The notes under the pieces are model-generated. The model was not told where the DNA came from, searched no databases, and worked only from the letters and a program-made list of their open reading frames with translations. A stretch of 64,000 nucleotides of DNA from Ylistrum balloti (Eukaryota), in assembly GCF_031769215.1 (NCBI RefSeq), contig NW_026782104.1, positions 1,240,001 through 1,304,000 on the forward strand, in the 5' to 3' direction. Numbering within the stretch: position 1 is the first letter of the stretch; each line of letters begins with the position of its first letter. Shown one piece after another: positions 1 to 64,000 of the stretch. The translations under genes were made by a program, and so were the position numbers.

Positions 1-13700: not shown

Positions 13701-16700
13701 GTCCTCCCAGTATTCGTCAGTAATGGTAAGGACCCTAAGTGTGTGCAAATTTTGGAGGTGAGTTGGGCCCATGAAACACATTATGTCAACCAGTAACAGT
13801 TTAAAGTATGTAACGTCTCTCAGACGAAGTGAAACAACAAAATGCAACTTATTAACAACGACATACAAAATATGATGCACTATAAGTTGGTATTGCAAGT
13901 AAAGTCACGAATACCAATCATAAACTTGCACTACACAATTTGTGTCAGAGCCGATTCACGAAAATGTTCCTTTATTTGTTATTCAGAATCGATATGACTA
14001 CAATCTTCGAGATAACTGAATCATCAGGCTAAATTCATCAAATATTGATGAGAAGCTTTGGTCGTCCTAACCTTCTCTGATATTCTATGTACAAATATTG
14101 AAGTGCATTTTCGATCGTCCTTAACTTCTGTGTTAGTCTATATACAAATATTGAAGTGAAACTTTCATTATCCTGAACGTCTGTGATAATCTACATACAA
14201 ATATTGAAGTGAAACTTTCATTATTCTTAACGTCTGTGATAATCTACAAACAAATATTGAAGTGAAACTTTCATTATTCTTAACATCTGTGATAATCTAC
14301 ATACAAATATTGAAGTGAAACTTTCATTATTCTTAACGTCTTTGATAATCTACATACAAATATTGAAGTGAAACGCCACGTTAAATTGGTTACTTCTGTT
14401 TAAGTGTTTAATGAGGACAATGTCCTTGCAACAATATATGATTACATATTAATTGATTGAGTAACAAATTATTACAGTATCATAGAATATGTAAATTCCA
14501 GGTTGAATTTTTTTATGCTTAAAATCTGTCTAGTCGTAATTAGTCAACACTTTCTCGAATTACTGTTCAAGTATGAGTCTTCTACGGCGAAATTTCAATC
14601 GAGTTGAAACTAGCCCTCTAGTCACCACGCCCTCGGTTTACTATATATGAACCTCGAGTAACCCACGATCCAAATCTATCACATCTATTTTTTTCTATAG
14701 AAATACGAGAAGATCAATAAATGTGTCTAGTGACCACTGTTGGATGATACCAGCCATCTCATGATCCATTCTGCTACGTAATTAGATTTTTTTGTCGACT
14801 GTGTTTCAATAGAGTGAAACATGACTCTTTTGTCACATCTGGTCTTTGATCTTATAGAATCTTTGATTATAGAATCTTCAGTTTTCCATTCAAAACTTAG
14901 ATGTATGACATAATAAATATTGACGGTAACTCTTACGCTGTGATTCATGAATGTTTGAATACATTTTATGACCTCTGCTCAAGCCTGTTGCTTACTGCTT
15001 TATCAGCCAAGTAAAAATACATCTGTGAAGAATGTAAGGTCATGCAACCACAGAAGATCCAGCTACTGATACTAAACTAAGCCCTATCATGAACAATGTC
15101 AATACACACACAATAATGGCATAATGCCAAACGGTTCGGTTCTTAAACTCGATATATATAACTTTTATGTCACGGTTTTATTAATTCAAATAGTGACACT
15201 GTTCTCTATCTACTTTATTTTCTTAGTCGTTAGATATTGAAAATTATGAAATTTATTGTATTTTTGGGCTAGCATAAGTACCAATCTCGTCTAGGAGATT
15301 TGTTTCGACCAGTTTGGATATTGCTTCGTGGCCTCCATGGCACATGTATTGATACTCTTAGCATCAGTTACGAGTCCTGGAAGGACGAAACAGTTGCATG
15401 ATGTAGCATCAGTGACGAGTCCTGGAAGGACGAAACAGTTGCATGATGTAGCATCAGTGACGTGTCCTACAAGGACGAAACAGCTGTATAATGTAGTTTA
15501 TTATTCTAAATCTTATTTAAATTTATCAATGAATAAAACAAAACATCCTGAACGTAAAAAGCCGTTTCACACTTCGCTCCTTTCATACATTGGATGATGA
15601 ATGAAAACAGTCAGAGACTTACACAGGCGACGTATTAATATAGGCTCCTGATATTATACAACGCATTCAGTAAGGATGAGGAATTGAGGATGCTTTGCTA
15701 AAACAACGATCATAATACAATACCTATGGGTGTATGTATAGGGGTAAAATTGAGGTTGATTAGTGAGTGTTTTATCGTCCCTGGTGGACGATAGTAATTT
15801 TGGAACAGAGAATATTTGTAATGCTTGTATTCCTATCACAAATCAATAGGTAACCATACTCTTCGATAGACACTTCATCAGAATCAGTCTAACAGAACGA
15901 GGGTCAAGTTTCGTATCATAGTAATAATATTTGTAGTATGTCCTACTGACATTTAGACTATCACTGTAGAAATGTGTTGGGATGTCTTGAGTTGCTGTTT
16001 CAACTCCCTGTCTCGTATTAGTTAAATTAAATTGTCTCCTATTATTACGATTGCTTTGTCACATTGCTTCATGGTGGGGTTGATGTTGGAGCTGAAACTA
16101 CGTGCACAGGAGACTCAAGGCTCACTCATAAAAAAATCAGGCACTACGTCAACAAGATCTTCCGACAATTTCGTCCAACAATATATCCTATCTCAACACT
16201 TTCTAATCACCAGAAATTAAGATATCGTCCGACATCATATCCTCATTCATCACCTCAACTTAAATCTAAGGTAGCCCTTATCATCTCACAAATCATCGTT
16301 TTCACAAAGAATACCTTTTCTTTTGGTAGTACCATTATTCTTTAAAACAAATTTTACATCATCAGTACATTAAATTTTACATCATCAGTACATCAAATTT
16401 TACATCCTCAGTGTTTTTATAGGCGTCGCTTGTTGTTCCTTTCGTTTTATATGCAATAAAAAAACTTTACAAGAAAACATCATGAAATGGAACATTTTTT
16501 TATCACATAATTGCCAAGTTATTCAGTGCATACAGCGAAGTAATGTTTCTGTGTATGAAAAGATGGCATGTGACCTATTGTGACGTGAAATGGTGATGGG
16601 GTTATGACATCACACGCCTAAGGAATATTGCATAATAACAGAGACAACGATGTTAAATCATGACCACTTAAAAATGACTGACACTTCTCTGATAAAATTA

Positions 16701-19700
16701 CAGAAATAGTTTATCATGTATTGATTAAGATGTCGATTTCATTTCCAGAGTAACATTGAAGAAAATGAGAAAATATCCACAGTAATGTCATGTTGTTAAG
16801 AGTTTCTATTCATTCTGCTCCTGCAGTGGTGTGTAGTGTTAGTCCAGTTAACCTATCGTACACACACCTTCGGGAGAGATGCGACCTTGGACAAGATTAA
16901 ACAACAAAAACATAAATAAAAATCAATAAACCACCTATGTACTGTATGGTCGATGTTTCCATTTCAAAATTGGATTTCTTACCGTGAAATCAACATGTCA
17001 AGTTATGAATAAAATATAACGACTGACATATACTACATGCAGAATATGAAACCCAAACATAGAGACGACATCAAACTTGTGACGAGTAATGTGAAAAAGC
17101 AGAATGTTTATTGAATCTAAATACCAAAATAAAACCTGTAAAATATTGTAAAGTCTTGGTCGATCATGCAAATTAAATAATCGACTAGAGTTTGTTACGA
17201 TATCAAACATTCATGTGAATATATCATAATACCTTATTTCTACATACGACATCCAATTGCAGTTATTTCATACGTGTACCCTATAATTAATACCATTCAT
17301 CCCTGAACCTTTGTGAAAAATTCTGTTCAACGTAAACAGAAATATTACAATAGTCACTAATGGTTCATCATCATCAACACTTTTGTCTCATCCTATGCTA
17401 TTGATAGCATTGACAATACAAATAGTTCTCAAAGTGAACGTAAACTTAAGGTTTACCAATCACACGCTTTCAGGAAAGAAAAGACTCTTAATGAACCCGT
17501 ACCAAACCCCAGAGATTCCAAAATTATACTCTATTTTCATGTGTTACTATTAATTTGAAAAAAACATTGCACCATCTATGTATTTTCGAACGATTCTTAA
17601 TGCAATGATACACAGTCGAACCTCATTATCATTATAGGATGAATGGATTTGAAATATGTCAAATTATATATGTTTCAACCATTAATAATTTAAAGTTTTA
17701 GTATTTAATTCTCATTAATGGGTGACTTGACGAGAAAATTAATTCAACTGATTAATTTGAAATCAGTCGATTTTTGAAAACAAAAAATACGTATTATTAT
17801 TCATCAATGTTTTTTTTTTTTTTTTTTTTGTTTGTTTTGGTCATTGTACTCTAGTAGTAGATATAGTTGGAGATCGACGTACACCGCGATCAGTATTTAT
17901 TTATGGCATTGAGGCATTTAACCCAAAAACCATAAGCCGTCATAACGTGAATTTAAATAATTATGCTGGCAATCTACAGATGTGATAGCAGTATGTCATA
18001 CGTTAGATAATTGACTTATACTGCAGATAGACATTTTAAATGTTATATGAGATGAAATTCTAACATTTTTACAGGGACATCGTTTTCATATCGAATGTTG
18101 TATACAGTTTTAGAAAGCATTACAACACCATTAATTTACAGAAACTCATAAAACGTGCTGCTTTCCTGAAATATTTACTTCCCTCGGAAGAAAAGGGAGT
18201 GCGGGAGTGATAAAACATAATGTATTCCCTGTGTAGTTATACACCGACATTATTTGCACACGATATATGATGATCACTTATTTTGATGGGAGTTTCCTGG
18301 GTTCCAATTCAATATGGCTGACCGGCAATGCTGGTGACCTAATTTCTTTGGATGACAAATAACCCTAGAGGGCAATGCTTGTGACCTAATTTCTTTGAAT
18401 GACAAAAAACCCTACAGAACAATGCTGACCCCTATCAACTTCAGCGTCAAAAGCAGTTCTTGTTGATTCCGTCAAAGTGGTAAACCTTAATCAATTTTAT
18501 AACAAGAGATATGTTCGATTTTGGTTAATTTATTGTTTTATTTTGTATATAGTAAAACTTTGATGTCTCCCCTACTCATCATAATAAAGTTAACGTATAT
18601 ATACATCTTCCGCTGGTCACTATCAGTTCAATTGCTTGTCGGATGTTTACAACCGACGGCATTCTCTTTGATATTATGTATGTAGTCATATGTTCGTGTG
18701 ATTTTGATTTGTTGTGTTTTATCAGCTATTTTATAGTTCTTTTGCGTTAGAAAACACACATCGCCGACATTGACTAGACCGTGCTACTCAGTCTATTCGT
18801 GGCATAACAGGAATGTCTCACGGACAAAATTCTTAGCCAAACATGTTCTACGATACAAAAATGCCAACAATCCGTGTAGACGATGGGAGGAGTCCTGTTA
18901 CTGGAAAGGATGCAAATACATACATCCTTGTCCAAACCATGATCATAAACCATGAACGATAAACCACAGAAAAGATCACAACCTTAACCTTGATGTAGCA
19001 ACAGTGACGACCAATCACTGTTGAGAAGAAGAGATTAGGGTGATGTGGTTCCTATACAACGACCAATCAAAGGAAAGAAGACAAAATTAATATGATATTA
19101 CCGATATGGCGACCAATTCAAAAGGAAAACACTAGAAGTGCGTGATGAACCTGCACTATCGAGCAGTGGAGACATATATCAGACGTGTTTGACTAGACAA
19201 TTACTACCCTTGGACACGGGAAATTCTATCCAATAATGGTAGCCTTACTACACAATCATTTATTGGGAAAATAACTTAATAGGTCTGTACATCGTATATA
19301 ACATACATTTTTAATGCGTTTGACTGGTCATCTTGTCAAGCATAATGGACAAATACTTACATACCATGATTTTTTTACCTTTGTTAGTCATATATCATAA
19401 TAGAAAAATAAACATAAGAAAAATACATAAATAAGTTTGTTTCGAAGATGAACTAGCTAGGTCCGGTTTGGGTTTTAACTTTTTATTTCTGAAATCCCCT
19501 TTATTGATCTATTTAACGTTTATAAAATTCCTCACGGAGGGAGATTTCATATAAAACGTAAATGTCATTGCCATTCACAACAGTGGGGAAAAGTCTAACT
19601 TTAATTGACTGTTGCATTAAATTTGGGGACTCCTGGATACCACAAAAACTGAATCGATAGAAAGGTCGGACTTTGTTAGGGTTTGAACAATGTTTGTGTA

Positions 19701-22700
19701 TCTAAAATATTGAGCAGTGGCATGAATATAAATCGGAATACGTCATCAATTATTCATCGGAGTATTATGTAACCGTTCTTGGCCGTATTCCCTAGATACA
19801 AATGTAGATTTGTTGTTTCATAGAAGTCTCACATTATGTAGGGTTTTTTTGTTTACATTGTCCGTGGATTTGTCGTGTTATTAGCCAATGCGGAATATTT
19901 GACACAACTTAGGTTGCATCTGGTAAAAGCTGCTGTTATGAGCAAAACAAAAATAAAAACAAAAACAAAAATGCAAAACAAGATTTTCATTCGGTTGGGG
20001 TACCAAGACTCCTAACACGTTCGAAAAGTATTTTTCTCAAAACAATGAGCACTTGTATACCGTAAAATCCTGCACATATTTGTTTTGGAAATATTTCATA
20101 AGGTTTCATTACAATTTTATGATCTGGGTGGTTAGAGACAAAACTCGGAAAACTGCTGCTGCTAAGTCATGTCAAGATTTAATGTTTCAAACCTACGTGA
20201 TTTAAGGTTGAAAGGTAATTCAACCTTAAATCACACAGCGTCGTCCATCCGTATTTAAACGTAAGTAAATGTGACAAACACCCTAGTTTAAACAAGGCTT
20301 CGTTACTTAATGACAGCATACAAGTGCACATGTCTCATCACTGAATATCATGAGTTTAGAAGAAGCACTTTTACGTGAGACAAGGAGTGCGAAAATGTAT
20401 GGCCTATCAGCATGTCATGGATACCATTTGTGGATTCAAAAGGACGTCACAGAAGCTGTAATATATATGTGGGTGACCGACACCATGGTGATGAATTTCC
20501 AAACCAATGAGACAGAGACAATACTCTAAGGATTAGATGGATTTAAGAATTGATTAATTGGTATGAACCCTACGTAGAAGGTACGTTTAAATCTCCTCTG
20601 GTAAGACCAGCGTTGAGAATCTCGGATGTCAGCATCTGATTGGATTGAAAACAACAGTAAAGAAAGATTAATCGAATGTGTTTGAGATGGCATATATCTG
20701 AAAACAAGACATGATTAAAATTGGATTGAGCAATACGCCAGGCCCTGAAGAAATCGGACTGGCGAGGAAACTCACTGGGAGACTGTACAAAAGAAACGCA
20801 AATGATGAGCACCTTTCAATATAAATTTAGAATTAGGTATAGTGATATATTAAACCTAGGCGGCGGCTGAGAAAAATCCAAAACGATAGAAAGACATGTC
20901 AAAATCAAGATTGGGAGGTGAACTACCTCCGTAAATCAATATTTTTTCAGTAAATTTCGTAAATTTTGTTTATCTGGTAGTTTTAGAAGGTAACGTGTGT
21001 AACAAATTAGACGGAAAATTTCTGCAAAGCTTTAATTCTGTAATTAATATTGCTAAATGATTAGATACGCAACGACTTCTCAGTGTTACATCATAAAATC
21101 ATCAAGCATTTAAATAGATTAGGGATCAGATCAACATAATCGTATATACAATGTTAGGACTCGAACAATTCATTTATCAGTATCCCTTTGTTTTAACACC
21201 ATAGATACTTTGTAAAGTACAAGAAATACATTTCATATAAATAAACAACTGTTACGGTATTCATGAAGAGTACCACATAAAAAAACAAAATACAATAATT
21301 TCAACAAGATCATTATCCAAACTCAAATTCAATAAAACTGTGATCAAGAGATTTACACGGAGACTCCTGTTAAAAATTCAAGGAAAATAAAACCAGGTGT
21401 TCCAGAAGAGTAAGCGTCGTCTGCTTCATCGACAACATCCACCATGTAAATCTTGGTCAATCCAAGTACGTAATGCACGTTCGCAAATGGGAACAAGGTA
21501 TACAACAATGCAACCAACATGCAAACTAAAGAGAACCGAACATGTCCAGCTTCATATTTCAGACAAAAATAGAATATTTGCCGATGAAATTACTATGACT
21601 ACCGTAGAAACGTCCGTATAACTTTCACTAATTCGCATTTTTGAAACCCTGTAAGTCATTAAATCGTTAAATAGTATATTGAAAGCAATCATGTGTTACC
21701 ATAGTGACAAGTATAAGATGCTGATGAAAGGATCAGTAAACTTGTGACTCAATCAATAACGAGTTCAGTTTGTGGTAGAAATCGTCTTCCAAAACAAACC
21801 TTTGAAATGTGTAAAAGCATCCCATCGTTGCCTTATGAGATTATGATGTCGGCTGTTTCTACATCTAACTAGTTTACATGTGTCTGTATACTGCCTGCCA
21901 GGAGTTGGGTTTCCATGGATAATTACCTACATTAATTGTTGTGCTAATATACGAGCAGAAAAATCAATGGTTCACAACAGGAAATCCATATAATACGGCT
22001 GTATGACTATGTGCCAATACATGGTACAGCGCTACAGGACATCAATACAAAATCCTGGCAGTCTTTTAGATGCCCAAGATAGCAAAGACGTTCATTTACA
22101 TGGTTTAAAAAGCGTGATAAAATATTCATTATGGATCGTAAATAATTCATCTATTTAACTTTTAACTAATTATCAGATGTTTTTCAAAAGTATGTGCGTG
22201 AACCCTACGCTAATACATAAATGACTTATTCCATATTGTCTACAATCAAAATTAGAAAACTGTATATCGCCATATTAACGCAGAATACGTTAGTCCGTTG
22301 CTTAGTAATTGCTTAATACTGTGAGCATATTTTGCGAGAGAATCAGATGCTGAAATAATCACTGGAAAGTATGGAGTGTTTTTATTGCAATAATATGAAT
22401 TGATACAGAAACGTCAAGTCCAATTTTTTCTTCAGCATATATGTATTTCATAAGTTTAAACTTTAAGCTAAGAAAAAAAGAGTCCATCACAAAGCTTAGC
22501 ATGTTAGTTGGAAACTCCTAAGACTAGTAAGAGAGAGGAATACCATGTGAGCAAAGGGAGGCTGGAATACTACTACTGAGGAAAAGCGGTTAAGCTGATA
22601 AAAATTATATTTGATGTTTTAGTGTTACTATGATCAATATAAAGTATTACATTGTAAAAACTGTTATGACACGAATGACACGAATTGATTTCAACAATGG

Positions 22701-25700
22701 AAGAGAAAAGCGAAATTTGATAATTCTGACAATCCCTGTCGTCAATTAAAGTCGATTGTTCGTACAACAATGATTGAAAGGCTCAACCAAATGATCGGGC
22801 AAGTATCATATTCCCTCGGTATGAAGTTTTTATCAAATGCACAATGACGATCTGTGTGACATGGCTTAGTGTTATGTTCCGGTAAAGTACGGAAGTATTT
22901 TAACATTTTCAATGACGGTTTTTAGCAACAAATTTCCATTTGTAGCATCATCAATATTTATCTGTTGGATGTGATCAACGGCAGCATGCTTTCCCAAATG
23001 GATTGAAATGCAACGTGTCTCTAACATCATTACGAATTCATCCATATATCTGATGCGACTTCTTGTTTAAGTCATACCGCAACACGGGAAAGGATAAGGT
23101 AATGACTCGCGTATAAGGACACTGCATTAACTCGTCCATATATCTGATATGGCTATGTAAAAACCATACCGCCACACGGGAGAATACAAGGTAATGGTTC
23201 GCGTGTAAGGACACTGCGTTATTTCGTAAATATGTCTGATACGACTTTGTATAAGTCATACTACTACATAGAAAAAGATAAGGTAATGACTTGCGTGCAA
23301 GGACACTTCGTTAATGAAGATCTTTGCAACAAATAATTATTTGTTTAGACAAAGCTAACCCTGCACTCAATGTATTATTTATGATATTGATTCAGACCTT
23401 CGATTGGTCAATACCTCTAGAATTGAATTGATGTTGTACGTTTATCAAGCTCTACCACCTCAACTATTAACAGGGAAGGTATATCTTGTAGTATTTACAT
23501 ATAATGATACGAAGAAGAAGTACTAAACGATGTTTACGTGGAGGCTGGTTAATCAATATACCACATCATACAAACCTGTTTTGTTTCAGTGTAGAGTTTA
23601 AGTTTGATCAGATACTCATAATTTTTTTCGACTTAAGGAGTTATGTCGTTGACAGAAACTCCAACTCTGAAGAGCCAATATTGGATATCATCACTGTTTT
23701 TGGTTTAGGAAATGACAATATGAGCTGCAGTTAATGATCTCTTAAATTGTCTGTATTTGAGAACAATTGCCATTCAAACACATTTTCAAATAGCATTACG
23801 CAGGTGATTCTCTTTTTTTCGGGGGGGATGGGAAGCGGAGGGACAAAGTATTTTACAGAATTACTCGGTTCTGTCACGGACATTTTCCACTGATGTAATG
23901 GTATTTTAAACTGTTGCCATTGACATTTTGAAATCCCTGTCCTTTTTAAAAAACGGATATCATATCAAAGCAAACTGTCACTTCATGCTGGTACATGTGT
24001 ACATTAGATAGATTGGAATTTTAACAAGCCAATTGAAAACCAGTCGATGTCAATCCTATTAACAGTATCAGAAGAGGTAGCCCAGAGAGACTGTCAGCAG
24101 AGTTTACTTAGATCACTCAACATTGAGGTGGCACATTTGGATCAGCGTATATATTGCGTGTCTGTATAATGATGCAGTGTTCACGAAATGAAAACACATT
24201 GCATTAGGTTTGCACAAAGATTGATTGTATTCATTAGATGCAATGAAAGTTGGCAGTTCATGGCGAGTCATTCCGATTCTGCGGTGTTTCCTCGGGTGAA
24301 TATTGGGTTCAATGTCTTCGGTAAGGTTGGGGTATATTATATAAAACATAAATCCGTGTGGCATGTGTTATTAGTCCTTGTTGATATTCAAAACACGTTG
24401 AACAAGTGTGAAACATGGACGAGAGTAGCCAGTAGATGAGGCAGGACTATTAAGTCCACGGCGTCATGTCGAATATACATAACGGTACTGAATTTGAACG
24501 GTCTGTAAAATTTCGTTTTTATGAGGATATATTTTCGTTGATTAAATTGCTACTGTTAATCCATTTACTGTTAATATAAGTGTAATTAGATTTATTTAGC
24601 TATATTTGTCAACGAAATCAAGTCCATGGAAAGTATTTTTATGGAAAACCGCAAAAATTGAGTCCAGCAAAAACCTGAAAATATTTTTTTTACGGTATGA
24701 GATCATCATTACCACCTTATTATTTCATGCCAGTCCTAACGTGTTGGATGACTCACATGTATACCTATTGGATGGTTGGAGGATGCAGTGGTAACGTACC
24801 TAGGCGACCAGGGTTCGATTGCCGGATCGGACGTGAAAGTATGTGGTCGCCTCATCAGCTACTCGGGTTCGTGTAGTTTCCATATTTTAAAGAGAGAATG
24901 CTTTTCTAAGCTGTGATAGTTTGTGCCTAATCCTATTTGTTATATTGAACAAATAAATTATGTTTAAATCAGCTACTCGGGTTAGTGAATCAGTCCATAT
25001 TTTTGGAGAGAAGGCGAAGTTATGATAACGTGTGCCTAATCCCATTTGTTATATTGAACAGATAAAATGTTTTAAATCAACTACTCCGGTTTTCCGCAGA
25101 TATCCTGCGTTTCTTCAAGAGAAAGATGAGTCTGATAAACGTTTTGTATTGCTAGGCCATTTCGACAGACGTGTAGGGAAACTAATTTTGTTAACATTAC
25201 ATCCATATTATGTTATGTTACAACATAGACAAATAGCATTACAAAATAACTTATGTGATGGTAAGTCATAGTATATTCATGTAACTGACTTCAGACTGAA
25301 ACTATAGTACTGGCATGACTGCGGTAATGTGTAACCCTTAATGGTGTCTGTACATGCGTATCCCTTTAGTTTCTACATCATAGTAACTTATTTTATACAT
25401 AAAAGGTAGATAACACAATATAATTGCCTTTCTGAGGAACTCATTTTAAGACAGTGTCCTCGAATACCTTTGATGTCGGCCTCATAAAAATCTTCAAGAG
25501 CTGTAGAAAAGATAATGTTAATTTACAATGTGTGATATCCTAAATGTGTAACAAGACTTTCCATTGGACAGTGGTGACTGGTTCCTATCTACCACTGTGT
25601 GTCTTTCTTAGGCAGTCTATAGATAACAGATGTTGTTAGTATGTTATAAATTAGAGGTTATTTTTACATCATCTGATGCTAGTTATTCATGTTTCTGTTA

Positions 25701-26309
25701 TGGCAGTACACAGTTGACTACAGCTGTTAACAACAAGGACTTTAAAGCACTGTCCTCTTAACCAGTCTAATCCAAAATCGTCATCAGTATTTATGAGAAG
25801 AGGTTAGTTCAAAGATAGATTCTTCTTAAATCTGTTTTATGTATTTTCAAGATTTCGAATAATTGATGAATGTTAAGCTGTCATTGAAGTTGTACTAAGT
25901 CAGTAACACGTATTCTACCACTTGTTAGCATCCTGATACAATAATGAACATGTAACCGACCGTTGTGCAATGTAAACAAAATTAATAAATCTTCATTACT
26001 AAAACATGAACGCCATACTGCACCACCATCGTGTAACTGGAGTGTATAGGCTTGCTACCAACATAATTTATTCTATGCCTTCATGTAAGATGACACCAGA
26101 GACGTCAAAACAAGATATCAAGCTAAATTTATAAACGTTGGGAGACAGTGGTGTACACACAGGTTTTAAGATATAAACATTGTGTCTAGCGTGCCTATAG
26201 TAAAGTTCTATCAATACTTACAGTCGAGGGCGTATTTGGCTGTCTCACTGCCATCGATGGCGATGCACACGGTCTTGCCCTCTGGCTTACTGGCACCCTC
26301 AGAAGACAT
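4576..26309 (-). CDS. Universal stress protein A-like gene, 4 coding exons, 162 aa: join(26222-26309, 6316-6411, 5719-5825, 4576-4773)
   Basis: All introns are GT-AG with compatible phases (1,1,0); total 489 nt. Protein starts [49 protein letters not shown] and ends [35 protein letters not shown], with the USP N-terminal IAIDGS motif and the G-2x-G-9x-GS ATP-binding motif. Confidence 0.92.
5719..5825 (-). CDS. USP exon 3
   Basis: 107 nt, acceptor taacag, donor gtaatt, phases 1 to 0; (S)[35 protein letters not shown]. Not in the ORF track. Confidence 0.9.
6316..6411 (-). CDS. USP exon 2
   Basis: 96 nt, acceptor cttacag, donor gtaagt; (W)[31 protein letters not shown]. Confidence 0.93.
7935..7969 (+). 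repeat. Poly-G tract
   Basis: G6-T-G5-C-G22 in USP intron 1. Confidence 0.9.
8121..8177 (-). mobile_element. Short fragment of the PLE 3' terminal segment
   Basis: CAGAAGAG..TCTTCTGTTTCATCGACGACACC resembles 21405-21440 and 28883-28912. Confidence 0.5.
9956..9997 (-). ncRNA. Minimal hammerhead ribozyme, single copy, G12->A and degenerate helix I
   Basis: Minus strand reads GATCA CTGATGA GTCC TAGAA GGAC AAA ACAGCTGT A CTATA. Confidence 0.75.
10440..10710. repeat. Degenerate minisatellite, ~39-40 bp unit, ~6 copies
   Basis: GGTCAAATCCT...ACCAAACCAATA at 10472, 10551, 10590 and 10629. Confidence 0.8.
13684..13725 (-). ncRNA. Degenerate minimal hammerhead ribozyme, single copy
   Basis: Minus strand reads CATTA CTGACGA ATAC TGGGA GGAC GAC ACGACTGT A TGATG, followed by the family flank CAGTTTAATC. 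Confidence 0.7.
14038..14373. repeat. Minisatellite, 53 bp unit, ~6 copies
   Basis: ACAAATATTGAAGTG at 14091, 14144, 14197, 14250, 14303 and 14356. Confidence 0.92.
15362..15496 (+). ncRNA. Tandem array of 3 x 45-nt minimal hammerhead ribozymes (all C3->G)
   Basis: Units at 15362, 15407 and 15452; unit 2 reads CATCA GTGACGA GTCC TGGAA GGAC GAA ACAGTTGC A TGATG TAG. Confidence 0.85.
16349..16412. repeat. 23 bp x 3 tandem repeat
   Basis: AAATTTTACATCATCAGTACAT at 16349, 16372 and (partial) 16395. Confidence 0.9.
18324..18430. repeat. 47 bp x ~2.3 tandem repeat
   Basis: GGCAATGCT..TGACCTAATTTCTTTG at 18324 and 18371. Confidence 0.85.
20197..20234. repeat. Perfect 16-bp inverted repeat with 6-nt loop
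   Basis: GTGATTTAAGGTTGAA-AGGTAA-TTCAACCTTAAATCAC. Confidence 0.9.
21319..21720 (-). mobile_element. 5'-truncated PLE copy (RT C-terminus plus 3' terminal segment)
   Basis: Minus-strand [21 protein letters not shown] (degenerate QGF..KFYGRH..KY); nucleotide similarity to 135-330 and 28781-29040. Confidence 0.75.
23041..23315. repeat. Diverged ~93 bp x 3 tandem repeat
   Basis: Units begin near 23041, 23135 and 23227; shared AAGGTAATG..GCGT..AAGGACACT. Confidence 0.85.
24770..25130 (+). mobile_element. tRNA-derived SINE with internal ~110-bp tandem duplication
   Basis: GCAGTGGTAAC (A-box-like) and GGTTCGATTGC (B-box-like, 24812-24822); TCA[G/A]CTACTC at 24855, 24969 and 25077. Confidence 0.65.
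26222..26309 (-). CDS. USP exon 1 (start codon exon)
   Basis: ATG at 26309, donor gtaagt at 26221, phase 1 (T+GG = Trp); [18 protein letters not shown] is the canonical USP beta1-alpha1 start. No closer alternative was seen between 6.4 and 26 kb. Confidence 0.85.
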
Positions 26310-28780
26310 GCTGGCACTCTTGGTTGCAGAAATTTACTAGATATTAAACGGTCAGCTGTTTGTCCTTGCGAATCACACTCCACTAATGAAATCCGTAAAC
26401 ATATCACGTGCTCCGCTTATCCTAAGTTGAACTTTTGACCTTACAAAGTAAATAGATTCTGAAATGTGTCTGTTTCACAACAGTGGTACATTTCTCGGTA
26501 GATAATACGTGTTATGTGAAGTTGAAGAAATCACTGAACGGACACTCGACAATGTACTGATCTAGGTATGCATTTTCTGAATGCAGCGAAGATAAAGCTG
26601 GAGTACTAACACACACAGGTATTCACTGTGGCTGTACTAGAGTAGCACAGGGCCTCCTGCCACCAATCAATACACACAACTTCACCCAACCGCTCATCGT
26701 GGACTGAGAGTCGGCATGCAGGATTAGAAAATGTTGTAAAATCTCAAACTGTAATTACCCTCACGCAATCTGAAATACCATTAACCAATTGAAACAATTA
26801 CTTGCGATTTCAGAAATGCTTTTATGAAGTTATTTAGTTAATAATTCATAAAATCTGTCATTTTAAAATTGGAAACAATACTTCAGATAGACAACAAGAT
26901 TATAGCAATTCTTTTTTGACAGAAGAATTTGGAAAGTGAAAATGACAAATTACATTAATGAAAAGTTTTTTTTTTCCACAACCAGCATTGTTTATTTTTT
27001 TATGAGTCAGTGATGTCTCCGCTAACTTAAAAGGACACATCTTCTAATGACAAGTCTGGAGCAGACATGAAGTCTGATATTGAATATTCAGACAGTATGC
27101 CAGTCAATATATGTATTGATAGCTATCAAACATTTATCTCATAAATATTGAAATATTTGTGCAGAAATAGTGCATAGTATTTCATATGTGATTGCTGCCA
27201 GCCATTTATCAACTGACTGGTCACATTACCAACTATGTGAATTACATGTGACATACTGTGCATCCTAAGTGAAGGTGATTCTATATGACAAGATAATGGC
27301 ATTGTTCTTGTCAATACCAATGTCCTCTTCCATCGTGTGCTGTTTGAATGTAACGCCATCCTAAATGCAACAGGCCTGGATTTCCAGGCGCATCACAAGC
27401 TACGTAGAGAAGAACGCCCAGGAAGACATTTTAGTTGGGAGGTTCCTTACCCTCTCCCCCTCCGTACGCCCGTCACGTCATGTTTTTTGTTAATCTGTAT
27501 TCGGCAATACACAAGGTATTCGACCTTGTACATCAATAAATAAATAGATTGACTAAAAGAAAATCATAGATATATATAATGACATGGTTATCTTCTGATC
27601 GTTGCATTTGGTCTGTATATTGAATTAGTAGAAAGGACAGTGGTGATTGCGTTTACTGCGTCATGACTGCAACGGATACAACTGTGTTTATTGCATACCA
27701 TCATGAATTCATCACAAGTTGTATCCATTGAACTCATGCCAATATCAACAAATGTGAGAATCGGTGACAGAATTTTCATATAATTGATTTATACATTGTA
27801 ATTATAAGATCAGTGAGTATGGCATTTTACCGAATATATCACTAACACTATTGGTGTAGCACCCAACACAAGATAATGAATCAATTAAGCATTGGCCATG
27901 TATAATTTCCAATTATTTATTCAGTTTCCGCACGTCTTGTGTTCGGTAATCTATCGTTAATTTCGTTTTAATGGCTCGTCCTTCTAGATATTTACATGTG
28001 GTAGCGAAGATGAATTCCATCGTTGGCCTAGTTTTTATTAGGTGGCCATATTCTGAAAATATGAATTTTCCAAAATTGTCTCATAACGAATACAGTTTGT
28101 TTATGAGAGTTAAGTTTGTATATATAATAAACGCTTTGACAATGTTACTTTTTTATCTAAATAAATACGTCTCTTTCCGTATGCGTAACTAATTGTTTTT
28201 GTATTCCAAATGCATTGTCTTTGGTAGAATACGTAGACTGTGGTCATTTCATTACGACCGTTTCTCAAATTGCTTTGGTCCTTTTCCCCCTGTATGGCTA
28301 TACGAGTACAGAATATTTTGACCTTTTTGCTTATTACTAATGGAAGTGATGATCATTTGTTATTCATACAGATAGATAATTAGACAATGTTTTGTTTGTT
28401 GATTCGGCAGACTGTTCTACGTACACGTGTGTACCAGAATAACAATATCCAGTGACCATGAGCATCAGTATAACAATGGCAGATTCATGATGCCTGTATT
28501 ATATTTCTTGTATTACTATGCTGTATCAGCTGAGCTGGTAGGTCAGTACCGTTCACGGTCAATATCGTCACATTATGTGTTCGCACTGAGATATCATGAT
28601 TATCCATAACTTCTATCGACGCAGTTCAACACGTCCTGAGTACTTCAGAGTCCTTTTCTGTTCATTCTGTAAGGACATTGTTGTAAAGTACGTTATTATA
28701 GACTACTTACTGTGACCACAAATATGACAAAATATTACAAGGAAATACCACATTGTAAAACATATTCATACTCACAATGT

Positions 28781-29700
28781 CAAATTCAATCAAACTAGAG
28801 CACAAAATTAATAAAAGAAAAAAGATCTTCATAGAGATTCCTGAAAAAATATAAGGAAAATAAGACCATATTTACCGGAAAAGTAAGCGTCTTCTGTTTC
28901 ATCGATGGCACCAACATTTAAATCCTTAGCAATCCAAGTAAGTAATGTTACGTTCTCAAAGTGGAATAAGGTATAAAAAAACGGAACCAACAGGCAACTT
29001 ATCGAGCATCAAACACGTCAATTTTCATACCCTACAAAGAAATATATATATCTCGCACCTCATACAGAGATATCCAATTTAACATCCCATCCTAGAATTC
29101 TACCTTCTACCTCACCCTATCTGTCTTGTACCCTTAAGTACGTTTTCGCGGATTTTTTTACGCATCTGTGTATTCATTCGCGTGTAGGCGTAAGTGGCAC
29201 CTACATCCGTGCATTTCAGCTTATCTGTTTTGTGTATTTTTGTTGTTTTTAAGATTCCTGGTGTTGTAGATAAAATCAGATCTTCACTTTAAAAGTGCGA
29301 CCTACATTGTTTACGCGGCACTATTCAAACGTTGTTTAAAAGTGAAGAGGCTGTGTGGGTAGCTTGAGGCTCCCACGGGCTACGCAAAACTCTGATGAAA
29401 TATTGAATCATTTTCAGAGTATCAGGTTCGAGAAAAAAATCCTGTAACATAATCCCAACCGAGGCGTTATCCTAGGCTACGATGTTACATGATATAAGCC
29501 CTTGACTGAGATACCCCGATCTCGATCAGTAACAGGTAACAGATTATATTCTCGATGAGATCACTATGACAACCGTAAAACTTTACAAAAATAATGAAAA
29601 ATAACTTTCATCATCCTGCATATAACCAAAGAGTTGCAATACGTTAATATCTGTGTTTACTGTAAACAAATATCTACCAGGCCTGTCGGATTCTCCAAGG
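28781..29700 (-). mobile_element. 5'-truncated PLE copy interrupted by a ~490-bp insertion
   Basis: 28781-29055 aligns with 21325-21575; similarity resumes at 29545 (CTCGATGAGATCACTATGACAACCGTA versus GCCGATGAAATTACTATGACTACCGTA at ~21580). Confidence 0.7.
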
Positions 29701-30008
29701 TCAATAAGTCAGGATGTTATGTTTAAACTTAATCTTCGAGAGTGCAGTTGATAGACACTGCTGTTGCACTTGAAGTCCCAGAGGTTTGCCGTAACCTGTA
29801 TGCCACTTTTAAAAGTATTTTAATAATGGTATGTTCCAGAATTATACACAATCTGCCATTCACTTGACATTCTTTTAAATTGTCAGATACATTGTATAGG
29901 ATTTTTTTTTAATTTAATGGATCATGGGGCTAGGCACCTTCGCATCGAGATTTTGCCTTTTTTTTATTTCCTCAGCCGTCACTTGGGTTTCGAATTTGAA
30001 GCTTCTTA

Positions 30009-30050
30009 AGTCACTGACGAGTCCTTGAAGGACGAAACAACTGTATGATG
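30009..30050 (+). ncRNA. Minimal hammerhead ribozyme, single copy, intact catalytic core
   Basis: AGTCA CTGACGA GTCC TTGAA GGAC GAA ACAACTGT A TGATG; predicted cleavage after A30045 (GUA). Confidence 0.88.
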
Positions 30051-30760
30051 AATTTTAATACGTTAATCGGCTTCACTATATCTAATTCCTAATTTGTATT
30101 AAAATATTTTGTTCAGTTGTACATCCTTTGTAAAATCTCCGTTAAGCGAGATCATATCATATGGATCCTGTTTATATATATAGTACATCAAATAAAATTC
30201 TGTTCTTTATTAACAATCCAAGAAATAATCAATAAATTTTATCGTACCGTCATTAAGACTTGGTGACGTCATTTGAACGTTAAAAGAGGGCCTAATCACA
30301 ATTTATTGGATAGATAAAAACAAGAAATGTCCACTAAACCATCTTTTATGGAATATTCCTAAAATGGTTGTACATGTCTAGTCTAAGTATGTTAATATTT
30401 ATTCAAATTAATTAAAGCGATAATGAAATATGCCATACATATTGATGGAACATTCTGAAGGATACCAAAGGCTTTAGCCAATCAGCAGATGATACGCCGA
30501 CAATTCAGGCAAATATGGATTTTAATGGATATCATATTTAAGAAGAGAAAGGAAAGATGACTATTGCAAACCAAAGATTTTTTTTAAATCCAATTTTGTA
30601 GCAAGAAATTAACATATACGTATGTGTATGATATATGTAAGCATGCACAGTATTTCAGTAAAACCTCCATCACTACGATATAGCTCAATGATGTTTTTAG
30701 GACAATAGGACACAGTTTGTTAATATAGAAGGAATACATTTATCATCTGTTCAGCTTATA

Positions 30761-31460
30761 TCTGGAGTCCTCCAGGGGGCGGCTATAGGTCCCTTAATGT
30801 TCCTGCTGTAACATCCACTGTACGACTCTTCACTGATAACTGCATTACTTATAGATTCGTTCAGACCACCTCTCTAAACAGCTAGACAACCAACGTCTCC
30901 AGCAGGGTCTAGGGAGCCATTGGAGGTCGGGAACATCTGGCATATGACGTTCAATCCTGAAAAATGCATACTCATGCGTACACATCAGTCGAAAGAGGAT
31001 TCCATGACATTCATTTACGGCGACCATCTAGAGACAGAACATTCCAGCAATTACTTAGGGGTCACTATTAACACATGAGCAAACACCACACCAAAGAGTT
31101 CTTCGCATAAACTTAAGAGCGTGCCCACAATACGTTTTAAAATATGATGCACCAGTCTGGGACTTCTACACCCAGTCCCAAATCCACTATTTGAAAGGAT
31201 TCCAAAATTGTGCTGCCAAATTACATATCTAATAAACTAGGTATCGAAATAGCTATGTTCCATAGCTTGGGATGGATGTATTAGAGCTCTTGCTCCACAA
31301 AATTGCGTACCATCGTGAATACTGAAGCTTTGCAGCATCCGTTGTATATGGCCACAACATCCAACACATCCCATACTCTTGTACGGTTTCCTTCTCATAC
31401 AAAACATAGAGGAAGTGATAGGATTCGGGACAAACATTTCTATCGTAGACATTCTGAACT
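30761..31460 (+). mobile_element. Degenerate LINE (CR1/L2-like) reverse transcriptase fragment
   Basis: Motifs across frameshifts: SGVLQGAAIGPLMFL, TVRLFTDNCITYR (degenerate FADD), WHMTFNPEKC, NYLGVTI, APVWDFYTQ. Confidence 0.85.
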
Positions 31461-31698
31461 GTTTTTAGTTATATATAAGAAAAGTTACAACAAATTAGTA
31501 CATGTGGTTTTGGCCTGCACACAGCAGGTCTGTGAATAAGAACACTTACTACGAAATAAAAGTCCTCTCCTGTAAGGAATATTTCGTCCTTAAAATGTGT
31601 TTAAACAAAGTTATAACTATTCACATCGAAACAATACAAGCATGTGTACGTGACGATTTACGCCGTGTATTTTAGCTTGTTTGTCAGCAACAGTGAAA

Positions 31699-31989
31699 AG
31701 GACGAAACAACTGCGTGATGTAGCATCATTGACGAGTCTTAGAAGGTCCAAACAATTGTATGATGTAGCATCACTGACAAGTCCTAGAAGGACGAAATAG
31801 ATTGATGTAACATCGCTGACGAGTCCTAAAAGGTCCAAACAGCTGTATAATGTAACATCACTGATGAGTCCTAGTAGGTCCAAATAGATGTACGATGTAG
31901 TACCACTAACGAGTTCTAGAAGGACGAAATAACTGTAAGATGTAACATCACTGAGAGTCCTGGAACGACGAAACAGTTGGGTGATGCAG
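31699..31989 (+). ncRNA. Tandem array of 6 (plus one partial) ~45-nt minimal hammerhead ribozymes, each with core mutations
   Basis: Units start at 31724, 31769, 31811, 31856, 31901 and 31946; a partial unit starts at 31699; followed by the family flank CAGTTTAATGCATTGTTTGA. Confidence 0.88.
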
Positions 31990-33862
31990 TTTAATGCATT
32001 GTTTGACTCTACTGTATCTTAGTAATATCTATGTGTGTCTTTTGTACAACGACACCTTGATTATATTAAAGTTGTCCGACAGAGTGGGTTGTGTGAATTA
32101 CAGTAGAAAGAAAAAGAAAACCGTTCACTACTTTCAGATCAGGTAACCAATCACTTTGGATAATACAAATTATATACTAAAGCATACTGTAAAGATAATT
32201 TGTGGAAGTATAGTGGTTACAATGTAACTTCAATCTCTACACACAGAAGCCCTCGATGATACAAGCATTGACAGTACCACAGTATAATACCTACATAGCA
32301 GTCTTAAGCTAGCTTATTATTGACTTGGGATGGTGTCGGTAAGATGAATATCATCATTTGCAGGCAAACGGTCCATTCTTTCCTGTCCTTATCACAGAGT
32401 GGCTGGTTCAGTTTTCGTTGGGTATACACCTGATGACTTTCAATGCAGCATCGATTTATTCAATAGCGTGCGTAGAATGATCTTACTATCGACATGAAAA
32501 AATATGGAAAGAAAAAAACATGTTATGACTCAGAATGCTGCACACTCTCATTACCTTTCTATTAACAGATCAAGTTCCAAAACATTCTTTCGAGTATAAT
32601 AGCTCGCTTGATTTATTTAGTTAACACTAAATCCATAGACAAAGTACAAAGAATGTCGGGTTAAAAGCATACTCCTAACTTACAACCCGCATATTTATCA
32701 ACACTGAACCGGCATCTACCACGATACCTGGGTTCATCATCTCTGGGCGCTGAATAAAAAAGTGTAAAATATCCCTTGATATCTCTTAAAGTGGAAAGTA
32801 TAAAAAAAATTAATTCAGAACATCGCCAATTACAGCCATTTCAAAAGTATTGGTTTTTAGGCTGCTATGCAGTTTTTATCTACCTTTTAAAATCAAATGA
32901 AACTTTTTCATATGATTTTTTTCTTGGTATTCTATTATCATTTGGTTAAATTTTGAGGAGTCATTTTTTAAAATGACCGGGAATTATTTGGGATCCACGC
33001 AATTCATAGAAAAATGATAGTAACGTAATATGCAGAGTATGACGCCTGATGCCAAAAGAAATAAGTGATTTTGCCGATTGTTGTTTTGTTAGTTTGTGTT
33101 TTTGTTTTTTGTTTTTTTAACTACCTTTTTGTGAACAAATCATTATAGAAGTCATCCCCAGAACAAATGTTGGATTTTAGCAATTTTGGCCACCTCATAT
33201 TCACACACACTCTTATGATGTGGTTCGACCAATCAGGTGATGTTTACAAAAAGTTCAGACAGGGAAAGGACCACTAGCTACTGTGGTATATCAATGTGTA
33301 TATTGTTTACAGAGCAAAGACAGAGAAAAAATCTTCATCACAGTGTTCCTTCTGGAGCTGGAGACATGCTATGAATAAATTAGGGGATTGTTGGAGGAAT
33401 ACCGAACTCAGCTTCAGACCCAAAAAATCACAGAAGGAGCCAAGCAACATAAGAAGCTCATATTTCATAGATGTTAAGTGTAACAGGAACGCCCAATCAC
33501 AGTCATTGAAGACAGTTACATACAGACCAATAAATGAAAAAGTCTATATGAGACCGGAAATGCCCCCAGACGAAATTAATAGTAAATGTGGAGAAAATGC
33601 CAAAACGTAGACTGGAGGAAATGTTATCCTCGACCGTAATGACCTGTACATTTTAAAATTAAAAATCGATCCCCAATTCTATCCTTAGATGTATTTGTCT
33701 GGCCCCACGGGCATAAAGTTTCATAAAGATGTTCCTAAAATATAACTTCATCACTATCAATCAGAGTTATTACCAACATAGGGAGTGATGACATGAAAAT
33801 ACAATCGACCAAAAATGAAATATCCTTTTCTATTGAAAGTTGATACCAAAAATAATATTCTC

Positions 33863-35865
33863 TATATAGACGGTGATTACACAGAGAAATATCATTTATA
33901 TAGACGGTGGTTACACAGAGAAATATCATTTATATAGACGGTGGTTACACAGAGAAATATCATTTATATAGACGGTGGTTACACAGAGAAAGATCATTGA
34001 TATAGACGGTGGTTACACAGAGAAATATCATTTATATAGACGGTGGTTACACAGAGAAATATCATTTATATAGACGGTGGTTACACAGAGAAATATAATT
34101 TATATAGACGGTGGTTACACAGAGAAATATCATTGATATAGACGGTGGTTACACAGAGAAATAGCATTTATACAGACGGTGGTTACACAGAGAAATATCA
34201 TTTATATAGACGGTGGTTACACAGAGAAATATCATTTATATAGACGGTGGTTACACAAAGAAATATCATTGATATAGACGGTGGTTACACAAAGAAATAT
34301 CATTGATATAGACGGTGGTTACACAGAGAAATATCATTGATATAGACGGTGGTTACACAAAGAAATATCATTGATAGAGACGGTGGTTACACAGAGAAAT
34401 AGCATTGATATAGACAGTGGTTACACAGAGAAATATCATTGATATAGACGGTGGTTACACGGTGGAGAAATACATTGATATAGACAGAGAAATATCATTT
34501 ATATAGACGGTGGTTACACAAAGAAATATCATTGATATAGACGGTGGTTACACAGAGAAATAGCATTGATATAGACGGTGGTTACACAGAGAAATAGCAT
34601 TGATATAGACGGTGGTTACACAGAGAAATAGCATTGATATAGACGGTGGTTACACAGAGAAATATCATTTATATAGACGGTGGTTACACAAAGAAATATC
34701 ATTTATATAGACGGTGGTTACACAGAGAAATATCATTGATATAGACGGTGGTTACACAGAGAAATATCATTTATATAGACGGTGGTTACACAGAGAAATA
34801 TCATTGATATAGACGGTGGTTACACAGAGAAATATCATTTATAGAGACGGTGGTTACACAAAGAAATATCATTGATATAAACGGTGGTTACACAAAGAAA
34901 TATCATTGATATATACACAGAGAAATATCATTGATATGGTTACACAGAGAAATATCATTGATATAGACGGTGGTTACACAGAGAAATAGCATTGATATAG
35001 ACGGTGGTTACACAGAGAAATATCATTGATATAGACGGTGGTTACACAGAGAAATATCATTGATATAGACGGTGGTTACACAGAGAAATATCATTTATAT
35101 AGACGGTGGTTACACAAAGAAATATCATTTATATAGACAGTGGTTACACAGAGAAAGATCATTTATATAGGCGGTGGTTACACAAAGAAATATCATTGAT
35201 ATAGACGGTGGTTACACAAAGAAATATCATTGATATAGACGGTGGTTACACAGAGAAATATCATTGATATAGACGGTGGTTACACAGAGAAATATCATTG
35301 ATATAGACGGTGGTTACACAGAGAAATATCATTTATATAGGCGGTGGTTACACAAAGAAATATCATTGATATAGACGGTGGTTACACAGAGAAATAGCAT
35401 TGATATAGACGGTGGTTACACAGAGAAATATCATTGATATAGACAGTGGTTACTTGAGAAATATCATTGATATAGACAGTGGTTACTTGAGAAATATCAT
35501 TGATATAGACAGTGGTTACTTGAGAAATATCATTGATATAGACAGTGGTTACTTGAGAAATATCATTGATATAGACGGTGGTTACACAGAGAAATATCAT
35601 TGATATAGACAGTGGTTACTTGAGAAATATCATTGATATAGACAGTGGTTACTTGAGAAATATCATTGATATAGACAGTGGTTACTTGAGAGATATTTTT
35701 TATAAAGGAGGCGTTATTTGAGAAATATCCTTTACAAAGGCAGTTGTTACTTCAGAGATATCTTTATATAAACACTTGTTATTCAGAGAATTATAACTTA
35801 TACAGGCAGTTGTTATTCCGAGAAGTATTCTCTGTACAGGCGACTATTACCCTGAGAAATATCCA
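33863..35865. repeat. Minisatellite, 34 bp unit (~54 copies) with a 33-bp variant and a diverged tail
   Basis: TAGACGGTGGTTACACAGAGAAATATCATT[T/G]ATA; variant GACAGTGGTTACTTGAGAAA from ~35440; eroded units at 35695-35865. Confidence 0.97.
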
Positions 35866-36474
35866 TTACGAACAAAAATATTACAAGAGAGCAATTCAGC
35901 CGCACGGTATTGGCAAACTTAGCGCGGAATCACTTAAATAATTGTATCATGCATAGAATACAGTGTTGTACGAAAACAATCGTTTTCGTATTAAAATTGT
36001 TTTAACCTTTTTTGTATGTACTCGTAAACACAATTTCTGGTCACTGACAAACGAGTTTGTGTAAAACATTGAGATTTAATCTCCTTTTGTCGACCACAAG
36101 GTCAGAGATCTGAAATTTGGTTGACCTAGAGACAAATTGATCAAATTTGTGTAACGAACAATTAGATTCGTTGTTCTATGAAGCCCAGAAAAGTAAGATG
36201 AAATTCTTAACTGAAATTGACAGCAAGGCTCGTTATTTCTCATCTTGAAAATTAAATGGCACAAAAGGAATGTTTCCAATACCGAATTTCCAGCCGAGTA
36301 ACATCACTTCTCGAGAAAAAGTTAATGATATCTGTATAACACAAAGCACGAGTTATGTCTCGTTTTCTCTCCTCAAAACATGGGCATTAACTACTTGAAT
36401 ATAAACGCTCAACAGATCCCTTCTCTTTGGAGATTGTTGAATAGCCAAATGCAGCTATTGAGGACATACCGCGT

Positions 36475-36486
36475 CGCGCATGCGCG
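36475..36486. promoter_or_regulatory. Perfect palindrome CGCGCATGCGCG (NRF1/EWG-like site)
   Basis: Contains the GCGCATGCGC core in a CpG-rich patch; function inferred only. Confidence 0.35.
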
Positions 36487-37306
36487 GATTTCTCGCTCCA
36501 GGTGAACGGTATTTTACTATAGATTATACAACGGCATTTTAGAAAAATATTCATACATATCGTTTTGTAGTTAAAAAATCCAAAATATATGCTTCTGATC
36601 AGTAAATTTAACATTTCTTCGTTACAAATTTATATATTCATAAAATTTTCGATTAAAATTATTTTAGTCATTTTTTAGCTGAAATTTGAACATTAATCTC
36701 CTTCATAGTCCTGCCAAATTTTTAACAAAGGATTATTTTGACATCTTCAATGTGATATAAAAGCAATATTTCGAAAAAAAAATATCCGAATGTATGCCCC
36801 TGACTATCAAGTGAAGTAACTTTCCAACACATTGATATAACATTGACAAACTTTAATTAAAAATGAATTGTGTATATTTTTAGGTAAAAATGGCTCATAA
36901 TTTCAGTTTACGGAAATTTTTTAAGACTCACTCTATTCATTCCCTTAATAATGCAATTTCAAAGGCATATGTACAGTTTACGACTGACATTTGTAACCAT
37001 TGGTGTGAATATATACTGGCCGATTCATTTACAGTAAAGAAAACAATAATGCATAATACAGAATTGCGATCACGTCAAAAAGGAGTTGCGTCCCTTGATG
37101 CGCGGCAAGCGCGCTGTTCCGCGCCGAAAAATTCAAGAGAATGTAACATGACGGCGATTGAGGAAATTGCAGGAAATAGACGATCAAGAAGGACATCCTC
37201 GATTATGAAGCAGGGAGAGGTGTGTTCATCATATCCGTAAGCAGTCACATTTTCTTAATCGTACCTAAATTCTTACCATTTAACTTTGAAATTTTCAATA
37301 AAGTAA

Positions 37307-37562
37307 TGAACCGTAGCGGTTGCCGGTGTACGCACCGGTCCAATACGCATTGGAAATTGATTGTTTGTAACCCTCTTTGTGATTGGCTGATTGAAGAGAA
37401 ATAAAAATATCTATTTTGATTCCGCGTTGACATCGGAACCTTTCTTACCTGTTATTTGAATCAGTGCCTGTGAACCGTAGCGGTTGCCGGTGTACGCACC
37501 GGTCCAATACGCATTGGAAATTGATTGTTTGTAACCCTCTTTGTGATTGGTTGATTGAAGAG
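37307..37562. repeat. 92-bp direct repeat (37307-37398 and 37471-37562), 1 mismatch
   Basis: Direct comparison; each copy has two hairpins and three CCAAT/ATTGG boxes. Confidence 0.92.
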
Positions 37563-38555
37563 GATTCCCTTGCTATTTGAATCAGCGTACTAGCTAATTG
37601 GTTGAAATCCAACTGCAATAGACTATTTTAAGCATTGGCGGTAGGGGAACTTCTTTGGTATCTCCCTTAGAATAAGGTCACACTTGTGATATTCAGCTGT
37701 TGAAATATGGCATTTATCTGTATCTATATACTATTCTGTTGTATTCAGCGAATTCTCATAATATAACATAGTCACAAACCAAGCGTATTAGCATATACAA
37801 TAAATGTTGAATATGTAATTATCAAATAAGTGATGAAAAATCGTCAAAAACTTCCAGAGAAATCCCCGAATCGGTGTCCAGAATGTACACTAAGGACACT
37901 TAACTCTGTTTAACCGACGCTATTCTTTGATGTGCGAATCATAAAAGCATTATTGAAGAAGTGTACAATGTATATACTATGTTGACGTTGACATGTACAA
38001 TCATTTTAACAAGAAGTGTACGATGCAGACATGATTATAACAAAGACATTCATTCTTGATTTCGTTTTATCTTGGTTTAGAATACTTTCAGATACTTTCG
38101 GGAATTCTGAAAAGGTAGGACGAGATGTCCATATCATAAATAATAGATATTAGATTTCCAGAAGAAAAATGTGTACTTACGTAATATTTGGTTTGGGTTT
38201 TTTCAATGGTTTCTCAGTCAATATCCATGGTTCTGTAACTAATTTGTATACCAGATCCGTGTCAATAACTATAGGACGAAGTGATCCTTAGGTAATTGCC
38301 GTAATGACAATGGGTGTACTGTTCAAATTTATAAAGAACATGTCATTCGAAATTTATTTCTTACCCCATATATAGATGTAAAACTTACATATTATGACTT
38401 TGTTTAAAAAATATTAAATTATAGCAAAACATTACCTACTACATATTCATTTTGAGGTGTAAAGTGTACACGTCTTTGCTAAAACACAAGCGAATCGTAA
38501 TTTCCTGTTGAAAAAGTTTACCGAATCGAACTCGCCCGTCACGTTACTTTACTAA

Positions 38556-38586
38556 TCACGTGACTATATTGTTCTACATCACGTGA
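38556..38586 (+). promoter_or_regulatory. Two TCACGTGA E-box palindromes upstream of the 15-exon gene
   Basis: 38556-38563 and 38579-38586, 67-97 nt before the ATG at 38653. Confidence 0.55.
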
Positions 38587-38652
38587 GTTTTCGTGGCGCT
38601 TAGTTACGAAGTTTTGCTGAACAGAGAAACATGCGGTCTTTTGTTACTCGAA

Positions 38653-52050: not shown

Positions 52051-52738
52051 GATGGAATCGTCCCCGTAAAAAATACATAATAAATGTCATAACAAGGGCA
52101 TAGCCATCGTAACATAAGGAGATGACATGTTATGAAATAATGTAACTAGTAATGGTTTTGACAAAAGGGGCGTAACTCATATATATCTTAAGCAAAAAAG
52201 TAACAATCGGCGCCCAGTTTTTACTTAAACTGAAAATACCCATTCGAAAATCGAGACGATACAGATTTATATAACCTAAAACAGTTGTTGTCCAGTTAGT
52301 CAGCAATATAGACTCATCCCAAAGGTGCAAATTAAAACAAACGTATTTTAATAATATTACGAAGATTTGCAGAGAAGTAAGACTTGCAATAGAAAAATAC
52401 ATGGATACCTGGACTATTCTGAACTATAAACATTTTCATATATAAATGTTCCCTTTTCATTGTTTTACAAAGTCATACATATACTGTTTATTTTTGTGGA
52501 ATATTTGATTTGCACAATATGTCACGATCAATCGTCATGAACAGCGTTTGACTGATGTCAAAAATAAAACCAGATTTTATCGTTTCTGGACAAATATTTA
52601 TTTAATATTTATGGACAAAGATATGTATCATATTTCCATGAAACTAAGTATTATTCTCCCGATTTGGTTTCTGACATTCATCGACCAATTTTGATTTTCC
52701 ATTGTCTCCTCGTAGGTTTCACTAATTTAGGCCTTTGG

Positions 52739-52873
52739 TATCAATGACGAGTCCAGAAAGTACGAAACAGCTGTATAATGTAGCATCACTGACGAGTCCA
52801 GGAAGTACGAAACAGCTGTATGATGTAGCATCACTGACGAGTCCAGGAAGTACGAAACAATTTTATGATGCAG
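52739..52873 (+). ncRNA. Tandem array of 3 x 45-nt minimal hammerhead ribozymes; unit 2 has an intact core
   Basis: Unit 2 (52784-52828) reads CATCA CTGACGA GTCC AGGAA GTAC GAA ACAGCTGT A TGATG TAG; predicted cleavage after A52820. Confidence 0.92.
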
Positions 52874-53812
52874 TTTAATCCATTATTTGAATCTTCTATA
52901 CCTATTATAATTTCGTATGAAAAAGGTATAATTCACTTGTATGTCTTTTGTACGATCTATCTATATAAAATACAATGATGCATTGTTGCTACCTTATTGT
53001 AATAAATCGCTTATTGTAATAAGTATTACATTACATTAGCTATAATGGAGTAATTTTTAGCTTTATAATAAGGTTAGCCTAATTTCAACAGATGCAAATG
53101 GCTAATTTAACCAGAAATTTCTATTGTTATTGACACCAGATGTTTGGCTATTCTACATATTGGAAGCTTTATTACCGATTTACATTGGAAAATGCAGGAC
53201 AGTGAATTTGGATATACATAAAAGTATCTTGGTGAAAGATTGCCCAATTTACTTTGCTTGCATGTCAAAGCTATTCGTGTACCTTCAAATATTAACGAAA
53301 ACCACGAAAATTGAGCCTCATGAAAATACATAATTTTATAGTATTGCACTATTTAAATATGCCCGTATAACGGATTCAAATCTCGGCCATTACGATTTTA
53401 AATATAAAAGAGGCTTAGTATAATATTAACATCATGCTTCAATATAAACGTAACGTTTCTCTGCGATAAATATGAAATCCGCACAAAATAAATTTAAAAC
53501 CAATGTGAAATATATCAACGTATTTCTCTGCCATCAGTAAGATAGCAAAACATACAGTAGAGAATGTCAACCCTGAGTTTACAATGACATATAACGTCAG
53601 ATTATGCAAAGCATAAAACTGATACAGATATCTAATGAATACAAATAAATTGTCTTCTCCTGTTTAAAAATAAATCAATATTCAAAAATTCTGAAATAAA
53701 AGCAATTGGACATTCTGTAATATTTAAAAAGTTAATATTTTAAAAATAATACCGTCACATATCGTAACTAAGTGACACATGGTCCGTAAATATTCGGCCA
53801 ATGATACAAGTA

Positions 53813-53815
<3 letters not shown>

Positions 53816-53857
<42 letters not shown>
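53816..53857. repeat. (TA)n microsatellite
   Basis: About 21 units. Confidence 0.95.
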
Positions 53858-53860
<3 letters not shown>

Positions 53861-54997
53861 TACATATCATGAACAAGGTCAGAGACGTATAATAATTTAA
53901 ATAGGTTAGCAATTTTCTACAAACAAAAGATAGAAACGGAAGCTGTATCCCAGCTTTTGCTTGTTGTTACAGAATCTTCATGTAAAAACTTCATTCTAAA
54001 TCAAGGGAGTTAAATCAATTTATATGTCCCTGCTAAGGCAATTTGCATAGTATAACATCTTCATCTATAATCAGTACCTTTATGGACAAAATTTCAAGTG
54101 TAACAATTCATTTATATTGTAAAAAGTCGATGTTGGCTTCCAAACTGTTTATAAAACTTTCTTTATGATAAAAATGATCTAAACATTCTTTGTATAAAAA
54201 GAAATCCCAGCCGATATATGAAAAAACATACATACCAAATTAAAAGAAGTAAAATGAGATTGGTAAATAGTCAGACATGTACATGTGTAATACAATGGAA
54301 TGGCTATATCACTTAAAAGCAGGTTTAAGTTTCTATGGCTACAGAAATGACAACTTATTTTTAAGATGTTCAATATGCGCTTCGGTTTAACTTGTTAAAA
54401 AATATCATAAACAGAAAAAACAAAAATCGGAGGAACAGAAAAAGGAAAAAAAGATATCAAAATCACACAAACATTTCATTAAAACTGTCGTATTAATTGA
54501 ACTGGATCAAATGAAGACAAAAAATAGAGTGTGTGTGTTTCTGGAGAAGGGAGGGGGCGGCAAAATTTACAGGTACTAAAAAAGTATATTCTTTTTAAAC
54601 GAGTACAAGGAGAATACAGCCTCGAAGGCCGGAGATGTAAGCGTCCATAGTTTCGTTGACGATTACCACAAAAAACAATTAAACGATTGTATCGTACTTA
54701 ATCTCTGTTACAAAAGCATTAGGGACTAATTTTAACCAAGACAAATATACAAGACATTAAAATTTCTTACACAACGACTGGCTAAATCTCTCTTTAACAA
54801 CGACACGTAGAATTGCTACGTCACTTTTGCACTGAAAATATTTTAAAGCTAAATCGCTTTCGTACAACGCGACAAGTATACGTCTTGCACTACAACTTTT
54901 CCAGTATGCGTGACTAAATCTCCCTTACATACCAACCAATACACTAGACATTATAATGTATATAAACACAACACACATCCCTCGATTCACACCCATC

Positions 54998-55173
54998 CAT
55001 ATCTTCAGTACAAACACACATTAAAATACCAAGTCTTGTCCATATCTTCAGTACAAACACACATTAAAATACCAAGTCTTCTCCACATCTTCAGTACAAA
55101 CACACATTAAAATAACCGGTCTTCTCCATATCTTCAGTACAAACACACATTAAGATACCCAGTCTTTTTCATA
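54998..55173. repeat. 43-44 bp x 4 tandem repeat abutting the SLC25 stop codon
   Basis: CA[T/C]ATCTTCAGTACAAACACACATTAA at 54998, 55041, 55084 and 55127. Confidence 0.93.
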
Positions 55174-55341
55174 TAGGGTCAATGCCGATGATTTTTCGTA
55201 GTTGTTCAAATATGAAAAAGGCGATAGTTGTATGTGGTCCGATTCTCATCCAGTTCGGAATGAAGCCTTTGTACAGTCCCAATGGGCCTTCTGATCGTAG
55301 TGTCTTTAAGAAACAGTCAAATGCTGACTTGTACACTTTAC
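55169..55341 (-). CDS. SLC25 exon 6 (terminal)
   Basis: (S)KVYKSAFDCFLKTLRSEGPLGLYKGFIPNWMRIGPHT...GIDPI, then stop TGA. Confidence 0.95.
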
Positions 55342-58300
55342 CTGCAAAACAAACAGTTCTTTGGTGGATGAATGAATGGAATGTGGAATACGTAAAAGAG
55401 AAATATTTACATTATTTATTTCACAACAATGATGAAATGCCTCAATTAGCAACCTAATTAAATCACTCTTTTCAGTCTAGAAGGTACACGACATGGGTCA
55501 ACATATAGAAGAAAACCCATAGTACAAAGAGAAACCCCACGTTATCAGACTTGTGACCTCGAACTTCTACAAGCACAGCGGATAATAGATTCCTAGATTG
55601 TTTTCGGAAAATATGAGCATCCACTGCGAAACTAAACTACCAGGTGCCTGTCAGCGTATATTACAACTTACTACCTTGTCGTAACAACCTTTAAAACGTT
55701 CGTTTAAACATCCTTCCTTGTCAGGAAAATTACGACCTACTTCCTCTTCAAGGAAACTTACAAACTGGTCGGTACAACCTAATAACTCGTCATGACACCA
55801 ATCAGAACATTTAACTTGCTTGTAACTCACTTTTTACACATACATGTACCATACTTAAAAAGAGTAAAGACAAATATGTTTACTAAAAAATTAAAGCAGA
55901 TTCGTCCTACTTTCAGCTAACTGATGACACTCTCATTTTAACCTCCATATTATCCTTACAAGGAGCACTGTTGAAATTGGATCAGACCTAACATAGCAGT
56001 GCAGTGTCCTTGCCCTATAATTTGTGACATTTAATATCTTAGTCGGCTTACGTTTCACTTAAAAACCACCTCTACCACACCGCAATCATATTATAATTCT
56101 GTAGGTCTAACTTTATCCAGTTCACATTACACATAACTCAGGTGTTGTAGCAGCAATATGAATAGCGTACACACTAGCGTCACATCATATGTATGTTTCC
56201 CTGATCGGAATTATAAATGTATGGCATACCTTACTTGACGTTGTTAAAAAATTATGCGATATGCGAAAATTACTAGCCAGTGCGCCTTCCCATCTAAATT
56301 TTGAATTTTTTTCGATCGCTTTGTAATTTCCTCAGCCGCTATTTATGCTTCAGGGTTTAGGCCCTTACATCAACGACGAGTCATAGAAGCTGTATGATGC
56401 AGTTTAATTCACTGTTTGACTCTGCTCTATGTTACTCTAAATTTGTATCAAATGGTGTTATTCCTTTGGGTCTTTAGTACAGTCTTCCAACTTTAATTAC
56501 TGTTGTAATAAACGTATCCAGTAATCGAATATGAATGTAATTTATTCGCTTTCAGGTCCCAATTATTAGATCACCAACGAGACCTTGATGGACGAAACAG
56601 CTGTACAATTCAGTTTATTCGTTATTTGAATTATCATCTTTCCAAATTTGTTTTTGAAAACACTGTCGTCCTTTTTTAAGATATTAAAAAGGTTCTTGAA
56701 AAGGTGTAATTTATGTAGGTGATCCATTCAGCACGTGTTGGGACAGTCAGGTCATAAAAAACTTAACATGACTCTGAATATAAGTGACAGAAAAGATGGT
56801 CATCGGTACACACTTCACACAAATGTGTAAATCACACATTCAAAACAAGTGCAAAACATGGTTTGTGATTAATGAATTATTACGAAGCTACATTTGAATG
56901 AGAACAGATAAACTATGTATAATATCCTTAGAATTGTAGATTCAAATATAGGAGTACAAAAGTCAATTAATGACGTGTTATTTTTAAAATGTCGGCGTTG
57001 TTATGTAGTGTCGTACTTACTATCCTGTTTCTGGTTCATAATCCGCGTCTTCACAACGTCTACTGGTGACGTAGTTAATGCCGTCATGAAGCCCGCCACC
57101 ATAGAAGCGGTCACGTGCAGTGGAGCGCCCTCTGTCATCAAGCCAGCGTTTAGTATGGTATGTTTTGTGTGGTCATATGTAGGAATCTATATCATGGAAA
57201 CACACAGTGATCATAATTATTTCAAATAAAATGTATACATGGGATTCAAATTATCTATTATTGCAATGAAATAAACATCCTCCACCAAAACTAGCTCGGT
57301 TACCTAGAATGGGAACGACAACAGTGACGTCAGAGACACAAAATGTAATGACACAAAAGAACGGAAGAAATACTACAAAAAAATGAATTAACTACAGTGA
57401 ACATAATTACACTTATACCATACAAATCAATAACCGCCGAAACAGAGCAGACACCAAAACCATACAAATCGGTAACAGCCGAAACTGAGCAGACACCAAA
57501 ACCATACAAATCGATAACAGTCGAAACTGAGCGACACCAAAACCATACAAATCGGTAACAGCCGAAACTGAGCAGACACCAAAACCATACAAATCGGTAA
57601 CAGTCGAAACTGAGCAGACACCAAAACCATATAAATCGGTTACAGCAGGAACTAAGCAGACACCAAAACCATACAAATCGGTAACAGCAGGAACTAAGCA
57701 GACACCAAAACCATACAAATCGGTAACAGCAGGAACTGAGCAGACACCAAAACCATACAAATCGATAACAGCCGAAACTGAGCAGACACCAAAACCATAC
57801 AAAAAACAGCTGGAACTAAGCAGACACCAAAACCATACAAACCAATAACGGCTGGACCTGAGTAGACACCAAAACCATACAAAAAACAGAGCAGGAACTG
57901 AGCAGACACCAAAACCATACAAATCGGTAACAGCAGGAACTGAGCAGACACCAAAACCATACAAAAAACAGCTGGAACTAAGCAGACACCAAAACCATAC
58001 AAATCAATAACAGCCGAAACTGAGCAGACATCAAAACCATACAAATCGATAACAGCAGGAACTGAGCAGACACTAAAACTATGCAAAAAAACAGCTGGAC
58101 CTGTGCAGACACCAAAACCATACAAAAAACAGCTGGAACTGTGCAGACACCAAAACCATACAAACCAATAACAGCTGGAACTGTGCAGACACCAAAACCA
58201 TACAAACCAATAACAGCTGGACCTGAGCAGACACCAAATTCATACAAGAACTCTAGCTGGAACAGAGCAGACACCAAAACTATACAAATAAATAACAGCC

Positions 58301-61300
58301 GGAAGTGGTCAGACACCACAGTCATACAAATACATAACAGCCGGAAGTGGTCAGACACCTAAACAATACAAAGAAATAACTAGAAATTGCCAGATGTCAA
58401 TATCACCAGAACGAACAACTTTTTCCATTGAACACACGCCAATGAAAAAATAAACAACAGCAGAATCTAAGCAGACGCCAAAATAATGAATTAAGAATAC
58501 ATCAAAATCTAAAATATGTAATAAACACCAAAACAAAAATGTCTACTACATCGATTCAGCGAACAATAATAGGATTGTACAGAACCAAAACTTTCAGCAT
58601 ATCAGTGCATCAACAAATCATGAGTTAACTACACCATACAGTTGTTTTATAAATTTACATATTTAGACCCCTTCAGCAAGGATAGGGTCCTGATGTTTTA
58701 GAATGAGTTAACTACACCATACAGTTGTTTTATAAATTTACATATTTAGACCCCTTCAGCAAGGATAGGGTCCTGATGTTTTAGAATGAGTTAACTACAC
58801 CATACAGTTGTTTTATAAATTTACATATTTAGACCCCTTCAGCAAGGATAGGGTCCTGATGTTTTAGAATGAGTTAACTACACCATACAGTTGTTTTATA
58901 AATTTACATATTTAGACCCCTTCAGCAAGGATAGGGTCCTGATGTTTTAGAATGAGTTAACTACACCATACAGTTGTTTTATAAATTTACATATTTAGAC
59001 CCCTTCAGCAAGGATAGGGTCCTGATGTTTTAGAATGAGTTAACTACACCATACAGTTGTTTTATAAATTTACATATTTAGACCCCTTCAGCAAGGATAG
59101 GGTCCTGATGTTTTAGAATGAGTTAACTACACCATACAGTTGTTTTATAAATTTACATATCTAGGCCCCTTCAGCAAGGATAGGGTCCTGATGTTTTAGA
59201 ATGTAGGGGCCAGCAATAATTGTTAAAATCAACAAATAAGATTTACAATATGGGGTTATTTTAAAAGCATATCAAGTTCATGTGTATATTATCCTGAACC
59301 GCGCCACTATTCATATAAATTAATGAAAGGAAATCTACAGGAACTGAGGAAGCACTAATAACGGAAGGAACTCCAACACAAAGGTAGGTATCAACACTAA
59401 AGGTAAATCATTACATCAGGAATTTGTGAATCCTTTCAATAATACAAGGCTATGAGTAAGTTCTATTTTGTGAGAAAAACGTCGTTCTGTTAACAGATAT
59501 TTCGTGAATGTTCAACGGCAGTTTCTAAATTTATAAATATATACAATATTTGGATATTCTCAAACACTAAAACAACAGCTTTGGTTGTTGGATGTTAGAG
59601 AGGTTCCAAACTCACCTGTGTAGCGGTCAGTATAGCCGCTCTTTTGACCGTCGGTCCCACACCAACATACAGACCACGAATGCCGTTCTGACGTACAATT
59701 TCTGAGAAAGCTGAGAACGTACTACGGTACCTTGGCGTTTCTCCTACCAACTTGGTACATCCCTGCATTCGTACTTTGACCAGATCAGTTGGAACTGCAA
59801 TGGAACTACCTATTGCTCCTGAAAACAGATGTCCAATAAGATTCCGAATGAATGAAGTCAAAGGCAGCTTTGTAACTAAGTAAAAGATTCACCTCAGAAT
59901 GTTATTGTATTCACTACTTGAATTCACAAAGAAAACCAAAAGGGTTTTCTAGAGTATATCATCACGCTATACTTCAAAGAACATGAAGCTTAATAAATAA
60001 CAATGTCTCTAAGCTATAGAATCACACAGTGTGCTTCGTAATGTGTATTTTCGTACATTTTATATCTTTAAAACACTTTGTATGAGAAGGAAGTTTTGAG
60101 AGATGACCTACCGGTGAGAGCACCTGCACATATCTTTTTCCATAATGGTGTATGAGCTGGGTCAGTGGCGCCAAACAGGACTTTTACAGGCTCGTATGCG
60201 CCCATACGAATTGTGCTATAACTTCCTTCTCTCATCAGTGAAGGAACAATTCTAGAACAGACGTGACATCATGTGATTTTATTTATATATCCCTATAACT
60301 TATAGTTTTTAATTACTATGACGTCATAATACCGTAAAGGGCTTTATATTTTAGTCTGGCATCAATCTGGATATCTGTCACTATGTAAAGATACAACTGC
60401 TTATCACAGCAAAGATAATTGTTAGAATATCTATCAATATTAAAACACACAATTGTTTATCTATTACAGCAAACATAACTGTTAATATTCCATCAGAATA
60501 TCTATCACTATGTAAAGACGTCAGGTAAAGGTGAGCAAATGACCAATTGGAATGTATTTTAATTAAGTCGCAAAATTGTAGTTACAGCAACTAATTGTTC
60601 TACTCTCGCATCACCTGCTTTTACTACATTTTTGCAACGTAATCAAAACATATTCTGAGAAAAATCCAAAGTGATCGAAAAAATAATCAAAATCTAGTCT
60701 AGAAGTGCTATTTACTTGTGTGTCTTTGGTACAATCTTTGAGACACAGGAAGACGTAGGAGGTCGAATCGCCACAACCAACATATACCATGAGAGTTTAC
60801 TACAGGATAATTACGTCACCTACCCCTTATACAGGCCCCTTATGCCTTCGTCGCTGACGATCCGTACACCGCCCTTTAGGAAACCGTCGTAATAACGGTT
60901 TTTCAGCACCTGGATTCCTTTCTGTGTTGCGAGCTCATTTTCCAGCTGCATACGTATCTTGATGACGTCAACAGGGTTCGTAACTGTAAAATACAAATCG
61001 GTGACATAGTTTTGTCTATGCTTTCACATTCATCAAACATTATTTAGAAATGATATCTGACTTAAGATGTTACAAAAGAGGATAACTCGGTTCCCGGTTT
61101 GGGTAGCCATGGTTTATCTATCCAATCTCGGCAGCATCCGTCATACAAATAGTATATCCAAGCGTGCAGGTGCGTATATTTTATACCCTTAAATTTCCAA
61201 AATAAGCGCTTATTTTGATTTTTCGTAAGGAATTCGAAACTCATTTTCGAAGACGGCCTATTTTCATGGTCGTCTTATTTGAAGCTATTTTTTACTGTAA

Positions 61301-62590
61301 GGCATGTACAGCTTATCTTCCAGGCCCTCATATTTCGAGACATCTTATAAACCGTCCAAGCGAAGTTTACTATATAGCCCTAAATATTCGCAATCATACT
61401 AACTACAGTCTTTTACATCACATCACGGTCTACGTCCGTCATTTATATACCTTAACGAAATATTTTTAAAATAATGGTATTCTTGAAGTGTATAGAAATA
61501 TAGACATGTTTAACAATAAACTTTCTTGATAAAACATAACACAAAAAGAATGTTATATAACCAGGACAACAAAGAACATATCAACTTGTCAAACAGAATC
61601 ATAATGCAAACTCAAATTCAATAAAACTAAGGCAAAAGTAAAAACAAACAAACAATAAACGATTTACACAGAGACCCCTGAAAAGTGCAAGGAGAACAAG
61701 ACCAGTCGTTTCAGGTGAGTAAGCGTAAGATAAATGTGAGGTAAACATATCATCGAATGATTTCAAGTATGAACTATTGACAGTGGTCGGCACTCTCGAA
61801 TGTTAAGGAACGAGCAACTTTGGCATGCAAGAAAGAATAACAATGAATAGACTGATCTCATAAGACAAGATTCAGTGGGTAAATTTATATCCTCTCCGAC
61901 AATTTCCAAAGAGATTCAGAACACACCAAACATGTTCTCAATAAGAACTACATTTACCAATATGCCGAGCCCCCGTAATATTGTATTGGGGTGCCATAAA
62001 TGTGTTAGAAGTTCTTATATCGCTTTGTAATTAAAAGACGTTTCAGTTAACATGTTTTACAGTGTACTTGGGTCATGATATATGTGATACGTCACTTTAA
62101 CTTATAAGTATTATCTTGTTATAGAATTCACCTCACTGGTCGATAAATGGCTTTGGTCAAGCCGGTCAACCTCACAATCTACATGAACAGCATAGATCAG
62201 AAAGTAAGAAGTGTGGATTAGTAAGATGCCTTATATTTAAAGCTCCATCACAGTCTTATTATTGGTGGTAGTGTAACTGTTAACCATACCAACAGAAGTA
62301 CGGTAGAAACACAGGACAACATACTGATCAGATATTTCACATCGAACAACTAGTCAAGGTCGACACGCCGATGTCAGCTGTTTATCCAACAACGTGCTAT
62401 AAATAGAAACGTATTTTTCAGCTCTGCTGAACATGACAGTAAGTGAAAAAAAGCTACACACATGTATACTATATAAGTGTATGTGTGTGAACACGTTGAC
62501 ACCATCAATGTACATACTTGTAGCAGCACTCATGTTGGAGATGCCGGCCAGAGTAAACCTCCATATCTGTTCGTTCTCAATTCTCGCCAT
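55169..62590 (-). CDS. SLC25 mitochondrial carrier, UCP/SLC25A14-A30/ucpB-like, 6 exons, 304 aa: join(62518-62590, 60824-60983, 60112-60251, 59616-59818, 57021-57186, 55169-55341)
   Basis: GT-AG introns, phases 1,2,1,0,1, total 915 nt. Three carrier signatures Px[D/E]xxKxR: PVDVIKIR, PTDLVKVR, PVDVVKTR, plus EG..GLYKG motifs. Exact orthology cannot be assigned by eye. Confidence 0.95.
56368..56402 (+). ncRNA. Hammerhead relic with a 10-nt internal deletion
   Basis: CATCA ACGACGA GTCA TAGAAG[GACGAAACAG deleted]CTGT A TGATG CAG, with family flanks on both sides. Confidence 0.65.
56569..56613 (+). ncRNA. Degenerate minimal hammerhead, single copy
   Basis: GATCA CCAACGA GACC TTGAT GGAC GAA ACAGCTGT A CAATT CAG. 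Confidence 0.7.
57021..57186 (-). CDS. SLC25 exon 5
   Basis: IPTYDHTKHTILN...TSPVDVVKTRIMNQKQD. Confidence 0.95.
57415..58370. repeat. Minisatellite of interspersed 42-bp and 38-bp units, ~23 copies
   Basis: ACCATACAAATCGGTAACAGCCGAAACTGAGCAGACACCAAA (42 bp) and ACCATACAAAAAACAGCTGGAACTAAGCAGACACCAAA (38 bp); in SLC25 intron 4. Confidence 0.95.
58620..59203. repeat. Near-perfect 83 bp x 7 tandem repeat (derived from the hammerhead element, minus strand)
   Basis: TGAGTTAACT at 58621, 58704, 58787, 58870, 58953, 59036 and 59119; only the last unit differs (2 substitutions). Confidence 0.97.
59616..59818 (-). CDS. SLC25 exon 4
   Basis: (G)AIGSSIAVPTDLVKVRMQ...KRAAILTATQ. Confidence 0.95.
60112..60251 (-). 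CDS. SLC25 exon 3
   Basis: (G)IVPSLMREGSYSTIRMGAYEPVK...LWKKICAGALT. Confidence 0.93.
60655..60710 (-). mobile_element. Fragment of the hammerhead-element 5' flank without a recognisable ribozyme
   Basis: AAAATCCAAAGTGATCGAAAAA at 60661-60682 is identical to 10029-10050. Confidence 0.65.
60824..60983 (-). CDS. SLC25 exon 2
   Basis: (I)TNPVDVIKIRMQLENE...DEGIRGLYK. Confidence 0.93.
61608..61726 (-). mobile_element. PLE 3' terminal fragment
   Basis: AAACTCAAATTCAATAAAAC is identical to 21319-21338; GATTTACACAGAGAC...GAGTAAGCGT is shared with the 21.3 kb copy. Confidence 0.7.
62518..62590 (-). CDS. SLC25 exon 1
   Basis: MARIENEQIWRFTLAGISNMSAAT, donor gtatgt. The ORF track start at 62617 is TTG; the ATG is at 62590. 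Confidence 0.88.
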
Positions 62591-62958
62591 CGCTAGGTTA
62601 TGATGCGAGAGATCCAAACAAGATGGCAGTCAATGTGAGATCACTCTGAAGTAGACCGACCCAAGACGACCTGAGGCAGTAGCCGTTAAATCCACCCATG
62701 CGTACCACTGCTGTGAGTTCAACCGTACGTCGATCTCCGTCTCCTCGAATAAGGGAGTAGATATAGGTGAATGTGGCAGTCTTATTAGCTGTTATTGTTT
62801 CTCTGTCATCTTAATTAAGTCACATAAGAAATCACATGAGACAACCTTGTAACAACTAGAAAAACATGCTGAAAGTCTTATCTGAAATGCATACATACAC
62901 ATCAAATTAATGGCAGAAAACATTACTACTAATCGTATTTGACCGACGGATTAAATCC

Positions 62959-63680
62959 CTTCTCTAAAATAAGCAAATGAAAATGGCTGGTCCAAACATT
63001 TCCTTCAGCAATTCAATTGCATGTTTCTAATATAATACTGATTCAGAAATGGAAACATGTTTTCCTGAGAAAAAAAATTAATATCCACTTAAAAAAGAGA
63101 ACTTAATTTCAATGATTGTCAAATATATATAAATCTTTCAGAAGGGGTACTGTCCATGTTTTTTAGAAATTCTTGAAAATAGAACATTTACGAAATCTAG
63201 AAAGGCTGGGCCTCCGTTACGTAATTAACATTCATTTATTTTCTGTTTTGCTGTTCCGACGTTGGGTCATGATGTAATTAGGAATTAATCGAAATTTCGA
63301 AAACGTAACATCTTAAATATTTTAAATCAGACCATGTTTGTTTAATAGTTAAGTCTACAACTATAAAGTATACAAAACAACACTTCTCTAAAATAAGCAA
63401 ATGGAAATGGCTGGTCAATGGCTTTAGCAATTCAATCGCAGTTTTCTAACGTAATCCTGATTCTGAAATGGACATATTTCTCCTGTGGAAGTAAATAAAT
63501 AGCCCCTTAAATACGGACATCTGACTTCACTGGTTGTCATATACACATAAATCATTCAGGAGAGGTACAGTTCAAATTCTTTAGAAAATCCTAAAAAAAT
63601 ATAAACCACATTTAGGAAGTCTGGAAAGAAAGAACATCAATTTAGTAATTCAAATTCATTTACTGTCAGCTTTGTTTCCC
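62959..63680. repeat. Diverged ~290-bp tandem duplication (period 424 bp)
   Basis: CTTCTCTAAAATAAGCAAATG.AAATGGCTGGTC at 62959 and 63383, with continued similarity downstream. Confidence 0.8.
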
Positions 63681-64000
63681 CATAAATGTTATTAACACAT
63701 TTTTTTGCTTAACAATTAAATTATCAAGTTTATGTTTTGATAATTGACTACATGCGCGGTACATAATAATGCTATTTTGGGGCAAAGGTTTTAAATCCAA
63801 ATGCAGATATATCCCCAACGAGAATTCAGAAGGCTCAAGTAAATGTAGAGGTATTTTTCAACAATTGCCTGGTACATTGTGGCCTACCCAAGCGGATATA
63901 CACCGTCCAATGTCAAAACTTTGGGGGTCACTGCATTCGAATGGAATCATAAGATTGCTGATAAGAAGGAGGAGTGTCCTTACAGAGTTATAGCACAATC

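What the first reader, a model, noticed from the sequence alone, without database searches (positions are those of the whole stretch)
52739..52873. Best candidate for an active array: three units able to form a double hammerhead
Seen: units 1 and 2 both carry the perfect palindrome ACAGCTGT (52767-52774, 52812-52819). Unit 2 has every catalytic base and a perfect helix I (52784-52788 with 52821-52825). Because the spacer is 3 nt, TGATG-TAG-CATCA (52821-52833) also closes a local helix I for the unit 3 core, so the site after A52820 could be cut by core 2 (type I topology) or core 3 (type III-like topology). Palindrome-palindrome pairing between neighbours gives an 8-bp helix III that a monomer cannot form. 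All three units share GGAC->GTAC, a C-U mismatch in helix II. Inference: tandem duplication supplies the dimer partner in cis.
Basis: partly seen in the sequence, partly recalled or inferred. Interest (0 to 1): 0.86.

Follow-up and report, generated by a model that had tools for sequence, protein, structure and literature searches.

The report
Decayed three-unit hammerhead ribozyme mini-array
Three back-to-back 45-base copies of a known kind of self-cutting RNA (a hammerhead ribozyme) sit inside one copy of a very abundant small mobile element.

Summary
The sequence observation is correct at every coordinate. Positions 52739-52873 hold three 45-nt type I hammerhead (HHR) units joined by 3-nt linkers. 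The motif occurs 12 times in the window against 0.01 expected by chance.

It is an internal mini-array in a roughly 330-bp copy of a dispersed HHR-bearing repeat. About 20 units lie in this window, and the family is hugely repeated in a genomic read set. The closest known kinds are animal non-LTR retrozymes and Penelope-derived elements. Their short palindromic helix III is already known to need dimers (Forster 1988; Cervera & de la Peña 2014, 2020).

- In a double hammerhead each core cuts the partner's site.
- The strongly predicted palindrome pairing (P 0.93-0.99) puts intact core 2 on 52775/76. It puts the proposed site 52820/21 on core 1, which is dead (C3 to A).
- Core 3 can reach 52820/21 only through a degenerate helix III.
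- The shared C·U mismatch removes helix II from the predicted ensemble.
- Sixteen units show no covariation beyond neutral decay, and all Rfam scores are below gathering.
- No RNA data were available.

This scan has already noted such 45-bp arrays elsewhere in this genome. My verdict is an ordinary decaying member of a known kind, of low interest.

The parts
52739..52783 (+). HHR unit 1. The core is inactivated (C3 to A at 52744). The palindrome ACAGCTGT at 52767-74 is intact. The GUA site is A52775. The 3' helix I strand is UAAUG, which makes an A·C mismatch with the helix I strand of unit 2.
52784..52828 (+). HHR unit 2. All conserved core bases are present (C3-A9 at 52789-95, G12-A14 at 52809-11). 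Helix I is CAUCA/UGAUG. Helix II has the C52798·U52806 mismatch. The palindrome lies at 52812-19. The cleavage site would fall between A52820 and U52821.
52829..52873 (+). HHR unit 3, the terminal unit. The core is intact and helix I has 6 bp (GCAUCA/UGAUGC). Helix II has the same mismatch. Helix III and its palindrome are degenerate (ACAAUUUU). It ends in the family's solo-type junction GATGCAG-TTTAAT.
   Evidence: (Hammerhead_1, 20.6 bits)
52768..52818 (+). Permuted type III reading across the unit 1/unit 2 junction. Helix III is formed by palindrome 1 pairing with palindrome 2. Helix I is the hairpin UAAUG-UAG-CAUCA. The core and helix II come from unit 2. The cut would fall after A52775.
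   Evidence: Hammerhead_3, 32.6 bits against a gathering score of 48.5, E 2e-5; pair probabilities 0.93-0.99
52654..52738 (+). 5' flank of the host element. It is homologous to the sequence upstream of the other HHR copies in the window (consensus ...TTTCCTnnGTCGCCTCnTAGGTTTCAA...). It looks 5'-truncated relative to copies B, D and G. The start coordinate is approximate.
52874..52979 (+). 3' flank of the host element (TTTAATnCATTATTTGAnTCTACT...TGTCTTTTGTAC), shared with copies at 9.9k(-), 13.6k(-), 30.0k, 32.0k and 56.4k. The end coordinate is approximate.

Best explanation
This is a short minisatellite made of a type I hammerhead ribozyme. It lies inside one copy (about 52654-52979) of a small, non-coding, highly repeated retroelement-like sequence.

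The family consensus is CAUCA-CUGAYGA-GUCC-UnGAA-GGAC-GAA-ACAGCUGU-A↓UGAUG. That is the classical animal type I hammerhead: helix I of 5-6 bp, helix II of 4 bp, and helix III of only 2 bp capped by a palindromic 4-nt loop. Such ribozymes are published to work as dimers. Two copies pair through the palindrome to build a long helix III, and each core then cuts the other copy's site.

When units abut with a 3-nt linker, that dimer is the same thing as a type III hammerhead spanning the junction.

In this particular array the machinery has decayed:
- Core 1 is dead (C3 to A).
- All three helices II carry one inherited C·U mismatch, so the units were copied from an already damaged unit.
- Palindrome 3 is lost.
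- The stable pairing of palindromes 1 and 2 aims the only useful core at 52775/76 through a mismatched helix I.

The most likely state is therefore a neutral, weakly active or inactive relic. The array itself most likely grew, or was kept uniform, by DNA-level slippage or unequal exchange, or by stuttering of the reverse transcriptase.

Shown here: the anatomy, the repetitiveness, the pairing geometry and the predicted energetics. Inferred: retroelement status, loss of activity and the mode of array growth.
For: Motif and chance.

Family and flanks:
- About 20 units lie at 8 loci in the window.
- Shared flanks run about 120 nt upstream and about 110 nt downstream.

Abundance:
- In read set X1 the unique flanks have a summed contig depth of about 9-10.
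- The bin 52776-52857 sums to 765,890, and 4,227 contigs were laid on the stretch.
- The consensus of the loose ends reads GTCCTAGAAGGACGAAACAGCTGTA, so the family's helix II is perfect.

Hammerhead identity: the best local Rfam hits are Hammerhead_3 (32.6 bits, E 2e-5) and Hammerhead_1 (20.6 bits). The same permuted type III hits appear in the other arrays.

Energetics:
- Palindrome 1 to palindrome 2 pairing has P 0.93-0.99. Palindrome 2 to palindrome 3 has P about 0. Helix II has P about 0.
- Copies with GGAC have helix II P of 0.82-0.99.
- Hammerhead-competent folds cost +8.9 to +18.4 kcal/mol above the ensemble here, against +4.8 for the intact solo copy at 30.0k.

Decay: among the 16 units 83.9% of cells are paired, against 83.4% in shuffles. 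Every unit of the other two arrays carries a core mutation.

Array-specific shared changes: GTAC and the A-first loop 2 are in all three units here, and C3G is in all three units at 15.4k.

No coding potential.

Literature:
- PMC4209133 for the dimer model, palindromic loop 3 and tandem repeats.
- PMC7229834 for non-LTR retrozymes with type I HHRs, including a mollusc.
- PMC11167929 for C3 mutation abolishing HHR cleavage.
Against: - Nearest-neighbour energy models handle the hammerhead junction and its tertiary contacts badly. The energy gaps are therefore only relative.
- From memory (Tuschl & Eckstein 1993, not checked here), minimal hammerheads tolerate a helix II of only two base pairs in vitro. 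G10.1-C11.1 and U10.2-A11.2 remain here, so residual activity of cores 2 and 3 cannot be excluded.
- No RNA data could be examined, so neither transcription nor cleavage was tested.
- No autonomous element (RT or GIY-YIG ORF) lies in the window, so the retroelement assignment rests on resemblance and on the dispersed, 5'-truncated copy pattern.
Confidence: 0.8

Rival explanations
1. The array is an active cis double hammerhead. Neighbouring units pair through their palindromes and the transcript is cut after A52820, by core 2 or core 3, and perhaps after A52775. This would release 45-nt RNAs.
For: - Cores 2 and 3 are complete, and the helix I hairpin 52821-33 is perfect.
- Palindrome 1 to palindrome 2 pairing is strongly predicted.
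- The permuted type III reading is the best Rfam hit in the window.
- The dimer mechanism is well established for this class (PMC4209133, PMC7229834).
Against: - The geometry puts site 52820/21 on the dead core 1 in the favoured dimer.
- Core 3 needs a helix III with only 3 contiguous pairs, and that pairing competes with a perfect 8-bp alternative.
- Helix II is mismatched in all units and absent from the predicted ensemble.
- The dimer-based junction with a live core (+12.0 kcal/mol) is no better than monomer unit 2 (+11.6).
- Scores are below the Rfam gathering thresholds.
- Even intact dimeric Penelope-type hammerheads cleave poorly in vitro (PMC4209133).
Confidence: 0.12
2. The arrays are products of an RNA-circle life cycle. 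The 45-nt units are cut out, ligated into tiny circles and copied by rolling-circle reverse transcription. This would explain why the units of one array share private mutations.
For: - Units within an array are each other's closest relatives and share array-specific changes.
- Larger animal retrozymes are proposed to spread through circular RNAs (PMC7229834).
- The array at 31.7k begins inside a unit, as in a 5'-truncated cDNA.
Against: - Each array sits exactly where solo copies have their single hammerhead, with both element flanks continuing seamlessly. That fits in-place duplication better than integration of a rolling-circle cDNA.
- The shared private mutations are inactivating (C3G at 15.4k) or weakening (GTAC here). 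The units were therefore copied after cleavage ability had been lost or impaired.
- YAG microhomology and the helix I inverted repeat lie at the unit borders and could drive DNA slippage (sequence).
- No RNA evidence is available.
Confidence: 0.05
3. The resemblance to a hammerhead is a chance by-product of an ordinary minisatellite.
For: All Rfam scores are below gathering, and the fold is no more stable than shuffled sequence (z = +0.46).
Against: - There are 12 matches to the core pattern against 0.01 expected.
- The complete core, three helices and a GUA site are present in the family consensus.
- Hammerhead families are the top local Rfam hits at four separate loci.
Confidence: 0.01

Closest known systems
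Animal non-LTR retrozymes with type I hammerheads (Cervera & de la Peña 2020, PMC7229834; coral, mussel, axolotl)
   Same: - Same ribozyme architecture: type I, helix I of about 6 bp, helix II of 4 bp, very short helix III with a palindromic loop.
- AT-rich non-coding repeat (element GC 0.35).
- Very high copy number.
- Direct repeats in the same orientation.
   Different: - Published monomers are about 170-400 bp with one ribozyme each. Here the repeating unit is the 45-nt ribozyme alone, multiplied inside a single roughly 330-bp element copy.
- No circular RNA or expression evidence was obtained.
Double hammerhead of newt satellite 2 and ASBVd (Forster et al. 1988, as cited in PMC4209133 and PMC6765202)
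   Same: - The unstable helix III is rescued by pairing two copies.
- Each core cuts the partner's site.
- Tandem copies provide the partner in cis.
   Different: - The partners are immediately adjacent (3-nt linker), so the inner junction is a self-contained type III hammerhead with a 3-nt loop 1.
- In this locus one of the two composite sites is dead.
Minimal hammerheads of Penelope-like element pseudo-LTRs (Cervera & de la Peña 2014, PMC4209133; Lünse et al. 2017, known to me only through citation in PMC6765202)
   Same: - Dimer-dependent type I hammerheads in massively repeated, often 5'-truncated retroelement ends.
- High sequence variability, with many decayed copies.
   Different: - The Penelope-type minimal hammerhead has a long helix II (7-8 bp), an extra unpaired base 5' of stem II and usually no loop 3. 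Here helix II is 4 bp and loop 3 is present.
- No Penelope RT or GIY-YIG ORF lies in the window.
Schistosome Sm-alpha/Sj-alpha SINE-like hammerhead elements (cited in PMC6765202)
   Same: A small non-autonomous dispersed or tandem element that carries a CUGAUGAGUCC...GGACGAAAC type I hammerhead.
   Different: - The host lineage and the flanks differ.
- Those ribozymes are shown to be active and sit one per roughly 330-bp unit.

Membership tests
Hammerhead ribozyme (Rfam clan CL00010) | Conserved core C3 U4 G5 A6 N7 G8 A9 ... G12 A13 A14, the A15.1-U16.1 pair, and a non-G at position 17 | tested here: met
   Met in units 2 and 3. Not met in unit 1 (A at position 3).
Hammerhead ribozyme (Rfam clan CL00010) | Three base-paired helices around the core | tested here: inconclusive
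   Helix I has 5-6 bp. Helix III has 2 bp as a monomer, or 8 bp between units 1 and 2. Helix II has a C·U mismatch in all units and a predicted probability of about 0.
Hammerhead ribozyme (Rfam clan CL00010) | Score at or above the Rfam gathering threshold | tested here: not met
   There are no hits at gathering. The best local scores are Hammerhead_3 at 32.6 against 48.5 and Hammerhead_1 at 20.6 against 34. The short helix III typical of dimeric animal hammerheads is penalised by these models.
Hammerhead ribozyme (Rfam clan CL00010) | Site-specific self-cleavage | not testable with these tools
   No RNA run was available. The only run found is WGS-like contigs.
Double (dimeric) hammerhead | Self-complementary helix III/loop 3 segment present in two copies on one RNA | tested here: met
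   ACAGCTGT at 52767-74 and 52812-19, with pairing P 0.93-0.99. Unit 3 fails (ACAATTTT).
Double (dimeric) hammerhead | Both composite active sites (core of one unit plus site of the other) intact | tested here: not met
   Core 1 has C3 changed to A. The inner site has an A·C mismatch at helix I pair 1.2-2.2. C3 mutation abolishes cleavage (PMC11167929, shown there for C3G).
Animal non-LTR retrozyme | Tandem monomers of about 170-400 bp, each with one type I hammerhead | tested here: not met
   At this locus there is one element copy with a 45-nt internal array. Two adjacent same-strand copies about 202 nt apart lie at 56368 and 56570, but they share little beyond the hammerhead region.
Animal non-LTR retrozyme | Expressed as small circular RNAs | not testable with these tools
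   No RNA data.
Penelope-like element pseudo-LTR | Adjacent ORF with a telomerase-like RT and a GIY-YIG endonuclease | tested here: not met
   There are only 5 ORFs of 150 aa or more in the window, and none lies beside a hammerhead copy. Stop-to-stop frames upstream of the copies show nothing like a Penelope element. Pfam finds no RT or GIY-YIG in the pieces tested. A distant master copy elsewhere in the genome is not excluded.
Penelope-like element pseudo-LTR | Minimal hammerhead architecture: helix II of 7-8 bp, a bulged base 5' of stem II, no loop 3 | tested here: not met
   Helix II is 4 bp, there is no bulge, and a 4-nt loop 3 is present, compared with the description in PMC4209133.

The most novel reading that the evidence does not exclude
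Spacer-less hammerhead arrays may be working processing cassettes. As the transcript emerges, neighbouring palindromes would pair and turn weak type I monomers into type III ribozymes. These would chop the RNA into 45-nt pieces, possibly ligated into the smallest ribozyme-bearing circles known and copied back into DNA. This locus would then be a recently disabled example.
Probability: 0.05. Interest if true: 0.75.

Novelty: new member of a known kind. Interest (0 to 1): 0.22.

Why it matters
For this locus, little. It is one more decayed copy of a ribozyme-bearing repeat, and its dimer mechanism was described in 1988 and again in 2014-2020.

Two points are of modest use.

First, when type I hammerheads abut with a 3-nt linker, the cis dimer is formally a type III hammerhead. 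A search with type III models can therefore find such arrays.

If anything is cut, it should be 52775/76 rather than 52820/21.

At family level, arrays whose whole repeat unit is one ribozyme were not found in the literature I could search. If intact members are expressed they would define the lower size limit of retrozyme-like RNAs. This scan has already noted several such arrays elsewhere in this genome.

Tried and rejected
- Rfam at gathering thresholds over the whole window gave no hit.
- RNA evidence could not be obtained. The single run found (X1) behaves like whole-genome contigs, with even flank depth of about 9-10. It gives no strand, expression or end information for the array.
- The table of places where many molecules begin or end was empty. 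With contigs this says nothing.
- Exact-pattern scans for abutting arrays found nothing: two in metagenome contigs and one in viral contigs. Those collections are not animal genomes, so the blanks mean little.
- The supplement of PMC7229834 holds no matching hammerhead sequence. Lünse et al. 2017 is not held.
- Paper searches for hammerhead satellites in bivalves and for double hammerheads in tandem gave nothing specific.
- Coding reading was rejected. The only ORFs are 24-48 aa, and those that run through the array simply repeat with its 45-nt (15-codon) unit, which is what any 45-nt repeat produces.
- Whole-array thermodynamic stability is not special (z = +0.46).
- The bacterial-type promoter and terminator scan is uninformative for a eukaryote.
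- A candidate target-site duplication TAAGTATTA (52645-53 and 53020-28) lies 40 nt or more beyond the 3' end of homology and is AT-rich. I did not accept it.
- A first fuzzy-regex scan timed out and was replaced by blastn.

Full report
**1. Observation**

The region 52739-52873 is three head-to-tail 45-nt units (TRF: period 45, 2.9 copies, 93% matches). Read in register, each unit has this layout:
- helix I 5' strand (CATCA)
- CUGACGA
- helix II (GTCC, a 5-nt loop, GTAC)
- GAA
- ACAGCTGT
- A (position 17)
- helix I 3' strand (TGATG)
- a 3-nt linker (TAG)

The palindromes lie at 52767-74 and 52812-19. CATCA 52784-88 faces TGATG 52821-25. The hairpin TGATG-TAG-CATCA lies at 52821-33. All three helices II carry the GGAC to GTAC change, which is C10.3·U11.3 (C52798·U52806 in unit 2).

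The motif is far beyond chance. There are 12 matches to the core pattern in the window against 0.01 expected.

- Unit 1 has A instead of C at core position 3 (52744).
- Unit 1's 3' helix I strand is TAATG.
- Unit 3 has ACAATTTT in place of the palindrome.

**2. What it belongs to**

The window holds about 20 such units at eight loci:
- 45-nt arrays at 15362-15496 (3 units) and 31698-31989 (6.6 units)
- single copies at 30011-30050, 9961-9996(-), 13681-13725(-), 56368-56402 and 56570-56605

The copies share about 120 nt of upstream flank and about 110 nt of downstream flank. The hammerhead is therefore an internal part of a dispersed, non-coding element of roughly 270-330 bp. The arrays sit exactly where solo copies have one ribozyme.

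The copy here spans about 52654-52979 and looks 5'-truncated. It has GC 0.35 and no meaningful ORF.

A public read set, coded X1, behaves like whole-genome contigs of another individual. It covers the unique flanks at a summed depth of about 9-10. The bin 52776-52857 sums to 765,890, and 4,227 contigs were laid on the stretch. The tool warns that this is not a copy number, but it shows that the ribozyme is massively repeated. The consensus of the loose ends (GTCCTAGAAGGACGAAACAGCTGTA) shows that the family's helix II is perfect.

No autonomous element lies in the window.

The array lies about 2.4 kb beyond the stop codon of a mitochondrial-carrier gene encoded on the opposite strand. That gene's exons are at 60823-61023, 59598-59888, 57004-57186 and 55172-55411. 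That gene therefore cannot supply a sense transcript.

**3. Hammerhead identity**

Nothing reaches Rfam gathering scores. A local E-value scan puts hammerhead models on top:
- Hammerhead_3 at 52768-52818, 32.6 bits, E 2e-5
- Hammerhead_1 at 52828-52871, 20.6 bits

The other loci score lower: 29.4 and 21.8 at 31.7k, 20.5 and 18.1 at 15.4k, and 20.5 for the solo copy at 30.0k.

The type III hit is informative. Its helix III is palindrome 1 paired with palindrome 2. Its helix I is the junction hairpin. Its core and helix II come from unit 2.

**4. Geometry of the dimer**

In a hammerhead, A15.1 follows G12-A13-A14 and pairs with U16.1, which precedes the cleaved nucleotide 17. If the 8-mers of two units pair with each other, A15.1 of unit X pairs with U16.1 of unit Y. 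Core X therefore cuts site Y. This is the published double hammerhead (Forster 1988, as described in PMC4209133 and PMC6765202).

With abutting units the structure is fully nested. It has an outer junction (core of the upstream unit, site of the downstream unit). It also has an inner junction (core of the downstream unit, site of the upstream unit, helix I closed by the 3-nt linker).

The seven possible active sites of this trimer are:

| # | Arrangement | Core | Helix I | Helix III | Site |
|---|---|---|---|---|---|
| 1 | Monomer 1 | dead | – | – | – |
| 2 | Monomer 2 | intact | good | 2 bp only | 52820/21 |
| 3 | Monomer 3 | intact | good | 1 bp | 52865/66 |
| 4 | Dimer 1:2, inner | core 2, intact | A·C mismatch at pair 1.2-2.2 | 8/8 | 52775/76 |
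| 5 | Dimer 1:2, outer | core 1, dead | – | – | 52820/21 |
| 6 | Dimer 2:3, inner | core 3, intact | perfect hairpin | 3 contiguous pairs, then mismatches | 52820/21 |
| 7 | Dimer 2:3, outer | core 2, intact | good | 1 pair, then a mismatch | 52865/66 |

All seven also carry the helix II mismatch. None is fully regular.

It competes for palindrome 2 with the perfect pairing of palindromes 1 and 2.

**5. Energetics (ViennaRNA; relative values only)**

In the 156-nt transcript:
- The helix between palindromes 1 and 2 has pair probabilities of 0.93-0.99.
- The helix between palindromes 2 and 3 has a probability of about 0.
- Helix II has a probability of about 0 in every unit.
- Natural copies with GGAC show helix II at 0.82-0.99.

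Forcing each hammerhead-competent fold costs, above the ensemble:
- +8.9 kcal/mol for monomer 3
- +9.0 for the outer junction that uses the dead core 1
- +11.6 for monomer 2
- +12.0 for the inner junction with site 1 and core 2
- +18.3 for the inner junction with site 2 and core 3
- +18.4 for the outer junction with core 2 and site 3

The same procedure gives +4.8 for the intact solo copy at 30.0k.

So the model gives the tandem arrangement no advantage for any live core in this array. The whole array is no more stable than shuffled sequence (z = +0.46).

Nearest-neighbour models ignore hammerhead tertiary contacts. From memory, a 2-bp helix II can suffice in vitro. Residual activity is therefore possible.

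**6. Selection and history**

Across the 16 alignable units, 83.9% of helix cells are paired, against 83.4% in column shuffles. Double changes are no more frequent than in the shuffles. The structure lives in the consensus, and the copies decay neutrally. The central palindrome pair is GC to AU in two units (A3 and E1). That is suggestive but far too few to count.

Every unit of the other arrays has a core mutation: C3G in all three at 15.4k, and G12C, G8A, G5A, C3U or a deletion at 31.7k.

Units are most similar within their own array, and each array has private shared changes. Here these are GTAC and an A-first loop 2. The units were therefore multiplied or homogenised after those changes arose. 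At 15.4k the shared change is inactivating, so copying went on after catalysis was lost.

All arrays share the same phase and the internal junction GATG-TAG-CATCA, whereas terminal and solo units have GATG-CAG-TTTAAT. Two explanations fit. One is a common multi-unit ancestor. The other is recurrent slippage between the YAG microhomologies at the unit borders. The window alone cannot separate them.

In-place DNA slippage, unequal exchange or RT stuttering is the simplest mode of growth. Rolling-circle copying of 45-nt circles is less likely, because both element flanks continue seamlessly.

**7. Comparison with known systems**

The ribozyme matches the "canonical" animal type I hammerhead described in PMC4209133: helix I of 6 bp, helix II of 4 bp, and helix III of 1-2 bp capped by a small palindromic loop that is active as a dimer in tandem repeats. 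This is the type carried by non-LTR retrozymes (PMC7229834). A 2026 preprint links those to Penelope-like elements (10.64898/2026.07.22.740005).

It does not match the Penelope minimal hammerhead architecture. It does not meet the retrozyme criterion of 170-400 bp monomers.

I found no description of arrays whose whole unit is the ribozyme. My access was limited.

Earlier notes of this scan report the same 45-bp arrays at several other loci of this genome. Follow-ups there reached the same view, that these are decayed arrays grown in place. Those notes are not independent evidence.

**8. Verdict**

It is a decayed member of a known ribozyme and retroelement class. The cis-dimer idea is the established mechanism. 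At this locus it points to 52775/76, not 52820/21, and it probably does little.

Noticed in passing
window 55172-61023 (-): A mitochondrial carrier (SLC25/UCP-like) gene on the minus strand. Its exons are at 60823-61023 (PVDVIKIR), 59598-59888 (Pfam Mito_carr, E 2e-16), 57004-57186 (PVDVVKTR) and 55172-55411 (last exon, ...YKGFIPNWMRIGP..., stop). Its introns hold the 42-bp x 23 array (57417-58372) and the 83-bp x 7 array (58620-59203).
   Followed up: partly
window 58620-59203: A very homogeneous 83-bp x 7 satellite (99% matches). Each unit contains, on the minus strand, only the 3' half of the hammerhead (AAACAACTGTATGGTGTAG). This looks like a fragment of the same element family re-amplified as a satellite.
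   Followed up: no
window 15362-15496: A three-unit 45-nt hammerhead array in which all units share C3 changed to G (CAGTGACGAG). The array was multiplied or homogenised after the core was inactivated.
   Followed up: partly
window 31698-31989: A 6.6-unit hammerhead array that begins inside a unit, in the manner of a 5' truncation. It has an 87-90 nt higher-order period (GGTCCAAA in units 1, 3 and 4), and every unit carries a core mutation. Directly upstream (30878-31536, + strand) are frames that look by eye like the C-terminal part of a LINE-type reverse transcriptase. Pfam gave no hit, so this is unconfirmed.
   Followed up: partly
window 56290-56680: Two copies of the hammerhead element on the same strand, with ribozymes about 202 nt apart (56368 with an internal deletion, and 56570). 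The second copy is 5'-truncated and starts right after the first ends. This resembles the partial-tandem insertion habit described for Penelope-like elements and retrozymes.
   Followed up: partly
window 52645-52653 and 53020-53028: An exact 9-nt direct repeat TAAGTATTA brackets the element copy, 375 nt apart. It could be a target-site duplication, but it is AT-rich and lies 40 nt or more past the end of 3' homology.
   Followed up: no
window 33864-35685: A large 34-bp x 54 tandem array (92% matches) with a 68-bp higher-order variant. It is unrelated to the hammerhead family.
   Followed up: no
window 43112-44999 (+): Two long open frames (256 and 331 aa) with internal 108-bp and 54-bp repeats and no Pfam match. 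This may be an exon of a repetitive protein.
   Followed up: no
window 51300-53750 compared with read set X1: The unique flanks differ from the X1 contigs by about 2%, with several small indels (for example 15 substitutions and 5 gap positions in 892 nt). This suggests a highly polymorphic species or a different individual.
   Followed up: no
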